Virus record (IMG/VR): IMGVR_UViG_3300009155_000035
DNA: 64,000 nt
Direction: 5' to 3' (one strand)
From: a virus
Lineage: Duplodnaviria > Caudoviricetes
Part shown: piece by piece, positions 1-64,000 of the stretch
How the letters are laid out: every line of letters starts with the position of its first letter
Position numbering within the stretch: the stretch's first letter is position 1
The notes under the pieces: model-generated
Databases searched by the model: none
What the model was told of the DNA's origin: nothing
The model's input: only the letters and a program-made list of their open reading frames with translations
Translations under genes and position numbers: made by a program

Positions 1-399
1 ACTTTGTTTGTACAGATGTGCTTGTTCCAAATACAAGTATTTGAATCCACGTTGTTTGTAAATAGCACATTCTGTTTGCAATGTTGTGATACCCAAACGC
101 AGTTTTGGATTGTGGTAGTTCCAAGCAAATTGATCACACAGTGCATTTTCATCGTCGTAGCGTCGGATCAAACTAAACGCTACCAGTTTGTCTTGATCAT
201 AGTAACCCAGAACATCAGTCATTGGGTCAGTGTAACGACTATCAAATATAGGCATCACTGATGCAAATCTTTTGTGTTTACAGTACTCTCTGTAGATGTT
301 GTTCAACGCGGCAATGTTGGGATTTTGAAGATACTCCCACTTTACGTTTGTATCATAGTTGGTCTTGCTCAAGTCAATTCTGGCAAACTGATAAGTCAT
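1..399 (-). CDS. GNAT-fold protein resembling the C-terminal domain of ATE/Bpt aminoacyl-tRNA-protein transferase (runs off the window edge)
   Basis: Not in the ORF track. Manual translation from ATG 399, which overlaps the upstream TGA (ATGA): MTYQFARIDLSK...GYYDQDKLVAFSLIRRYDDENALCDQFAWNYHNPKLRLGITTLQTECAIYKQRGFKYLYLEQAHLYKQS. Open for 133 codons to the edge. Confidence 0.6.
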   Translation of the reverse strand, partial: MTYQFARIDLSKTNYDTNVKWEYLQNPNIAALNNIYREYCKHKRFASVMPIFDSRYTDPMTDVLGYYDQDKLVAFSLIRRYDDENALCDQFAWNYHNPKLRLGITTLQTECAIYKQRGFKYLYLEQAHLYKQS

Positions 400-899
400 G
401 CTCGCGGATCTTTACGATTATGGAACAACTGTGTTAGATACTCTTCTGACCAGTTGTGATAAAATCCTTTGCTGGCCATCTGCTGAGCTTTGGTGTTCAA
501 GTCGCTAAGGCATTGCACCAAAGCCAATGCATACTGACCCTGATTCATGATGACGCCATTGACGTTTTCTACATCTGCTGGGTGATCCTCCAGGGCCAAA
601 ATATCGTTACGAAGCAGGTGTTCTTGATTTGCAGCTTCTATGCTGGCACTAAACAAATCATATGGCCATTCTGCAGGATCATATGCATAGATAATAACTT
701 CCTTGTTGCCCATGCCATACCGTGCTCGGTTCTTGAGATCAAAGTAAGGGTCACTGCCTAGATAAACTTCAAATGTACGTTTGAGTCTTGCTGATCGTGC
801 AAACGGACAGGGCGGCCAACCACCCAGGGCAGGATGTGGAACTTCTACAAAGTTCTCTATCCAGGATTCTATATCTGCTTGTACTTGTTCTAGATTCAT
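396..899 (-). CDS. DUF1415-like hypothetical protein
   Basis: 167 aa. N-terminal W-x-E-x-x-V...CPFA motif. Translationally coupled on both sides. Confidence 0.55.
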   Translation of the reverse strand: MNLEQVQADIESWIENFVEVPHPALGGWPPCPFARSARLKRTFEVYLGSDPYFDLKNRARYGMGNKEVIIYAYDPAEWPYDLFSASIEAANQEHLLRNDILALEDHPADVENVNGVIMNQGQYALALVQCLSDLNTKAQQMASKGFYHNWSEEYLTQLFHNRKDPRA

Positions 900-1075
900 T
901 AGAAGAAAGGTAGTTGTGTTTTCTTGGTAGTTTCCAAATTCTCTTTTATAAGATCACTGACAATCAGTCTCTCGGTCATGCTTAGATTCATAGCTTCATT
1001 ATAGGTAAGACCACCGCGCATGTACCAACACAATTTTATCAACTCGCTTTTGATGGCCTTGGCCTCCCGCTCCAT
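899..1075 (-). CDS. Small tail/baseplate assembly chaperone ORF; probable frameshift extension of 1114..1950
   Basis: Not in the track. MEREAKAIKSELIKLCWYMRGGLTYNEAMNLSMTERLIVSDLIKENLETTKKTQLPFF*. TAATG overlap with the next gene. The frame stays open upstream to the slippery site at 1129-1135. Confidence 0.75.
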   Translation of the reverse strand: MEREAKAIKSELIKLCWYMRGGLTYNEAMNLSMTERLIVSDLIKENLETTKKTQLPFF

Positions 1076-1113
1076 ACCGTCAACTGTTTTGACGATCTGT
1101 TCTGGGGTTTGGA

Positions 1114-1950
1114 TCAGGAGGCGGCTCCGAAAAAATTTGTCATATCCAAAGTAAACACTTGGTCATACTCGTGATTGCAGTTTTGGCAAGAAATGTGTAA
1201 TGGACGAAGCTCAGACTTTTGTTTGTTGGCAATGATGTGATCTTGAATTTTACCAAACTGAGTTCGATCAAGATTTTTCAACCACTCATTGATGTGTGCT
1301 TGATCAGTGACCACAGCAGTGGGAGTCTTGATCATGGCAATATTTTGTGACAGTGCTTGTGTGGTAACTTCTGTTATTTTTTTAAGCAGTTGTCCTATTT
1401 GATGCACACGTTGGTCGCTGGGAGTGTTTTCATCTTGAATTATTTGCAATGCTTTTTGATCTTCAAACTGTGTCAAACTGTTGTTGTTCATTTGTTTGTA
1501 GTTCATTGGACACAGATATAACTGCAAGTCTCCAATACGCAACGAAGTTTCGTAATCTGGCGTTCCAATATTGTCATTGATAGTTCTCAAATCAACAGCA
1601 TAGTCGGCTTCGTTTTCACAAGCAGGGCAAGCTGTTGAAATATCTAGTTCATGCCCGTATGTGGCAATTCGAATAGCAACCAGTACTGTGTCAAGATCAA
1701 TGCTGGGCATCAGCCAGGCGTTTTTGATATTAGGCACACAGCTTTGAATCACCGAAACCACCGCAGTTCCGTTGAACAATGCGTCTGGCGTACGATAGGT
1801 AATTTCGTCTATTGTGGTCATGGGATACACTGGATATTCGCCGTTTTCAGTGGGCGCAAGTGCGCCCTGTGGATAATATTTTCCACCAGATGGCAACTTG
1901 ATGTAAATGGCGGGTTGCCGGAAATATTGGCTTAACGGGTTTGAATTCAT
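1114..1950 (-). CDS. T4 gp26-like baseplate hub assembly protein / tail assembly chaperone
   Basis: IKLPSGG...YPMT..DE, D.D..L.AIRIATYG, CPAC and CxxC motifs, C-terminal NFF. RBS AAGGA. Divergent from the tape measure gene. Confidence 0.7.
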   Translation of the reverse strand: MNSNPLSQYFRQPAIYIKLPSGGKYYPQGALAPTENGEYPVYPMTTIDEITYRTPDALFNGTAVVSVIQSCVPNIKNAWLMPSIDLDTVLVAIRIATYGHELDISTACPACENEADYAVDLRTINDNIGTPDYETSLRIGDLQLYLCPMNYKQMNNNSLTQFEDQKALQIIQDENTPSDQRVHQIGQLLKKITEVTTQALSQNIAMIKTPTAVVTDQAHINEWLKNLDRTQFGKIQDHIIANKQKSELRPLHISCQNCNHEYDQVFTLDMTNFFGAAS

Positions 1951-1965
1951 GGGTTTCCTTATCGG

Positions 1966-1991
1966 TAAATATGTAACTAGAACTATTTATA
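1966..1991. promoter_or_regulatory. Overlapping divergent T4-type late promoters
   Basis: TAAATA at +1966-1971 and TATAAATA on the minus strand at 1991-1984, in a 54-nt intergenic gap. Confidence 0.65.
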
Positions 1992-2004
1992 GGCCCGAAA
2001 ATAC

Positions 2005-5000
2005 ATGGATCAACAAATGCAAGACCTAATTGACCAGCTGAGAGACTTGGTCAAATCTCTGGGTAAAACCAGCAGTACTGGACTGGCCGGCCAGGGAGCA
2101 ATCACTGATTCAGGTATTAACAAATTGATCAATGCCCTGGGACAAGTAACTACCAAGCTTGACGGGGTAAAGCGTACTCGCGCTGAGGAAATGCAAGCAA
2201 TGAAACGGTTTACTGCAAATGTAAATCGAGCTAGCAAAGAGCAAGCCGAACAAGCCGACGAGATTGCTAAAAATATTCAGAAAACCAAAGAAGAGGCCGA
2301 CGCTCGGGCTGAGGCTGCTAGAATTGCCAAACTCAGTGCCAAGGAACTTGCAGAAGAGCAAGCGGCTGCTGCCGCTGACAACATCAAGCGAGAGCGACAA
2401 ATACGCAACGATGGTCTCAAGAATTTAATATCTGATAGTCGCAGACAAACCAGTTCAAGTCGAGCAGTATTTGACGAACTATCTACCACTGGCGGAAGCT
2501 TAGAATTACTTAAAAATAAATTTTTAGATCTTGGCGGAGATAGTTTAAAAGCTCAGGCAGGTTTGCAATTATTTGTAGCTGGCATACAAGGTACTACCAA
2601 AGCTTTGACTAACATGACCGCCGCAGTTTACAAAGGTGAACGTGGCGCAATTACGTCAGCTAAAGCACTTACTGATTTTGCTACTCCAATTCTTGACGTA
2701 ATAGACAAACTAGGAATGCTGGTCAGCTTCCTGGGAATGTTTACACCAGGTGGCCTCCTGGCTAAAGGTGCTGTAGTGCTTGGTGGTGCATTGCTGTCAG
2801 CTGGTTCAGCCGCTGGCAAACTAGCAGTGAAATTCAATGAACTTGCCGCAGAACAAGCAGACAAGCTGTTCAAGAGCTTTAGAGAAATTAGCCAAGTTGG
2901 TGCCGCTGGTGCCGCAGGCATGGATGATGTCTTTACTACACTTCAAACACTGGGTATGTCTGTAAGTGAAATTGAAGACTTTAATAAATTGATTGTTAGT
3001 AGTGGGCAAAAGCTTGGGTTGCTTGGCGCTACAGCAGCCGAAGGTAAAAAAGAACTAGCATCAGTAGCTGGCGGTTTAGTAAAAAGCGATCTGGGTAGAA
3101 ATTTAGAATTATTAGGTGTGAGTGCGCAAGAACAGCGAGAAGCCGCACTCACCTACATGACTATCCAGGCTAGAACTGGGCAGTTACAACTTAAAAATAC
3201 CAACCAATTGATACAGGAGTCGGGCAAATTTGTTCAAGAACTTGACATGGCAGCTCGTCTAACTGGTCAAACTCGTAAAGAACAAGAGGCCGCACGTGAA
3301 GCCAACATGGCAGAAAGTAGATTCCGTGCCGCACAATTTGCCGCACAGCAACGTGGAGATCAAGGTGAAGTTCAAAGACTAAACAAGGCTGGTGACATGG
3401 CCGCATTGTTACGAGGTCTGGGCCTAGAAGATTTAGCCAAAGGTACACTACAGTATGCAGCCAGTGGCGGTGCAATGACCACACCAGAATCAATACAGGC
3501 CGCAATGAGTCTTGGATTGCAAAATGTATTGAACAATCCTAATATTTCAGCAGTGGGCGCATTAGAACAAAGCCTTGGTGTTGCAAAAGATCAGTTAAAA
3601 ACACTAGCTGAGACCAACAAGTATACTGGTGAAATAGTAGGCATACAACCAAATATTCCCAAGACACTTGATGCTATTCAGCGACTAGGTGAAATACAAA
3701 AAGCCGCTGCCAAAGAAGGTATGACGGTCGAAAAGTTCTTGGCCAGCGAGCAAGGCAAGGCAATGTTGGCCAAAGGCGACACTGCCAAGATGACAGATGC
3801 CGCACGTAATATGCAAAATGCCGCCTTGATGCAAGATAGCATAGTAAAAACTTACAATGGCGCGGCAATTATACACGAAGCCGCTTCCAAAACGTTTGCT
3901 GAAGCTGTTAATTTGTTTGCAAAAACTGTAGGTGCAAAACCAGTTGCCGGGGGACAACTACAGGTTGGACAACAAGCAACAGGCACACCACCAACGCTAC
4001 CTACACTAGCATCTGCAACAGCCGCAGAATCTGCAACTCAAACAGCTAAAGCGACCCAACAAATAGCAGATGCCAAAACAAAAGAAGCAGCCGTTGCAAT
4101 AAAGCAAGTTAAAGAAGCCGAAGCTGAACTTGACCGACTGAAAAAATTAAAAGCACCTGTAGAACAACAACAAAAAGCACAAGAAAAAATTGTACAAGCA
4201 GTTAGTGAACGTGATCGTTTAGAACAAGAAGAAATCAAAGCCGCACGTGAAGCGGCTCAGCGAAATCTTGAAGCCAGAAATGCACGTCAACGTGCTAGAC
4301 GTGAAGCAAATGCAGCCAAAGCCGCAGGCAGTACTGCTACAGCACCCACAGCACCCACAGCACCCACAGCTGGACCGGCCAAAGCCGCAGGCAGTACTGC
4401 TACAGCACCCACAGCTGGATCAGCCACTACAGGGGCAAGTAGCTATTTAGAAAAACTTATACAAGCTGAATCAGGTGGTAAAAATATTGCTAATCGCAGT
4501 GGCCAAGGCGGTACATCAACTAGTACTGCGTTTGGACTAACACAATTTACTAAACCCACATTTGAAGGACTAGTTAAACAAGCTGGTCCAGATAATCCCT
4601 TATATGGTAAAACTTGGGATGATTACAAGCAAGACACTAACTTGCAACGGGAAGCCACACGGCAATTAACTGATAAAAATCGTAGCTTTTTAGCAAACCA
4701 AAAAATCAGAACCACAGATTCAGCACTGTACCTGGCGCACTTTTTAGGACCAACTGGTGCAACTAAAGCATTGACTTTGCCAGATTCAGCACCGATTACT
4801 GATGCAGTTAGTCCAGAGCAATTGGATGCAAATCCTATGCTACAAAAAATGTCCACTGTGGGTGATCTAAAAACTTGGGCTGATAAAAAGATGGGCGGTG
4901 TTGGTTATGCCATGGGCGGAATAGTAAGTGGTCCAACTTCTGGGTATCCTGCAACCTTACATGGAACAGAAGCCATTGTTCCTTTGCCAAATGGAAAGAC

Positions 5001-5205
5001 AATCCCAGTGTCGTTTAAAGACGGCATGGATGACCTGGCCAACAAAGTATCCGAGGGAATTGTGCGAGCATTATCACAACAATCAACGCAGGTCAATGGT
5101 ATATCTACCAATCCAGAAATGGTGTCATTGTTGGCACAACTGGTTGATTTGCAACGTACAAACAACGATACTGCGTCTCGAATGTTGAGAGTATCCACAG
5201 GATAA
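2005..5205 (+). CDS. Tape measure protein with C-terminal lytic transglycosylase (SLT-like) domain
   Basis: 1066 aa, Ala/Gln/Lys-rich and helical. C-terminal IQAESGG, AFGLTQF, LYLAHFLGPTGA, then the GYAMGGIV..P.SGY...LHGTEAIVPL motif. Confidence 0.8.
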   Translation: MDQQMQDLIDQLRDLVKSLGKTSSTGLAGQGAITDSGINKLINALGQVTTKLDGVKRTRAEEMQAMKRFTANVNRASKEQAEQADEIAKNIQKTKEEADARAEAARIAKLSAKELAEEQAAAAADNIKRERQIRNDGLKNLISDSRRQTSSSRAVFDELSTTGGSLELLKNKFLDLGGDSLKAQAGLQLFVAGIQGTTKALTNMTAAVYKGERGAITSAKALTDFATPILDVIDKLGMLVSFLGMFTPGGLLAKGAVVLGGALLSAGSAAGKLAVKFNELAAEQADKLFKSFREISQVGAAGAAGMDDVFTTLQTLGMSVSEIEDFNKLIVSSGQKLGLLGATAAEGKKELASVAGGLVKSDLGRNLELLGVSAQEQREAALTYMTIQARTGQLQLKNTNQLIQESGKFVQELDMAARLTGQTRKEQEAAREANMAESRFRAAQFAAQQRGDQGEVQRLNKAGDMAALLRGLGLEDLAKGTLQYAASGGAMTTPESIQAAMSLGLQNVLNNPNISAVGALEQSLGVAKDQLKTLAETNKYTGEIVGIQPNIPKTLDAIQRLGEIQKAAAKEGMTVEKFLASEQGKAMLAKGDTAKMTDAARNMQNAALMQDSIVKTYNGAAIIHEAASKTFAEAVNLFAKTVGAKPVAGGQLQVGQQATGTPPTLPTLASATAAESATQTAKATQQIADAKTKEAAVAIKQVKEAEAELDRLKKLKAPVEQQQKAQEKIVQAVSERDRLEQEEIKAAREAAQRNLEARNARQRARREANAAKAAGSTATAPTAPTAPTAGPAKAAGSTATAPTAGSATTGASSYLEKLIQAESGGKNIANRSGQGGTSTSTAFGLTQFTKPTFEGLVKQAGPDNPLYGKTWDDYKQDTNLQREATRQLTDKNRSFLANQKIRTTDSALYLAHFLGPTGATKALTLPDSAPITDAVSPEQLDANPMLQKMSTVGDLKTWADKKMGGVGYAMGGIVSGPTSGYPATLHGTEAIVPLPNGKTIPVSFKDGMDDLANKVSEGIVRALSQQSTQVNGISTNPEMVSLLAQLVDLQRTNNDTASRMLRVSTG
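4315..4418 (+). repeat. Intragenic linker repeats (AKAAGSTATAPTA x2; 9-nt ACAGCACCC tandem)
   Basis: GCCAAAGCCGCAGGCAGTACTGCTACAGCACCCACAGC at 4315 and 4378, with ACAGCACCC x3 in the first copy. Confidence 0.9.
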
Positions 5206-5220
5206 CATAAGTAATACACT

Positions 5221-7011
5221 ATGTCATGGAAGAAATATTTTAAAGTTGCCAATGCCGGTGGAGAGCTTAGTCCACTAAGCGGACGAGATGCGGATGGCTT
5301 GCCAGGGTACGGGCGCAATGACGGTCGAGATCCACTGAGAGGACATGCAGAAATTGCATATCGCAATTATGCCAGTCGGTTGCCCGAAGTTTACACAGGA
5401 CATCCAAACCGCGTTGCTCGATACAATCAATACGAACAAATGGACATGGACAGTGAAATCAATGCATGTCTTGACATTCTTGCTGAGTTCAGCACACAAG
5501 CAACCAAAGACGACAATGTTCCCTTCCAGGTTAACTACAATGATACCCCTACCGATAATGAAGTAAAAATTATCAAACAGCAGTTACAGCAGTGGGTCAA
5601 ACTCAACAAGCTAGATCAAAGAATTTTCCGTATCTTCCGTAACACACTCAAATATGGTGATCAAGTATTTGTGCGTGATCCAGAAACATTTGAAATGTAC
5701 TGGGTAGATATGACCAAGGTTGCCAGAGTTATTGTTAACGAATCCGAAGGCAAACGTCCTGAGCAGTACGTTATCCGTGACATTAATCCCAACTTTCAAA
5801 ATTTAACAGTAGCCGCAAAAACTACCACAGACTATCAGTCTAATCCGGGTACATCTGGATATGTTGCACCTTACAACTACACAGTGCCTGGCGCAGGTGG
5901 TGGCGGAGGTAGTGGTGGCGCAGGCGCCAGCAGATTCAATGCCGCAATGAACGAAACTGTGTTAGATGCCAAGCACGTAGTACATCTTAGTTTAACTGAA
6001 GGACTGGACTACTACTGGCCATTTGGCATGAGCATTTTAGAAACAATTTTCCGTGTGTTCAAGCAAAAAGAACTGCTGGAAGATTCTGTGTTAATCTATC
6101 GTGTTGCCCGTGCTCCAGAACGTCGTGTGTTTAAAATTGACGTGGGTAACATGCCGTCACACATGGCCATGGCCTTTGTTGAGCGTGTTAAAAACGAAAT
6201 TCACCAACGTAGAATCCCAAGTCACACTGGCGGTGGTAACAATATCATGGATAGCAGTTATAATCCATTGAGTATTAACGAAGATTACTTTTTCCCACAA
6301 ACAGCAGACGGTCGTGGTAGTAGCGTAGACACATTACCGGGTGGTGCTAATCTGGGCGAAATTGACGACTTAAAGTATTTTAACAACAAAATGTGCCGTG
6401 GTTTGCGTGTGCCCAGTAGCTATTTGCCCACAGGTCCAGATGACAGCGATCGCCCCATGAATGACGGTCGTGTAGGTACTGCGCTGATTCAAGAATATCG
6501 TTTTAACCAGTACTGCGAACGCTTACAACGTTTGGTTGTACAAAAACTTGATGACGAATTCAAAATGTTCATGCGTTGGAGAGGATTTAATATTGACAGT
6601 GGACTGTTCTCTATTAACTTTAATCCACCACAAAACTTTGCCAGCTATCGCGAAGCCGAACTTGATACCACTAGAGTAACCACTTTTAGTTCATTAGAAG
6701 CAGTTCCTTACTTGAGCAAGCGTTTCTTGTTAAAACGTTACTTAGGTCTTACTGAAGAAGAAATTCGTGAAAACGAAGAGCTGTGGGAAGAAGAACGTGG
6801 CGAACCAGAATTACCAGCACCAACAGGACAGGATTTACGTAGTGTTGGCGTTACTCCAGCTGATATTGAAAGTGATATCACAACAGGTGAAGACTTGTCA
6901 AATATTGGTGGCGCAGAAGCTGGGGCAGTGGGTGCACCACCCACTGGATCTCAACCAGCAGCCGGTGCAGGAGTATCGGCAGCAGCCAGTGCAACACCGC
7001 CAGCAGGATAA
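5221..7011 (+). CDS. Portal protein (T4 gp20-like)
   Basis: LED...IYR..RAPERRVF.IDVGNMP, EDYFFP, LPGG.NLG.IDD..YF..K....L.VP.S motifs. Confidence 0.95.
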   Translation: MSWKKYFKVANAGGELSPLSGRDADGLPGYGRNDGRDPLRGHAEIAYRNYASRLPEVYTGHPNRVARYNQYEQMDMDSEINACLDILAEFSTQATKDDNVPFQVNYNDTPTDNEVKIIKQQLQQWVKLNKLDQRIFRIFRNTLKYGDQVFVRDPETFEMYWVDMTKVARVIVNESEGKRPEQYVIRDINPNFQNLTVAAKTTTDYQSNPGTSGYVAPYNYTVPGAGGGGGSGGAGASRFNAAMNETVLDAKHVVHLSLTEGLDYYWPFGMSILETIFRVFKQKELLEDSVLIYRVARAPERRVFKIDVGNMPSHMAMAFVERVKNEIHQRRIPSHTGGGNNIMDSSYNPLSINEDYFFPQTADGRGSSVDTLPGGANLGEIDDLKYFNNKMCRGLRVPSSYLPTGPDDSDRPMNDGRVGTALIQEYRFNQYCERLQRLVVQKLDDEFKMFMRWRGFNIDSGLFSINFNPPQNFASYREAELDTTRVTTFSSLEAVPYLSKRFLLKRYLGLTEEEIRENEELWEEERGEPELPAPTGQDLRSVGVTPADIESDITTGEDLSNIGGAEAGAVGAPPTGSQPAAGAGVSAAASATPPAG

Positions 7012-7019
7012 ATATTTCT

Positions 7020-7238
7020 ATGAATTTATTTGAACTTTACGAAAGATCTCCTAGTGCGTACCAAGATGTTGCACAAGACAATAGCCAACCTCGTCTTGGG
7101 GATCTACGCAAAACAAAACTTACGTTAAGACAAATTAATAAATTACGCAAGCTCAATGATGTACGCAAGTATGAATTTAAAGAGCGTCTTAAAAGAGTAC
7201 AGAAGCAGTATTCACCACCACCTGAACCACTATCTTGA
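7020..7238 (+). CDS. Small basic hypothetical protein (head cluster)
   Basis: 72 aa. TAAATA at 7009-7014 lies 5 nt before the ATG. Confidence 0.7.
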   Translation: MNLFELYERSPSAYQDVAQDNSQPRLGDLRKTKLTLRQINKLRKLNDVRKYEFKERLKRVQKQYSPPPEPLS

Positions 7239-7297
7239 CAACTTATTATAAAAAATAAGATTCTCAGTCATAAAACTTTAAAAAAACATAGTAAAAC

Positions 7298-7325
7298 ACT
7301 GATATTTTGATAATATCAGTAAATA
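7298..7325 (+). promoter_or_regulatory. Inverted repeat abutting a late promoter
   Basis: ACTGATATT-ttgat-AATATCAGT (7298-7320), followed by TAAATA at 7320-7325. Confidence 0.55.
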
Positions 7326-7357
7326 ATTCTACAGAGCCATTATCTTGGAGGGTACTC

Positions 7358-8140
7358 ATGAATAAATTTGAACAGTTAGTTGAATACGTCATTAATGACG
7401 AAGCAGACAAAGCTCGTGAATTGTTTCACGAAATTGTTGTGGAGAAAAGTCGTTCTATCTATGAACAAATGATGGAAGACGAAGAGCTTGATGAAGCTAA
7501 AAACGACGAAGAGCTTGATGAAGCCAAAGACGAAGATTTAGATGAATCTGAAGAAGAACTTGACGAAGCCGACATGGGCGGAGATCAAGCTGATGATCTT
7601 ATCGATGACGTTGAAGTTGAAGAAGAAGGTCTCAGCATGGAAAGTGAAGAAGACGAATTTGCCGACGAAGAAGACGGCGAAGACGGAAATCTTGAAGACC
7701 GCGTTGTTGACCTAGAAGACCAACTTGACCAACTTATGTCAGAATTTGAAGCTCTAATGGGTGACGATGCTGAAGTTGATGGTGAGTTTGCAGCCGATGC
7801 AGCCGCTGGTATGGACGATGAAGAAATTGACGATACTGAGTTGGAAACTGAAGGCATGATGGAAAACGTCAGCTTAAAAGCAGTTCCAAAGCCAACAGCT
7901 GGCGATCACGGTGCCAACATCAAAAGCGTAGTAGCCGCTAACAGTGGCGCAAGAGGCGCAATGGCAAAGCCAGTTCGCCCAACAGGAACCGAAGCTCAAG
8001 GTCGTCCAGCCCCAACCGCTAAAGATGCAATTGGCAAGGTTGGTAACACCCCTGCTCAAAGCACACAAAAACCAACACCTGCTACTAAGCCACAATTAGG
8101 CCAGGCTGCTGGTGTGAACAGCAAAGCTGTTATTCAATAA
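7358..8140 (+). CDS. Acidic prohead core protein (gp67/gp68-like position)
   Basis: Start moved to ATG 7358 (GGAGG SD). Very Asp/Glu-rich with repeated LDE motifs. Lies between portal and protease. Confidence 0.7.
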   Translation: MNKFEQLVEYVINDEADKARELFHEIVVEKSRSIYEQMMEDEELDEAKNDEELDEAKDEDLDESEEELDEADMGGDQADDLIDDVEVEEEGLSMESEEDEFADEEDGEDGNLEDRVVDLEDQLDQLMSEFEALMGDDAEVDGEFAADAAAGMDDEEIDDTELETEGMMENVSLKAVPKPTAGDHGANIKSVVAANSGARGAMAKPVRPTGTEAQGRPAPTAKDAIGKVGNTPAQSTQKPTPATKPQLGQAAGVNSKAVIQ

Positions 8141-8151
8141 GGTCCCGGTAA

Positions 8152-8775
8152 ATGGCTCTTTACCTAAAAGAGAACTTGACTTTCGACGACGCTCGCATTA
8201 TTGTTGAGGGCGTCGAAGGTAAAGATCTTTATATGAAGGGCATCTGCATCCAGGGTGGTGTGCGTAATGCCAACGAGCGTGTATATCCAGTTGGCGAAAT
8301 TGAAAAAGCAGTTGGCACACTGAATGAACAAATTTCCAGCGGAAATTCAGTCTTGGGTGAAGTTGATCACCCCGATGATTTAAAAATTAATCTTGACCGT
8401 GTAAGCCATATGATGACAGAAATGTGGATGGATGGACCAAACGGTTATGGAAAATTAAAAATCCTACCAACACCAATGGGACAACTAGTGAGAACTATGT
8501 TGGAAAGTGGTGTTAAATTAGGTGTTTCAAGTCGCGGTAGCGGAAACGTTAACGAGGCTAACGGACATGTCAGTGATTTTGAAATAGTCACTGTGGATGT
8601 GGTTGCTCAGCCCAGCGCACCAAATGCATATCCAACTGCCATTTATGAAGGCATGATGAATATGAAGTATGGTCATCGTATGCTAGAGATAGCACGTGAT
8701 GCTGGCAATGACAACAAAGTGCAGAGATATTTGAAAAGCGAAATCAAAAAGCTTATCAAAGATCTCAAGATATGA
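8152..8775 (+). CDS. Prohead protease (T4 gp21-like)
   Basis: N.NERVYP, GEVDHP, LGVSSRGSG, D.V..PSAP.A motifs. Confidence 0.95.
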   Translation: MALYLKENLTFDDARIIVEGVEGKDLYMKGICIQGGVRNANERVYPVGEIEKAVGTLNEQISSGNSVLGEVDHPDDLKINLDRVSHMMTEMWMDGPNGYGKLKILPTPMGQLVRTMLESGVKLGVSSRGSGNVNEANGHVSDFEIVTVDVVAQPSAPNAYPTAIYEGMMNMKYGHRMLEIARDAGNDNKVQRYLKSEIKKLIKDLKI

Positions 8776-8789
8776 TTTAGGAGAAATCA

Positions 8790-9878
8790 ATGCTAGACGC
8801 AATTAAACCATTGCTAGATAGCGGCCTAATCAACGAGGACGTCAGCAAGGAACTCAACGAAGCTTGGGAATCTAAGTTGGTGGAGGCTCGTGAACAGGTA
8901 CGTGCAGAACTCCGTGAAGAGTTTGCACAACGTTATGAGCATGACAAAAGTGTGATGGTAGAAGCCCTAGATCGCATGGTAACAGACGGTCTTACACAAG
9001 AGATCCAGGCTGTGGCTGCTGAAAAGCAAGCACTAGCTGAAGATCGCGTTAAGTTCCAAGTCAAGATGAAAGAATCTGCTACAAAGTTTAACGACTTTAT
9101 GGTAGGAAAGCTTGCTGAGGAAATTGGCGAATTGCGTAAAGATCGTAAGATGCACAACGAATCCCTAGAAAAACTAGAAAAATTCGTTGTACGAGCTCTT
9201 GCAGAAGAAATTAGTGAATTTGCACAAGACAAAAAGGACTTGGTGGAAACCAAAGTTCGTCTAGTTAGCGAAGCACGTAATAAACTTGAAGGCTTGAAAG
9301 CACGTTTCGTCAAAGAAAGTGCAGACAAGATGAGCAAAGCTGTTAGCCAGCATCTAAAAACAGAACTTACACAACTTCATGAAGACATCAAAATTGCTCG
9401 CGAGAACAGTTTTGGTCGTCGTATTTTTGAAGCTTACGCTGCCGAATTTGGTGCAACTCATCTCAATGAGAACGCAGAAGTTCGCAAGCTCAAGAAAGTT
9501 CTGGTAGCCAAAGATCATCAGCTTAGTGAAGCTACCCGTATTGTTCAACAGGCAAAAACTCTTGTTGAATCTAAGGACCGTGAGATTCGCGTGATCAAAG
9601 AATCCAATGAACGTGCAAACGTCATGGAAGAATTGTTGGCTCCTCTTAATGAAGAGAAGCAAGCAGTCATGAAGAATCTTTTGGAAAGCGTACAGACTTC
9701 TCGTCTTAAAAACGCTTATGAAAAGTATCTACCAGCCGTACTTACAGACACAGCACCAAAAGCTCGCAAGGTAATTAGTGAGAGTGTTAGTGTAGTAACT
9801 GGTGATAAAACCGTGCCAGCCGCGCAAGTTGAAGACCGCAGTAATGTGATCGACATCAAACGTCTGGCTGGTCTATAA
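8790..9878 (+). CDS. Prohead scaffolding protein (T4 gp22-like)
   Basis: Charged coiled-coil between protease and capsid genes. SD AGGAGA. Confidence 0.85.
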   Translation: MLDAIKPLLDSGLINEDVSKELNEAWESKLVEAREQVRAELREEFAQRYEHDKSVMVEALDRMVTDGLTQEIQAVAAEKQALAEDRVKFQVKMKESATKFNDFMVGKLAEEIGELRKDRKMHNESLEKLEKFVVRALAEEISEFAQDKKDLVETKVRLVSEARNKLEGLKARFVKESADKMSKAVSQHLKTELTQLHEDIKIARENSFGRRIFEAYAAEFGATHLNENAEVRKLKKVLVAKDHQLSEATRIVQQAKTLVESKDREIRVIKESNERANVMEELLAPLNEEKQAVMKNLLESVQTSRLKNAYEKYLPAVLTDTAPKARKVISESVSVVTGDKTVPAAQVEDRSNVIDIKRLAGL

Positions 9879-9903
9879 TTTAATAGAACAAAAGGAGACT
9901 TAA

Positions 9904-11121
9904 ATGTCACAAGAACTATTAGAAGGCCGTTGGGACGAGACCAAAGAAGCATTGCTCGAAGGACTCAAAGGAAACCGACGCAACTCTATGAACGTAATTC
10001 TCGAAAATACTCGCAAGTATCTTCGTGAAAATGCCAGCGCAGGATCTACTGTATCTGGTAACATCGCTACATTAAACCGTGTGATTCTTCCAGTGATTCG
10101 TCGTGTTATGCCGACTGTTATCGCTAACGAAATCGTTGGTGTTCAGCCAATGACTGGCCCAGTCGGCCAAATTCACACACTACGTGTACGTTATGCATCT
10201 ACAATGACTGACCAAACAGCAGCCGCTACTTCTGTAGTTGCTGGTGAAGAAGCATTATCTCCATTCAAGATCGCTGTTGCATACTCTGCTGGCGCCCGTG
10301 GTGCTGACAACGCTGCCACTACACAGACAGCCGCTCAAGGCTACGCTGGTGGTGCTACTGCTACCCTAGAAGGTAATGGTGGTCGTCAGATCTCTGTACA
10401 AATCTTGAAACAAGCTGTTGAAGCCAAGACTCGCAAGTTGCAAGCTCGTTGGACATTTGAAGCCGCTCAAGATGCACAAGCCATGCACGGTATTGATGTT
10501 GAAGCAGAAATTATGGCTGCTTTGGCTCAAGAAATCACAGCTGAAATTGACCAAGAGATTCTCTTGTCTCTACGCAGTCTAGCTCAAACTGAGTTTACAT
10601 ACAACCAAGCTACCGTTTCTGGTACAGCTACATTCGTTGGTGATGAGCATGCCGCATTGGCTGTTCTAGTTAACCGTGTTGCTAACTTGATCGCCCAACG
10701 TACACGTCGTGGCGCCGGTAACTGGGCTGTTGTTAGCTCTGCCGCTTTGACAGTGTTGCAATCTGCAACTACTTCTGCTTTTGCTCGCACTACAGAAGGT
10801 ACTTTTGAAGCACCTACAAACACCAAGTTTGTTGGTACATTGAACGGTGCAATGCGTGTGTTTGTTGACTCTTATGCATCTGACTCAACACCTGTGTTGG
10901 TTGGTTACAAAGGTTCTAGCGAAGCTGACGCAGCCGCTTTCTACTGCCCATACATTCCGTTGATGAGCAGTGGTGTTGTTCTTGATCCAACAACATTCGA
11001 ACCAGTTGTGTCATTCATGACACGTTACGGTTACATTGAGTTGACAAACACTGCCAGCTCATTCGGTAACGCTGGTGACTATGTTGGCGAGATCGCTGTA
11101 CAGAACTTGTCTTTCTCCTAA
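9904..11121 (+). CDS. Major capsid protein (T4 gp23-like)
   Basis: RRVMP..IA..IVGVQPMTGP.GQI, VEAKTRKL.A.WT.E.AQD, FYCPYIPL, TRYG motifs. SD AAGGAGA. Confidence 0.97.
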   Translation: MSQELLEGRWDETKEALLEGLKGNRRNSMNVILENTRKYLRENASAGSTVSGNIATLNRVILPVIRRVMPTVIANEIVGVQPMTGPVGQIHTLRVRYASTMTDQTAAATSVVAGEEALSPFKIAVAYSAGARGADNAATTQTAAQGYAGGATATLEGNGGRQISVQILKQAVEAKTRKLQARWTFEAAQDAQAMHGIDVEAEIMAALAQEITAEIDQEILLSLRSLAQTEFTYNQATVSGTATFVGDEHAALAVLVNRVANLIAQRTRRGAGNWAVVSSAALTVLQSATTSAFARTTEGTFEAPTNTKFVGTLNGAMRVFVDSYASDSTPVLVGYKGSSEADAAAFYCPYIPLMSSGVVLDPTTFEPVVSFMTRYGYIELTNTASSFGNAGDYVGEIAVQNLSFS

Positions 11122-11140
11122 TCAGAGATTACACCCAAAC

Positions 11141-11166
11141 AAAAACCCGCTTCGGCGGGTTTTTTA
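11141..11166. terminator. Bidirectional intrinsic terminator
   Basis: AAAAACCCGC-TTCG-GCGGGTTTTTT between convergent genes. Confidence 0.92.
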
Positions 11167-11170
11167 TTGT

Positions 11171-11413
11171 CTAATAATTGATCAAAAGTTTGATATCTTC
11201 GTGTTTGACAACTATGATGTTATGTACTTTGCTGTCAAATTTAATAGGTAAGTCGAGGTGAATAGTAATTCTAGCCCCAGTGTTATTAATTACAGTATCG
11301 TTGCCCACTGTACCAATAAAAGGAATTTTATTCCATTTACCAAAAACGCGATCTCCTAGAAAGTATTCGGGTTTATAACCAATACGTTCAAAATAATCTG
11401 TTTGATTTCCCAT
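11171..11413 (-). CDS. Hypothetical protein
   Basis: 80 aa, SD GGAGG, ends at the shared terminator. Confidence 0.65.
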   Translation of the reverse strand: MGNQTDYFERIGYKPEYFLGDRVFGKWNKIPFIGTVGNDTVINNTGARITIHLDLPIKFDSKVHNIIVVKHEDIKLLINY

Positions 11414-11491
11414 AATACCTCCAATGGTTGTGCTGTATTAGTTATTGTACATGTAATACTTCAAATGTCAATAGAAACGGGTAAATATAGA

Positions 11492-12160
11492 GTGGCTAAA
11501 ATATTTTATACTCCCCCGGGCTATTCAGGAACAGCAGAATTAACTGCTAGTACTGGCCTTTCTATCACCGATCAAGGACATTGGAGATTCAGTCAATCTG
11601 GATTCAACGATGGTGCAACGTTTGGGTTAAGCCTTGGCTGGCCCAACAAAACCAACAGCGGTGACTATTACTCTGGTGGTGCTAACTCGTTTAAAACAAA
11701 ACCACTGAGTGGTGGGCATTTAGATTTAACAGCTACCAATTGGGCTATTGCAGTTATTGGTAATACACTGACTGATTATACTGATCCAGACACTCATGTA
11801 ACTTACCCAGCAAGTCAATGCAGAATACAAATCGTAGGTAAATGGGATGTCAAACGCGGTCAAAATACAAACAGTTACAACAGTTTTGGTATTTTTTATA
11901 CTGGCACAACAGCAACTGACTTAGGTAACAGAGAGATGGATCCATCATTGTTATCCTATCTTTCCCCTAGTGCAATATACACAATTCAAGGCGCCGATGT
12001 AACTGGTGGTGCATTGGACACGTTTAGTGGGCATGAATTTTATTGCAGAGTTACTGAAACTTCTAACAGTGACAACAGCAATAACGAATATCAAAGTAAC
12101 ACAATTACTAGACCTGCCTGGGTGTACACTTATACCAAAAGTTGGGAAATTGAAGTTTAA
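11492..12160 (+). CDS. Hypothetical beta-rich protein, possibly virion-associated
   Basis: Gly/Thr/Ser/Tyr-rich. GTG start 4 nt after TAAATA (11482-11487). ATG 11465 is an alternative start. Confidence 0.55.
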   Translation: MAKIFYTPPGYSGTAELTASTGLSITDQGHWRFSQSGFNDGATFGLSLGWPNKTNSGDYYSGGANSFKTKPLSGGHLDLTATNWAIAVIGNTLTDYTDPDTHVTYPASQCRIQIVGKWDVKRGQNTNSYNSFGIFYTGTTATDLGNREMDPSLLSYLSPSAIYTIQGADVTGGALDTFSGHEFYCRVTETSNSDNSNNEYQSNTITRPAWVYTYTKSWEIEV

Positions 12161-13305
12161 ATTTTATAAAGCTTCAAGTTTTTAGTAATCTTGTTGCAGA
12201 CTGTGGACCAGTCCCCCATTTTCTCTTGACGGAACAACAGCGCAGTGCTGTACCACGGTGATGTATTTCGCTCAGTAAGCCAACGCCAATCCACTGCAAA
12301 CTTGTTTAGCATGACCCAGGTTGGTCTTCCCAGTGCTCCAGCTAAATGTGCCACAGCAGTATCAACAGTTACTACAACATCCATATGCATGAGTTGACCA
12401 GCAGTGTCTGCAAACCCACTGGTACTGCCAGGAAATATCAACACACCAGCTTCAACTAACTGTGCCTCTTGTTCAGGAGTAGCATCAATTTGAAGATTGA
12501 CCCAATCAAACTCTGGATTTTGTTTGATCAAGGCTAGCATGGTTTCAAACGGCACGCCCTTGTGCGCATTTAGCCAATTGTCCTTGCGACCGCTCCAACA
12601 AAATCCCACTCGCATTTTCTTCTTGGGCCCCAGACGTTGAGCCCACTCTGTAATTTTTGCAGGGTTGGCGTTGAGATAACCTAGAGTTGATGGTAATTTT
12701 TCTAACGTTTGCCCCAGACATTTTGGAATACTCATCATGGGGACCCAACAATCAAACTCCCCGGGATCATCACTGTAATTTCCAGTCCATTCAATTACCC
12801 CGCCACTGCCAAACATAGTAACTAAGCTAGAGGTGGTTTGCACTTTGACTTTTGCACCACGTTGGGCCAACGCATATACAAATCTCACAAATTGTATGTT
12901 GTCCCCGTGACCTTGCTCGCCAACTACAAGAATAGTTTTTCCATTAATATCTTCTCCCCACCAACGCGGCTTGTCAATTTTAGGCAATGTACCTGCTAAA
13001 TGTTCGTATTCCCAGCGACTTTCGTAAGCATCAAATCCTTGGATGTAATCTCCCATGAGCAAATAACTTATAGCTAGATTAAATTTTGCATGAACATATC
13101 TCGGTTCAAGCGTTATGGCTCTTTGCAAAAACGGAATAGCACCAGCAGGGTCTCCTAGTTCTCTAAGAACATTGCCGTAGTTGTTCCATGCTGGCGCATA
13201 GTTTCTATCCATTACAAAAGCTTGAGCATAAAATGCCAAAGCTTCTTCTGGTTTGTTTTCAGCACGAAGCTGGTTCCCGTAATCTATTAGTTCAATTGGA
13301 GTCAT
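12157..13305 (-). CDS. TPR-repeat protein fused to a GT9-like glycosyltransferase domain
   Basis: N-terminal TPRs (AWNNYGNVL.ELG, A.FNLA...L..G), EQG.GD..QF.R, VG..WSG, DVVVTVDTAVAHLAGALG.PTWVM. Start 13305 lies 5 nt after TAAATA. Confidence 0.85.
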   Translation of the reverse strand: MTPIELIDYGNQLRAENKPEEALAFYAQAFVMDRNYAPAWNNYGNVLRELGDPAGAIPFLQRAITLEPRYVHAKFNLAISYLLMGDYIQGFDAYESRWEYEHLAGTLPKIDKPRWWGEDINGKTILVVGEQGHGDNIQFVRFVYALAQRGAKVKVQTTSSLVTMFGSGGVIEWTGNYSDDPGEFDCWVPMMSIPKCLGQTLEKLPSTLGYLNANPAKITEWAQRLGPKKKMRVGFCWSGRKDNWLNAHKGVPFETMLALIKQNPEFDWVNLQIDATPEQEAQLVEAGVLIFPGSTSGFADTAGQLMHMDVVVTVDTAVAHLAGALGRPTWVMLNKFAVDWRWLTERNTSPWYSTALLFRQEKMGDWSTVCNKITKNLKLYKI

Positions 13306-13351
13306 GTTGATATTTAAACTGTTGTAGGGTGTCATAGAATATTTGTTTATC

Positions 13352-13452
13352 TATAAATACTACTCAACACAATTTGGTGTTTTATGCTGATGATTAATAC
13401 CTAACAGCGTAGCGGCTAGAACCCGCATCGGACTTCTTTAAGGAGAAAACAA
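13352..13452 (+). promoter_or_regulatory. Late promoter followed by a structured 5' leader
   Basis: TATAAATA 13352-13359, three hairpins, then SD AAGGAG at 13440. Confidence 0.5.
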
Positions 13453-13971
13453 ATGGGTCGTCCTCTAAAAATTAAAAAATCAACAACCAAAGACATCGGT
13501 TTTAACAATCTTGGTAGCCTAACAAATCCAGTTTACCCTGCAACATTAAACTCAGCTCAATACCTGGGTGCAGTTGGTGGTGAAAACACCAGCGTGGCCA
13601 CATCAGCATATCCTGTGGTTCGTGTTCAAGCACGTGACACCACTGGAGCCGAGGAAGCCGCAATCATTGTGCGTCAAAAAGGAAGCACAACATATTTGGT
13701 GTTGGGTCAAAGCAGTGGAAACACATATCAAGCTACTTTGGCAAATCAGGCAACTGGCACACTATCACCAGGCAACATGAATATTGCCATGTTCAACGGC
13801 GACAGCACAGATATTCTAATCAGTAAACTCACCAACAAGTTTGCCTTGGATTATTCTACACCACCTGTTCGTTATGTGATTAACTTCTTCACAGACGAAG
13901 GCACTGAAATCAAGTCTGGTACAAAAGGCGAAACAAACGCATTGGCTATTGCAGAAAACTACACAAGCTAA
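13453..13971 (+). CDS. Hypothetical virion structural protein
   Basis: 172 aa, strong SD, codon usage like the capsid gene. Confidence 0.6.
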   Translation: MGRPLKIKKSTTKDIGFNNLGSLTNPVYPATLNSAQYLGAVGGENTSVATSAYPVVRVQARDTTGAEEAAIIVRQKGSTTYLVLGQSSGNTYQATLANQATGTLSPGNMNIAMFNGDSTDILISKLTNKFALDYSTPPVRYVINFFTDEGTEIKSGTKGETNALAIAENYTS

Positions 13972-13989
13972 TTTCTATTTGGCTAGGCC

Positions 13990-14022
13990 ATCCTCCTTGC
14001 TACATAACAAGGAGGATTTTTT
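13990..14022 (+). terminator. Terminator-like hairpin whose 3' arm contains the SD of the next gene
   Basis: ATCCTCCTTG-ctacataa-CAAGGAGGAT-TTTTT-ATG. Confidence 0.7.
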
Positions 14023-14607
14023 ATGGCGGCATTTGTGCTAGGTAACGGAGTAAGCAGGGAATCAGTTTCAGTTGATCAACTGCTTTCTTTGGGGGCAGTT
14101 TATGGTTGCAATGGATTGTATCGTACACATGCAATTACTGCATTGGTAGCAACAGACCAACCTATCGCCAAACTAATACAAGATTCTGGATACAGCAAAA
14201 AACACAGATTTTACACACGAAGACCTTTGCCAAATACTGGTGCTGTTCAAATAGGTAAAACTTATTTTGGTTATAGTTCAGGACCAATTGCCACTTCTAT
14301 TGCAGCCGCAGATGGACAGGGAAGAATGTATTTGTTAGGCTTTGACATGGGACCAGACAAGCAAGGAAAATTTAACAATGTCTATGCTGGGACTGAGTAT
14401 TACAAAGAAGTTGGTGCAACACCTACTTTTACAGGCAATTGGGTCAAGCAATTAGCAAAAATAATGACAGATTACCCCAACAGAGAATTTATAAGAGTAT
14501 ATGGGGAGACCACTGCCAAGATCCCAGAGTTTGATAAGATCTCAAACTTACAACACATCACTCTTGCAACCTTTTTAGAACGAATAAATAATAGAAAGGA
14601 TCTGTAG
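14023..14607 (+). CDS. Sialyltransferase-fold (Maf/DUF115/GT42-like) putative glycosyltransferase
   Basis: FVLGNGVSR, YGCNGLYR, A.D, YLLGFD motif series. Confidence 0.5.
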   Translation: MAAFVLGNGVSRESVSVDQLLSLGAVYGCNGLYRTHAITALVATDQPIAKLIQDSGYSKKHRFYTRRPLPNTGAVQIGKTYFGYSSGPIATSIAAADGQGRMYLLGFDMGPDKQGKFNNVYAGTEYYKEVGATPTFTGNWVKQLAKIMTDYPNREFIRVYGETTAKIPEFDKISNLQHITLATFLERINNRKDL

Positions 14608-15261
14608 ATGACTGCCTATAAACGAACTCTTGGCGATTACAATATTATCAGCATTGACCCGTCAGCCGGTGATAATTTAAATATCGTAACGCACACTGTA
14701 AATCTTACTGGTAACTTAGATGTTACCGGTAATGTCACATACATCAACGTCAACGACCTCACAGTAGATGACCCATTTATTACAGTTGCTGGCAATAACG
14801 CAGGCAGCGGTAACGCGGCAACATTTCCTCAACAAGGTCTTGTAGCGCAGACTGGATCAGCATCTTACGCCGGGTTACGATTTAACAATGTCAGCAACAC
14901 TTGGGAGATCAGCCCAAGTGTTGCAGGCAACGGCGCTCCAATAACATCATATCAAGCTATTGGTACTGCATCGGCTGGATCGGCTGCTGGCCCATTAACT
15001 GCAATTCAGTTTAAAGATGTTGGCAATGTTTTTGGTGGTAATGCCAGTTTTACATTTGATTATGCAAATTCAAAAGTTACACTCACTGGACATCAAGTGT
15101 TTGGTAACATTGGTACTGCTCCCACTGCTGTTGCCAACAGCGTGGCTATTTACAACAACATTGAAGGTTCAGGCGGCACTGGCCTGTATGTTAAAAGCCC
15201 CACAGTCCAAGATGAACTTGTAAGCAAAAGCAAAGCAATTGTCTTTGCAATTATATTTTAA
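14608..15261 (+). CDS. Tail fibre-associated structural protein
   Basis: GNL.VTGN.TYIN..DL.VDDPFI module, also present at the N-terminus of the 19435 fibre. Confidence 0.6.
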   Translation: MTAYKRTLGDYNIISIDPSAGDNLNIVTHTVNLTGNLDVTGNVTYINVNDLTVDDPFITVAGNNAGSGNAATFPQQGLVAQTGSASYAGLRFNNVSNTWEISPSVAGNGAPITSYQAIGTASAGSAAGPLTAIQFKDVGNVFGGNASFTFDYANSKVTLTGHQVFGNIGTAPTAVANSVAIYNNIEGSGGTGLYVKSPTVQDELVSKSKAIVFAIIF

Positions 15262-15270
15262 GGAATACAC

Positions 15271-15585
15271 ATGACAATCGCTACAGCCAACGTTACAACC
15301 GTTACAACATCAGTTTATACCAGTTCTGGAAATACTGCTATTACATTCTTAAGTCTGTGCAACTACAGCGTAGGAAATGTAACAGCAAACGTTCACGTAG
15401 TTCCAAGTGGTGGCACAGCAAACAGTATCAACAAAATTTTAGCCAGTATTGAAATACTGACTCTGGATACATATCAGCTGTATGCTGGCGGCGAAAAATT
15501 GTTATTAAACAACGGTGATTCGGTACAAATCAATGCCAGTGGAAACTCTGCAATTTCTGCAGTTACTAGTTATACAACAATTTAA
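15271..15585 (+). CDS. Small virion structural protein
   Basis: 104 aa, Thr/Ser/Asn-rich beta protein in the fibre operon. Confidence 0.6.
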   Translation: MTIATANVTTVTTSVYTSSGNTAITFLSLCNYSVGNVTANVHVVPSGGTANSINKILASIEILTLDTYQLYAGGEKLLLNNGDSVQINASGNSAISAVTSYTTI

Positions 15586-15986
15586 TGGGTTATTACGTCA
15601 AAAACAGAAGATTGGAATCAGGATCTACTGGTGTGGTAATTCCCACCGGTAGCTCGGCCACGCGACCTCTAGCACCAACATTTGGTCTTATAAGATACAA
15701 TACTGATTTGGCATCAGTTGAATATTTTAACGGAATTCAGTTTGTACAGCTAAGTGCCGCTGGGGCTATTGACTACACAATTGATTCATTTACTGGCGAC
15801 GGATCAACATACGTATTCACTATGACGGTTGCAGTTTCATCTGCATCTCAAATCATGGTGTTTGTGGGAAGCATTTATCAGAATTCAAATACAGCTTATA
15901 CAGTAAATGGAGGATTTGATATTACATTTACTTCAGCCCCGCCCGATGGTGAACCTATTTCTATAATTCACAGTAGCGTTACCTAA
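15585..15986 (+). CDS. Small fibre-associated structural protein
   Basis: IP.G....RP...G.IRYNT and FTGDGS..VF...ITF..AP modules. Confidence 0.6.
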   Translation: MGYYVKNRRLESGSTGVVIPTGSSATRPLAPTFGLIRYNTDLASVEYFNGIQFVQLSAAGAIDYTIDSFTGDGSTYVFTMTVAVSSASQIMVFVGSIYQNSNTAYTVNGGFDITFTSAPPDGEPISIIHSSVT

Positions 15987-15995
15987 AGGACAGTA

Positions 15996-18107
15996 ATGGC
16001 AATTAACAAAATTTCTGGCAATATACTAGCAGATAATCTGCAACGCGGTGCTAATTTAAGTATTCAAGGCAATCTATTTTATGTAGATGTTGTCAATACT
16101 CGCCTTGGCGTAAACACTAGTTCACCTACTGCCACATTGACTATTGCTGGCAATACTGTTATTTCAACAACTCTTAACGTAAGCGGAAACGCAACAGTTG
16201 GTAATTTGCAAACATCTGGGGGATTGACTGCAACCGGGGGGTTAATTGCAACTGGTAATATCACCGGCAATGGTGTGACTCTGGCAGCCAACACTATTTT
16301 GGCTGCATCTGGCAAGCTGGCTTTGGGATCAAACGCAAATATCTTGATCACTGGCGGATCTTCAAATTATGTTCTTACTACCGACGGCACCGGCAATTTG
16401 TCATGGTCATCTGCAGGTTCTATTGGTGTTATTGGTAACTCTATACCAATGGGAACCAATTCATTAGGTAATCTTGTTAGCAACGCCGTGACGCTGACAA
16501 CTGCAACCACTGTGACCGACGGTATTACTCAATTAAACACAGTGCTTGGAAAATTAGTACCAGCAAGTCCCCCCAATTTTCCAAATAACACAACCCTTTC
16601 AATAACCACAGCAACTTCATCAGGTCGTATGTGTAACTTTGTACAAACTGACAACACTCCGGCAGCCAACAAATCAGTTGCAGGTGGTACGGTGGTATCA
16701 GTAGTGCGTGGCAGTTCGTATACAACCAACACTATTACTAATACTGGTCCCGGGGACACCGGAACATTAACAGTATATTTGAATGGAACCGGTGCTGGCA
16801 ACGTAACATTTAACACTGGGGCATCGCCTAGTGCAAACGGTACATACGGTAACTTGGTTGTAACTAACAATTATGATTATAACACCGCCAACGCAAACAT
16901 TGCGGCAGGATTTTGGTATGTGTTCTCATCTCGGGCCAGTGGCACAGTTACACAAGGCTGGAATGAAGTATATTTGGCAGACACTGCCGCAGGCAATACC
17001 AACACTCCATCATGGTATTATGATGCAGCCGCTCCGGGAACACCAGTTTATTCAAACGTGTCTGTGACTGCATGTGCTAGTCCTAGTTTAAGTTATTCAA
17101 GCACAATTCCACACTATAACTCAGGAACACAATTTGGTTTTGGGTTTAGTGTAAACAAATTGTCTGGGGATTTGTATCCAAATAATGGAAACTTGTTGAC
17201 AAACTCAACTGCCGCAGGAGGTGCTTTTCAAGCGCCAGCTAGTGTAACGTATGCCTCTGCCAATGTTACTGTGCCGTTGACTAGAAACTTATATGTAAGT
17301 TCGGGCACAGCAACAGGAAATACAACAGCTAATATTGTAGCATCTGGGTTTGGGTCTAGCTCAACTGGACCAAGCGTTACTGTAACCAACAGTTATAATT
17401 CAGCATCACAAGCATTTACCACGGCCCTGGCCGCAACGGTGCTTTATAAGAATGGCAACAGTACTGCCATTGACGAAGGCAATGTTGTTGTAACTAGTGT
17501 GGGTACTGGATCTGGTAATGCATTTAGAATTATCAACCCTGGTGCAGGAAACACTCCGACATATACTGGCAATGCGTCGGCATTTAACAGCCAGTCTAGT
17601 ACATTACAAACTTATGACGCCACAGTGGTGGGCAGTTCCAGCCAAGGTGTATTAAAACACGATCAAACCAATTATGCCACTGGGTATTTGCCAGCAGGAC
17701 CAAATTTAAGTTCAGGAAGATCAGGAACACAGTATTTTACATTTAAATTTGTAAGAACTGATGTGAGTAAATTTGATATCACCTATGCTGGAAATGTAGC
17801 TGGTATGTGGGTAGCATTGCCTGGAAGTGTGATTGATGCTAGTTCAAGCGCCAATGGTTGGATTAACATGACTCAGGCTTACGGTGGTGCAGGATATCCA
17901 GGAGTCAACAGTCCAGGCAATGGGTCAGACGGGTGTAGCTTGGGCGGAGCAGTAACACCCAATCTAACCACAGCGTCAGTCAGTAAAACATGCACGTTTG
18001 GCACAGTTTCAAGCTCGAGCACTGCAACAAATGAAATTTACGTTAGGATAGCTCTAACGTCAGGGCAGTCAGTAACTGGCCTATCACTTAAGGCAGCGAG
18101 CAACTAA
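15996..18107 (+). CDS. Tail fibre / virion structural protein
   Basis: 703 aa, Ser/Thr/Gly/Asn-rich with GNL.A.G repeats. Confidence 0.7.
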   Translation: MAINKISGNILADNLQRGANLSIQGNLFYVDVVNTRLGVNTSSPTATLTIAGNTVISTTLNVSGNATVGNLQTSGGLTATGGLIATGNITGNGVTLAANTILAASGKLALGSNANILITGGSSNYVLTTDGTGNLSWSSAGSIGVIGNSIPMGTNSLGNLVSNAVTLTTATTVTDGITQLNTVLGKLVPASPPNFPNNTTLSITTATSSGRMCNFVQTDNTPAANKSVAGGTVVSVVRGSSYTTNTITNTGPGDTGTLTVYLNGTGAGNVTFNTGASPSANGTYGNLVVTNNYDYNTANANIAAGFWYVFSSRASGTVTQGWNEVYLADTAAGNTNTPSWYYDAAAPGTPVYSNVSVTACASPSLSYSSTIPHYNSGTQFGFGFSVNKLSGDLYPNNGNLLTNSTAAGGAFQAPASVTYASANVTVPLTRNLYVSSGTATGNTTANIVASGFGSSSTGPSVTVTNSYNSASQAFTTALAATVLYKNGNSTAIDEGNVVVTSVGTGSGNAFRIINPGAGNTPTYTGNASAFNSQSSTLQTYDATVVGSSSQGVLKHDQTNYATGYLPAGPNLSSGRSGTQYFTFKFVRTDVSKFDITYAGNVAGMWVALPGSVIDASSSANGWINMTQAYGGAGYPGVNSPGNGSDGCSLGGAVTPNLTTASVSKTCTFGTVSSSSTATNEIYVRIALTSGQSVTGLSLKAASN

Positions 18108-19369
18108 TGGCAGTCTCAATAGCACAATATGTTGATTTGTTGTTTAAAAAGCTACAAGGTGTAGCCAAAACAGCCAACAGCACAACCAAAAGCGCCAGCA
18201 ACGAAAGCATTGCCAGCCCGGCGTTTTTACGTGGCGATATTGTATGGGTAGAATCGAGCCAAATTGGAAACACTGCCCAAGCAATTGCAGGAATTTCCAC
18301 AGCCTACAGAAACGGTAGTGCAGTAGAATGTGTGGCAGATACTACAGTACCCCCAATCGGCAGCATTCGACCCACTTGGTTAACCAACAAAACCTACTGG
18401 ATACCACAGGAATTTGGCGCAGCCTGGCTGCCAAAGGTATTTGTTGGACCCAGCGGTGCTGCCAACATTGAAGCAACAGGTACACAGATATTTTCTGCTG
18501 GCGTTGGCGGAGTTGGTGAATACTATTTTGATACACAAGCCGGGGTTCTAAACTTCATAGGCGAAACTATCCCCACAGTACTTACAGCAGGTAATGTTGT
18601 TTATGTTGCGGGCTATCAATATTCAGGATTGCTTGGCACATCAACTCTACCGGGAAATACCACGATTGGTAATTTGGTAATAGCAAATACCACTATAACT
18701 ACAAATCAAGCAAATGGTAATATTATTCTAGAACCAACTGGGAACGGTCTTGCAATCGTTGATACCACAACAGGATTCGTGTTACCAGTTGGTAACACAG
18801 CATACAGACCATCAAGTCCTGCACAGGGCACAATACGATTTAACACAAGCTCAACTGACGTGGAAGTTTGGGACGGAACTCAATGGACTGGGATCGGCGG
18901 CGCCACCGCCGCAATTACAAATCAGTATATTACCGGTGATGGAAGTAACACTGTTTTTACACTTAATCAAGAATCCAGTGCCGCAGCCATTATTGTTAGT
19001 ACCAATGGTGTGGTGCAGTTTCCGGACATTGCCTACACAGTTACCGGTAATTTGATTACTTTTGTTGAAGCACCTGCATCGACTGATGTGATTGACGTTA
19101 GATTTACCGCAACGCTCAACACAATTAATGCTATTACTAATGCATCGGGGCAAGAACTGATCATTAACCCGTCAGGTGTGGTAAACATCACTAACACTCA
19201 AAGTATTCAACTGCCCAGCTACACTGTGGCACAAGCAAATGCTCTTGGAAACGTAGCTGCCGGGCAAGTTATCTACGTTTCCAACGGCGATAGCGGAAGT
19301 CCCTGTCTAGCAGTTTATTCAGGTGGAATCTGGAAACGGGTTAGTTTTGGCGCAACAATAAGCACCTAA
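18107..19369 (+). CDS. Tail fibre / virion structural protein
   Basis: 420 aa. Shares the RP..P..G.IRFNT and GDG...F modules. Confidence 0.7.
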   Translation: MAVSIAQYVDLLFKKLQGVAKTANSTTKSASNESIASPAFLRGDIVWVESSQIGNTAQAIAGISTAYRNGSAVECVADTTVPPIGSIRPTWLTNKTYWIPQEFGAAWLPKVFVGPSGAANIEATGTQIFSAGVGGVGEYYFDTQAGVLNFIGETIPTVLTAGNVVYVAGYQYSGLLGTSTLPGNTTIGNLVIANTTITTNQANGNIILEPTGNGLAIVDTTTGFVLPVGNTAYRPSSPAQGTIRFNTSSTDVEVWDGTQWTGIGGATAAITNQYITGDGSNTVFTLNQESSAAAIIVSTNGVVQFPDIAYTVTGNLITFVEAPASTDVIDVRFTATLNTINAITNASGQELIINPSGVVNITNTQSIQLPSYTVAQANALGNVAAGQVIYVSNGDSGSPCLAVYSGGIWKRVSFGATIST

Positions 19370-19434
19370 TTTTACTAGCACATACTTTATTATTCAGTGG
19401 CCGCCATAAATAGGTATAACTGGAGGAAACGCTC

Positions 19435-22400
19435 ATGGCCGTTACAAGAATTAAAAATAATCAGATCACTGATGCAACAGTGGTTGCTAGTTCAAAGCTA
19501 GTTGACTACTCAATCACCGCTGCAAAAATTGCCAATAATTTAACCTACAACAGTGATCTTACGGTTGTTGGTAATCTTACTGTTCAGGGTAATACAACCA
19601 CAATCGAAACAACAAACTTGATTGTTGAAGATCCGTTGATTTTGTTAGCTAAAGAACAAACAGCGGCCCCTGCACTGGACATTGGTTTTATTGGTAAGCG
19701 TGGTACGTCAGACAATATTGCTTTTGTCTGGGACGAAAGTTCACAGCAATTTGTCACAGTGTTCACATCAAGTGAAAACACAAACACAGTTATTACCATC
19801 AATAGCTATGCAAGTTTTCAAACTTTAAATTCCAATGTAACTGGAAATCTATCAGTTACTGGAACTACATCTGCCACAGGTAATGTAACTGTTGGCAATA
19901 TTTTTGTTTCTGGAAATACTAAAACAATTGATGCTGGGTTAAATGTTATTGGTAACGTTCAAGACCCTGTTTCAGCACAAGACGCAGCCACCAAAGCTTA
20001 TGTTGATGGATTTATCAGTGGTGGTATCACAATTGAAGATGATACTTCAAACACAACGGTTCTTGCCCTAGACGGAACACTAGAACTGTTGGGCACTGCG
20101 AGTGAAGTTGAAGTGCTTATCACCAATGTTGATCAAGTAACTTTTGGTCTGCCAGCAAATGTCACAGTTGCTAACTTACTCTCAGCAACAACTCTCAGTG
20201 CAACTGGTAATGTAATTGGCGGTAATATCAAAACAGCAGGATTGGTCAGTGCAACTGGTAATGTAATTAGTGGTAACATCAACACAGCAGGATTGGTCAG
20301 TGCAACTGGTAATGTAATTAGTGGTAACGTAGTAACCAGTGGTGCTGTCAGTGCAACTGGAAATGGTACATTTGGTAATATTTCAACAACTGGTACTTTC
20401 CAGGCAGCTACTTTAAGTGCCACAGGCAACATCACTGGTGGTAACTTACTAACTGGTGGACTAATTAATGCAACTGGCAACGTCACAGCTGGAAATCTAA
20501 CAACTGCTGGGCTAACATCGACTGCTACATTAAATGCTTCTGGTAATGCCAACGTTGGCAATTTAGGCACCAGCGGATTAATCACAGCAACAGGTAATGT
20601 CAACACATCGGCAGGCGTATTGGCTGTCGGTAATGTAACTGCTGGTAACATCAATACCGGCGCTCAAGTGCTAGCACTTGGCAACATCACAGGCGGCAAC
20701 ATTATTACTGGCGGAGTAATCACTGCAACTGGTGGTATCAGTACAGCAGCCGGTGTAACAGCAACTGGCAATGTCACTGGTGGTAATTTGATCACTGGTG
20801 GTGCAATTAGTTCCAGTGGTAATATTTCTGGTGCAAATGTAAACGCAACTGGCAACATTGTTCCCACAGCCAATGTAACATACAACTTGGGCAGTTCAAC
20901 AGCACAGTGGAAAGACTTGTATGTTGGAGGCTCTACAATTTATCTAGGAAATGTTCAGTTAAAAGCTGCCACAGCCAACACTTTGACAGTTACCGCAACT
21001 GATGGCACCACTTTGGGTTCTGTAACTGCCGCAACAGTGAGTGCTAGTGGTAATGTAACAGGTGGTAATGTACTAACTGGTGGATTGATTAGTGCCACTG
21101 CTACCATAACTGGTGGCAACTTGGCCACAGGTGGTACAGCAAGTGCCGCAGGTAACATCACTGGTGGTAATGTACTAACTGGTGGATTGATTAGTGCCAC
21201 TGCTACCATAACTGGTGGCAACTTGGCCACAGGTGGTACAGCAACTGTGACCGGCAATATCACTGGTGGTAATTTGATCACTGGTGGATTGGCATCTGTA
21301 TCGGGTGCAATTACAAGCGGTAGTACAATATCAGCAACAGGTAATATCACTGGTGGCAACTTAGGTACTGGTGGAGCAGCAGCTATATCTGGTGCAATTA
21401 CAAGCGGTAGTACAATATCAGCAACAGGTAATATCACTGGTGGTAATTTAGTTACAGGTGGACAAATAGACGCAACTGGCAACGTAAACGGTGGCAACGT
21501 TAACACCGGGGCTGTTAAAAACACAGCCGCAATGACCATTGCCACCACAGCTGGTAATATTAATTTAGAACCAACTGGTAACATCGTACTAAACAACAAG
21601 TATATTAATGGTGTAAGTCAGCCTGTACAAGACAACGATGCTGCCAGCAAGATTTATGTTGACAACATGGTGTCAACACAGTTGGCATATCACCAAGCAG
21701 TATTGGCAGCTACAGTGGGTAACTTGGCTGCAGCCACAGGTGGTGCCATTACGTACAACAACGGCACAGCTGGAGTTGGTGCAACATTGACCACGACTGG
21801 TGCATTTACCTTAATTGATACTGCAAACGTTGCCACAGTTGGCACACGTATTCTTGTCAAGAACCAAGCTGATGCTACACAGAACGGTGTTTATGTTTAC
21901 ACAAGTCCAACAGTAATTACTCGTTCTACAGACGCAGACACATATGGACCAAACAGTTCTACCGACTTGAGTATTAACGACTACTTCTTTGTCACTGGTG
22001 GCAATGTCAATGCTGGTAGTGCCTATATTGTTGATGCACCTTCAGGAGTTATTACTTTTGGTACCAGCAGTATTACGTTTGCTCAATTCAGTAGTTCACA
22101 AACATACACAGCTGGCAACGGCGTCAGCATCAATGGCACAGTAATTTCGGCCAAAGTTGACAACGATACCACAGCATTTGATGGCTTAGGTAATATCATT
22201 GTCAAAGCTGGTGCAAACTTAACAACACCAAACATTGGTGCGGCCACTGGTACAAGCCTGAGCGTAACAGGTAATGTGTCAGGCGGTAACCTAACCACTG
22301 GTGGATTAATTTCTGCAACTGGTAACATCACTGGTGGTAATGTACTAACCAGCGGACAAGTAAGTGCTACCGGTAATGGTACATTTGGTAATATCTCAAC

Positions 22401-25400
22401 AACCGGAACATTTAGTGCCGCAAGTTTAAGTGCAACTGGAAATATCACAGGAGGCAATTTGCTCACTGGCGGTATTTTAAGCGCAACCGGCAATGTGTCG
22501 GGTGGTAACTTGATCACTGCTGGTTTGATTACAGCCACAGGCAACGTCAACACATCAGCCGGTGTTTTAGCTACAGGTAACGTAATTGGTGGCAACTTAG
22601 TCACAGGTGGCCTAATATCAGCTACTGGAAATATTACCGGCTCAACAATATTTGGGCAACAAGCTAATATTACCGGCAATACTCACAGTGGAAATGTAAT
22701 ATCGTCTGGCATTATCACTGCCACTGGCAATGTGTCTGGTGGTAATTTAACAACAGCTGGTTTGATTACAGCTACAGGAAATATCAATGGTGGCAATGTT
22801 ATTAGTTCTGCACTAGTACAAGGTACAACTGTAAGTGCGTCTGGTAACATTGTTGCTGGTAATGCCAATATCACTTCTGCAGTCAACTCAGCCACAGTGT
22901 CAGCTACAGGAAATATCAATGGTGGCAATGTTATTAGTTCTGCACTAGTAGAGGGTACAACTGTAAGTGCGTCTGGTAACATTGTTGCTGGTAATGCCAA
23001 TATCACTTCTGCAGTCAACTCAGCCACAGTGTCAGCTACAGGCAATGTCACAGGTGGCAATTTAATCACTGCTGGGTTGATCACAGCAACCGGCAACATC
23101 ACCGGTGGCAACTTAAACATATCTGGCCTAGCATCGGTCACTGGCAACGTAATAAGCGGTAACTTAACTACTACTGGACTAACGTCAACTACTACATTAA
23201 ATGCCTCGGGCAATGCCAACGTAGGTAATTTAGGTACCAGTGGATTAATTACAGCCACAGGAAATATCAATGGCGGCAATGTTGGCACTGCCGGACAAGT
23301 AAGTGCAACAGGTAACATTACTGGTGGTAACTTGATCACTGCTGGTTTGATTACAGCAACAGGTAATGTCAACACATCGGCAGGCGTATTGGCTACTGGC
23401 AACGTCACAGCTGGTAATTTAAACACAGGCGGAAACGTAATCACAGGCGGGTTAATTACTGCTACTGGCAACATCAGCACCGGTGCTAACTTAATTGCCA
23501 GCGGATATGCCACAGTAACTGGTAACGTCACAGGTGGTAATGTACTGACAGGTGGATTAATTTCAGCAACTGCCAACATCACTGGTGGCAACTTACTAAC
23601 TGGCGGTTTAATTTCAGCAACTGCCAACATCACTGGTGGCAACTTACTAACTGGCGGTTTAATTACTGCAACTGGTAACATTACAGCCGGTAACATCACC
23701 ACAGCTGGCCAGGCCAACTTAGGTAACATTGTCATCAGTGGTAACAACATCACTGGCACAAATGGTAAAGTTACATTTAACTCTGCTGTAGCCGATGTTG
23801 ATTTTATATTCTCTGGTGACAGTATTGCAAACTTGCTGTATATTGACGCAGGGACAGACACAGTTAATATTGGTACAGGCACCCCAGTGGCAAATGCCGT
23901 ACTTAATATTGGTACCACCAATTCGATAATTATTCCAGTGGGTACTACTGGTCAACGACCACCAACTCCTGCTACTGGTATGTTGCGTTTCAACACTAGT
24001 TTGGATGCAGTTGAATTTTATGATGCAACCCAATGGACCATTGCTGGTACAGAGTTTACAATTGTTGTTGCAAATACACAACAAGGTAATGGTACACAAG
24101 TAAACTTTGGACTACCAGGTAACTCAACAACAGCAAGTACAATTGTTGCAATTAACGGCGTTTTACAGACTCCGGTGACTGCGTACTCTGTTGCTGGCAA
24201 TGTTTGTACATTTACAGAAGCGCCACAATCAACTGATACCATTGATTTCCGTATTCTAACTACCACAACAACGGTGGCTGCTATTTCTGGAGCAGGTGGT
24301 GGCACAGTTGAAGCAAGTTCAACTGAAGCCACTATCAATATTACTGGCAACTTAGTTGTTACTGGCGGAACGCTTACAGGTGATGGTAGTGGACTAACTA
24401 ACCTAAACGTATCTGGAAATTCAATTAGCTTTGGTACTTCTAATGTGGCAGTGAGAACCAACAACGGCAATGTTGAAACAAACGTTAATGGTACCACAGT
24501 ACAAACTGTTAGTCCAGGACTAGTGGCAATCACAGGAGACTTGAGTGTTACTGGCAATGCAACATTGAGTGGCAACATCCTAGGCGACAGAATACAAAAC
24601 GGTACAACTACCATCGATATTCAAACACCCAATGGCAATGCCAACATCACAGTGGGCGGTACAAGTAATGTTGCTGTGTTTAGCACAACTGGTGCTAATA
24701 TTACAGGCACTTTAAGTGCTAGCGGCAACATCACTGGCAGTTATATTTTAGGTAATGGTAGCCAACTAACCGGCATCGATGCCACAAGTATTCAGAGTGG
24801 TACTAGTAACGTAAGAGTTACAAGTTCAGGTGGTAATGTAACAACCAGTGTTGGTGGAACAGCCAACGTGGTAGTTGTAACTGGCACCGGTGCCAACGTT
24901 GCAGGTACTTTAAGTGCTAGCGGCAATGTCAGTGGTGGCAACCTAAGTGGTACTAACATTGTGGGAACATTGACCACAGCGGCACAGACCAATATTACTT
25001 CAGTGGGTACTTTGGGTGCATTGAGTGTTACTGGCAACATTACTAGTGGCAACCTAAGTGGTACTAACATTGTGGGAACATTGACCACAGCGGCACAAAC
25101 CAATATCACAAGTGTGGGCACATTGGGCTCATTGAGTGTTACAGGTAACGTAACGCCAGGTGGTATATCCACAGCTGGTAACATCACTGCTGGTTACTTG
25201 TTTGGTAATGCTAGCTTGGTAACTGGACTTAGTGCTAGCAAGATTGTTAACGGCACAAGTGAAGTTAACGTTGCAACCAGTGGTGGTAACATTACAGTTA
25301 AAGTTGGCGGCGATTCAGTTGTTACATTTGCAGGCGCCAACCTTTTAGCAAATGTAATACCTAACTATGGTATTGTTGCAAGTGGTAACATCACTGGCAG

Positions 25401-26268
25401 TTATATTTTAGGTAATGGTAGCCAGCTGACAGGTATTGATGCTACAAGTATTCAAAGCGGCACCAGTAACGTAAGAGTTACAAGTTCAGGTGGTAATGTG
25501 ACAACCAGTGTTGGCGGTACTGCAAACGTGGTAGTTGTAACTGGCACAGGTGCCAATATTGCAGGCACCATAAGTGCAAGTGGTAACATCACTGGTGGCA
25601 ACTTAGCCACAGGTGGTACAGTAAGTGCAACCGGCAATGCCACAGTTGGTAATATCAGTGCCACAAATCACACAGGTACTACTGTAAGTGTAACAGGTAA
25701 TGTGTCAGGCGGTAACCTAACCACTGGTGGATTAATTTCTGCAACTGGTAACATCACTGGTGGCAACTTGAGTGTAAGCACTGGTACAGTAACATTGGGC
25801 AACATTGTTAATAGCAATGCTAACGGAGTAGGTAACATTGGTAGCTCAGGCACCTACTTTAATACGGTGTTTGCTAAGGCAACGTCGGCACAATACGCTG
25901 ACTTGGCAGAAAAGTACATAGCAGATGCAGAATACGAACCAGGTACTGTTGTGGCATTTGGCGGCGAACACGAAGTTACAATCGGTGCATTTGATTCTGA
26001 TCGAGCAGTAGCTGGTGTGGTTTCTACAAATCCAAGTTATATCATGAATGGAACATTACAAGGCGAATTTATTGCCACAGTAGCATTAACTGGGCGTGTT
26101 CCGACTCGTGTTGTGGGCAAAGTACGCAAAGGAGATTTAATGGTATCGGCAGGCAACGGTTGTGCTCGTGCCGAACTAGATCCTCGAGTTGGCACTGTAA
26201 TTGGTAAAGCTCTTGAAAACTTTGATGGTGTAGAAGGTGTAATTGAAGTTGTTGTAGGACGAGTCTAA
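19435..26268 (+). CDS. Giant repeat tail fibre/adhesin with C-terminal peptidase-G2-like intramolecular chaperone
   Basis: 2277 aa with many (S/T)ATGN(I/V)TGGNL.T.G.I repeats. C-terminus AQYADLAEKY...EPGTVV...VVSTNP...VALTGRVP..V.G...KGD. Confidence 0.8.
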   Translation: MAVTRIKNNQITDATVVASSKLVDYSITAAKIANNLTYNSDLTVVGNLTVQGNTTTIETTNLIVEDPLILLAKEQTAAPALDIGFIGKRGTSDNIAFVWDESSQQFVTVFTSSENTNTVITINSYASFQTLNSNVTGNLSVTGTTSATGNVTVGNIFVSGNTKTIDAGLNVIGNVQDPVSAQDAATKAYVDGFISGGITIEDDTSNTTVLALDGTLELLGTASEVEVLITNVDQVTFGLPANVTVANLLSATTLSATGNVIGGNIKTAGLVSATGNVISGNINTAGLVSATGNVISGNVVTSGAVSATGNGTFGNISTTGTFQAATLSATGNITGGNLLTGGLINATGNVTAGNLTTAGLTSTATLNASGNANVGNLGTSGLITATGNVNTSAGVLAVGNVTAGNINTGAQVLALGNITGGNIITGGVITATGGISTAAGVTATGNVTGGNLITGGAISSSGNISGANVNATGNIVPTANVTYNLGSSTAQWKDLYVGGSTIYLGNVQLKAATANTLTVTATDGTTLGSVTAATVSASGNVTGGNVLTGGLISATATITGGNLATGGTASAAGNITGGNVLTGGLISATATITGGNLATGGTATVTGNITGGNLITGGLASVSGAITSGSTISATGNITGGNLGTGGAAAISGAITSGSTISATGNITGGNLVTGGQIDATGNVNGGNVNTGAVKNTAAMTIATTAGNINLEPTGNIVLNNKYINGVSQPVQDNDAASKIYVDNMVSTQLAYHQAVLAATVGNLAAATGGAITYNNGTAGVGATLTTTGAFTLIDTANVATVGTRILVKNQADATQNGVYVYTSPTVITRSTDADTYGPNSSTDLSINDYFFVTGGNVNAGSAYIVDAPSGVITFGTSSITFAQFSSSQTYTAGNGVSINGTVISAKVDNDTTAFDGLGNIIVKAGANLTTPNIGAATGTSLSVTGNVSGGNLTTGGLISATGNITGGNVLTSGQVSATGNGTFGNISTTGTFSAASLSATGNITGGNLLTGGILSATGNVSGGNLITAGLITATGNVNTSAGVLATGNVIGGNLVTGGLISATGNITGSTIFGQQANITGNTHSGNVISSGIITATGNVSGGNLTTAGLITATGNINGGNVISSALVQGTTVSASGNIVAGNANITSAVNSATVSATGNINGGNVISSALVEGTTVSASGNIVAGNANITSAVNSATVSATGNVTGGNLITAGLITATGNITGGNLNISGLASVTGNVISGNLTTTGLTSTTTLNASGNANVGNLGTSGLITATGNINGGNVGTAGQVSATGNITGGNLITAGLITATGNVNTSAGVLATGNVTAGNLNTGGNVITGGLITATGNISTGANLIASGYATVTGNVTGGNVLTGGLISATANITGGNLLTGGLISATANITGGNLLTGGLITATGNITAGNITTAGQANLGNIVISGNNITGTNGKVTFNSAVADVDFIFSGDSIANLLYIDAGTDTVNIGTGTPVANAVLNIGTTNSIIIPVGTTGQRPPTPATGMLRFNTSLDAVEFYDATQWTIAGTEFTIVVANTQQGNGTQVNFGLPGNSTTASTIVAINGVLQTPVTAYSVAGNVCTFTEAPQSTDTIDFRILTTTTTVAAISGAGGGTVEASSTEATINITGNLVVTGGTLTGDGSGLTNLNVSGNSISFGTSNVAVRTNNGNVETNVNGTTVQTVSPGLVAITGDLSVTGNATLSGNILGDRIQNGTTTIDIQTPNGNANITVGGTSNVAVFSTTGANITGTLSASGNITGSYILGNGSQLTGIDATSIQSGTSNVRVTSSGGNVTTSVGGTANVVVVTGTGANVAGTLSASGNVSGGNLSGTNIVGTLTTAAQTNITSVGTLGALSVTGNITSGNLSGTNIVGTLTTAAQTNITSVGTLGSLSVTGNVTPGGISTAGNITAGYLFGNASLVTGLSASKIVNGTSEVNVATSGGNITVKVGGDSVVTFAGANLLANVIPNYGIVASGNITGSYILGNGSQLTGIDATSIQSGTSNVRVTSSGGNVTTSVGGTANVVVVTGTGANIAGTISASGNITGGNLATGGTVSATGNATVGNISATNHTGTTVSVTGNVSGGNLTTGGLISATGNITGGNLSVSTGTVTLGNIVNSNANGVGNIGSSGTYFNTVFAKATSAQYADLAEKYIADAEYEPGTVVAFGGEHEVTIGAFDSDRAVAGVVSTNPSYIMNGTLQGEFIATVALTGRVPTRVVGKVRKGDLMVSAGNGCARAELDPRVGTVIGKALENFDGVEGVIEVVVGRV
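21061..21244 (+). repeat. Exact 82-nt duplication in the fibre gene (offset 102 nt)
   Basis: GGTGGTAATGTACTAACT...GGTACAGCAA at 21061 and 21163. Confidence 0.9.
22264..25763 (+). repeat. Exact 74-nt dispersed direct repeat (22264-22337 and 25690-25763)
   Basis: GTAACAGGTAATGTGTCAGGCGGTAACCTAACCACTGGTGGATTAATTTCTGCAACTGGTAACATCACTGGTGG twice. Offset 3426 nt, in frame. Confidence 0.9.
22769..23042 (+). repeat. Near-exact 132-nt tandem duplication (44 aa)
   Basis: The unit start CAGCTACAGG recurs at 22769, 22901 and 23033. The copies differ only at CAA/GAG. Confidence 0.9.
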
Positions 26269-26280
26269 CCAACAATCCAA

Positions 26281-26309
26281 AATAGGGCAGGCGACTGCCC
26301 TATTTTTTT
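26281..26309 (+). terminator. Intrinsic terminator after the giant fibre gene
   Basis: AATAGGGCAG-GCGA-CTGCCCTATT-TTTTT. Confidence 0.9.
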
Positions 26310-26320
26310 GGATAAATATA

Positions 26321-26413
26321 CAATGGCAGCCGGGCTGTGTGATTGGTAAAGCACTGGGAGAATACAACAGTGATGAACCAGGTGTGATTGAAGTAGTAAT
26401 AGGGAGACTATAA
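26321..26413 (+). pseudogene. 3' remnant of a deleted fibre gene paralog
   Basis: Startless frame QWQPGCVIGKALGEYNSDEPGVIEVVIGRL* matches the fibre C-terminus VGTVIGKALENFDGVEGVIEVVVGRV*. Confidence 0.8.
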
Positions 26414-27075
26414 TGTTAACAAAGTATCGTGAACACTACGAAGGAGAGTTTGTACTAACAAATACTACCATTCGTGACGGAGAAAAAATTGAACAACGTG
26501 AGTGGGTACCAAACCCTATCACCAATCAGCACGTATCTAACTATGCGGCTGTTATTGGCAGTGACAATAACAAAGAGTGGTTTGACCATGAAATTTTGCA
26601 AAATCATCGTGGTGGTATTTTGAGCACACGCCGTATGCAGACTTATGGTTGCAACGAGGTATGGCGCAATACCAAATTAGATTTCTATGTTACTAGAAAA
26701 CCAGCCGAATTGGAAGATATCAAGGTCGCTGGATATCACAACAACCACATTGTTTATACAACAGTCAGACAAACATTACGAAATCCAGGATCATTTTATG
26801 TTGTGCCACATGCACCTGCGTATGATGAGTTGGCGCTAGCAGTTTACTTGGCTGCATTTGATGGACACAAAGAAATATTTTTACTTGGCTATAACAAAGA
26901 TACACAAGGTGTTGACAACGACTGGGTACAGCAAGTATCCGATGTTATTAAATCCTATCGTAATTGCAAATTTTATCTAGTTGGACCCACAGCCAACTTG
27001 CATGAAGTTTGGAGAGCACACCGCAATGTTGACTGTTTAACGTTTAGAGATTTTATCACTCATTGTGACATTTGA
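26413..27075 (+). CDS. Paralog of the 14023 sialyltransferase-fold protein, with a degenerate first motif
   Basis: AAVIGS, YGCNEVWR, IFLLGYN, W..Q...V...Y....F align with 14023..14607. Confidence 0.55.
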   Translation: MLTKYREHYEGEFVLTNTTIRDGEKIEQREWVPNPITNQHVSNYAAVIGSDNNKEWFDHEILQNHRGGILSTRRMQTYGCNEVWRNTKLDFYVTRKPAELEDIKVAGYHNNHIVYTTVRQTLRNPGSFYVVPHAPAYDELALAVYLAAFDGHKEIFLLGYNKDTQGVDNDWVQQVSDVIKSYRNCKFYLVGPTANLHEVWRAHRNVDCLTFRDFITHCDI

Positions 27076-27485
27076 AATTGTTGTTTGATTAGTGCGATTT
27101 TTTCTAACACAACATCAAAGTTGACGGTGTTCCACAACCCAGGATGCATGGGCCTGGGATACGCATCACCGTCGATCCAAGCATATCCCAGATGTTCAAA
27201 ATTTAAGTTGGGTTTAAACTCATCTTGTACACAGCAAAAAAATGTGTGATAGGCAAAGGCGTCATCGGGACTGGTGAATTTTTCAATCGGAACCAAGGCC
27301 AAATGTTCTGGCATACTGCCCAACTCTTCAGTGCATTCTCGAGTTATAGTGTCGATCAAACTTTCGCCTGGTTCAATTTTCCCGCCAGCAAGCCCCCATG
27401 TCATGGGATGACGAGAATCATTACGCATTAGATACAAATAACGTTGAGTGTTTAGGCTGTAAAACCATACTCCAACTGCACTCAC
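27060..27485 (-). CDS. NUDIX hydrolase
   Basis: Complete Nudix box GKIEPGESLIDTITRECTEELG. GTG start overlaps the gp15 TGA; ATG 27500 is an alternative start. Confidence 0.9.
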   Translation of the reverse strand: MSAVGVWFYSLNTQRYLYLMRNDSRHPMTWGLAGGKIEPGESLIDTITRECTEELGSMPEHLALVPIEKFTSPDDAFAYHTFFCCVQDEFKPNLNFEHLGYAWIDGDAYPRPMHPGLWNTVNFDVVLEKIALIKQQFQMSQ

Positions 27486-28867
27486 AGTACCAAGCTCCAT
27501 TCTCCGCCAACATACAACCCTTCGTAACTCTTGACCCAATTAGATCCAGTCCATCGATACTGTACATCAGTAGTTAAGTTGGTTACAAACTGAGTGTTAT
27601 CGTAATGCTCTCCAGCTTCAAATACCACAACCCAATCTGTGCCGTTGAATTGAATAATGTTGTTGGCCTTGCCAACTAGATATCCCCAGGCCTGTGGCGG
27701 AATAGGATTTGACAAATCACCAACGTCTTCTAGAATCAAGTAGCGGGTGCCTGTTGTGGCCACTGGAAGGCCAGCCCCAGGGCCACTCAACAGTGGATTG
27801 ATAATTGCATTAATTGGGTCTAGAGTATTTTGTGGAAGAGTGTCGGCATCAATATCAACTAGTAAAAAGTGATCATTTGTTGGATCGTAGGTAACTGTTC
27901 CAATTATTTCAGTATCATCGCCCCACTGGCTGGCCAGTCGAATTTGGCTAATACCATCACGCAACGTTCCATACAGACCTACAACAGCATGCCAGAATAC
28001 ATTACTGTTGGGAAATGCCGGTATATTAATACTACTGTTAGGGGCATCAATTGTGGCCGATTGTGTTAGTACCTGAAGTTTGTTTCCAATTAACAATGTT
28101 TGATAACCATATGGAGTAAACATCTGACGGGTGCCAAGTAAAAGATCACTGTTGGTAATTGCGTCAACTGCGTCACCCTTGGTATTATATACTGATGCAA
28201 CAATTTTTTCTATGACTCCAAGCTTTTTGACCTTTGCTGGGCTTGAGATCCAAATTGGCAATGTAAATCGCATGGTCATGATATCAATGGGATTTTCTGT
28301 GCCTTGTGGAATAGTGCGACTGCTCCAGGTAGTTGATTCAAGTTCAACAACACTTAAACTGGTCCAATCAAGATAACTGTCGGTGCTCTGCACTTCCAAA
28401 CTTGGATTAAACAATGTAGCAATTTGTTCAAACAACTGCATTTTTTGATTTGTATTACTGGTCCAAAAATCACAGTTAATGGTCATCTTGTAAGGTACTG
28501 GCATCAATCTTTCAATTGTAAATGCATTGCCTTGTGTGGTCTCATAAGTCTCTGTCTCAGCATCATATGTTCTTTGCCGCACGGTTGTTCGATTCACAAA
28601 GTATGGTTCTTGCATGCGTGGACGATCGTAGTCCATGCCTGCAATGTAAAATGTAATCAACGGTGTACTAGGTAACGCACTAGATGAGTTGTTTTGCATC
28701 ACTGTGGCAACTTGTCGGGATGCATCGCCGTATCGCACCGGTACTCTTAATAGCGTAGGTGCACCAGTTGTTTCATCCTTGCCGTATTCAACTTGAAAAT
28801 TACTAAAGATTCTTGTAAATTGCAGTAAGAATCTTCGTATCTGTTCATCATAAAAAAATTGTTGCAT
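27482..28867 (-). CDS. Tail terminator / sheath stabilizer (T4 gp15-like) with C-terminal extension
   Basis: FFYDEQIRR....F..IFSN, RVP..YG, MPVPY, Q..EQI...F.P motifs. Confidence 0.8.
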   Translation of the reverse strand: MQQFFYDEQIRRFLLQFTRIFSNFQVEYGKDETTGAPTLLRVPVRYGDASRQVATVMQNNSSSALPSTPLITFYIAGMDYDRPRMQEPYFVNRTTVRQRTYDAETETYETTQGNAFTIERLMPVPYKMTINCDFWTSNTNQKMQLFEQIATLFNPSLEVQSTDSYLDWTSLSVVELESTTWSSRTIPQGTENPIDIMTMRFTLPIWISSPAKVKKLGVIEKIVASVYNTKGDAVDAITNSDLLLGTRQMFTPYGYQTLLIGNKLQVLTQSATIDAPNSSINIPAFPNSNVFWHAVVGLYGTLRDGISQIRLASQWGDDTEIIGTVTYDPTNDHFLLVDIDADTLPQNTLDPINAIINPLLSGPGAGLPVATTGTRYLILEDVGDLSNPIPPQAWGYLVGKANNIIQFNGTDWVVVFEAGEHYDNTQFVTNLTTDVQYRWTGSNWVKSYEGLYVGGEWSLVL

Positions 28868-28870
28868 TGA

Positions 28871-30238
28871 TTATCGTCCTGGTGGTCTTGGGTTTGGTGG
28901 TAAGTTACCGTTGTCATCGCCATTATCAGCTTTGGGTTTAAGCAACTCGCTAAGGCTTTGTCGACTTGGGATATTGCCAAGGTCTGTAGTTGGCACAGTG
29001 TATGTATTATTAACAAAGCTCGAGCGTAGAGTTTTGTTAGCTGGACCGTTGGTCAAATCAGTTCTCACATTGTCCTCGATCTTGACCCAGGATGCACCAT
29101 TAAATCTAAACAGTCTGTTGGGGAAGTAATCCAAACGCAATGAATAATCACCTTCTCTTGGCTGTGATGGAAACGATACCCCTGGAGTAACTGGTAATCC
29201 ATTTGGTGCAATACCATCTCCGGTAAGATAACCCATGGTGTATCCGTCAGACCTTGGTGTTTGAGTAGCGTCGGCACTGTTGGGATCAGACCCATCAACT
29301 GTGTTAAGGTTGTTGTCTGCACTGACGCTGGATGGATCAGCCGGAGTCCCATCCGGATTAGTTGGCCAGATATAAAACTTTACTGTATCGTATCCCGACA
29401 ATGGAACTTCGATCTCGCTCTGTAACAAGATAGCATCATTGAGTTCGTAGTCTTTGGGACGAGTACTGCCATACTGTTCTTCAGTTGGCGGGTCAATTTG
29501 TTCCCAATATGTGGTATTGGTGATGTCAGTGCCCACTGGCACATCAACTTTGGCTCGATAATAAGTATCGCCAGAGTTAACAATACTACCACTGGGGTAG
29601 AAATTACCATTGTCCCAGATTTGTTCACTAACAAAAGGCTTGTTAACAATTTCTTGATATTCTTGGGCATTAACCAAAGGTGTTGCTTTTACACGCCACA
29701 AGTGCGGCATCCATGTTTGACTAAACCCTTCGCTGGCAAATGCCGCATCTTGGATTACATAATATCTTGGAAGTGCTCTAGGTATGGCACTGTTAAGGGG
29801 ATTCATATCACGCAGATTTGGAATTTCCATCACGTCACCACTCATGAGCTTGCGCCCGATTGTGTCAATCATGTCATTGTAGTGAAAAGTAACAAACAAT
29901 GTATCGTTGTTTAAAAACAATCCAAATTGAGTTAGATCAAAGTCAATATCTTGAGTACGATACACTCCACGCAATTGATATACATCTGGATCATATGCCC
30001 GATCTCTATTTTCTAGCAACAGTAAGTCTTGGATAAACAACGGATTGTCGGTGCTATAGATTGGTTGGGTAGCATCATAGTTGCCAGACTCAACTGAGTC
30101 TTCCCCTCCAGTTTTGGGTCCTAGATACTTGTGCAGGTATATATCTACACCACCGACGGTGTACATTTCGGATATAGTTCGGTCAAAAAACCGGTAGTCG
30201 TTGGTACGATTTGGACGATATAGGCTGAGTCTTGGCAT
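28871..30238 (-). CDS. Neck protein (T4 gp14-like) with extensions
   Basis: G.D.Y...Y, DL.QFGL...D..F, GD..EIP, W....T motifs. Adjacent to gp15. Start 30238 follows a minus-strand TAAATA at 30251-30246. Confidence 0.7.
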   Translation of the reverse strand: MPRLSLYRPNRTNDYRFFDRTISEMYTVGGVDIYLHKYLGPKTGGEDSVESGNYDATQPIYSTDNPLFIQDLLLLENRDRAYDPDVYQLRGVYRTQDIDFDLTQFGLFLNNDTLFVTFHYNDMIDTIGRKLMSGDVMEIPNLRDMNPLNSAIPRALPRYYVIQDAAFASEGFSQTWMPHLWRVKATPLVNAQEYQEIVNKPFVSEQIWDNGNFYPSGSIVNSGDTYYRAKVDVPVGTDITNTTYWEQIDPPTEEQYGSTRPKDYELNDAILLQSEIEVPLSGYDTVKFYIWPTNPDGTPADPSSVSADNNLNTVDGSDPNSADATQTPRSDGYTMGYLTGDGIAPNGLPVTPGVSFPSQPREGDYSLRLDYFPNRLFRFNGASWVKIEDNVRTDLTNGPANKTLRSSFVNNTYTVPTTDLGNIPSRQSLSELLKPKADNGDDNGNLPPNPRPPGR

Positions 30239-30263
30239 AGTGCAGTATTTATGGAAAGCTCGG

Positions 30264-30292
30264 TTGACCAAATAATCCCAACCTGCTATAAT
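30264..30292 (+). promoter_or_regulatory. Sigma70-type early promoter
   Basis: TTGACC-17 nt-TATAAT with TG extension. Confidence 0.8.
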
Positions 30293-30318
30293 TAGAACTT
30301 GTCAACAAAGGAGCTACT

Positions 30319-30576
30319 ATGCTTACAGATGCACAAAGCGAGCAAATTAATAATACTGAAGTATACACTTTAGATTATGAGGCAGAAGCACTACAAAGTT
30401 TTAATGATACCGGGGACGACTTAATGGACGAGCTGGAAGTTCGCGCCACTAATGTTATTTTGGAACAAACAGGCTGGAACGCTCGCGAGGACCTGGGCGG
30501 CATTACAGCTTACTTCAAAGACAATACTTTAGTGGCATTTTACGATTACGAACAGTTTCGGGGCACTGTGTTCTAA
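30319..30576 (+). CDS. Small acidic hypothetical early protein
   Basis: 85 aa, 18 Asp/Glu versus 4 Lys/Arg. SD AAGGAG. Confidence 0.75.
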   Translation: MLTDAQSEQINNTEVYTLDYEAEALQSFNDTGDDLMDELEVRATNVILEQTGWNAREDLGGITAYFKDNTLVAFYDYEQFRGTVF

Positions 30577-30592
30577 AAACAAAACTTTTAGC

Positions 30593-30625
30593 GGGATTGA
30601 CATAAAAATCAATCCCTGCTATAAT
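30593..30625 (+). promoter_or_regulatory. Consensus sigma70 promoter with an overlapping inverted repeat
   Basis: TTGACA (30597)-17 nt-TATAAT (30620). GGGATTGA-8 nt-TCAATCCC overlaps the -35 box. Confidence 0.85.
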
Positions 30626-30651
30626 TACAGTTATTGCTTTTTGGAGAACGT

Positions 30652-31794
30652 ATGAAAGTCGCAACCAAACCTGTTAAGCCCTTGAATCCGCGTAGTGCAG
30701 ATACTAACGCCATGGGCATGGAACCAACTTGGCAAACTCAACCCGCAGACAATCGGGTCAGTGCTCTGAGCAGAGCGTTCTCTTGGTACAATTATTTTTA
30801 CGGCAAAAAAGATGCACGTGATATGATCGTTGCATACCTTGAAGCACACGATCGTAAAGCAGATGTTCGTACACTCAAACGCATTCCAGACAGCTCAATA
30901 CGACTGACCACAGGCTGGTTGTGCCGTATGACTTTGGTGGGACTAGAGCTTAATGACCATGAGCAAATACAACTAGACAGTCTTCTTAAAGAGGTCCTTG
31001 AGTCTAAACAAGACGATGTAGTAGAAGAAGCACCACCCGTTGAGGACACAGTATCCAAAATTACGATTCAAGATCGATTGCGTGAAAAAGTAGGTGAGTG
31101 CGCCGGCGAGCTTGAGGGACTGTTTGACGAGTTTCTCGACAATGGTGCAAAGATGTCAGCAGACTTTAAACCTATTTCGATTATCCGAAGCAAAAACGTT
31201 GCACCACAAATGATTGGTACTATTGCTGACATTTGGAAACGTCGACAAACTGAGTTTGAAGAAGTGATTGCCGGTAAAGACCCCCAGTTGGTCGAAGGGT
31301 ACAGTCACCTTGGCAAGGTTCAATTGCGTAATGTGCTCAAGTTCTGTGAAACTGTGATTAACGATTGCGGGGCATACGTACAAATTAAAAAGGTTGAACG
31401 CAAGCCACGCAAGGTCCGAGCAGTACCCCCAGAAAAACGTGCGGCCAAGTTCAAGCATATCCTAGAGTTTGCAGAACTCAAACTCAAGGGATTACCGGCC
31501 GCAAGCTTGGTAGACAAATCTGAAGCCTGGTTGTACGATACTAAAAAACGAAAACTGGTTCATATTGTTGCAGATGAGTACGCCAAAGTGTTTACTGTAA
31601 AGTCAAACTCTGTTATTGGCTTTAGCACAACAGAAACTGTGCAAAAAACACTGCGCAAACCAGCCGATGTTTTGAAACTTCTAGGTGCGGCAGGTAAGCC
31701 AGCGGCACGTAAGATTTTCAAAGAAGTTACTACTACTGAAACACCCTGGAATGGACGTGGCACAGAGAACTTGATCATCCTAAAGAGTTGGTAA
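30652..31794 (+). CDS. Hypothetical early protein
   Basis: 380 aa, SD GGAGA. Acidic helical N-terminal half and basic C-terminal domain (KTLRKP). Confidence 0.7.
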   Translation: MKVATKPVKPLNPRSADTNAMGMEPTWQTQPADNRVSALSRAFSWYNYFYGKKDARDMIVAYLEAHDRKADVRTLKRIPDSSIRLTTGWLCRMTLVGLELNDHEQIQLDSLLKEVLESKQDDVVEEAPPVEDTVSKITIQDRLREKVGECAGELEGLFDEFLDNGAKMSADFKPISIIRSKNVAPQMIGTIADIWKRRQTEFEEVIAGKDPQLVEGYSHLGKVQLRNVLKFCETVINDCGAYVQIKKVERKPRKVRAVPPEKRAAKFKHILEFAELKLKGLPAASLVDKSEAWLYDTKKRKLVHIVADEYAKVFTVKSNSVIGFSTTETVQKTLRKPADVLKLLGAAGKPAARKIFKEVTTTETPWNGRGTENLIILKSW

Positions 31795-31816
31795 ATATTA
31801 AGGACAGGAGTCCTTA

Positions 31817-32581
31817 ATGGCTGACCAAACACTTGATCCACTTAAAAAACAACTTATAGAATATGTGCAACTACAGCTTGCAAGTCAAATTATTGATATT
31901 GAATTAGACCCAGAGCACTACGAAGCCGCATATCAAAAAACCATTGGTACGTATAGACAACGTGCGCAAAATGCCTATGAAGAAAGCTACAGCTTCATGG
32001 AATTGATCAACGACGTAAATGAATACACCTTACCACAGGAAGTTACACAAGTTAGACAAATCTTTCGTAGAACAATTGGGTTAGGCACTGGCACCGGCGG
32101 CTATAGTTTTGATCCGTTTGGAGCCGCTACCTTGAATGTGTACTTGCTTAACTTTAACCAAGCAAGCGGTGGTATGGCCACATACGACTTTTATCAACAA
32201 TATGTTGAACTCGCGGCACGTATGTTTGGCGGCTACATCAACTACACATTCAATCCTGTTACCAAAAAACTACAACTCATTAGAGACCCAAGAGGAACAG
32301 GTGAAGTTGTGTTGTTATGGACATACAACCTGCGCCCAGAAATTGTGCTACTGAGTGATTTTCAAATCAGTCAATGGATCCGTGATTACATGGTGGCCGC
32401 TTGTAAGATGATTATTGGTGAAGCACGTGAAAAGTTTGGAACCATTGCTGGCCCGCAAGGTGGCGGCACTTTAAACGGAGCACAAATGAAGCAAGAAGCA
32501 CAAGCGGCCATGGACAAGTGTATTGAGGATCTTAAATTATATGTTGACGGAAGCCAGCCACTCACGCTGGTGATTGGGTAA
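31817..32581 (+). CDS. Neck / head-tail adaptor protein (T4 gp13-like)
   Basis: LK..L..Y..LQL....IDIEL, YTLP..V..VR.I, W..DY..A..K..IG....KF, GG.TLNG motifs. Confidence 0.8.
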   Translation: MADQTLDPLKKQLIEYVQLQLASQIIDIELDPEHYEAAYQKTIGTYRQRAQNAYEESYSFMELINDVNEYTLPQEVTQVRQIFRRTIGLGTGTGGYSFDPFGAATLNVYLLNFNQASGGMATYDFYQQYVELAARMFGGYINYTFNPVTKKLQLIRDPRGTGEVVLLWTYNLRPEIVLLSDFQISQWIRDYMVAACKMIIGEAREKFGTIAGPQGGGTLNGAQMKQEAQAAMDKCIEDLKLYVDGSQPLTLVIG

Positions 32582-33288
32582 TGAGTAAAACTTTAATTGT
32601 TGGGTGCAGTTATATTGAAAACTTGGACATCGAACAAGTAAGTTCTCGATTTGTACTTTGTGGATCAAGCGGTGCGGGTAATCAAAGCATTGCAGCCAGG
32701 GTGGCATATGAATGCAGTTGTAACAATTACGACCGTGTGATTGTGTTATGGAGCGGCATCTTTAGATTAGATTTTCCAGTTAGTCTTGCATTACATAAAA
32801 CTACCCCTGTAAGTTTGGATGGAAAGCGCAAGTACGAGTATTTTACAGAAATAGGGTCCGCAGTATGGTATCACAGTGGCGGATGGGGACTTAGCGGATC
32901 CAGCAAAGATAGCCCATGGTTTTTTAGAAATTTTTGTCAGGCCCAATATCAGGGCGCCACTCCGAGATATCTAAGCGAATTAAGTTTGCTAGGTATATTG
33001 CAAACTCAATGCTTTTTGAATCAACAAAACATTCCATATGACATGAGTTTTATATACGATGTCAATCAAAATTATACGGACCCAAATGTTGAACCAGGAT
33101 GCGGCAAACTTGCTCGAGAATCAGCGTACATTAACTTAATAGACTGGACAAAATTTACTCCTACAATTGCGCCATATGAATTTGCCAAAACAATAGATAA
33201 CGGATTTGAGCAAGATGGGTTTCACCCAAATTTTGATACCATGAACGCATGGTTCAAAAAATATCTAAACGAAGATTTAACTAGTTGA
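32581..33288 (+). CDS. SGNH/GDSL-like hydrolase-fold protein
   Basis: GCSY, GAGN, C-terminal DGFHP. Confidence 0.55.
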   Translation: MSKTLIVGCSYIENLDIEQVSSRFVLCGSSGAGNQSIAARVAYECSCNNYDRVIVLWSGIFRLDFPVSLALHKTTPVSLDGKRKYEYFTEIGSAVWYHSGGWGLSGSSKDSPWFFRNFCQAQYQGATPRYLSELSLLGILQTQCFLNQQNIPYDMSFIYDVNQNYTDPNVEPGCGKLARESAYINLIDWTKFTPTIAPYEFAKTIDNGFEQDGFHPNFDTMNAWFKKYLNEDLTS

Positions 33289-33313
33289 TTTTTTATTGTA
33301 AGTGTGTTATAAT
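33285..33313 (+). promoter_or_regulatory. Sigma70-type promoter
   Basis: TTGATT-17 nt-TATAAT with TG extension, 6 nt before ATG 33320. Confidence 0.65.
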
Positions 33314-33319
33314 CAACAC

Positions 33320-33841
33320 ATGGACTTAATGATTGACATGGAAGGCCTAGCTACTGGCCCAGAAACTTGCATTCTGACAATTGCCGCGCAAGGGTTTGAC
33401 CCGTTTGGCAATGGGTACTATCCTGATCGATGCTACTATGCCCGGGTTGATTTAGAAAGTCAGCCCAATCGTAAAATTGAGCAAGGTACTATTGAGTGGT
33501 GGGCCACTCAAAAAGAAGCTCAAGCAGAAGCCTTTGCTGAGGATAATCGTATTCCTCTTGATCAAGCACTAGATGAACTTGGCAAACTTATTTGGCATTC
33601 CAAACGTATCTGGGCGCAAGGCCCCACGTATGACATGACTATTTTAGAGCATGCATATAAAAGCTACAACAAATTAATACCATGGCAATACTATGCTGTG
33701 CGCGATAGTCGCACAGTGTTTTCGTTGTGGCCGGGACTAGAAAAACCACCCACAAGCCATCATGCGCTAGAAGATTGTCGCAGACAAATTGAACTGTTAC
33801 AGGACACACTCAAATATCTTAATGTAAAGGAATTAGCATGA
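33320..33841 (+). CDS. DEDDh 3'-5' exonuclease (Rv2179c-like)
   Basis: MIDMEGL, W.QG..YD..IL, RDSRT, HHALED motifs. Confidence 0.85.
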   Translation: MDLMIDMEGLATGPETCILTIAAQGFDPFGNGYYPDRCYYARVDLESQPNRKIEQGTIEWWATQKEAQAEAFAEDNRIPLDQALDELGKLIWHSKRIWAQGPTYDMTILEHAYKSYNKLIPWQYYAVRDSRTVFSLWPGLEKPPTSHHALEDCRRQIELLQDTLKYLNVKELA

Positions 33842-34500
33842 TTATTGGCATTTGCGGACTTATTGGTGCTGGCAAAGATACCATTGCAGATTATCTAGTA
33901 AACATACATCAATATCGCAGGGAAAGCTTTGCTAATAGTTTGAAAGATGCTGTAGCTCAGATATTTGGCTGGGATAGAACCATGCTAGAGGGGCGCACAA
34001 AGCACTCAAGGGAGTGGCGTGAACAAGTGGATACCTGGTGGGCAAATCGATTGAATATACCCGAACTTACTCCACGGTGGGTGCTACAACACCTGGGCAC
34101 AGACGTATTGCGTACAAGATTTCACGATGATATTTGGATTGCCAGCTTGGAAAATAAACTACGTAATATCACAGACGATGTTGTTATAACTGATTGCAGA
34201 TTCCCAAACGAAATCAACGCTATCAGGGCTTCGGGCGGAAAAGTAATTCGTGTTATCCGTGGTGTAGAACCAGACTGGATGCCATATGCAATCAATTACA
34301 TGAGTGGCCCTCAAACAATTGGGTGGGCGATTGGGAAAGACATGCTAACAAAATTTAATGTGCATGCCAGCGAGTACAGCTGGGCTGACACTAAATTTGA
34401 TCAAGTAATTGACAATAACAGTACCATGGATCACTTGTACAAGCAGATCAATGATCTGGTTCAAGATCTCCAGGCTTCCAAGGAAGGTCAGCTCGGGTGA
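33838..34500 (+). CDS. Deoxynucleoside monophosphate kinase (T4 gp1-like)
   Basis: IIGICGLIGAGKDT P-loop, FA..LK, R..LQ..GTD, VITDCRF.NE. Confidence 0.9.
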   Translation: MIIGICGLIGAGKDTIADYLVNIHQYRRESFANSLKDAVAQIFGWDRTMLEGRTKHSREWREQVDTWWANRLNIPELTPRWVLQHLGTDVLRTRFHDDIWIASLENKLRNITDDVVITDCRFPNEINAIRASGGKVIRVIRGVEPDWMPYAINYMSGPQTIGWAIGKDMLTKFNVHASEYSWADTKFDQVIDNNSTMDHLYKQINDLVQDLQASKEGQLG

Positions 34501-34792
34501 CCTCAGCGGCACAATTGAGACAGATAGTTTTTAAGTTTCTTAATTCACTGTTGTTTAAATCACCATCAACATGATATACCAGTAACTGACTTGAATGTCT
34601 TGCCTTGAACCCGCATCGATCACATGCGGTTTTCTTTTTGTAGCCACTGGTTTGCCACCGTGGTTTTTGTGGTTTGAGCTTCTTGCCTTTGCGTATACAA
34701 GCATTGCATTTAGACCGATAATACAGTTTGTTGTTGTGCCAGCCGTTAACAGCGGCTAGGTTCTTGTTGCATACTTTACACAGTGGTCTCAT
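34448..34792 (-). CDS. Zinc-finger HNH-like protein
   Basis: Four CxxC pairs and YHVDGDLNN...NL..ICLNC. Start lies 5 nt after a minus-strand TAAATA. Confidence 0.7.
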   Translation of the reverse strand: MRPLCKVCNKNLAAVNGWHNNKLYYRSKCNACIRKGKKLKPQKPRWQTSGYKKKTACDRCGFKARHSSQLLVYHVDGDLNNSELRNLKTICLNCAAEVTRADLPWKPGDLEPDH

Positions 34793-34804
34793 ACCATTAT
34801 TTAT

Positions 34805-34833
34805 GTTGCGAACCTTAATTAAGGCACCGCAAC
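34805..34833. other. Interrupted palindrome between divergent late promoters
   Basis: GTTGCG-aa-CCTTAATTAAGG-cac-CGCAAC. Confidence 0.6.
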
Positions 34834-34890
34834 CATGCCCGTTTTTACGTTCTTCAATAAATATTACTAACATTTTTGAAGGATGCGATT

Positions 34891-37800
34891 ATGGCACTAG
34901 TATCTCCCGGCGTAGAAGTTACAGTTGTTGATGAGTCAAATTATATACCAGCGGCAACTAACTCTGTTCCATATGTTTTGATTGCGACAGCACAAAACAA
35001 AATCTCTGGCACTGGAACTGGCGTAGCAGCCGGTACTTTGGCAGTCAACGCAGGCAAGGTTTATTTAGTAACCAGCCAGCGTGATTTGGCAGCAACATTT
35101 GGTAACCCGTTCTTTTACAAGACATCGGCTGGTACACCAATTAACGGTTATGAGCTTAACGAATATGGCTTGTTGGCTGCGTTCTCTGTTTTAGGTATTA
35201 GTAATCGCGCTTATATCCAACGTGCAGATATTGACTTATCAGAGTTAACAGCAAGTTTAGTTCGCCCAACAGGCGCACCAACTGATGGTACTTACTGGTT
35301 AGATACATCATCAACATCATGGGGCGTGTTCCAGTGGAATCAAACAACTGGTGCATTCACTAGCAAAACTCCCACAGTTATTACTAGCACAACACAGTTA
35401 ACCGGTGGCGTGCCAAGTGCAAACATTGGTAGTATTGGTGACTATGCAGTTGTTGCAACAAATGCAAACAATCCTGTATACTACAAAAACTCAGAAAACA
35501 TGTGGGTACTTGTTGGTAGCGACGCTTGGAAAATGAGCTGGCCTACAATACAGGCATCAAATTCTCTTGACGGGGTGAGCCTAACAGCAGGTAACACAAT
35601 TGTTATTAACGGAACAACGGTTACAGTGCCAGTAGCACCAAACAACAACCTTAATGGTTTGGTAACTGCAATTAACAATGCAAGTATTGCTGGTGTGACT
35701 GCCGAAGCTGACTCAAGTAGCCGTTTGGTAATTTATGCAGACAGTGACGCAGAAAGTGACGGCTCATCTGCTAATGGTGGCATTGTACACATTGATGTAT
35801 TGAGTACTGCTGGACTATTAACAGCATTGGGTGTTAGTGTAGGAAATTACTATGCACCAACATTGCAACAAAGTCCAAACTACACAGTTCCGCGTTGGAG
35901 AACCAGTGACGTTGAACCTCGCCCAACTGGTTCTGTTTGGAACATGTTGACAGCAGTTAACCAAGGCGCAAGCATTATTATCAAGCGTTATGATTCAGTG
36001 CTTGGAGCATTCGTTACACAAAGCGCACCAATTTATGCAAATGGTTGGAGTGCCGACAAAGGACTAGACCCTGCAGGTGGTGGTAAGAATATTCCAGCTG
36101 ACACATTATATGTTCAGTACAATACTGATCCAGAATTGTCTGGTACTGGATTGTACAACAACACACTGACTCTCAAGGCATATACTCGCCTTGCAGCCGG
36201 TGCAACGGTCATCACCGGCGATGACACTGCTCCAACATTTACCGCATCAAATACATTTACAATTCAGGCCAGCACAGCAAATAGCACAAGTTTAACATCT
36301 CCAGTAACTGCCACTGTTAATGGTGTTACTCCAGCTGACTTTGTAACAGCAGTTAGTGCAGCCGGCGTACCAAATGTTTCCGCCAGCGTTACTAGCGATG
36401 GCTCAATTGCATTTACACATGCTCTTGGTGGCGACATTGTTTTGATTGATTTAACCGGAAATCCAGTAGCAGACGCAGGTTTTAATACTACAGTTACCGG
36501 TGTGTCTGATGCAACAGGCGAATTAACTGGTGGGTTAATTTTATCTAACTGGATCCCATTAACTTACATTGCATCCGCAAGTGCTCCAAGCCTTGATCCT
36601 GCTGATGGACGCCTATGGTACTACAGTGCAACTAATCAAGTCGATATCATGATTCAAAGTGGTACAGAATGGCAAGGTTATCGCAATGTTAGCTTGGACG
36701 TTCGTGGATATAATTTAACACAAACAGATCCAAACGGACCTATTGTTTCTGCATCTGAACCCCTATTGCAAAGCGATGGCACAGATTTGGTTTATGGTGA
36801 TTTGTGGATCGACACCAGCAACTTAGAGTTGTATCCAGTGGTTAAGCGTTGGGAACTGGTCAATGACGTTGCAACCTGGGTGTCTATTGACAATACCGAT
36901 CAAACAACAAGCAATGGTATCTTGTTTGCTGACGCACGTTGGGCAACAAACGGCACAACTGATCCAATTACTGATAACTTCCCAACAATCAAGAGTTTGT
37001 TAACTAGTGATTATTTAGACTTGGATGCACCAGATCCAACACTGTATCCAGCTGGGACATTGTTGTGGAACACACGCCGAAGTGGTTTTAACGTAAAATC
37101 ATTCCAGGTTGATTATTTTAACCCAACAACATTCAGTGTTGACAGCTACAGCGCCGCAACAAGTTATGCAGTTAATGATTTGGTATTGTATGAAGGTATC
37201 ATTTATATTGCTACTGCCCCTGGCAATGGTAACGTACCAACCGACACCAACTTCTGGAGCCCACTGGAAACCAATGCTTGGGTAACTGCTACTGGAAACA
37301 AAGCAGATGGCAGTCCATACATGGGTCGTTTGGCACAGCGTCAATTGGTAGTGGCTGCAATGAAGAGTGTAATTGACACACAAGACACTTTGCGTGAAGA
37401 ACAAAATGTGTTCAACTTGATTGCCTGCCCAAATTATCCAGAGCTGATTCCTAACATGGTTGCATTGAACAACGAACGTAGTAACACAGCGTTCGTTGTT
37501 GGTGATACACCATTGCGCTTACCACCAAATGGGGCAGACATCGTGGCCTGGGCAACCAACAACACTGGCACTGGATATGTCACTGGCGATGGATTAACAA
37601 TTGGTGATCCTTATGTTGGCGTGTTCTACCCAAGTTGCCGTACAACAGATCTAGGCGGAAGCCAAGTTGTACAACCACCAAGTCACATGATGTTGCGTAC
37701 TATTGTACGCAGTGACGAAGTTGCTTATCCATGGTTGGCACCAGCTGGTGTACGTCGTGGTGTAATTGACAATGCTGAACAAATTGGTTATGTTAATGCG

Positions 37801-38289
37801 GCAACAGGTGAGTTTGTGACAATTGCCACAGGCCAAGGTCTACGTGACGTATTGTATGTTAACAAGATTAACCCAATTACGTTCATTCCTGGTGTTGGTA
37901 TTACTAACTATGGTAACAAGACTGAAAGTCCAATTACAAGTGCTATGGATCGTATCAACGTTGCACGTTTGGTTGCATACATACGTGGACGCCTGAATGA
38001 AATTGGTAAACAGTTTGTATTTGAACCTAACGATCAAATCACTCGTAATGAAATCACAAATGCTATCGACGGTCTCATGGTAGATCTAGTGGCAAAACGT
38101 GGTATCTATGACTACTTGATTGTGTGTGATTTGAGTAACAACACACCAGCACGTATTGATCGTAACGAACTATATGTTGATATTGCTATCGAGCCTGTTA
38201 AGGCAGTTGAATTTATCTACATTCCAGTACGTATTAAGAATACTGGCGAATTGGCTGCAGGCCAAACAGCTAGCTCTGCTACGGTTTAA
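34891..38289 (+). CDS. Tail sheath protein (T4 gp18-like) with large insertions
   Basis: MALVSPGVEVTVVDES start, F...FG.P, ..AP AG..RG, LY..KINPI, DRINV.RL, FEPND..TR motifs. 1132 aa. Confidence 0.95.
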   Translation: MALVSPGVEVTVVDESNYIPAATNSVPYVLIATAQNKISGTGTGVAAGTLAVNAGKVYLVTSQRDLAATFGNPFFYKTSAGTPINGYELNEYGLLAAFSVLGISNRAYIQRADIDLSELTASLVRPTGAPTDGTYWLDTSSTSWGVFQWNQTTGAFTSKTPTVITSTTQLTGGVPSANIGSIGDYAVVATNANNPVYYKNSENMWVLVGSDAWKMSWPTIQASNSLDGVSLTAGNTIVINGTTVTVPVAPNNNLNGLVTAINNASIAGVTAEADSSSRLVIYADSDAESDGSSANGGIVHIDVLSTAGLLTALGVSVGNYYAPTLQQSPNYTVPRWRTSDVEPRPTGSVWNMLTAVNQGASIIIKRYDSVLGAFVTQSAPIYANGWSADKGLDPAGGGKNIPADTLYVQYNTDPELSGTGLYNNTLTLKAYTRLAAGATVITGDDTAPTFTASNTFTIQASTANSTSLTSPVTATVNGVTPADFVTAVSAAGVPNVSASVTSDGSIAFTHALGGDIVLIDLTGNPVADAGFNTTVTGVSDATGELTGGLILSNWIPLTYIASASAPSLDPADGRLWYYSATNQVDIMIQSGTEWQGYRNVSLDVRGYNLTQTDPNGPIVSASEPLLQSDGTDLVYGDLWIDTSNLELYPVVKRWELVNDVATWVSIDNTDQTTSNGILFADARWATNGTTDPITDNFPTIKSLLTSDYLDLDAPDPTLYPAGTLLWNTRRSGFNVKSFQVDYFNPTTFSVDSYSAATSYAVNDLVLYEGIIYIATAPGNGNVPTDTNFWSPLETNAWVTATGNKADGSPYMGRLAQRQLVVAAMKSVIDTQDTLREEQNVFNLIACPNYPELIPNMVALNNERSNTAFVVGDTPLRLPPNGADIVAWATNNTGTGYVTGDGLTIGDPYVGVFYPSCRTTDLGGSQVVQPPSHMMLRTIVRSDEVAYPWLAPAGVRRGVIDNAEQIGYVNAATGEFVTIATGQGLRDVLYVNKINPITFIPGVGITNYGNKTESPITSAMDRINVARLVAYIRGRLNEIGKQFVFEPNDQITRNEITNAIDGLMVDLVAKRGIYDYLIVCDLSNNTPARIDRNELYVDIAIEPVKAVEFIYIPVRIKNTGELAAGQTASSATV

Positions 38290-38325
38290 TAGCAGGTAAA
38301 TAAACATATACAGGAGATAAAACAT

Positions 38326-38958
38326 ATGGCCGTTGCATCACTAACTAGAATGACAGTGCCTCTGTCTAGCGATCAAAGTAATCCTAATCAGGGCTTGTTG
38401 ATGCCAAAACTCAAATATCGCTTTCGAGTGATATTTGAAAACTTTGGAGTCTCTACTCCAAGAACAGAACTTACAAAACAAGTGATGGACTTTACTCGTC
38501 CATCAGTTACATTTGACGAAATTCCTATTGAAATTTACAACAGTCGTATGTACCTTGCTGGTAAGCATACTTGGGATATGTTAACTGTTACCTTGCGTGA
38601 TGATGCTTCTGGCGAAGTAGCACGCCTGGTTGGTGAACAATTACAAAAGCAGTTGGACTTTAATGAGATGGCATCTGCGGCAGCTGGTATTGACTACAAG
38701 TTCCTAACACGTTGCGAAATTCTTGACGGTGGTAATGGAGCCGCTCAACCAGTTGTGTTGGAAAACTGGGAAATTTATGGTTGCTACTTGAACCAAGTTA
38801 ACTATCAAGATCTTAACTATGGCGAAAGTGCTCCAGTAACAATTCAAATGCAAATTCGTTTCGATAATGCTGTTCAGACACCTAACGGTACTGGCCTTGG
38901 CACTAGCGTTGCACGTTTGGCAGGTAGTGTTGTAACTGGTGTAGGCACAGCTGGCTAA
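38326..38958 (+). CDS. Tail tube protein (T4 gp19-like)
   Basis: Follows the sheath gene. P.V.F.EI.I......Y.AGK.TW..L.VT.RDD motifs. SD AGGAGA. Confidence 0.88.
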   Translation: MAVASLTRMTVPLSSDQSNPNQGLLMPKLKYRFRVIFENFGVSTPRTELTKQVMDFTRPSVTFDEIPIEIYNSRMYLAGKHTWDMLTVTLRDDASGEVARLVGEQLQKQLDFNEMASAAAGIDYKFLTRCEILDGGNGAAQPVVLENWEIYGCYLNQVNYQDLNYGESAPVTIQMQIRFDNAVQTPNGTGLGTSVARLAGSVVTGVGTAG

Positions 38959-38967
38959 TTAAATTAG

Positions 38968-40128
38968 ATGGCATTCGGGCAGGATTTTCTAAAGGCATTC
39001 TTCGGGAATGACTATGTCAAGGACTACACACATGCAAGCAAGGTGTTTAGATCCAATGGCTACGAAAATTCTCCCCGATTAAAGTTTTTATTTCACGTTT
39101 ATTTTAATCTTAATACAACTGCAATTCCCCCGTTGAGAAACATTTTCTCAACGCCCGACACATCAACAATTGGCTTACTAGTTAAAAACATTGAACTACC
39201 TAAGTTCAAGATGGACACTGAAGTATTAAATCAATACAATCGCAAACGTGTAGTACAAAAAAGAATCGACTACGATCCAATCAACATCAAGTTCCATGAT
39301 GATTCTGGCGATTTAATTCGTACAATGTGGTACAATTACTATTCGTACTACTATAAAGATCCCACACAACCATATCGTGGACAAAAAAACACAAATGGCA
39401 GTATTGGCCAAAGTGCAACATTGCCTAACGGTTTTGACTACAATAATCGAGACATTTATTCTAACGATCGTTTTGTTAATGATTGGGGTTATGTAGGCGA
39501 AAGTTATTTTGATGGCACAAACAGCACAAGTGGAAAGCCACCGTTCTTCAAAGACATCAGCATCTATGGCATGAATCAACACAAGTTTGTTGAATATGTA
39601 TTAGTGAATCCAATGATTAGCCAATGGAATCATGACTCATATGACTACAGCCAAGACAATGGTGTAATGGAAAACAACGTAACAATAACTTACGAAACAG
39701 TAAAATATTACAGTGGTGCAATTGGCGGCGTTAGACCAGATACAAACATTCAAGGTTTTGCAAGTCCAACCTATTATGATCAACAACAAAGTCCATTAAC
39801 ACGCCCGGGTGGTACTAGAAGTATTATTGGCCAAGGCGGGTTGCTTGATGCTGGCCTTGGCATATATTCTGACTTACAATCTGGCAGCGTGGCAGGTGTT
39901 ATTGGTGCTGTGCAAAAAGCCGGCACAGCTTACAACACATTCAAAGGTGTAAATTTAAAGTCTGTAGCAAAAGAAGAAGCAGTAGGAGCAGTCCAAGGTG
40001 TGTTAAGAGGTACAAGCCAAGGAAATCCATCTAGCACAGCATTGCAATCAATCATTCCTCCAAGCTTTGCACAAAACGTAGCAACAACATTACAAAAACC
40101 AATTTTTCCGACACCACCTAAGAGGTAA
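38968..40128 (+). CDS. Tube-fold baseplate tail-tube initiator (gp54/gp48-like)
   Basis: K.IELPK....E..NQYNR......I.YDPI.I.F.DD, V.I.YE motifs. Confidence 0.7.
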   Translation: MAFGQDFLKAFFGNDYVKDYTHASKVFRSNGYENSPRLKFLFHVYFNLNTTAIPPLRNIFSTPDTSTIGLLVKNIELPKFKMDTEVLNQYNRKRVVQKRIDYDPINIKFHDDSGDLIRTMWYNYYSYYYKDPTQPYRGQKNTNGSIGQSATLPNGFDYNNRDIYSNDRFVNDWGYVGESYFDGTNSTSGKPPFFKDISIYGMNQHKFVEYVLVNPMISQWNHDSYDYSQDNGVMENNVTITYETVKYYSGAIGGVRPDTNIQGFASPTYYDQQQSPLTRPGGTRSIIGQGGLLDAGLGIYSDLQSGSVAGVIGAVQKAGTAYNTFKGVNLKSVAKEEAVGAVQGVLRGTSQGNPSSTALQSIIPPSFAQNVATTLQKPIFPTPPKR

Positions 40129-40131
40129 TCA

Positions 40132-40497
40132 ATGGCAACAGTAAACGAACCAAATCCTAAATTAGGTAGCACAGTTAGGCTTTTTGATCAATTCTATGCA
40201 TACGAAGTAGATGTGCCAGTTAACGAGTACGATGCAGTTAACAGTTACTTTTTAAGTGTTTTTAAAACTAGAGAAGCCGCACAGAATTTTACAGTTACTT
40301 TATTTAGAGTTTCGCAACAAACAAATGTGCCAGCACTGACTTTGTTGGGACAACTACAAGACGTTGGCACAGACCAAATAAAACTCACAGCCATTTTGAG
40401 TTATTTCTTAAATGGTTTGAGAAGCCCAAGTACTTTACTAGGTGTTAACTCCACGCTAACTCCAAATTTTTTTACTGCACGTAACGTTTTACCATGA
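40132..40497 (+). CDS. Hypothetical protein
   Basis: 121 aa in the tail operon. Confidence 0.65.
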   Translation: MATVNEPNPKLGSTVRLFDQFYAYEVDVPVNEYDAVNSYFLSVFKTREAAQNFTVTLFRVSQQTNVPALTLLGQLQDVGTDQIKLTAILSYFLNGLRSPSTLLGVNSTLTPNFFTARNVLP

Positions 40498-40931
40498 CAA
40501 ATTTTGCACAAGGTGCCTACGTGCCTAAACACCCAAAAAAGTATGTAGGCAAGGGTACTCCTCGTTATCGTAGCGGATGGGAGTGGGCTTTCTTTCAATT
40601 TTGCGACAACAACGATGCAGTGCTTGAGTGGGCGAGTGAAGCAATTGCAATCAAGTACATCAACCCTCTAACTGGCAAGATGACAAATTACATACCAGAT
40701 GTGTTTATTCGTTATCGCACACGCAACAACAAAGTCTGCACGGAATTAATTGAAATTAAACCCAAAAAGCAAAGTGCTATCACAGAAGGCATGAAAGATC
40801 GAGATCGTGCTATCGTAGCAGTAAATCATGCAAAATGGGCGGCAGCACAGGCCTGGTGCAAACGTGCAAATATTGTGTTTCGAGTTATAACCGAAGATCA
40901 AATGTTCCATCGAGGTGGAAAAAAGCGGTAA
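40494..40931 (+). CDS. Head completion nuclease (T4 gp4-like)
   Basis: YRSGWE...F..CD.N..VL.WASE..I.Y..P..GK...YIPD, LIEIKP..Q, N..KW.AA..W motifs. Confidence 0.9.
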   Translation: MTNFAQGAYVPKHPKKYVGKGTPRYRSGWEWAFFQFCDNNDAVLEWASEAIAIKYINPLTGKMTNYIPDVFIRYRTRNNKVCTELIEIKPKKQSAITEGMKDRDRAIVAVNHAKWAAAQAWCKRANIVFRVITEDQMFHRGGKKR

Positions 40932-40938
40932 ATACCGC

Positions 40939-41442
40939 ATGACAAGAAAACTCGAAGAACTTTTCAACATCGAATCTCCCAGTCCCGATGGCATACTTGA
41001 TAGCCCAGACAGCGAACCTGGAAATGATATCGAGAAGAATTTGCCAGTACTCCCGGAAACTTTGGTGGCCCTTGACAAGATAGAGTCAGCATTGCCTGCG
41101 GTCCGGGGTCTTGAAGCCAGTGACGCTGAAATGGATGATTTGGCAACCAAGGCAACTGAAAGCTTTGACAATCTCATGGACCTTGGCATGCAAGTTGACA
41201 GTAGATATGCCAGTGAAATTTTTGCTGTGGCCGGCGCTATGCTAGGACATGCTATCACTGCCAAGACAGCCAAGATGAATAAGAAACTCAAAATGATTCA
41301 GTTGCAATTACAAAAAGCAAAACTGGATCAAACCAATGAAACAGATCCTACTCCAACTGCTCAAGGTCGTGTATTAGATCGTAATGAATTACTAAAGCAC
41401 TTGGTACAGCGGAGTACTGAAAACCCCAACAGCGGTAAATAA
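40939..41442 (+). CDS. Putative terminase small subunit (T4 gp16-like)
   Basis: Helical with a central hairpin-like segment and C-terminal DRNELLK.L. About 167 aa. Upstream of TerL. Confidence 0.55.
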   Translation: MTRKLEELFNIESPSPDGILDSPDSEPGNDIEKNLPVLPETLVALDKIESALPAVRGLEASDAEMDDLATKATESFDNLMDLGMQVDSRYASEIFAVAGAMLGHAITAKTAKMNKKLKMIQLQLQKAKLDQTNETDPTPTAQGRVLDRNELLKHLVQRSTENPNSGK

Positions 41443-41459
41443 CATATAGGATTAGTCAC

Positions 41460-42059
41460 ATGAAAACATTTGCACAATATCTCACAGAAAGTGAAAAAAC
41501 CTTTGATTATCGCATTAAAATATGCGGTGATGTGCCCTCAGACTTTGTTAACTCTCTGAAAGAAAAACTTAAAAAGTTTGATCCAGTAAAGATCTCTGAA
41601 CCAAAGAAAACTCCAATTCAGTCTAAGCCAATTGACTTTCCGTCTTTCACAAACGAACCTGTAACTATCATCGATGGCACATTTCGTTATCCAGCCACTC
41701 CTCCACAAATTCAACAAATGGTTCGTTTGTTAGGTATGGATGAGAATCGTGTGTGCATTAACGAGTTGCAGTGGAGTGAAGGCATGGACAAAGAGTTGTT
41801 GGGTATTGCCGACCAAAAGGATTTGTTAGTTAGTGACTATCCAGCTGACAATGCTGAACAGAAAGCACTCTCAAAAGATTATGCCGCTCCTGCCGCTGAC
41901 AAAGAAGTAGTTAAAAACTCGGCTGCCGATGCCAAGTTCACTATTGCTGGTGGCAAGACACCCCCAGCAGAAACCACAAACAATTTACCGCAGGGCGTTA
42001 AGAGTCCAATGACAACGGTCAAACGTCCGCCTAAGCCAGCAACCGGCCTCCAGAAATAA
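41460..42059 (+). CDS. Putative prohead-targeted internal protein
   Basis: N-terminus MKTFAQYLTE resembles the T4 capsid-targeting sequence. Confidence 0.55.
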   Translation: MKTFAQYLTESEKTFDYRIKICGDVPSDFVNSLKEKLKKFDPVKISEPKKTPIQSKPIDFPSFTNEPVTIIDGTFRYPATPPQIQQMVRLLGMDENRVCINELQWSEGMDKELLGIADQKDLLVSDYPADNAEQKALSKDYAAPAADKEVVKNSAADAKFTIAGGKTPPAETTNNLPQGVKSPMTTVKRPPKPATGLQK

Positions 42060-42069
42060 GGAAACAACA

Positions 42070-44268
42070 ATGACATTTTTTTACGACTTAAACAAAAAGC
42101 TTAGTGATTTGGCCGCTAAACAAACACTCACCGAAGCCGCTAGCCATCAAGCTAAAACTACAATGAAGCATGTTAATGCTAGTGATGCTTCTCCTAAAGT
42201 AAAAGCCGCAATTGGCAAGGCAGCCAAAGACATCAAGCCAGGCATCCAAGGTTACAGAGACAGAGCGGCTGCATTGACTGCTGCCGGAGTCAAAGAAGAT
42301 GACATGGGCGAAGGCAATGAATTTTCAGGTCAACTAGCCCGGGCCAAAGCTTCTGGTGCTAAATCATTTAATGTTGATGGCAAAGAGTATCCAGTCAAAG
42401 AAGGCTCCACTGGTGATTACTCGGCCAAAAAAGCCCGGGCTGGTAAAGACATTGGAAAGCCCGGCAAAGCATTTGCTAAGATTGCTAAATCAGCAGGCGA
42501 AAAATATGGTAGCAAAGCACGTGGTGAAAAAGTTGCCGGCGCTGTGTTGGCAAAGTTACGTGCCAAAGAAAGCATTGAAGAAACACAAAACCCCAATGTT
42601 GGTCAGGTGTTAAAAAACTTTTCGCGTGATGTTAAAGACTTTCAATCCAGTGGCGAGTTGAGTGATAACTTGTACAGTGCATTGTTTGACGTGTGGTCAT
42701 CTGAAATGCCATATGGTACTGCAAAAGCACGCACTGGTGATCCATATCAGTGGATCTCTCAGAAACTGAATCAAGAATTAGGCATGAGTGAAGGTGTTGA
42801 CAAACAAGCATTTGCCGCGCTGGCACCTCCGCGAGACAAGATTACATTTGCTGACAAAATTGCTGGGGCCAAAAAAGAAGTTGACGAAATGCTTGGAGAT
42901 GTTGCTGCCGAAGCAATGAAGGCAGCATTAGGCAAAGGTAAAAAGATTGTTGCTGACGAAAGCAGAGATGATGACGATGACGTCTATACCTATCAAGATC
43001 CTGCAAAGAAGAAAACATATAAAACTGCATCCGGTGGTACAGTAACACACCATGGCAATGTTACACGCCATCAAGCGGCGCCCGGGCGTTACGGTGGCTA
43101 TGATCCAGAATCTCATCCAGACAAGGATGACGATAAGCCCGGAACACCTGACGGTGAAAAGCGTGGCAAAGGGCGTCCAAAAGGAACAGGTAAGAGTCTT
43201 GGCGCCAAAGGGCCAAGCGGTAAGTCTAAATTAATGACTCGAGAAGGCGAAGTAAGTACAGGTAATTTGCAAAAAATGCATCAGTTAGTTACTGGCTTAA
43301 AATTGTATATTCAAGACGAAGACGGCAAGGCAGCTCTTAAAGAGCTAACTGCGTTAATCAAGCATTATGTGAACCAAGGTGGCGAACAAGAACTAGACGA
43401 AGAGCAACTTGATGAGCTATCAAAGGATACATTAAAGAGTTATATTGATAAAGCTGCTACTCGTTTAGTTAGCGGCGACAAGTATAAGGGCATGGATAGA
43501 TATAATAGAGTTGATGGTATTAAAAAAGCAACTTCTAAGCTTGTTAAACAAGAAGAAACAGAACAAACTGATGAAGTCATGTCAAGAAAACAAAAAGATG
43601 CCGCAGTTCGTAATTTTATGTCGCATGATCCAGAAGCTGGTGAAAAAATTCTTGCTATGGGCAAGAAAGATGCAGAAGACTTTGCATCAACCAAGCACAA
43701 AGGCCTACCAGAAAAGAAAGCCAAGAAAAAAGAAGATGTAGAAGAAACTACAACTTCGGGCAGTGTAGCTGTTGCACCTGCTGGCGGCAAAACAAAAGCA
43801 AATGGCATTTTTGGTAAGAGTGTTTATGAAAATAAATTAGCCGAAAGCTTCAACAACAAGTTAAACGCTGTGCTGTCTGAAGGCATGAGTATTAACATGA
43901 GCGTTGGTGAAGATGGAACCAAATCCTTGACAGTCAACGCCACAAACGAAGATGCTGAACAACTAGCACAATTGCTTAAAATGGCCGGACTAGGTGGTGA
44001 AGGTGGTGCACAAGCTTGCTCTACATGCGGTGAATCTGCATGTGGTTGCGAACAAATGTCCGAAGGTGAATTAGCCAACAGCCCTGAGCCAGGATACAGT
44101 GATACTGACACCATGGTCAACACATTAAGCGGCGGATTAAATGGTCGTAAAGATACTGGACAAACAGTAGGAGCTCCGTTTAACCGTCAGTCTGCTCGCC
44201 AAGGCCCAGGCATTGCCGAAAACAAAGAAGCAGAACTTTGGAAAATTTACTCACGATATTCAAAATGA
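42070..44268 (+). CDS. Low-complexity putative internal head polyprotein
   Basis: 732 aa of charged modules separated by (L/V/I/M)-x-E motifs. Confidence 0.55.
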   Translation: MTFFYDLNKKLSDLAAKQTLTEAASHQAKTTMKHVNASDASPKVKAAIGKAAKDIKPGIQGYRDRAAALTAAGVKEDDMGEGNEFSGQLARAKASGAKSFNVDGKEYPVKEGSTGDYSAKKARAGKDIGKPGKAFAKIAKSAGEKYGSKARGEKVAGAVLAKLRAKESIEETQNPNVGQVLKNFSRDVKDFQSSGELSDNLYSALFDVWSSEMPYGTAKARTGDPYQWISQKLNQELGMSEGVDKQAFAALAPPRDKITFADKIAGAKKEVDEMLGDVAAEAMKAALGKGKKIVADESRDDDDDVYTYQDPAKKKTYKTASGGTVTHHGNVTRHQAAPGRYGGYDPESHPDKDDDKPGTPDGEKRGKGRPKGTGKSLGAKGPSGKSKLMTREGEVSTGNLQKMHQLVTGLKLYIQDEDGKAALKELTALIKHYVNQGGEQELDEEQLDELSKDTLKSYIDKAATRLVSGDKYKGMDRYNRVDGIKKATSKLVKQEETEQTDEVMSRKQKDAAVRNFMSHDPEAGEKILAMGKKDAEDFASTKHKGLPEKKAKKKEDVEETTTSGSVAVAPAGGKTKANGIFGKSVYENKLAESFNNKLNAVLSEGMSINMSVGEDGTKSLTVNATNEDAEQLAQLLKMAGLGGEGGAQACSTCGESACGCEQMSEGELANSPEPGYSDTDTMVNTLSGGLNGRKDTGQTVGAPFNRQSARQGPGIAENKEAELWKIYSRYSK

Positions 44269-45083
44269 GAACATTTAAAGACTACTTGACAGACGCTGAA
44301 CAGCAGAATCCCTGTGTAGGTGATTCTGTTGGCATTGAAATAGGGTTTGAGGACATTATCGAAACTTACGTAGTTGATGTGTTTGAAGATGCTGTGGTAA
44401 TTGAAAGCGACAGCACAACTTTACAACTACTTGAGAGTGCAGGATGTAAATTTGAAACAATAAGACGCTACGGTCCTGCAGGCAACAACAATGCCATGGG
44501 CTGGAGTGTAGCCGAAGATCAAGATGCGACTGTGCTAGCCCAAAAAGAAATAGCAACAGACATCACAAATCCTATGCCCGGGGTACATGAATCAGAGCAC
44601 GAATCTGGCGAGTACGACTACGAAGGCGACATGGCCAAGGATGACTTGCATACTATAATCCGTGCCGCACGAAAACTAACTGGCATGTTGGATGACAATG
44701 AAAACATGCCAGAGTGGGTACAGTCAAAAATCAACAAGGCAGCTGACTATGTTGACACTGCGGCTGACTACATAGAGTCAAACAAAGAACAAGACGAAAT
44801 TGACTTAGACGAAGCTGAATATCAAGGTCGTAAAGTTCCTTTAGGCAAGCCAATGCGTGGTGATGTAAAGAAATTCAAAGTTTATGTCAAAGATCCCAGT
44901 ACTGGTAATATTAAAAAAGTAAGCTTTGGTCATGGTGGTTCCAGTGCAAAACGTGCTGGCCAAAAAACTATGAAAATTAAAAAGTCAGATCCGGCACGTC
45001 GACGTAGTTTTAGAGCTCGGCACAATTGCGATAACCCAGGACCAAGAACAAAAGCACGATACTGGTCATGCCGTGCCTGGTAA
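44265..45083 (+). CDS. Putative internal head protein with a basic C-terminal module
   Basis: Starts MRTFKDYLTDAE. LDE|AEYQGRKV...RRRSFRARHNC...RYWSCRAW. Confidence 0.6.
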   Translation: MRTFKDYLTDAEQQNPCVGDSVGIEIGFEDIIETYVVDVFEDAVVIESDSTTLQLLESAGCKFETIRRYGPAGNNNAMGWSVAEDQDATVLAQKEIATDITNPMPGVHESEHESGEYDYEGDMAKDDLHTIIRAARKLTGMLDDNENMPEWVQSKINKAADYVDTAADYIESNKEQDEIDLDEAEYQGRKVPLGKPMRGDVKKFKVYVKDPSTGNIKKVSFGHGGSSAKRAGQKTMKIKKSDPARRRSFRARHNCDNPGPRTKARYWSCRAW

Positions 45084-45098
45084 AAGGAAAACAACAAC

Positions 45099-45380
45099 AT
45101 GAGTCAAGCAAACGTTTATACATCGGCTAGTAGCCAAGCCTGGTACACTGACAAGGCAAGAATATCCACAGGCACAAACACTGTAACTTACAATGTAAAT
45201 TTGTTGTACGGGCCTGCAACAGGAAATTTGTATTCAAATCCAATACAAATTCCAGCAAACAATCGCGTCACAGTATGGGTAGGAGTTGGCAACCAACTAA
45301 CAGTCACAGGTGGAAATGTTACTATACAAGAAGTAGGAACAGCAAGTTCGGGACAAGTTGGCGTTTGGCAGCCGGAGTAA
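45099..45380 (+). CDS. Small beta-rich hypothetical protein
   Basis: 93 aa, SD AAGGA. Confidence 0.65.
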   Translation: MSQANVYTSASSQAWYTDKARISTGTNTVTYNVNLLYGPATGNLYSNPIQIPANNRVTVWVGVGNQLTVTGGNVTIQEVGTASSGQVGVWQPE

Positions 45381-45383
45381 TTG

Positions 45384-45755
45384 ATGCGAGCTAATGAGTT
45401 TGTAACCGAGGACAAAGTTGGCAAGATTGGCAAGCGTCGACAGGTGGCCACACGTGGATTAAACAAATTCCGTGATAACCAATTTGCTGACAGGGTGTAT
45501 GAACTCAATCGTATCATGATGGCAGTAGCTTCTACTGACGGTACTACTGTGCCTGATATGGACAGTGAGTCATGGAGTGGGCGCAACAACGTGGCTGCTC
45601 CTTATACTGAAGTTGAGCAACGCATGCTTGAAAAAGCTTTCAAGGCCATAGGGTCAAAACATTGGGATCTAAATCACGGTGACATGGACAGTGAAGAAGT
45701 TAATTCAACTAATAAACAAAGTCCCGTGATGAGTTTCAAAGGCTATCCCCGATGA
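45384..45755 (+). CDS. Putative internal protein, paralog A
   Basis: Starts MRANEFVTE, ends SPVMSFKGYPR. Confidence 0.65.
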   Translation: MRANEFVTEDKVGKIGKRRQVATRGLNKFRDNQFADRVYELNRIMMAVASTDGTTVPDMDSESWSGRNNVAAPYTEVEQRMLEKAFKAIGSKHWDLNHGDMDSEEVNSTNKQSPVMSFKGYPR

Positions 45756-46141
45756 GAGCACGTGAATTCGTCACAGAACAAGCCGCCCAATTGCCGGCCG
45801 AGCAAGCCGATCCCATGCGTTACACTTACGTAGTTCCTGGTCTCAGTGCCGCTGACCCATACCGCAATTATAGATTTGGTGTTGCTCTAGCTCGAGCAAG
45901 AAGCGAAGCTGTAAAAGATGATGTAAACCCCGACATTCCTGCATGGCATGATGAAACTGCGTTTGGCGAGCATGGCATTGTTGCTGGCATGACGCCAGGT
46001 ATTGATAAACTTATTGATGCCGCATTGACAATGACAAAAACACCAGGTGGTAAAAAAATGGTGTCAAGTGGCCCCAGTGAAGAACCCAAATCAGTAGATA
46101 CAAAAAGTCCTGTAAAGGCATTCAAAGGATACCCAAGGTAA
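45752..46141 (+). CDS. Putative internal protein, paralog B
   Basis: Starts MRAREFVTE, ends SPVKAFKGYPR. Confidence 0.65.
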   Translation: MRAREFVTEQAAQLPAEQADPMRYTYVVPGLSAADPYRNYRFGVALARARSEAVKDDVNPDIPAWHDETAFGEHGIVAGMTPGIDKLIDAALTMTKTPGGKKMVSSGPSEEPKSVDTKSPVKAFKGYPR

Positions 46142-46147
46142 AATATT

Positions 46148-47146
46148 ATGGCAAACACACCACCACCATATGAAAACATCACCGGCATAAGCCGTACAGT
46201 GATGAAAGACAATGCTCAAGAGACTTTGGCAAATTATGATGGCAATGCTAGACCAGGCGAACTTGTAGTAAATCTTGAAACAGATCCGCCGTTGTTATAT
46301 GTAGGTAACAACGTTGGTCAATTGACCCTGGTGGCATCAGCTGTTGCAACAACCTGGGCTACATTGGGCGATAAAAACAATGCCAGTGGTCCTAGTAAGA
46401 TAGCCCTGGGAACCAATGCTGGCATTGTTCAAGGTAACTTCTCAGTGGCCATTGGCTACGCGGCCGGCAACGCACAAGGCATAGATACAGTGGCCATTGG
46501 TACGCAGGCTGGAGCCGCGTCACAAGGCAATAATGCAGTGGCTGTTGGTGTGCGTTCTGCTGTAACCTCACAAGGTGTTGGCGCGGTAGCAGTTGGAAAT
46601 AATGCCGGATATAGCACCCAAGGTATAAATTCAGTAGCCGTTGGCAGTCGGGCTGGTGAAACCCTTCAGGGTGAAAATGCAGTGGCTATTGGTGCAATTG
46701 CTGGATTAACCAATCAAGGTATCAATGCAGTGGCCGTAGGCTATGGTGCCGGGGGACAAGGAAACAACACAATAGCCATTGGTACGCAGGCCGGATCCTC
46801 GTCACAAGGTACTCAATCAGTGGCTATTGGTCAAAATGCCGGCTTAACTTCACAAGGTACTCAAGCAGTGGCCATTGGAACAGGTGCAGCCGAAACAGGA
46901 CAAGGTAACTATTCAGTAGCTGTTGGCTACCTTGCTGGTCGCACCTCACAAGCCAACAATTCAATCATTATAAACGCTACAAACGCCAACTTGAATCAAA
47001 CCACTGCCAACACATTCACAGTGAAACCTGTGCGAGCAGTGACCAGTGTGACTTTTGCCGCACCCACTGCAGGCTCAATACCTGCAGGTTTTTCACCAGT
47101 ATACTACAATCCCACTACTGGTGAACTCATTGTGATCACACCTTAG
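46148..47146 (+). CDS. YadA-head-like beta-roll repeat fibre protein
   Basis: About 13 repeats of ~14 aa, QG..AVA(I/V)G..AG. Confidence 0.75.
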   Translation: MANTPPPYENITGISRTVMKDNAQETLANYDGNARPGELVVNLETDPPLLYVGNNVGQLTLVASAVATTWATLGDKNNASGPSKIALGTNAGIVQGNFSVAIGYAAGNAQGIDTVAIGTQAGAASQGNNAVAVGVRSAVTSQGVGAVAVGNNAGYSTQGINSVAVGSRAGETLQGENAVAIGAIAGLTNQGINAVAVGYGAGGQGNNTIAIGTQAGSSSQGTQSVAIGQNAGLTSQGTQAVAIGTGAAETGQGNYSVAVGYLAGRTSQANNSIIINATNANLNQTTANTFTVKPVRAVTSVTFAAPTAGSIPAGFSPVYYNPTTGELIVITP

Positions 47147-47156
47147 AAATACCCAT

Positions 47157-47594
47157 ATGAAAAAAATACTCTTACTCTTACTCATTGTACCATGCCTAGT
47201 TATGGCACAACCCAAACAAAAACCTGGTGTGACATATGATGCTGTGATTACCCGTGTAATTGACGGAGACACAGTGGGAATTCAAGCAACTTGGTTACCC
47301 GCACCACTCAAACCTGAACTCAGCATTAGAGTTTTTGGTGTCGATACTCCTGAAAAAGGATTCCGCGCTCAGTGCCCCAGTGAAGCTCAACGTGGGGAAG
47401 CAGCCACAGCATTTACCAAACAAGCAATTGCCAATGCACAACAGCGACAAATTGTGCTCATGGACTGGGACAAGTATGGCGGCCGTGTGTTAGGCGATGT
47501 GTTACTGAACGGCCAGAGCCTACGTGGCATGCTGATTGCCAACGGTTTTGCCCGTGAATACTACGGCGAAGCCAAAACTAGTTGGTGTAATTGA
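47157..47594 (+). CDS. Thermonuclease (SNase-like) with signal peptide
   Basis: MKKILLLLLIV signal, then VIDGDT, IR..GVDTPE, DKYGGR.LG, L..NG.AR.Y. Confidence 0.92.
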   Translation: MKKILLLLLIVPCLVMAQPKQKPGVTYDAVITRVIDGDTVGIQATWLPAPLKPELSIRVFGVDTPEKGFRAQCPSEAQRGEAATAFTKQAIANAQQRQIVLMDWDKYGGRVLGDVLLNGQSLRGMLIANGFAREYYGEAKTSWCN

Positions 47595-47627
47595 TAGACC
47601 CTGCCTGCGGGCACGAGTAAATATGGC

Positions 47628-49193
47628 ATGCCCGCAGTTACCGAAACAGCTTTAATTAAAAGTCCATACTCTTCAACAGTTTACACTTATGAACAAATTG
47701 AAGAGTTTGCCAAGTGCGCTGACCCCCTTGCTGGTCCAGAGTACTTCATGGACAACTTCTTCTATATTCAACACCCCACACGTGGTAGAATGTTATACCA
47801 CCCATTTGAATACCAAAAACGGCTGATATATACCTATCACAACTATCGTTTCAGCATCTCAATGATGCCTCGACAAACAGGTAAGTCAACATCGGCAGCC
47901 GGTTACTTACTATGGTACGCAATGTTTGTTCCAGACTCAACAATTTTAGTTGCCGCACACAAGTACACTGGATCCCAGGAAATTATGCAACGTATTCGGT
48001 ATGCCTACGAAAGCGTTCCAGATCACATCAGAGCTGGTGTAACCAGTTACAACAAAGGTAACTTGGACTTTGATAATGGCAGTCGTATTGTATCGGCCAC
48101 AACAACAGAAAATACCGGTCGTGGTATGTCTATCTCACTGTTATACGCTGACGAATTTGCGTTTGTGCGACCTACAATTGCATCCGAATTTTGGACTTCT
48201 ATTAGTCCTACTCTGGCAACTGGTGGTAAAGCTATTATTACATCAACTCCTAACAGTGACGAAGATCAATTTGCGCTGTTATGGAAAGGCGCTAACCGCT
48301 GTGAAGATGAATTTGGTAATCCCACCCAAGTTGGAGTAAACGGATTTAAAGCGTATAGAAGTTACTGGAACGAACATCCTGATCGTGATGACACCTGGGC
48401 CGCACAGCAAAGAGCCGCACTTGGTGTAGATCGATTCCGTCGAGAAATGGACTGTGAGTTCATTATTGCTGACGAAACACTTATTGCTCCAGCCAAGTTA
48501 TTTGACCTGCAAGGACAAGATCCTTTGTACAAAACTGGTGAAGTTCGTTGGTACAAGAAGCCCCAGCGAGATAGAATCTATGTTGTTGCATTGGATCCCA
48601 GTTTAGGTACTGGCGGTGATCCAGCAGCCATACAGGTATTTGAAGCAGATTCAACTGAACAAGTTGCCGAGTGGAGACACAACCGCAGTGACATCCCCAC
48701 ACAAGTTAGAACCCTGGCAGACATTGTTCGACACATCAACGACATAGTAAAAGACCCCAAAAGCATTTATTACAGTGTGGAAAACAACACCATTGGCGAA
48801 GCAGCCTTGATATCCATTGCTGAGTACGGGGAAAAGAACATACAGGGTTACTTTTTAAGCGAGCCAGGCAACAACGGCGGTCGTAGATACCGCAAAGGAT
48901 TTAATACAACAAACAAGCCCAAGCTAGCAGCCTGTGCAAAAATCAAGCATTTGATAGAATCTAACAAGATGAAAATCAACAGTGCTCCGCTGGTTGGTGA
49001 ATTAAAAAATTTTGTGGCAACTGGTGCAGGTTATGCCGCAAAACCAGGGGAAACAGACGACTTGGTGATGTCAACATTACTAATTGTGCGTATGATGCAA
49101 TTATTGCAAAGTTATCACCCAGATCTTGATGAACACATGCGTGATCACCAGGATAGTTTGATTGAACCTTTGCCATTTGTTATGACCATGTAA
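47628..49193 (+). CDS. Terminase large subunit (T4 gp17-like)
   Basis: Walker A PRQTGKST, Walker B YADEFAF, ITSTPN, nuclease D in LDPSLG.GGD, DDLVMS. Confidence 0.96.
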   Translation: MPAVTETALIKSPYSSTVYTYEQIEEFAKCADPLAGPEYFMDNFFYIQHPTRGRMLYHPFEYQKRLIYTYHNYRFSISMMPRQTGKSTSAAGYLLWYAMFVPDSTILVAAHKYTGSQEIMQRIRYAYESVPDHIRAGVTSYNKGNLDFDNGSRIVSATTTENTGRGMSISLLYADEFAFVRPTIASEFWTSISPTLATGGKAIITSTPNSDEDQFALLWKGANRCEDEFGNPTQVGVNGFKAYRSYWNEHPDRDDTWAAQQRAALGVDRFRREMDCEFIIADETLIAPAKLFDLQGQDPLYKTGEVRWYKKPQRDRIYVVALDPSLGTGGDPAAIQVFEADSTEQVAEWRHNRSDIPTQVRTLADIVRHINDIVKDPKSIYYSVENNTIGEAALISIAEYGEKNIQGYFLSEPGNNGGRRYRKGFNTTNKPKLAACAKIKHLIESNKMKINSAPLVGELKNFVATGAGYAAKPGETDDLVMSTLLIVRMMQLLQSYHPDLDEHMRDHQDSLIEPLPFVMTM

Positions 49194-49205
49194 TAAATAA
49201 GATAT

Positions 49206-50891
49206 ATGGAAAATAATCAATCACAAGCATTGTACGAGTTGTTGGTAACAAAGGATCTTGAGCCACAGCTACTTGACAAGTTCGGGAAGTCTGTAACTGA
49301 TCCCACTCAAGCTGAAATGTTTAGCTTTGACTGGAAAACTGAAAATAAAAACTATGGCACTGTCGTAATCCTAATTGGTGTTGACAACGACATACAAGTG
49401 TTCTATGGAGACAATGTGGGTCGAGCCATGGAAGGCGATGACAAACAAGATTGGTACAGTTTTTTACAACAACTAAAAAGCTTTGCAACACGCAACTTGT
49501 TGGGATTTGAACTAAACAACATCAGCAGACTCAAGTACACCATGCAAGGCATGGCAGCAATCAAAGAAGGTTTGTTTGAAGGCTACTATGGTAAAAAACG
49601 TACAAGCTACAGCACTGGCCCAAAAAATGCTAGATTAATGATCAAGCACAATCGTGATCTTGGCGAAGGCGAAGCTCGATTTAGAGCAGTTGAAAGCCTG
49701 TTTGTTGAAACTGAAGACGGCGAAAGATTCAAATTACCTTTTAAAAACTTAGTTGGTGGCCATGCCATGGTACGACATGTTTGCGAAGGTGGAACACCAT
49801 ATGATGCATTTGGACAACACATTTGTGAAATTATCAGTGAGATGAATACCTTGGCACGTTTTATACGTGCATCCAAAGGCAAAGAGTTTGTTGGTGAAAC
49901 ATCAAGTTTAGTTACAAACGCAGTTAGACATTATCACGATCTAAAAGCCAAGGCCAAACGAATGATCAGTCACCGAGGGTACCATGCCGAACTTGAAAGT
50001 TGGGACCCGGCTGCATTCAGCGACAGCGAATTTACCACAGAAGAAGTTCGAGACTTATTCATTGAGCGAAGCATTGATCATAGAATTGAAGAAGCTTTGC
50101 CAATTTTGGCCCGCTTGGCCGCAGACTACAAGGAAGAAAAAATGAAAGAAGCAAATGAATTTGAATCCTGGGCTAATCAGGTCATGGAAGGCACATGGGC
50201 ACTGCCAGACACCCCCGAAGCCGATGCCAAACTCAAAGAATTAATGAGCAAACCACTGATAGTAGGTGCTGATGCAACCAACGCCACAGAACAACTGTAC
50301 GACTTGGTTGGTGATGATGTATTGTTTGATCGACTAAACGATTTGGCAGATCAAGATCCTAATGCCAACTGCTGGGACGACCCAGCAGTTGTTGATCGAC
50401 TAGGCGAGCTTGGTGTTGACATTACCTCCATGACAGGTGCAGAATCAGACGATGAAGAAAATATTGACATTGATATAAACAAACATGGCATTGATCCCGA
50501 AGGCGACTACGGACAAGATGACGAAGAAGTTGATGAAAGCGCATTACAAGCATATTTGGGCAATAAGAAGTACGGTAAAGAAGGTATGGATGCACTACGC
50601 AAAGCAGGTCGTGAACACGTTGGCAAAGAGAAAATGGCACAACTGCGTGACAAATATGACAAGTCAGATGAAGTTGATGAAGGCATTTTGGATACTGCCA
50701 AGAAAGTTGGCAGCCGAGTATTTGACAAGCTAGGTGGCGGCAGTGACCAAAAACTGCTAGACAAACTACGCAAGGATGCAGGTCTACCACCAAGAATGGC
50801 TATACCAAACAAAAAGGACGCCAAAGATGTTGAGGAAGACCTTGATACCGATGGTGTTATGATGACTAAAGCTTCAAATATGAGCAGTTGA
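49206..50891 (+). CDS. Large acidic hypothetical protein
   Basis: 561 aa. TAAATA 6 nt before the ATG. Several x-x-E module boundaries. Confidence 0.65.
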   Translation: MENNQSQALYELLVTKDLEPQLLDKFGKSVTDPTQAEMFSFDWKTENKNYGTVVILIGVDNDIQVFYGDNVGRAMEGDDKQDWYSFLQQLKSFATRNLLGFELNNISRLKYTMQGMAAIKEGLFEGYYGKKRTSYSTGPKNARLMIKHNRDLGEGEARFRAVESLFVETEDGERFKLPFKNLVGGHAMVRHVCEGGTPYDAFGQHICEIISEMNTLARFIRASKGKEFVGETSSLVTNAVRHYHDLKAKAKRMISHRGYHAELESWDPAAFSDSEFTTEEVRDLFIERSIDHRIEEALPILARLAADYKEEKMKEANEFESWANQVMEGTWALPDTPEADAKLKELMSKPLIVGADATNATEQLYDLVGDDVLFDRLNDLADQDPNANCWDDPAVVDRLGELGVDITSMTGAESDDEENIDIDINKHGIDPEGDYGQDDEEVDESALQAYLGNKKYGKEGMDALRKAGREHVGKEKMAQLRDKYDKSDEVDEGILDTAKKVGSRVFDKLGGGSDQKLLDKLRKDAGLPPRMAIPNKKDAKDVEEDLDTDGVMMTKASNMSS

Positions 50892-50916
50892 CCATACCAA
50901 CAACTTCTGATAAAAC

Positions 50917-50943
50917 CAGGCAGATTTGTTCTGCCTTTTTCTT
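50917..50943 (+). terminator. Intrinsic terminator
   Basis: AGGCAG-atttgtt-CTGCCT-TTTTCTT. Confidence 0.7.
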
Positions 50944-50971
50944 TGACATACTAAATAAAAGCACGTATACT
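50943..50971 (+). promoter_or_regulatory. Sigma70 promoter with an embedded late promoter
   Basis: TTGACA (50943)-17 nt-TATACT (50966), with TAAATA at 50952-50957. Confidence 0.75.
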
Positions 50972-51041
50972 CAGTAGTGTGTACGTTAGTAAATTACACA
51001 TAGGCTTACATAGGCATTTAATTCTGAAAGGTAAAAACACT

Positions 51042-52046
51042 ATGGCATCATTAGCAGAAATCCGCGCAAGACTCGCAGCCGCAGAGTCAAACAAAGGCGG
51101 TCAGACAACAGGCGGCGACAACGCAATTTACCCCCACTGGAACATTGAAGAAGGCGCAAGCGCCACAGTACGCTTCTTACCGGATGGTAACAGCAAAAAC
51201 ACTTTTTTCTGGGTTGAACGAGCAATGATCAAGTTGCCGTTTGCTGGAATCAAAGGTGAAATGGAAAGTAAACAAGTACAAGTACAAGTTCCTTGTGTTG
51301 AGATGTGGGGCGAAGCTTGTCCAATTCTTGCAGAAGTGCGTACATGGTTCAAAGATAAGTCTTTGGAAGACATGGGCCGTAAGTACTGGAAGAAACGCAG
51401 TTACGTATTCCAGGGTTTTGTTCGAGAGAACCCACTTGGCGACGACAAAACACCAGAAAATCCAATTCGTCGATTCATTATCGGCCCACAAATTTTCCAA
51501 ACTATCAAGGGTGCTTTGATGGATCCTGAGTTGGAAGAATTGCCAACAGATTTGTTGCGTGGTTTGGACTTCCGCATCACTAAAACCAGCAAAGGTGGTT
51601 ATGCTGATTACAGTACCTCTAAATGGGCTCGTAAAGAGTCAGCACTAACACAAGAAGAACAAGCCGCAATTGAAAAGCATGGTTTGTTTAACTTGGCTGA
51701 ATTCTTGCCCAAGAAGCCAACTGACGTCGAGCTTCGAGTCATCAAAGAGATGTTTGAAGCAAGTGTAGACGGACAGCCATATGACACTGAACGTTGGGGA
51801 CAGTACTATCGTCCAGCAGGCGTACAGGCCCCAGGCGGCAGCAAGGCATCTGCAGATGAATCTGCATCTGCACCAAAAGCTACTCCAGTTGCCGCCAAGG
51901 CGGCAGAAGTTGACGACGAACCCCCTTTTGATGTAGACGAAGCTACTCCTACTCAACCAGTGCAGGTGCCCAAGACAACGTCTGCTTCAAGCGACAAGGC
52001 GCAAGATATCTTGGCAATGATTCGTTCTCGTCAGAACAAGTCGTGA
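51042..52046 (+). CDS. Single-stranded DNA-binding protein (T4 gp32-like)
   Basis: TVRFLP, FWVE, CP..A, KYWKK.SY, G.DF.I.K, YS.S.W motifs. Confidence 0.9.
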   Translation: MASLAEIRARLAAAESNKGGQTTGGDNAIYPHWNIEEGASATVRFLPDGNSKNTFFWVERAMIKLPFAGIKGEMESKQVQVQVPCVEMWGEACPILAEVRTWFKDKSLEDMGRKYWKKRSYVFQGFVRENPLGDDKTPENPIRRFIIGPQIFQTIKGALMDPELEELPTDLLRGLDFRITKTSKGGYADYSTSKWARKESALTQEEQAAIEKHGLFNLAEFLPKKPTDVELRVIKEMFEASVDGQPYDTERWGQYYRPAGVQAPGGSKASADESASAPKATPVAAKAAEVDDEPPFDVDEATPTQPVQVPKTTSASSDKAQDILAMIRSRQNKS

Positions 52047-52079
52047 CATTATTCCCCTCAAGGGAATAGCTCTGTAGTT

Positions 52080-52110
52080 GGGCCGGCTAGAATATGGTCG
52101 GCCCTTTTTT
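52080..52110 (+). terminator. Intrinsic terminator after gp32
   Basis: GGGCCGGC...GGTCGGCCC-TTTTTT. Confidence 0.75.
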
Positions 52111-52127
52111 ATGATTTAAATACACAC

Positions 52128-52940
52128 ATGAGAACGATCATCATATCTGGATCAAGTATAACCGAGGATAGTCCTTGGCCAACTTGGGCCACCTGGTCTA
52201 CTAAAATTTTTGATTGGCGCGATGTCGTCAATGTAAGTGTGCGTGGACTAGGAAACGAGGTAATAATATTGAAAGCATTACAGGCCGCCGAACAATCTCC
52301 AGGTAAAAAGTTTATTGTTGTACAACTCACATCGGTGGATAAGTGGGATTGGTATGTACAAAATTCTGATCGTGTGGCAGAGTTAGACAAAGAAAAACAT
52401 CCAATTGTTAGATTGAATTCTGGCGATGCGGCTGGATACTGGTCAACAGGGTCACACTTTCCAAAGTGGAAAGAGCATTACCGCAGCGAATATTTGAGCA
52501 TTGACCACCAATGTTTCCATACCCTACAGTTGATTAGTTGGTTCCAGTTAGTGTGTAAACAACGTGGATGGGATTACCATATTTTGTTTGACAGCCCAAT
52601 ATTTGCAGTCACTGAATCACAGTTAAACACTGGCATGCTTGATAAAAGCCAATGCGAGAGCTTGGCCTTGCTTGATAGTTCATTGAGTAAGCTTGCTCAA
52701 AGCACTGTTGATACTACAGATATGTACTTGCCCGGGCTTATTGGCTACTGCTGTTTGAATAACTTGCCTTGGTTCCACACCAAATACAAAGGACATCCGG
52801 GTAGTCTAGCACATTTAGAATTTACAATTAATCAAGTAGTACCAGTGATAGAAAAATACTTCAAAGTAATAGTGCCACCGGAACAGTTACGTACCGAAGC
52901 TGTCAAAATGCAATTGTTAGTCAATGAGCTACCTTACTAA
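52128..52940 (+). CDS. SGNH-like hydrolase-fold protein
   Basis: SGSSIT, GLGNE, V.QLT..D.WD, GHP. Paralogous to 32581. Confidence 0.5.
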   Translation: MRTIIISGSSITEDSPWPTWATWSTKIFDWRDVVNVSVRGLGNEVIILKALQAAEQSPGKKFIVVQLTSVDKWDWYVQNSDRVAELDKEKHPIVRLNSGDAAGYWSTGSHFPKWKEHYRSEYLSIDHQCFHTLQLISWFQLVCKQRGWDYHILFDSPIFAVTESQLNTGMLDKSQCESLALLDSSLSKLAQSTVDTTDMYLPGLIGYCCLNNLPWFHTKYKGHPGSLAHLEFTINQVVPVIEKYFKVIVPPEQLRTEAVKMQLLVNELPY

Positions 52941-53823
52941 AATCAACGACACACAGTACTGCCTATCAGATCATGCAGATGGATTTGATTCAAGCCTACG
53001 AAACGTATATCTGGATTCAATTACAGCACCGGCAACTGTTCAGACAGAATATATTCTAGATCAACGTGTCAAGGACAACTATCCTCATTTGACTTTTTCA
53101 ATCGACTACAAGATGAAAAAACAAATACTTGGAACACTCGGTGATTACAACATTCATCCAGATCTAGCATTTACTAATTTTTTGTGTAGCTTTAACAACA
53201 GCTATCATGTCAGCAGAGCACTATTAACAGGATTACTAAATTGTTACGGATGGTACAAGACAGATTATGTTAGTAAAAATTTTACAACCAGTGCCGCTAG
53301 TATAGATGGGCATGTGGCTGACTATGTTGGCAACAAATCAGGCTTTTACTGTAAGTTTTTTACAACTAGCGAGGAATTTCATAATACAACAAATCAGTTT
53401 GGTGAAGTTATTAAGTTTGCGCATGGAAAAAATATTCACAACATAGAACACAAATTAACCAACAGCTTTGTTCATCTAGTTAGTGAAACAAATAGCACAA
53501 GTTACTATCCTTTTGTGACTGAAAAATTTTTGTACAGTGTGGTGACCCGAGGATTGTTTGTGGCATACGCACAACCAAATTGGCATAAACATATTGAACA
53601 ATACTTTGGATTTAAACTTTACACAAAATTGTTTGATTACCAATTTGACAGTGTTACAAATCCAATAGATAGACTGTTGGAACTAGTTGCAATGTTATCA
53701 AAATTCAGTCACTTGTCTACTAGTGATTGGCATGACCTATACCAACTTGAATCTAATACCATAGAGTACAACATAGATAACTATCGCAGTAGAAGATATT
53801 TCAAAGGATTAGAAAATGTATAA
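52924..53823 (+). CDS. GT10-like putative glycosyltransferase
   Basis: LVSET......FVTEK, GF.LY...FDY..D resemble the GT10 C-terminal TEK motif. Confidence 0.45.
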   Translation: MSYLTKINDTQYCLSDHADGFDSSLRNVYLDSITAPATVQTEYILDQRVKDNYPHLTFSIDYKMKKQILGTLGDYNIHPDLAFTNFLCSFNNSYHVSRALLTGLLNCYGWYKTDYVSKNFTTSAASIDGHVADYVGNKSGFYCKFFTTSEEFHNTTNQFGEVIKFAHGKNIHNIEHKLTNSFVHLVSETNSTSYYPFVTEKFLYSVVTRGLFVAYAQPNWHKHIEQYFGFKLYTKLFDYQFDSVTNPIDRLLELVAMLSKFSHLSTSDWHDLYQLESNTIEYNIDNYRSRRYFKGLENV

Positions 53824-54940
53824 CGTATATCAGCACTGGGATCCACTCAAAGTTTGTGCAGTTGGTCGTAGCTACCCACCAGAATTTTATTCTTGGATCA
53901 CAGTACCCCATGTGCGAGAATTGTTTGAACGTATTGCAACTGAAACTGAAGAAGATTATCAAGCAATTATTAACAAGCTACAAGAATTTGGAGTTGAGAT
54001 TGTTAGACCCAATCTACCTAAAAATACTATCATAGACGGCAAACATGTTGTACCACCCATGTGCCCGCGTGATTTTATGATTATGATTGATAATCAATTT
54101 TGCTCCACTGTTCTGACTTGGGATGACTTTTATCAACAGGTAAGAGACCCAAGTTGGCCAGAACACGTGAACGATATAAGTGAATTGGAGATCTGGCAGC
54201 AACAAGAATGTAACAATCTACATAATTGGCAAAATGTCTATGATTCATGGATATATACCTGGAAACCAATAGTTGACAAAGTGCAGAGTCAAGGTAACGC
54301 TATTAAACATTTGTCAAAGTACAAGCACGTAAATGGTGCATGTGTAAGTCGTATAGGTCGAGACTTATACTTTGGTACTGAAAATTACAGTGACGACCCT
54401 AGTTATTATCAAAACATTGCTGACCAGGAATTCCCACATAAGCGAAACCACATTGTGAACACAGGTGGGCATTCTGATGGTACTTACTGTCCAGTCTGTC
54501 CAGGACTAATTATAAGTTTAGAAGATGTTCCTACTTATGCAAAAACATTCCCAGGATGGGAAGTGGTGTACTTGCCAGGGCAGAGTTGGGACAAAGTTCA
54601 ATCATTTTTAGCATTGAAATATAAAAATCGAGGCAAGTGGTGGATTCCTGGGTTTGAGACTGATCAATCAGTAATTGATGTTGTTGAAAATTGGCTGGGT
54701 CATTGGACTGGGTATGTTGAAGAAACAGTGTTTGATGTAAACATGTTAATCATAGACCCCAAAAATGTCATGGTATTTAACTACAACGAACAAGTGTTTA
54801 CAGCACTGGAACGATATGGAATCACTCCGCATATTGTACCTTTTAGGCACAGATATTTTTGGGATGGTGGTATTCACTGTGTTACCCTTGACCTGCATCG
54901 AGAAGGTGTTGAAAACAATTATTTTCCAGAACGTAAATGA
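53816..54940 (+). CDS. Amidinotransferase (pentein family, AGAT/StrB1-like)
   Basis: WDPL....VG, PRD, HSDG, N.L..D, GGIHC.T.DL.R with the Asp/His/Cys triad. Confidence 0.85.
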   Translation: MYNVYQHWDPLKVCAVGRSYPPEFYSWITVPHVRELFERIATETEEDYQAIINKLQEFGVEIVRPNLPKNTIIDGKHVVPPMCPRDFMIMIDNQFCSTVLTWDDFYQQVRDPSWPEHVNDISELEIWQQQECNNLHNWQNVYDSWIYTWKPIVDKVQSQGNAIKHLSKYKHVNGACVSRIGRDLYFGTENYSDDPSYYQNIADQEFPHKRNHIVNTGGHSDGTYCPVCPGLIISLEDVPTYAKTFPGWEVVYLPGQSWDKVQSFLALKYKNRGKWWIPGFETDQSVIDVVENWLGHWTGYVEETVFDVNMLIIDPKNVMVFNYNEQVFTALERYGITPHIVPFRHRYFWDGGIHCVTLDLHREGVENNYFPERK

Positions 54941-55728
54941 TTGACTTTAGTTCTACTAATCCAGTAGTAGTTTCTTACCCTGCATTTTCGGGCGGCAAAT
55001 TTATAGTAAATTGTTTGTCCTTGAGTCGACATTCTTGCCTTATGGATAATCGATCTGCTGTGCATGTGTTGAAAAATCCCGGTGATTATGAATTTAGACT
55101 ACAACAAGTGATGGCTACTTTACCTCTAAAAGAGGATTTACTAAACTGGCAACGATATGAGTTTGATGAAGTAAAGTTATACGGGAAACATTTTGAAACA
55201 CTACCAGTTCCAGAACAGCTAGCACCAATTGTAGAACAACTAAGCAAATCAAATCTAAAGTTTTATACAATTGATCATAACGGTCCTCCAAACATCAATA
55301 ATACTCTATCAATTTGGCCTAATGCCACAGTAGTTCGGCTCATAAATTGTAGACATTTTCAAAATATTTCTATACAATTAAAGTCAACCCGACACGATGC
55401 AACACAACTTTGTGGTAACTATTGTGAGGAAAAATATAATCAATTGTGCGGACCGAGTTGGCCTAGTTGGGAAGAGTTTGACCAAGTGGGACACGATGTT
55501 CGAAGAATACCTAATGTTGATGATACTGTGATAAGTGAGATAAATCAATACTATCCCTGGAACACAGTTTCAAACAACGTTGTACAATTTGATATGGACG
55601 CTTGTATTTTTGATGAAACAAAATTTCTTGAATCAATGCAACAACTGTATCAAACACTGGGACTCGATGACTTCAATCGAGAACTAGTTTTAAAATTTTA
55701 TCAGGCATACATAAACCTACATTATTAA
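54937..55728 (+). CDS. Hypothetical protein, possibly sulfotransferase/P-loop-like
   Basis: YP..SGGKF...CL N-terminus and a PSWP module. Confidence 0.45.
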   Translation: MIDFSSTNPVVVSYPAFSGGKFIVNCLSLSRHSCLMDNRSAVHVLKNPGDYEFRLQQVMATLPLKEDLLNWQRYEFDEVKLYGKHFETLPVPEQLAPIVEQLSKSNLKFYTIDHNGPPNINNTLSIWPNATVVRLINCRHFQNISIQLKSTRHDATQLCGNYCEEKYNQLCGPSWPSWEEFDQVGHDVRRIPNVDDTVISEINQYYPWNTVSNNVVQFDMDACIFDETKFLESMQQLYQTLGLDDFNRELVLKFYQAYINLHY

Positions 55729-55737
55729 GGACCTAAC

Positions 55738-56793
55738 ATGGCAAAACCATTTGACATTAGCAAATTTCGCAAGGAAATTACCAAGAGCATTGACGGGCTC
55801 AGTATTGGTTTTAACGATCCCACAGACTGGATCTCAACAGGCAACTATGCCTTGAATTATTTGATCTCGGGCGATTTTAACAAGGGCATCCCTTTAGGTA
55901 AAGTCACTGTGTTTGCTGGCGACTCTGGCGCAGGCAAGTCGTACATCTGCTCAGGTAACATTGTCAAACACGCACAAGAGCAAGGCATCTTTGTGGTGTT
56001 GATCGACAGTGAAAACGCACTTGACGAAGACTGGCTCAAAGCACTTGGCGTTGACACAGGCCCGGACAAACTACTTAAATTGAGCATGGCCATGATTGAT
56101 GATGTAGCTAAAACTATTTCAACATTCATGAGTGACTACAAATCTTTGCCCGACGGAGAACGCCCCAAAGTTCTTTTTGTTATTGACTCACTCGGCATGC
56201 TGTTGACACCTACTGATATAAACCAGTTTGACAGCGGTGATCTAAAAGGCGACTTGGGTCGCAAGCCCAAAGCTCTAACTGCCTTGGTTCGTAATTGCGT
56301 CAACATGTTTGGCAGCTACAACGTTGGTCTGGTGTGTACCAATCACACCTACGCAAGCCAAGACATGTTTGACCCAGACGACAAGATCTCGGGCGGCCAA
56401 GGTTTTATCTATGCCAGCAGTATTGTGGTTGCTATGAAGAAGATGAAGCTCAAAGAGGACGAAGATGGCAACAAGGTATCTGAAGTAAATGGTATTCGTG
56501 CAGGCTGTAAAGTTATGAAAACACGATATGCCAAGCCGTTTGAAGGCGTTCAAGTCAAGATTCCTTACACAACAGGTATGAGTCCTTATTCGGGTCTTGT
56601 GGACTTGATTGAAAAGAAAAACTTGCTCAAGCGTGAAGGTAACAGTTTGGTGTTTACCACAAGCGATGGCGAAGTCATCAAGAAGTTCCGCAAAGCGTGG
56701 GAAAAAAATGATGAAGGTTGTCTTGACAAGGTCATGATAGACTTTAAAAATCAAAAGGAAGAGGTAAGTATCTCTGAGGAGGATGCTGAATAA
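55738..56793 (+). CDS. uvsX: RecA-like recombinase
   Basis: STGNYALN, Walker A GDSGAGKS, IDSE, Walker B VIDSLG, NHTY. Confidence 0.92.
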   Translation: MAKPFDISKFRKEITKSIDGLSIGFNDPTDWISTGNYALNYLISGDFNKGIPLGKVTVFAGDSGAGKSYICSGNIVKHAQEQGIFVVLIDSENALDEDWLKALGVDTGPDKLLKLSMAMIDDVAKTISTFMSDYKSLPDGERPKVLFVIDSLGMLLTPTDINQFDSGDLKGDLGRKPKALTALVRNCVNMFGSYNVGLVCTNHTYASQDMFDPDDKISGGQGFIYASSIVVAMKKMKLKEDEDGNKVSEVNGIRAGCKVMKTRYAKPFEGVQVKIPYTTGMSPYSGLVDLIEKKNLLKREGNSLVFTTSDGEVIKKFRKAWEKNDEGCLDKVMIDFKNQKEEVSISEEDAE

Positions 56794-57059
56794 TGAGTGA
56801 AGAATTAGCAAGTGTAATTTGGAGCGAACTTAAACGCTACATCAACACAGTCGATCGTGTAGAAGCCGCCGAAAATTTAATTAGTATATTGATTGACAAT
56901 GACTGCAACCCTGACGACATCAAGGATGCCTTCAAGGGAGATGCCGAGTTTAAACGTGCCATGGCAAGTTACCTTGACACTGGCCAGGATGGGCAGGAAG
57001 AGGAAGAAGAGGAAGAAGAGGACTTTACTGACTTTGAAACCGATGATTGGGAAGAGTAA
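56793..57059 (+). CDS. Small acidic hypothetical protein
   Basis: 88 aa with a poly-Glu tail, coupled to uvsX and uvsY by TAATG overlaps. Confidence 0.7.
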   Translation: MSEELASVIWSELKRYINTVDRVEAAENLISILIDNDCNPDDIKDAFKGDAEFKRAMASYLDTGQDGQEEEEEEEEDFTDFETDDWEE

Positions 57060-57511
57060 TGTGGTATAGTCGTGTAGTTGCTGACCTTGGGGCTATCCCA
57101 GACTTTATCGCATACTACGAAAAAGAACTTGACGAAGCCAAAAAAGAATGTCGCATTGGTGGCTTAGTTGAGCGTAACATCAAAGACCTTCCGGGTATAA
57201 CCGAGCATCGTTTCAATCAACTGCAAGAGATTGAAGCAGTTCTTAATTTTCTTAATATCCAGTTACGCAAAATCCGCAAACGCCATTTCCAAAAATATCT
57301 TGAAGCGTATGCACGAGCCTTGACAAGTCGTGACGCTGAAAAGTACGTTGATGGTGAGGATGAGGTTATCGATTTTGAAACTATTATCAATGAAGTGGCT
57401 CTATTGCGTAACAAATGGCTAGGCATCATGAAAGGTCTTGACACTAAGCAATGGCAAATGGGACACATTGTTAGACTGCGCACAGCAGGCATGGAAGATA
57501 TCACTGTATGA
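57059..57511 (+). CDS. uvsY: Recombination mediator
   Basis: Y.E.Y.RAL.S.D.EKY.DG...V, .D.K.WQ motifs. Downstream of uvsX. Confidence 0.75.
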   Translation: MWYSRVVADLGAIPDFIAYYEKELDEAKKECRIGGLVERNIKDLPGITEHRFNQLQEIEAVLNFLNIQLRKIRKRHFQKYLEAYARALTSRDAEKYVDGEDEVIDFETIINEVALLRNKWLGIMKGLDTKQWQMGHIVRLRTAGMEDITV

Positions 57512-58266
57512 TGCCAAGATTTTTAACTCCTGCTGATAGTCACAAGCACAGTTTAGAAACATTAAATCAATTGCTTGAGTACGATGATTTTATGTTGACT
57601 ATTGAAAGCATGCTTGATTTGGGATGCGGCCCCGGCCTTGACTTAGAATGGTGGGCGAATCTCACCACTAGAGACGAAGTTCCGCAACCGTTGAATATTA
57701 AATGCCTGGGTGTGGACATGCGCCCAGCATTGAGTCTTGCGCAAAAATATCGAAATGTGCAATACATGGTACAAGATTTTGAAGATGAACTCAAAGTTAA
57801 CCAGCAATACGATTTAATTTGGTGCCACGATGCATTCCAATACTCGATTAATCCATTAAAAACATTAAGCAATTGGAACAAAGTGCTAACCAATGACGGA
57901 ATGTTGATGCTGGTGCTACCACAAACAACCAACATAGAGTACAACAAGTTAGCATACGATCAAGCTGACGGATGTTATTTCAACTGGACCTTGGTTAGTT
58001 TAATACATGCATTGGCGGTAAATGGATTTGATTGTCGTGGCGGATACTTTCATAAAGATGCAACAGATCCCTGGATCAAAGCAATTGTGTATAAAAGTGA
58101 GCATGGCCCTATGGATCCTAAAACCACACGCTGGTATGATTTAGTTGATAAAAATTTATTGCCAGAATCAGCTGTGGACAGCGTCAACAAATACGGCTAC
58201 CTGCGCCAACAAGACTTGGTTCTACGTTGGATAGACAAATCCATACACACCTACGCTAATCATTAA
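57508..58266 (+). CDS. Class I SAM-dependent methyltransferase
   Basis: MLDLGCGPG, GVD, YDLIWCHD..QY. Confidence 0.85.
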   Translation: MMPRFLTPADSHKHSLETLNQLLEYDDFMLTIESMLDLGCGPGLDLEWWANLTTRDEVPQPLNIKCLGVDMRPALSLAQKYRNVQYMVQDFEDELKVNQQYDLIWCHDAFQYSINPLKTLSNWNKVLTNDGMLMLVLPQTTNIEYNKLAYDQADGCYFNWTLVSLIHALAVNGFDCRGGYFHKDATDPWIKAIVYKSEHGPMDPKTTRWYDLVDKNLLPESAVDSVNKYGYLRQQDLVLRWIDKSIHTYANH

Positions 58267-59083
58267 GCAGTCTCTTTAGTGGATATCCACTAGCAATTTC
58301 ATCAACGGTCCACTCGGTGTGTGCAATTTGATTTAACCAGGATTCTCGATCAGGACGCAACGGAGATTCAATTTGACTGAAATCTAAATTTGCAACAGGT
58401 GCCGCAAGGCTTGACGCCCCAACAAACGCTGGCACGCCATTAATAATTGCTTGCACACCCGGACCACTATTCCAATTAACAACGGCCCAAGTTGATTTAA
58501 GACTTTGCGCAAAGTCAAACTGATCATAAGTGTTGGGGACCTTGATTGGGATTTCAATGTCTGCTGGCACCTTGATTTTGTATCTGGGATGTAGACGAAC
58601 CACAATAGGACGTTGACTATGTTGTCTTATAGTGTGCATAGTAGTTGATATCCACTGCTCAAGTTCTGGCTGCCCGGCCCACTGCCCACTGTCAGCTCGT
58701 TGTGTAGCAATCACAATCTTATCTCCGGTGTGCTGCCAAGGCTGAAGATTTAATCCAAGCGTTTTTGCTCGATCAGGTATATCATACTTGCCATAATAAG
58801 CATTTGATCCTGTTCCATTAACGCCAAGTTTCCAGGTGCGACCGCGATCAAACAAACCAACTTCGACAACAACAACAGGTCTTCCTGTGGATCTAAATTT
58901 TTGCCAAACAATTTGGTTTGATGACATTCTTCCAGCCCATACCATACTCCATACTACTGCAACATCTGCATCCATGTCATGGCTGTTGAATTTTACACCA
59001 ATGGCATCTAGTCCAGATCGTATGGCCGCAAATACAGGTTGACTATTAAGAGCTCCATAGTGATCAAAAAGAGTTACTAGCAT
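58256..59083 (-). CDS. KpsS/GT107-like capsular polysaccharide glycosyltransferase
   Basis: IVVRLHP, AVVNWNS....AIINGVPAF. Confidence 0.6.
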   Translation of the reverse strand: MLVTLFDHYGALNSQPVFAAIRSGLDAIGVKFNSHDMDADVAVVWSMVWAGRMSSNQIVWQKFRSTGRPVVVVEVGLFDRGRTWKLGVNGTGSNAYYGKYDIPDRAKTLGLNLQPWQHTGDKIVIATQRADSGQWAGQPELEQWISTTMHTIRQHSQRPIVVRLHPRYKIKVPADIEIPIKVPNTYDQFDFAQSLKSTWAVVNWNSGPGVQAIINGVPAFVGASSLAAPVANLDFSQIESPLRPDRESWLNQIAHTEWTVDEIASGYPLKRLLND

Positions 59084-59104
59084 AGTGTTATGTTTAAATA
59101 TGTG

Positions 59105-59911
59105 ATGAGCAGAAAATTTTCAGTAGTTACCACTTTCAATCAAGATGGGTATTTAAAGTACGGTAGTCGAATGATTGACACATTTTTAACAAATTGGCCA
59201 TCAGATGTCGTACTGTATGTATACGCAGAGGATTGCGTAATAACACAAACAGCCCCAAATCTAATTGTCATGGCAATGCCACAAGAGTTAGTGCAATTTA
59301 AACAACAATGGGCCGGTGTTCCAAAAGCCAATGGGGATGTTTCATTGGATCCTATTAGGTCAACACGCCGAGACGCTGGCAAGGGATTTAAATGGGATGC
59401 TGTTCGTTTTGCTCACAAAGTCTACGTTATTTTTGATTGTGCTCGCAACTGTGATGCAGATGTATTGCTTTGGATGGATGGTGACATGGTGTGTCACAGC
59501 CCTATCTCTATTGCGGAAATATCAATACTGTGCCCAGAAACAAAAGATCTTTGCTTTCTCGGACGAAAAAACAAATATACTGAGTGCGGACTGTATGCAA
59601 TGAATCTACACAGTGAATCTCTTAAACAGTTTTTGCAAGAGTTTCAACGCTGTTATGACCAAGCAGAGCAAGGCATCTTTCAACTTGACGAGTGGCATGA
59701 CAGTTATGTATTTGATGCTGTGCGAAAACGTTTTCGACTTGTTGAATTAGATTGGTCCAGTCATTTGATTACCGGGGAAGGGCATCCTCTAATCAATAGC
59801 ACTTGGGGTAGATATCTTGATCATCTTAAAGGTGACCGAAAATCTCTAGGACGTAGCAAACAGAAAGATTTAAAGACGCCTAGGATTGAGGAGTATTGGC
59901 AGACTTTTTAG
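59105..59911 (+). CDS. GT-A glycosyltransferase
   Basis: VVTTF, RFAHKV, W.DGD (DxD), WHD motifs. Confidence 0.7.
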   Translation: MSRKFSVVTTFNQDGYLKYGSRMIDTFLTNWPSDVVLYVYAEDCVITQTAPNLIVMAMPQELVQFKQQWAGVPKANGDVSLDPIRSTRRDAGKGFKWDAVRFAHKVYVIFDCARNCDADVLLWMDGDMVCHSPISIAEISILCPETKDLCFLGRKNKYTECGLYAMNLHSESLKQFLQEFQRCYDQAEQGIFQLDEWHDSYVFDAVRKRFRLVELDWSSHLITGEGHPLINSTWGRYLDHLKGDRKSLGRSKQKDLKTPRIEEYWQTF

Positions 59912-60578
59912 GCATCTTGGCCCACATGCCAGTTTTTGTTAAGCTCTTTTTACCATCAGTATCTACAGCGGCCCTCCCCATCAAGTGTGAATGACATTGT
60001 AAGTTTACCACACTCATGTTAAGTGCATTGTCGGCTGGCAAGTAATAGTGCTGGTAATGTTTGCACAGTTTAGATGCTGCCTTGGGAGTAATTGCGTATC
60101 CCACTGCTCCGGGCATTACTTTCCCTTTGAATTTACAAGCCATGGGCTCGCCTTGGGGAGAGTAAAGTTTCTCTTTATAAAAATCGTTTTCGTACGCTGC
60201 TTTTCCAGTAGCAAGCAATAGGATATCATCCCACTCAATGGGCACAAACCCCCGCTCAAAGATTACGTCATCTTCAAAAATCATAATTGATTCATTGAGT
60301 TCAGCGCACAGTTGCCACAGTCGGTAGTGGCTGTGAAAACATCCCATTACTCCCGGTCTCTCACACGAACGCCTATAATTGTCGTCGATAGCATTGCCCT
60401 TGAAGCTGATTGGTTGTAGTTCTCGACCTTCTTTTTTAAAAATATCCACGGCATCATTGCCATATGTACCTTCAAATAGACTGGCATTAATCCCAAACTT
60501 AATAAGATCATTGACAACTTTTTTCCCGCTGTTTGCGGAACTGTAAATTTTGCTTAGACTGATTACAAAGGCTCTCAT
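59880..60578 (-). CDS. GT25 (LPS-type) glycosyltransferase
   Basis: FVISL, GCFHSH..LW, IFEDD, GY.ITP.AA. Confidence 0.85.
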   Translation of the reverse strand: MRAFVISLSKIYSSANSGKKVVNDLIKFGINASLFEGTYGNDAVDIFKKEGRELQPISFKGNAIDDNYRRSCERPGVMGCFHSHYRLWQLCAELNESIMIFEDDVIFERGFVPIEWDDILLLATGKAAYENDFYKEKLYSPQGEPMACKFKGKVMPGAVGYAITPKAASKLCKHYQHYYLPADNALNMSVVNLQCHSHLMGRAAVDTDGKKSLTKTGMWAKMPKKSANTPQS

Positions 60579-60601
60579 GTTAATATTTACTAAGTATTGC
60601 T

Positions 60602-61285
60602 ATGAGCAATATATTAGTTTCGATAATTTTACCAACTCGTAAACGTAGCAAACTTGTTGAGAGAAGTGTGCGTAGTTTGTTAGAGACTGCTGATCGCCCA
60701 GATCAAGTTGAAATTTTAATTGCGTATGACAATGATGACCAAGAAAGCAAACAGTACTTTAATTCTCAGGATTGGAAAGATTTAATCAGCAAATTCAATG
60801 CCAAAACACAAGTAATTGAATCTCACCCTTGGGGTTATTCTGAGCTACACCAGTATTGTAATGCACTGACCAAATTATCAACCGGACAGTGGCTAATGCT
60901 ATGGAACGACGATGCTGTGATGCGTACCCAAGCCTGGGACAAACACATTGCAGAAAATCAAGGATACCTCGGAATGCTACACATGTCCACAGAGAATTTT
61001 AGAGAAGCATTGACATTGTTTCCGGTTGTCCCGCGACAATGGATTGATATTTTTGGAACATACAGCCAAACAAATTTATGCGATTCTTGGATACAAGATG
61101 TGTGTGAGCAGGCCGACGCTGTGCGAGCAATACCTGTTAGAGTTTTTCATGACAGATTTGACGCCACTGGAAACAACGGAGACGAAACCTATCAAAATAG
61201 GTATTACAGAAAGAAGAGACATAACTCGGAAGAAATGAAACAAACAAGAACTGCTTGGGCACACAAGTTAATGCAGTTTAAATAA
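60602..61285 (+). CDS. GT2-family glycosyltransferase
   Basis: VSIILPTR.R, EILI..D.DD, LWNDD. Confidence 0.75.
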   Translation: MSNILVSIILPTRKRSKLVERSVRSLLETADRPDQVEILIAYDNDDQESKQYFNSQDWKDLISKFNAKTQVIESHPWGYSELHQYCNALTKLSTGQWLMLWNDDAVMRTQAWDKHIAENQGYLGMLHMSTENFREALTLFPVVPRQWIDIFGTYSQTNLCDSWIQDVCEQADAVRAIPVRVFHDRFDATGNNGDETYQNRYYRKKRHNSEEMKQTRTAWAHKLMQFK

Positions 61286-62222
61286 ACTTGCGCATGTGCG
61301 ACCAGCACTGACCGCTTTCTAATTCGTCAAAGTTCCAATGACTCATGGCCAACCGATTGATCCAGGCTTGCCGATCGGGCATGTTGGGATTTTCAATAGT
61401 TGCCAGATCTGTGTTGGCAATGTCCCGACACTGACTGTTATCGGGGTCAGTGACAAAAATAGGATATCCTTCAATGGCAGCGCCCACCGTGGGACTAGAG
61501 TTATGATTCACCACAGCCCAGCAATTTTGTAAGTCATCCATCAATGTGGATTTGGCAACAGAAATAAAAACATCTTTTAACGTTATATTTGATCTTATTT
61601 GTTCAATATACTTTGCTGATTCTCGATCTCCGGGATGTGGGCGCACCATAATGGGTCTTGAAGAATATTTGCGTATAGTAGCAATAGTATTGGTAGCCCA
61701 CTCAATGACATCGGTTCCTTGCATGCTCCATCCACCATTGCGTTGTAAACACAGCAAGATATGATTGCCGTTTTCCCTATATGGTTTTAATTCTAAGCCA
61801 AGGTCAGTGGATATTTTGATCCATCTAGATGGGTCCACAACAGTGTCACAATAGTTTCCACTAGTGGGGAACACACCATCAAAACTGTAACGCAGGTAGT
61901 GCATGGGATTGTCTGTGTTTTTATACAGGAACAAACTACTGTCAATTACCACAACATGTTTGCCCTTGGCAAGTTGTCTAGCAATTATGTTTTTTCTGTT
62001 TTGCAAATGTGGAGAGCTTTTAGACTCTTGATGCACCCAACCCAGTATAACTGCCACATCACAATCAACATCTGCTCCTGGACCATCATACACAACAGAC
62101 CTGTCAATTTTGTTATGTACTACACCACGGTGGAATTTTTCTAATGCATCAGTTTTTTCTTTCTTTTTGTTTTTCTTGGGCAAACAATTTTTAAACGATA
62201 TAACAATGTATTGATTAGCCAT
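61278..62222 (-). CDS. KpsS/GT107-like glycosyltransferase
   Basis: IMVRPHP, AVVNHNSS....A.IEG.P.F. Confidence 0.6.
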   Translation of the reverse strand: MANQYIVISFKNCLPKKNKKKEKTDALEKFHRGVVHNKIDRSVVYDGPGADVDCDVAVILGWVHQESKSSPHLQNRKNIIARQLAKGKHVVVIDSSLFLYKNTDNPMHYLRYSFDGVFPTSGNYCDTVVDPSRWIKISTDLGLELKPYRENGNHILLCLQRNGGWSMQGTDVIEWATNTIATIRKYSSRPIMVRPHPGDRESAKYIEQIRSNITLKDVFISVAKSTLMDDLQNCWAVVNHNSSPTVGAAIEGYPIFVTDPDNSQCRDIANTDLATIENPNMPDRQAWINRLAMSHWNFDELESGQCWSHMRKFI

Positions 62223-63021
62223 TTATAATACTCCAAACCGAACCACGTGCTAGCTCTCTAACATGGAACTGACAGTATGCCAAGTGACACATCCAACTAT
62301 ATACCAAGTCAGAATCGGGCCAAAAAGGATTTTCAACAAGACTTAGATCTTTTGATGTTACTGAGTCGGCGGCATGAGTCGGCGACAGCGCAAATGCTGG
62401 AACCCCACTTAGCACTGCTTCAGTTGCTGAATTACTATTATAAGTTACCAAGGCATGAGCATCTTGTAATGCATGCGCTAAACTGTCTTGTATCATGCGC
62501 TGATTTTTATTTTTCACTCTACGACGAACAACAATTTCTCGATCAGTGTGCTGTTTTAATTCAGCAACAGTGCTATCAATCCAATCTTCAAGGTCAATTC
62601 CGTAATACTTGCATGGCTTCCCATCGGGCGCTGCCACAATTATTTTACTGCCATGATTTCTAGATGCAGGCTTATATCCCGGCAGCAACTGATTTAATCT
62701 ATCAGCTGGCCTTGTGCGCATTTCTGTGTGTTGCAAGCCATTTTTAACCACACGGTGCCAAAATTTGCGACCAAGTTGATTTTTTGGAGAAACAGTATTG
62801 CCTAGGTAACCAGAATCAACATAGTAAAAATCTCTACCAGCTGCTTGGCATTGATTCATTATTTTATATTTAAGGATACTGCGTAATACCACAGGATTGT
62901 TGTTGGCATCAAAATTAAATGTATTGGTGTTGGTTACAACACCACCAGCGGCAACGGCCAACATATTAATGTACTCATCCTCGCCATGGTCGCTTAGGTA
63001 CACAAAATTTTTTGGATCCAT
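62215..63021 (-). CDS. KpsS/GT107-like glycosyltransferase
   Basis: YYVDSGY, IVVR, ALVTYNS....EAVL.GVPAF. Start set by a TAATG overlap. Confidence 0.6.
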   Translation of the reverse strand: MDPKNFVYLSDHGEDEYINMLAVAAGGVVTNTNTFNFDANNNPVVLRSILKYKIMNQCQAAGRDFYYVDSGYLGNTVSPKNQLGRKFWHRVVKNGLQHTEMRTRPADRLNQLLPGYKPASRNHGSKIIVAAPDGKPCKYYGIDLEDWIDSTVAELKQHTDREIVVRRRVKNKNQRMIQDSLAHALQDAHALVTYNSNSATEAVLSGVPAFALSPTHAADSVTSKDLSLVENPFWPDSDLVYSWMCHLAYCQFHVRELARGSVWSIING

Positions 63022-63701
63022 TATTTGTGTTGCAAACAGTAGTCTGCCAGCATGTGTTCGCGGTGCCACTCATCGCTTTGTGGTGTAGTAGCAAACTCAT
63101 GAAAGCATGGAGTGCCCAAGGTATAATGCAAGAGCTTGGCCGAGGGGTTTGGCCCGTATTCATCGGGCAACCAATTCCATTCTCGAGGCAGTTCACCAAT
63201 ACGCTCGTCATCTATCCACGAGAAGCGGTGGAGCTCACTGCCTGTGGATTTTTGGATGAACTCAGGAGTAAGTCGTCTGTTAGGCAAGCTATCACAATTC
63301 CACAGAATAACACTACTCCAATTTTTTCGAGGATAGTCTTCATTTTTTGCTCCAAGGTATTTTACAGGCATCTTTGTTTTGTAGTCATGTTTGACTACCA
63401 TGACATCCATGTAGGTATTTTGCAATCCCCACAGTTTACCAATGTCATCACGCACAATCATGTCACCGTCAATGAATATAGCCCAGCCGGTGTAGTCCAT
63501 CAGATGGGGCACTAAAAATCGACTGTAGATAAACTGATTGCTACCATCAGTGTGCGTTTCTGTGTAATCTTCAAATAAATTTAATGCTAAAGGAATTATA
63601 GCAACTGGCCTACTTGCATGACGAATGATACTGTTTGCACAGGTATGATATGCCACCGCTTCCCTGGGATCATAACCGATAAAGACTGGAATTGGTTTCA
63701 T
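63021..63701 (-). CDS. GT8-like glycosyltransferase
   Basis: FIGYD.RE, F.YSRFLVP, IF.DGDM, YPRKNWSS, HYT.G.P. Confidence 0.75.
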   Translation of the reverse strand: MKPIPVFIGYDPREAVAYHTCANSIIRHASRPVAIIPLALNLFEDYTETHTDGSNQFIYSRFLVPHLMDYTGWAIFIDGDMIVRDDIGKLWGLQNTYMDVMVVKHDYKTKMPVKYLGAKNEDYPRKNWSSVILWNCDSLPNRRLTPEFIQKSTGSELHRFSWIDDERIGELPREWNWLPDEYGPNPSAKLLHYTLGTPCFHEFATTPQSDEWHREHMLADYCLQHK

Positions 63702-64000
63702 TTTCTTTCAATATCTTCTTCAACACAGTTCTCGCCATATTGTATTTCAATTAGTCGAAGTGGCTGATCAGTTTCATTGCACAACATATGCCATTGGCCT
63801 TGCTTGATCCAAATATATTCATGCACTTTAAAATGTCCAATTAAGTCATGATCACTGGAATTGTTTAGAGTGTAAACGGCAGCTTCGCCTTCGGCAACAA
63901 ACCAAAACTCAGCACGTTGTTCATGACGTTGCATACTTAAACACGTCTTTGGCGCCACAGTTAGTTCTTTGAGCTTGGTGTTGGCCCCCACTTCATGTAA
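63698..64000 (-). CDS. Type II mannose-6-phosphate isomerase-like cupin (5' partial)
   Basis: K.L.V.P...LSMQRH..R.E.W.V.EG, WH.L.N....L..IE.QYG....E.DI.R. The frame is open to the window end. Confidence 0.8.
   Translation of the reverse strand, partial: LHEVGANTKLKELTVAPKTCLSMQRHEQRAEFWFVAEGEAAVYTLNNSSDHDLIGHFKVHEYIWIKQGQWHMLCNETDQPLRLIEIQYGENCVEEDIERK

Follow-up and report, generated by a model that had tools for sequence, protein, structure and literature searches.

We analyzed a 64,000-nucleotide stretch of a giant phage from a freshwater metagenome (IMG/VR virus record IMGVR_UViG_3300009155_000035; this whole stretch is hereafter called the window) and, from comparison of sequences, we consider it highly probable that its gp26-like gene is decoded with a programmed -1 ribosomal frameshift. 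We observed the slippery signal and its conservation, coding selection on the -1 frame from the slip site onward, a structure in the downstream RNA and colinearity with T4 gp51. The shift, the ratio of its two products and the partner of the added domain are inferred; for the shift and its efficiency this is because protein, ribosome-profiling and reporter data are lacking throughout the family.

The features of the locus are shown in Table 1. The gp26-like gene adjoins the tape-measure-like gene and the portal gene; its divergence from the former had been pointed out by a previous sequence-only reading of this DNA. The same order of portal, large structural protein and divergent gp26-like gene was found in PA5oct and RaK2; with this match, placement in a tail/hub morphogenesis module was satisfied for the gp26-like gene. 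The remainder of the window is a structural module with a head protease, a major head protein, a 1137-aa tail sheath and a terminase. Pfam and PHROG searches with the 1066-aa coiled-coil protein gave no match. The RaK2 record likens its own large structural protein to a tape-measure protein, and the PA5oct record states that its counterpart was detected by ESI-MS/MS. On the other side of the locus, the ATG of the 167-aa gene overlaps the stop codon of the -1 extension (TAATG).

Table 1. Features at and around the gp26-like gene, in positions of the window
Feature	Position	Strand	Basis
gp26-like baseplate-hub assembly chaperone gene (short form, 278 aa)	1950..1114, stop TGA 1116..1114	minus	ORF list, Pfam PF12322, phrog_150
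Slippery heptamer T TTT TTC, P-site TTT and A-site TTC (Phe273-Phe274)	1135..1129	minus	sequence and comparison of 44 lineages
-1 frame extension, 76 codons (1129..902) and stop TAA (901..899)	899..1129	minus	translation, alignment, AlphaFold
Predicted stimulatory RNA stem-loop	1056..1125	minus	MFE folding and family-wide statistics
1066-aa coiled-coil protein, tape-measure-like by position	2005..5205	plus	ORF list
T4-type portal protein (gp20)	5221..7011	plus	Pfam PF07230 (E 6.7e-105); phrog_213
Next gene, 167 aa, function unknown	396..899	minus	ORF list; weak DUF6875 and phrog_28122 matches

Judged by its profile matches, the 278-aa protein is a member of the T4 gp26/gp51 family of hub-assembly chaperones, PF12322. 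It matched Pfam PF12322 (T4_baseplate) with an E-value of 1.9e-17 and 64.1 bits (cut-off 24.5), residues 58-274 falling on profile positions 41-218 of 219, and phrog_150 ('baseplate hub') with an E-value of 3.8e-18. In T4, both gp26 and gp51 are classed as chaperones of hub assembly (Leiman et al., 2010; PMC3004832, Table 2). The same Pfam family matches residues 1-206 of T4 gp26 and residues 1-201 of the 249 of T4 gp51, and the window gene passes its cut-off too. The AlphaFold model of the short form had a pLDDT of 87.4, with the 0-frame tail (residues 275-278) disordered; the 274 aa of the body form a domain that contains Cys pairs. Fold searches with this model (Foldseek, VIA-align wide) returned generic helical hairpins only and no solved-fold match.

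On the minus strand, the 278-aa frame ends in ACA AAT TTT TTC GGA GCC GCC TCC TGA, where T TTT TTC is in phase with the 0 frame as X XXY YYZ, four codons before the stop. From the heptamer, the -1 frame reads RSRLLIQTPEQIVKTVDG and then enters a 58-aa ORF (ATG 1075), giving 76 codons without a stop and a predicted trans-frame long form of 274 + 76 = 350 aa. Thus, the end of the ORF, the position of the heptamer and the open -1 frame are exactly as the sequence-only reading had described them. Its hidden 58-aa downstream ORF does exist in the -1 frame, but is better read as the C-terminal 58 of the 76 extension residues, that is, as the tail of the long form rather than a separate gene. An assembly slip in the run of six T residues was considered and could be ruled out, as the contig of the source run was identical across 850..2100 and the same run occurred in about 85 independent assemblies.

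In the phage collection, the gp26-like gene was found in 95 records, once in each and at about 30% identity, all of them jumbo phages (including the RaK2/121Q/GAP32/CBB group, PA5oct, Atu_ph07, Phosso and SCTP-2) with a single PF12322 gene per phage; a nucleotide search of this collection with the locus gave no match. A protein search yielded 5699 homologs, the closest nearly all of 278 aa, and none of the 5699 was an in-frame fusion of body and extension. One homolog of 349 aa was examined as such a fusion and rejected as an N-terminal over-call. Comparison at the nucleotide level was based on 80 IMG/VR loci and 14 isolate or huge-phage records. The comparison covered 44 lineages below 80% identity, which span 28-71% protein identity (phages from freshwater metagenomes, 13 cultured jumbo phages and an uncultured phage of 595 kb), and 35 representatives below 80% identity were used for the codon and RNA tests.

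The heptamer was in phase in all 44 lineages, as TTTTTTC in 42 and as TTTTTTT in 2. At the level of single loci, an in-phase T TTT TTC was present in 73 of 73 complete IMG/VR loci, the window and 13 further records, with the exception of RsoM2USA and RAS14 (T TTT TTT), and its distance to the 0-frame stop in this set was 1-21 codons. The two Phe residues at the site were encoded by TTT and then TTC in 35 of 35 representatives, and all other conserved residue columns showed mixed synonymous codons (for example, TTT 23 / TTC 7 and TTT 24 / TTC 8 in two further Phe columns that are conserved). Outside the site, Phe was encoded in these genes by 285 TTT versus 86 TTC. The residue before Phe-Phe had ten identities (N, G, D, T, S, Y, A, H, R and V), its codon being always NNT. 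When lineages were treated as independent, the chance of the observed Phe-Phe codon pattern in the 35 representatives was about 6e-27.

It could be argued that nothing is recoded here and that constraints of protein sequence and composition, or a sequencing error, account for both the heptamer and the open frame: Phe-Phe is conserved throughout the PF12322 family, and these genomes are AT-leaning with TTT favoured about 3 to 1. However, T4-type genes retain Phe-Phe with other codons. T4 gene 26 itself ends in GAG TTC TTT GAG TTA CTA TAA, in which Phe-Phe is non-slippery and the -1 frame closes at once. Among 29 distinct T4-type gp26 tails, which end in ...EFF(K/E)xL before the stop, the Phe-Phe codons were TTC TTT (14), TTC TTC (2) or TTT TTT (1), and an in-phase heptamer was found in none of the 29. 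Those with Phe-Phe have a -1 frame that ends after two codons, except for two genes in which it merely continues into the overlapping next gene. Apart from the improbable codon pattern, a -1 frame that is open for 76 codons, conserved and foldable is not expected by chance, and finished isolate genomes and independent metagenome assemblies agree with each other. The absence of any recoding can therefore be practically dismissed. Based on the 44 lineages and the codon control, the heptamer and the open -1 frame are kept well beyond the amino-acid requirement, which was the check proposed by the sequence-only reading with respect to the NFF residues; homologs with stops between the heptamer and the ATG, or with non-slippery codons, would have refuted it, and no homolog showed either.

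The extension aligned almost without gaps from the first codon past the slip (FFRxRLL…LPFF). Counted from the heptamer, it comprised 75-77 aa in almost every freshwater relative, compared with 69-82 aa in cultured phages. In 40 of 44 lineages, the first -1 codon was an Arg codon of the type CGN, whose third base was G in 12, A in 7, C in 13 and T in 8, and the 0-frame codon overlapping it took 19 forms encoding G, E, A, V, D and other residues. As CGN is kept while the overlapping codon varies, selection acts on the -1 frame upstream of the 0-frame stop, in a part that would be absent from a protein with a start of its own. An AlphaFold model of a 78-residue extension segment had a mean pLDDT of 89.9 and helices at residues 2-8, 11-39, 45-49 and 53-73; since the helices begin at residue 2, the part before ATG 1075 belongs to the predicted fold. 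Pfam and PHROGs contained no match for either the 58-aa ORF or the 76-aa extension, and sequence searches of solved structures gave none for the extension or for gp51.

These features are difficult to reconcile with a separate small gene in the -1 frame that is translated from its own start or by termination-reinitiation, without any fusion protein. Such a gene might be suspected from ATG 1075 in the window, from the ATGA overlaps of start and 0-frame stop in a few relatives (Phosso, Atu_ph07, L008, L052 and L063) and from the small ORFs of 39-76 aa that gene callers and depositors annotate here. Yet no start is conserved: the first Met of the extension is at position 1, 6, 8, 14, 17, 18, 29, 30 or 36 and is absent in PA5oct, and the column of the window's Met is occupied by L, M, Y, F, H or I in relatives. 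The 17-35 residues upstream of candidate starts are conserved and lie within the predicted fold, the CGN codon is kept ahead of the 0-frame stop, and the invariant synonymous T TTT TTC would be left unexplained. ATG 1075, for which the absence of a clear Shine-Dalgarno sequence had already been remarked, has no Shine-Dalgarno-like run before it and contributes two of its three bases to pairs of the predicted stem. It should be noted that a re-initiated small protein could also be made in the five relatives with ATGA. As the sole explanation, a separate gene appears quite improbable, and the -1 ORF, which is open from the heptamer, under coding selection and without a conserved start of its own, met what is expected of the overlapping frame in a frameshift cassette.

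Further support for frameshifting came from the RNA downstream of the heptamer. For the window, folding of the 91 nt from the heptamer gave an MFE of -29.8 kcal/mol (z -2.9), and the stem begins 3-6 nt after the heptamer; its 5' arm, GCCGCCUCCUG (1125..1115), contains the 0-frame stop, and its 3' arm is located at 1069..1056. Over the 35 lineages, the downstream 85 nt had a mean z of -3.0 versus -0.04 in 105 control windows from the same genes (Mann-Whitney p 8e-12), and nucleotides +7..+14 had a mean pairing probability of 0.88. The commonest helix, GGCUUUUGUxUC with GAxACAAAAGCC, was paired in 62% of cells versus 53% in shuffles, with double changes in 11 of 14 pairs, values attained by 0 of 500 shuffles and by no slid control. 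RNAalifold did not arrive at one consensus structure for the 35 aligned sequences because the 3' arm of the stem differs in place between lineages; the named-helix test and averaging of base-pair probabilities worked better. A stimulatory structure about 5-9 nt downstream, as expected of a cassette, was counted as present, and no upstream Shine-Dalgarno-like stimulator was visible.

The stem also bears on slippage of RNA polymerase, which might insert one U at the T6 run in some mRNAs and would result in the same protein. Homopolymer runs can indeed cause slippage, and this explanation cannot be excluded without deep RNA reads. Nevertheless, the run is exactly six T followed by C in 42 of 44 lineages, with a non-T upstream in 43 of 44, and the runs at known bacterial transcriptional slippage sites are longer, with about 8-9 residues or more. 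If slippage were selected for, the run would be expected to grow, but the C at position 7 is retained, and a stable stem at 3-6 nt is a classic ribosomal stimulator. We thus assign transcriptional slippage only a slight probability and continue with the ribosomal frameshift.

Comparison with T4 suggested what the long form may correspond to. On the evidence of profile alignments, the trans-frame product is colinear with T4 gp51, the longer paralog of gp26. In a local alignment of the trans-frame family with the gp51 family (probability 95%, E 3e-8), the match ran across the junction as far as the C-terminus, placing FFRxRLL..PEEI on xFKLLLNPDEiF and sY.ea..LS..eR.ii on Y..sIM.MIP.ER.ia. With the profile of the extension alone, the match to the gp51 family was weak (E 3e-4, probability 39%), although it fell in the correct region, the gp51 tail. 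When the extension profile was compared by hhalign with T4 gp51 as a single sequence, the only region aligned was spurious (probability 8%), and a BFVD fold search returned only weak gp51 matches, without clear recovery of gp51. In precomputed tables, gp51 relatives bear an additional C-terminal family, PF28602, which is not recorded there for any of the small -1 ORFs. A tree of gp26, gp51 and the jumbo genes showed three separate clades; as it could not be rooted, the order of duplication and frameshift remains undetermined.

The resemblance to T4 extends to several features. The short form of the window ends just past the conserved Phe-Phe, as does gp26, the alignment of the long form with gp51 includes motifs such as LL..P(D/E)EI and Y....M.P.ER, and both systems adjoin hub and tape-measure genes. 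On the other hand, T4 has two genes (26 and 51) and no frameshift, whereas the jumbo phages have one gene; an additional product, 26', arises in T4 from an internal start; the jumbo extension exceeds the gp51 tail by about 25 residues; and identity between the jumbo family and the T4 proteins is low, in addition to the weak match of the extension alone.

Based on these results, we propose the following model. The majority of ribosomes would stop at the TGA of the 0 frame and release the 278-aa short form. A fraction would pause at the stem-loop with two tRNA-Phe on UUU UUC, slip back in tandem by one base to UUU UUU, take the next Arg codon (CGG) in the -1 frame and append the 76-residue helical domain, giving the 350-aa long form. 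The two forms would have the PF12322 body in common and would differ in the C-terminal domain alone, the short one resembling T4 gp26 and the long one, with its C-terminal tail, T4 gp51. In this way, one gene may supply the two-gene pair of T4, in a ratio set by the efficiency of slipping.

The tail assembly chaperone genes of long-tailed phages contain a conserved -1 frameshift, including that of lambda gpG/gpGT (reviewed in PMC5009743; primary work by Levin, 1993 and by Xu, Hendrix and Duda, 2004, 2013). The gp26-like gene resembles lambda G/GT in that a -1 shift is predicted at a heptamer a few codons before the stop, in a small assembly-helper gene located by a tape-measure gene, and in that an abundant short form and a rare long form with a common N-terminal body would be made in a ratio fixed by slip efficiency. 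However, the gp26-like protein has no sequence or fold relationship to gpG: no tail-assembly-chaperone match was found in Pfam or PHROGs, and no solved structure by sequence, Foldseek or VIA-align wide. Its PF12322 body is 274 aa compared with about 140 aa in gpG-like proteins, no more than 76 aa are added to it, and the gene is transcribed away from the tape-measure-like gene, whereas a G/GT-type gene lies just upstream of the tape-measure gene and is co-oriented with it. Thus, with regard to the G/GT-like chaperone pair suggested by the sequence-only reading, the shift is strongly supported by comparison although not by experiment, and the gene is not homologous to G/GT. The likeness is one of mechanism and logic, and the binding partners are unknown. 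A further frameshift pair is E/E+E' of P2, which is said to use a T-rich heptamer.

Among bacterial systems, dnaX (tau/gamma) and the cassettes of IS elements likewise combine a heptamer with a downstream stem-loop at short spacing (PMC5009743). The gp26-like site differs from them in having no visible upstream Shine-Dalgarno-like stimulator, in its U-rich heptamer instead of A AAA AAG, and in its predicted outcome, which is extension rather than truncation.

No report of a frameshift was found in the literature on gp26, gp51, the baseplate hub, RaK2 or PA5oct, in agreement with the remark of the sequence-only reading that none was known for T4-type gp26 genes. The published virion proteome of phAPEC6 could not be matched to this gene. 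Similarly, none of 12 annotated isolate records has a join at the gp26-like gene, and truncated small ORFs are listed instead. To our knowledge, a frameshift in the gp26/gp51 family of jumbo phages is thus unpublished.

Frameshifted chaperone pairs are a hallmark of long-tailed phages, and we know of none described in the T4-type lineage. It is possible, in our opinion with the arguments for and against about evenly balanced, that the T4 gp26/gp51 pair and the single frameshifted gene of jumbo phages are two solutions for making a short and a long hub/tape-measure chaperone in a set ratio. If this is true, gp51, the long-unexplained 'hub assembly catalyst' of T4, would be equivalent in function to lambda gpGT, with its C-terminal helical domain as the adaptor to a hub or tube partner, and the G/GT principle would have been invented a second time, independently, in contractile-tail phages that were thought to be without it. 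With the present result, this principle would reach a non-homologous protein family and a group of jumbo and huge phages that is large and distributed worldwide. The result would also correct the annotation of dozens of deposited genomes, which lack the 350-aa product and list spurious ORFs of 39-76 aa in its place. Finally, it would provide a testable hypothesis for T4 gp26 and gp51, which have been without a clear role in hub assembly for decades, and a natural experiment in which gene duplication and recoding can be compared as ways of fixing the ratio of two protein forms.

In the two most divergent among the cultured members, RsoM2USA and RAS14, the slippery heptamer T TTT TTC is replaced by T TTT TTT (RsoM2USA, locus L091, 1668-1675; RAS14, locus L092, 1527-1533), and the T stretch there is seven to nine bases long. 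The -1 extensions of these two genes are also longer, with 82 and 80 aa, respectively. In a minority of lineages, a -1-frame ATG overlaps the 0-frame stop as ATGA (compared loci L001, at 3334-3337, L002, L008, L052 and L063); re-initiation in these lineages could add a free small protein besides the frameshift product.

Downstream of the extension, the extension stop and the ATG of the next gene (see table) overlap in a TAATG on the minus strand of the window (901..897), and no Shine-Dalgarno-like run was found there upstream of this ATG. Given this overlap and the lack of such a run, translation of the 167-aa protein might be coupled solely to frameshifted ribosomes, a possibility which rests on sequence alone. 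The neighbour gene is not kept in Phosso, RaK2 or PA5oct.

Other large ORFs of the window and the gene downstream of the -1 extension
Feature	Window position	Strand	Remark
2277-aa ORF	19435-26268		almost no family match
Tail sheath, 1137 aa	34876-38289		unusually long
167-aa protein gene	396-899	minus	unknown function; ATG overlaps stop of -1 extension

The only family match of the 2277-aa ORF falls at the C-terminus and is to a PHROG without known function.

A 157-nt contig from a lake-water metatranscriptome library was identical to window 1784-1929, which lies in the 5' portion of the gp26-like gene. Such a match would fit with the gene being expressed, although DNA carry-over is not excluded and the contig stops short of the slip site. 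With regard to virions, the PA5oct record (locus L003) carries an 'ESI-MS/MS' note on the portal and a large neighbouring protein, with no such note on the gp26-like protein. In the CBB record (locus L150), the gp26-like homolog is labelled 'structural protein'. Taken together, the annotations of these two records do not show the presence of either form in virions.

T4-type gp26 ends in ...EFF(K/E)xL* (T4, locus L005, 5803-6429; T4-type gp26 genes L102-L149). This end resembles both the start of the -1 extension in jumbo-phage genes (FFRxRLL) and the gp51 motif xFKLL, whereas it is unlike the 0-frame tails of the jumbo-phage genes. Judged from these motifs, T4-type gp26 looks like a gp51-type protein that was cut off right after this motif.

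Follow-up and report, generated by a model that had tools for sequence, protein, structure and literature searches.

A conserved cassette of putative internal head proteins with T4-type capsid-targeting leaders in a group of uncultured jumbo phages

The operon at positions 41460-46141 of the window (the whole 64,000-nucleotide stretch of DNA analysed) probably encodes internal head (prohead-core) proteins, five of which carry an N-terminal address peptide of the T4 capsid-targeting sequence (CTS) type that would be trimmed by the prohead protease. The window derives from a jumbo myophage, uncultured and T4-related, of the Rak2/PA5oct-like group. The mechanism itself is already established in T4, and what is added is its extension to a new and large group of phages. 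To our knowledge, work on the T4 capsid-targeting peptide has been confined almost entirely to T-even phages; in the present case a near-identical peptide, with the same functional positions, occurs in distant, abundant and uncultured freshwater jumbo phages, with over 2000 metagenomic homologues of a single cargo protein and contigs of up to ~350 kb. Which proteins these phages package in the head would hence become predictable from sequence, a probable role can be proposed for proteins of cultured relatives labelled 'hypothetical' or 'structural' (including PA5oct gp202 and gp203 and Vibrio phage 2.275.O gp386), and the GNAT proteins of relatives provide concrete candidates for injected enzymes. 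Jumbo phages, with their far larger head volume, might also lend themselves to protein-packaging vectors in the style of T4.

Leader-bearing genes and their genomic setting

The leaders belong to three classes, all features described here being encoded on the + strand. Leader B, M-K-x-F-x-x-Y-L-x-E, is carried by family I (199 aa, 41460-42059; MKTFAQYLTE, 41460-41489) and by family III (272 aa, 44265-45083; MRTFKDYLTDAE, with Asp at position 10). Leader A, M-R-A-x-E-F-[ILV]-x-E, is one residue shorter and is carried by the paralogues Va (123 aa, 45384-45755; MRANEFVTE, 45384-45410) and Vb (129 aa, 45752-46141; MRAREFVTE, 45752-45778), which share 29% identity. Leader C, M-x-F-F-Y-D-L-N-K-K-L...(L/I)-x-E, is 20-27 residues long and is carried by family II, a Lys-rich, low-complexity protein of 732 aa (42070-44268; MTFFYDLNKKL...LTE, 42070-42135). 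The open reading frames confirm the related N-termini that a previous sequence-only reading of this DNA had noticed on the genes at 41460, 44265, 45384 and 45752, and the TE-ending motif that it had seen early in the 42070 gene corresponds to LTE at residues 20-22.

When all ATG, GTG and TTG starts on both strands of the window were scanned with a strict motif, only the genes at 41460, 44265, 45384 and 45752 matched. The same four were the only matches among 442 ATG starts to a generic pattern, M..[FYWL]..[FYW][LIVM].[ED], applied in the T4 register or one residue shorter to starts followed by at least 60 downstream codons. In AF2 models the leader forms an N-terminal helix, of low confidence, that lies outside the fold.

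The leader genes are all packed closely into a single operon, in part ATGA-coupled (the Va stop overlaps the Vb start in this way), which is placed among late head and packaging genes. The cassette begins directly after the gene of a tentative TerS-like protein (40939-41442), whose true start is at ~40939, relatives beginning MTRKLEELF. This protein matches phrog_16202 (E 1.4e-10) and phrog_445, 'terminase small subunit' (E 0.0016), has no match in Pfam or PDB, and is not significantly similar to T4 gp16 by hhalign (E 0.48). The large terminase (TerL, 47628-49193) is identified by Pfam Terminase_6N and Terminase_6C. The earlier placement of the cluster between the small and large terminase genes is tentative on the TerS side. 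The interval also holds a leaderless gene and, before TerL, two variable genes. The former encodes family IV (93 aa, 45099-45380), which is conserved, with homologues in 43 of the 80 loci compared; these begin M(S/A)QANVYTS, with no (L/I)xE leader, and the family has no match in Pfam or PHROG. The variable genes encode a YadA-head-repeat protein (46148-47146; Pfam YadA_head, 50.5 bits; 20/80 loci) and a signal-peptide-bearing SNase homologue (47157-47594; Pfam SNase, 39.3 bits; 29/80 loci).

Conservation of the leaders and the T4-type head module

Related IMG/VR loci (n = 80) were searched by BLAST using queries stripped of their first 14 residues. Homologues retrieved with these leader-less queries still start with leaders (30 of 30 in family I and nearly all in family V), contrary to the possibility, considered in the sequence-only reading, that the N-termini might not be conserved among homologues. 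Across 30 relatives of family I, M1, Y7 and E10 never vary and K2, F4 and L8 hardly do; the most conserved positions (4, 7, 8 and 10) coincide with those that are functional in T4, where positions 4 and 7 of IPIII control targeting and positions 8 and 10 control processing (PMC9026906). The 25 orthologues of Va share invariant M1, R2, A3, E5, F6 and E9, together with S113, F118, G120 and Y121. In family V, F6 and E9 are invariant and position 7 is I, V, L or M; the five variants that have lost E9 all show (L/I)-x-E four residues later. In family II, [LI]xE occurs at residues 10-40 in 24 of 25 distinct homologues, as compared with 23% expected. The exception to Glu10 is gene 44265, with Asp at this position, whereas its family III relatives have E. 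In T4, Asp at leader position 10 still allows loading and blocks cutting.

In near-complete relatives, leader A is also found on double-GNAT acetyltransferases and other proteins, at a second locus ~150 kb away, a control pattern giving 0 matches in the same scan. Such a distribution bears on the proposal that the common N-termini reflect mere common descent or gene conversion of neighbours, or a role at the DNA or RNA level (translation initiation or recombination sites), with no peptide signal involved. Although Va and Vb are true paralogues and the leader genes form a single, partly ATGA-coupled operon, as this proposal would predict, the same leader lies far away on the GNAT proteins of relatives, the bodies of families I, III and V are unrelated, and Glu and the hydrophobic residue two before it are kept even when the site moves by four residues. 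Moreover, synonymous variation is abundant within the leader (four codons for Ala3, and both codons for each of Glu5, Phe6 and Glu9) while its amino acids are fixed, and therefore selection acts on the peptide. The codon data largely refute the proposal, which we consider hardly probable at all.

The prohead reading of the leaders is consistent with the remainder of the window, in which the head genes are of T4 gp20-gp23 type and follow the T4 order: portal, gp67-like gene, protease, scaffold-like gene and Gp23 MCP. The gp21-type prohead protease (Peptidase S77, 8152-8775; Pfam PF03420, 93.6 bits against a cut-off of 27) matches PDB entry 5JBL (E 3.9e-14), and its catalytic His (GEVDHP) and Ser (GVSSRG) align with those of T4 gp21; it is the presumed processing enzyme for the leaders. 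Between the protease and the MCP, at the gp22 position, lies a scaffold-like core protein (8790-9878), the presumed docking partner of the leaders. It contains 13 L-x-E (4.9 expected) and six I-x-E (1.9 expected), an excess which could partly reflect coiled-coil periodicity. The gp67-like core gene of this module has a leader-like N-terminus, MNKFEQLVE.

If the system works as in T4, the leader, a short helix, would bind the scaffolding core during prohead assembly, so that the protein would become enclosed; the gp21-type serine protease at 8152-8775 would then cut after the Glu of (L/I/V)-x-E, and the mature protein, freed inside the head, would stay with the DNA and might be ejected with it into the host. 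The CTS-like cassette trimmed at (L/I/V)-x-E that had been suggested previously is supported by the conservation of leaders on unrelated bodies, the selection at the peptide level, the match to T4 functional positions, the co-occurrence in this genome of a scaffold and a gp21-type protease, and the detection by mass spectrometry of PA5oct counterparts in virions.

Cargo bodies and a shared C-terminal tail

The paralogues Va and Vb apart, the mature parts of the leader-bearing families show no detectable mutual homology: families I and III have in common only a stretch of their first 13 aa, and families I and V reach an hhalign probability of 1.8%. Family I consists of a ferredoxin-like core (S6/ACT-like, Z ~8) followed by a disordered C-terminal part (AF2 pLDDT 69). 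Judged from its sequence, family III is a leader fused to a C-terminal domain that is found alone in other aquatic phages, its C-terminal ~95 aa matching phrog_7595 and proteins of Pelagibacter, Roseobacter and Flavobacterium phages. Vb has 2030 metagenomic homologues, without names or Pfam domains, and, like family V as a whole, no match among isolated phages; its AF2 model (pLDDT 85.6 overall and 63 in the leader block) has no fold match in PDB, BFVD or VIA.

Families I and V, otherwise unrelated, share a basic C-terminal tail that is conserved as K-S-P-[VM]-x-x-[FVI]-K-[GR]-x-P-[RK] and reads SPMTTVKRPPK in family I (42003-42035), SPVMSFKGYPR in Va (45720-45752) and SPVKAFKGYPR in Vb (46106-46138). 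The tail regex matches three ORFs only in the window, all of them leader-bearing, and S182 and P183 are invariant among 30 relatives of family I. It is conceivable, though rather doubtful, that these proteins bear two address labels, the N-terminal leader for loading, subsequently removed, and the C-terminal tail, which would anchor the mature protein to the packaged DNA or the portal channel and govern its exit with the genome. If so, leader and tail together would give a predictable 'injectome' for the lake jumbo phage clade, including the leader-tagged GNAT acetyltransferases of relatives.

The common tail also implies that more than one signal is present, as might be expected if the leader served as a tag recognised not by the prohead but by other machinery, for instance a modifying enzyme or an export system. 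This seems very improbable to us: no radical-SAM or other candidate maturase was found with Pfam and PHROG in or adjoining the cassette, over E-F-I-x-E the tag and the T4 CTS agree at every residue, the end of the tag is the gp21 cleavage motif, and the genes sit among those for late head and packaging functions.

Synteny, fate of the cargo and comparison with known systems

The order TerS-I-II-(III)-IV-Va-Vb is kept in ~30 loci, the variable elements being family III, extra V paralogues and the genes before TerL. TerL identity across the 80 IMG/VR loci is 71-88%, and where it is 88%, 84% and 83%, Vb is 93%, 85% and 77% identical, conservation thus being about equal. Because the core genes of the cassette are syntenic and well conserved, they are read as standing head-interior components and not as fast-evolving anti-defence factors. 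Accordingly, the injected effectors or anti-defence factors proposed in the sequence-only reading are unsupported for the core genes, with their synteny in ~30 relatives and a Vb about as conserved as TerL; the leader-tagged GNAT enzymes at the second locus of relatives fit such a role better. The ip genes of T4 are hypervariable and constitute an anti-restriction hot spot (GmrSD inhibitor), whereas here gene content is conserved and, the leader apart, no sequence or fold similarity to IPI, IPII or IPIII is found.

Cultured relatives inform the fate of the cargo. PA5oct EST35_0202 (gp202) is a family I homologue over its first 100 residues (32% identity), recorded as 'structural protein, ESI-MS/MS', and gp203, the positional counterpart of family II with the leader MFNINDILRLAGVQAVKE, is annotated as an ESI-MS/MS virion protein. 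Leaders, processing and internal proteins are not discussed in the PA5oct paper. In PA5oct gp202 and Phosso gp408, the cultured homologues of family I, F4 and Y7 are retained but Glu10 is absent, and therefore cleavage is not universal; part of the N-terminal conservation could stem from the ordinary structure of family I. Vibrio phage 2.275.O gp386 has the N-terminus MKDLNTILTE.

Synteny and conservation, typical of structural genes, would equally suit prohead core or scaffold accessories (cf. T4 gp67, gp68 and gp22), loaded alike and then degraded or expelled in maturation, which would shape or fill the prohead and not be delivered to the host. The length and low complexity of family II, the excess of [LI]xE sites in families II (9 against 4.9 expected, z 2.0) and I (4 against 1.5 expected) and the leader-like start of the gp67-like core gene point in the same direction. 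We nevertheless regard such a role as unlikely, since PA5oct gp202 and gp203 are detected in mature virions and, beyond the leader, Vb has no (L/I/V)-x-E and Va a single further V-x-E, as expected of proteins that survive the protease; besides, the same leader on the GNAT enzymes of relatives would be pointless if the cargo were destroyed.

The putative internal head proteins of the cassette resemble the T4 proteins with a gp21-removed CTS (IPI, IPII, IPIII and Alt) in several respects. In NC_000866 the leader of IPII and IPIII is MKTYQEFIAE and that of IPI is MKTFKEFTSTTTPVSTITE. Both systems have an N-terminal tag of 9-12 residues, or ~20 in a long form as in IPI, of near-identical sequence (MRAREFVTE and MKTFAQYLTE in the cassette); leaders ending in (L/I/V)-x-E on carriers with unrelated mature parts; and, in the genome, a scaffold at the gp22 position together with an S77 protease whose His and Ser are conserved. 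Beyond the leader, no similarity to IPI-III is detected, in agreement with the sequence-only reading (hhalign probability 8%; only the leader aligns by BLAST). In contrast to T4, there are three leader classes instead of one, the cassette forms one conserved syntenic block from the TerS-like gene to TerL whereas the T4 ip loci are scattered and hypervariable, and two cassette families share an extra C-terminal tail.

The order head-completion gene, TerS-like gene, family I, long low-complexity protein and TerL is shared with PA5oct (a Pseudomonas phage of the Arenbergviridae), Vibrio phage 2.275.O, Sinorhizobium phage Phosso and Agrobacterium phage Atu_ph07, although these cultured relatives have 2-5 genes in the interval and lack Va and Vb. 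In phiKZ-like giant phages (201phi2-1, phiKZ and SPN3US), many head-internal proteins are cut after Glu, by a gp21-related protease (PMC9026906). The phage studied here is likewise a giant phage with a gp21-type protease and a Glu-ending cleavage motif; however, phiKZ-like phages cut at S/A/G-x-E and do so without a short common N-terminal address peptide, whereas the motif of the cassette is hydrophobic-x-E.

Leader peptides of the cassette and their conservation

The operon at 41460-46141, which lies between a tentative small terminase (TerS-like) gene and the large terminase (TerL) gene and which we refer to as the cassette, is predicted to work like the capsid-targeting sequence (CTS) and internal-protein system of T4, every defining feature of which that can be tested in sequence was found here. 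In comparison with T4, the phage group of the window has three leader classes, a conserved cassette beside a terminase gene, mature proteins unrelated to the T4 internal proteins IPI-III, and a common C-terminal tail.

Re-reading of the window bore out the open reading frames and N-termini of the sequence-only reading, which had proposed a group of packaged proteins with CTS-like starts. In T4 (NC_000866), both IPII and IPIII begin with MKTYQEFIAE, and the start of IPI is MKTFKEFTSTTTPVSTITE. The short leader of genes 41460 and 44265 (families I and III; leader B) reads M-K/R-T-F-x-x-Y-L-T-E/D and keeps the T4 register, while that of genes 45384 and 45752 (families Va and Vb; leader A), M-R-A-x-E-F-V-T-E, is one residue shorter and has E-F-[IV]-x-E in common with T4. 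Over both strands, 442 ATG starts are followed by 60 or more codons, and a generic pattern allowing either register matched only four of them, namely 41460, 44265, 45384 and 45752; a stricter pattern applied to every ATG, GTG or TTG start returned the same four genes.

A TerL search of IMG/VR identified 597 related stretches, from which 80 loci with TerL 71-88% identical were retained. To avoid circularity, all open frames of these loci were searched with window proteins deprived of their first 14 residues (25 for 42070), and the N-termini of the homologues were inspected only afterwards. The leaders, whose conservation among homologues was critical to the sequence-only reading, proved to be kept. 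All 30 family I homologues start with M-[KN]-x-[FL]-x-x-Y-[LI]-x-E, with M1, Y7 and E10 invariant and K2, F4 and L8 nearly so, and M-R-A-x-E-F-[ILVM]-x-E starts nearly all homologues of families Va and Vb. In the family V alignment (72 sequences, mean identity 37%) M1, A3, F6 and E9 are invariant. Five variants without E9 were also found, and all of them have (L/I)-x-E four residues downstream. The leader of family II (42070) is longer and of its own type (leader C, M-x-F-F-Y-D-L-N-K-K-L), and [LI]-x-E follows it within residues 10-40 in 24 of 25 distinct homologues, where the density of this motif in the remainder of the proteins would predict 23%. Synonymous sites of the leader codons vary freely (four codons for Ala3, and both possible ones for Glu5, Phe6 and Glu9), and selection is therefore on the peptide rather than on DNA or RNA.

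The T4 prohead protease gp21 cleaves after L/I-X-E. Targeting through the IPIII CTS is controlled by residues 4 and 7 and processing by residues 8 and 10, and Asp at position 10 blocks processing while leaving targeting intact (PMC9026906). These four positions are the most conserved ones of family I. The leader of gene 44265 carries Asp10, its relatives having Glu10, and by analogy with this IPIII mutant its product may be loaded yet left uncut at this position. Among cultured relatives, Vibrio phage 2.275.O gp386 starts with MKDLNTILTE, and PA5oct gp202 (MKSFRDYYDAS) and Phosso gp408 (MKNFYEYLSS) keep F4 and Y7 and have lost the Glu, which would be the pattern expected if targeting and cutting are separable. 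The PA5oct record flags four neighbouring products (gp202, gp203, gp205 and gp206) as structural by ESI-MS/MS, gp202 being the family I homologue and gp203 the counterpart of family II by position. Nothing on leaders, processing or internal proteins appears in the PA5oct paper, and our literature search found no paper connecting the Rak2/PA5oct group to a CTS.

Unrelated proteins behind a common leader

The mature bodies behind the leaders are mutually unrelated, with the exception of Va and Vb, which are distant paralogues (29% identity). Families I and III have only residues 1-13 in common, and a profile comparison of families I and V gave a probability of 1.8%. Profile and sequence comparisons also confirmed, for all leader-bearing families, the absence of any likeness to IPI-III beyond the leader.

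A DNA pattern of leader A revealed additional leader A genes, distant from the cassette, in three near-complete relatives (G001-G003; 317-340 kb, 89-98% complete). The pattern occurs three to four times per genome, always on the coding strand, and its reversed control gave no matches in these genomes. In these relatives leader A heads GNAT proteins of 314 and 335 aa (Pfam Acetyltransf_1, 44.7 and 26.2 bits; cut-off 20.7), as well as a 193-aa protein and basic peptides of 65-67 aa. It is characteristic of the T4 CTS that a single address peptide is found on unrelated cargo, enzymes included. The second leader A locus (L087:2856-6907, L088:3070-5322 and L089:3052-3249) contains double-GNAT proteins, the 193-aa protein, basic peptides of 65-72 aa and the leader-like starts MRFSEFVAE and MRSDEFISE, and adjoins Amidoligase_2-domain proteins of ~950 aa.

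Families I, Va and Vb also have in common a basic C-terminal tail, K-S-P-[VM]-x-x-[FVI]-K-[GR]-x-P-[RK], which in family V takes the form of an invariant ...SPVxxFKGYPR at the extreme C-terminus, with an invariant S-x-E eight residues before it followed by a nearly invariant Pro. The tail was found near the end of 100 of the 5351 distinct open frames of the 80 loci, 98 of which bear a leader too; as only two or three protein families are involved, this co-occurrence is a lead rather than a statistic. The tail may resemble SPKK-type DNA minor-groove motifs, and binding to DNA or to the portal is possible.

Gene order and role of the core genes

Some 30 loci, those with enough upstream sequence, share one gene order: TerS-like, I, II, (III), IV, Va, Vb, variable genes, TerL. 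Family III is found in about half of them, and family V varies from one to four copies per locus. Further searches did not strengthen the TerS assignment of the gene ahead of family I. Vb and TerL are conserved to about the same degree (93%, 85% and 77% identity vs 88%, 84% and 83%), and Vb has 2030 metagenomic homologues and none among isolated phages. The T4 ip loci are hypervariable, and their products inhibit GmrSD restriction enzymes (PMC12373910). An effector or anti-defence role, which the sequence-only reading had considered for the cassette, was not borne out for the core genes, given the order kept in ~30 loci and the TerL-like conservation of Vb. Because the cassette is conserved, unlike the T4 ip loci, we read its core genes as probable constant components inside the head; as host-directed effectors, the leader-tagged enzymes encoded elsewhere in the relatives are the better candidates.

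ATGA stop-start overlaps couple genes 42070 and 44265 (44265-44268) and genes 45384 and 45752 (45752-45755), the latter overlap (YPR stop/MRA start) being kept in many relatives. The interval between Vb and TerL is variable, and in the window holds a YadA-repeat protein and an SNase with a signal peptide. The former (46148-47146; 332 aa, YadA-head repeats at 50.5 bits, weak matches to tail-spike PHROGs) occurs in only 20 of the 80 loci; it is possibly a fibre or whisker gene that has entered the packaging operon. The SNase homologue (47157-47594; Pfam SNase, 39.3 bits), just ahead of TerL and with counterparts in 29 of the 80 loci, has a Sec-type signal peptide (MKKILLLLLIVPCLVMAQP), and is possibly a phage nuclease that acts in the periplasm or is secreted.

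Head module, candidate cleavage sites and protein bodies

The 64-kb window comes from an uncultured jumbo myophage, whose major capsid protein is ~65% identical to its counterparts in phages PA5oct (Pseudomonas), 2.275.O (Vibrio) and Phosso (Sinorhizobium), and ~63% identical to those of the GAP32/CBB group. Sheath, tube, neck and recombination genes are present, together with a T4-type head module whose genes are arranged as in T4: portal (5221-7011), a 72-aa protein starting MNLFELYE (7020-7238) directly before the gene of a gp67-like acidic protein (7307-8140 as called from TTG, ATG 7358, MNKFEQLVE..., being the more likely start), S77 protease (8152-8775), scaffold-like protein (8790-9878) and Gp23-family capsid protein (9904-11121). 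The protease matches Pfam Peptidase_S77 (93.6 bits) and the T4 gp21 structure 5JBL (E 3.9e-14), and direct alignment shows that it retains the catalytic His and Ser of gp21. The 7307-8140 frame resembles T4 gp67 in its leader-like start and long acidic tail. The capsid protein N-terminus (9904-9963, MSQELLEGRWDETKEALLEG) has L-L-E at residues 5-7 and 17-19, before the Gp23 domain that starts at residue 54, and these are candidate propeptide cleavage sites.

Outside the leader, (L/I/V)-x-E is absent from Vb and occurs once in Va (as V-x-E), and [LI]-x-E sites number 19 in the scaffold-like protein vs 6.8 expected, an excess to which coiled-coil periodicity may contribute. Judged from motif counts, these numbers would be in keeping with a cargo spared by the protease and a degraded scaffold. 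For gene 42070, the idea of a protease-punctuated polyprotein met with mild [LI]xE enrichment (9 vs 4.9 expected, z 2.0). We do not propose the invariant S-x-E of family V as a second, phiKZ-type cleavage site, since the scaffold is enriched only in L-x-E and I-x-E, not in S-x-E or A-x-E, and the next residue is Pro.

No enrichment of the T4 late promoter TATAAATA was detected within the window. A motif, GGTAAATAA(A)CATATA..AGGA, immediately precedes the family I gene (at 41434-41459) and the tail-tube gene (at 38295-38325), and TAAATA upstream of family I is kept in relatives; this shared motif is possibly a late promoter driving high family I expression.

Pfam and PHROG scans gave no functional names for the cassette proteins, apart from a weak 'virion structural protein' match of family I; the other matches were to PHROGs of unknown function. 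The AF2 model of Vb (pLDDT 85.6) has an N-terminal helix over the leader at lower confidence; fold searches of PDB, BFVD and VIA-wide gave no match except one family member in BFVD, and the ESM Atlas no informative neighbour. The model of family I predicts a helix over the leader, a ferredoxin/S6-like core (Z ~8) and a disordered C-terminal third, this ferredoxin/S6/ACT-like core being generic and uninformative on function. The predicted complex of Va and Vb, as tandem ATGA-coupled paralogues, scored 0.09 (mark 0.32), which weighs neither way on binding.

When the region was compared with isolated phages at the nucleotide level, the sole match was 65 nt of Synechococcus phage S-WAM1, at 43663-43727 inside gene 42070 and 81.5% identical to a hypothetical gene. 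Residues 112-172 of the gene 44265 product match cyanophage S-H9-1, and residues ~95 to 170 match family II proteins of the relatives, which together suggests shuffled modules. The C-terminal domain of the same product (44805-45083, ~95 aa, phrog_7595), here fused behind a capsid-targeting-like leader, stands alone in phages of Pelagibacter, Roseobacter, Flavobacterium and Methylophilales and in a Nitrosopumilaceae virus.
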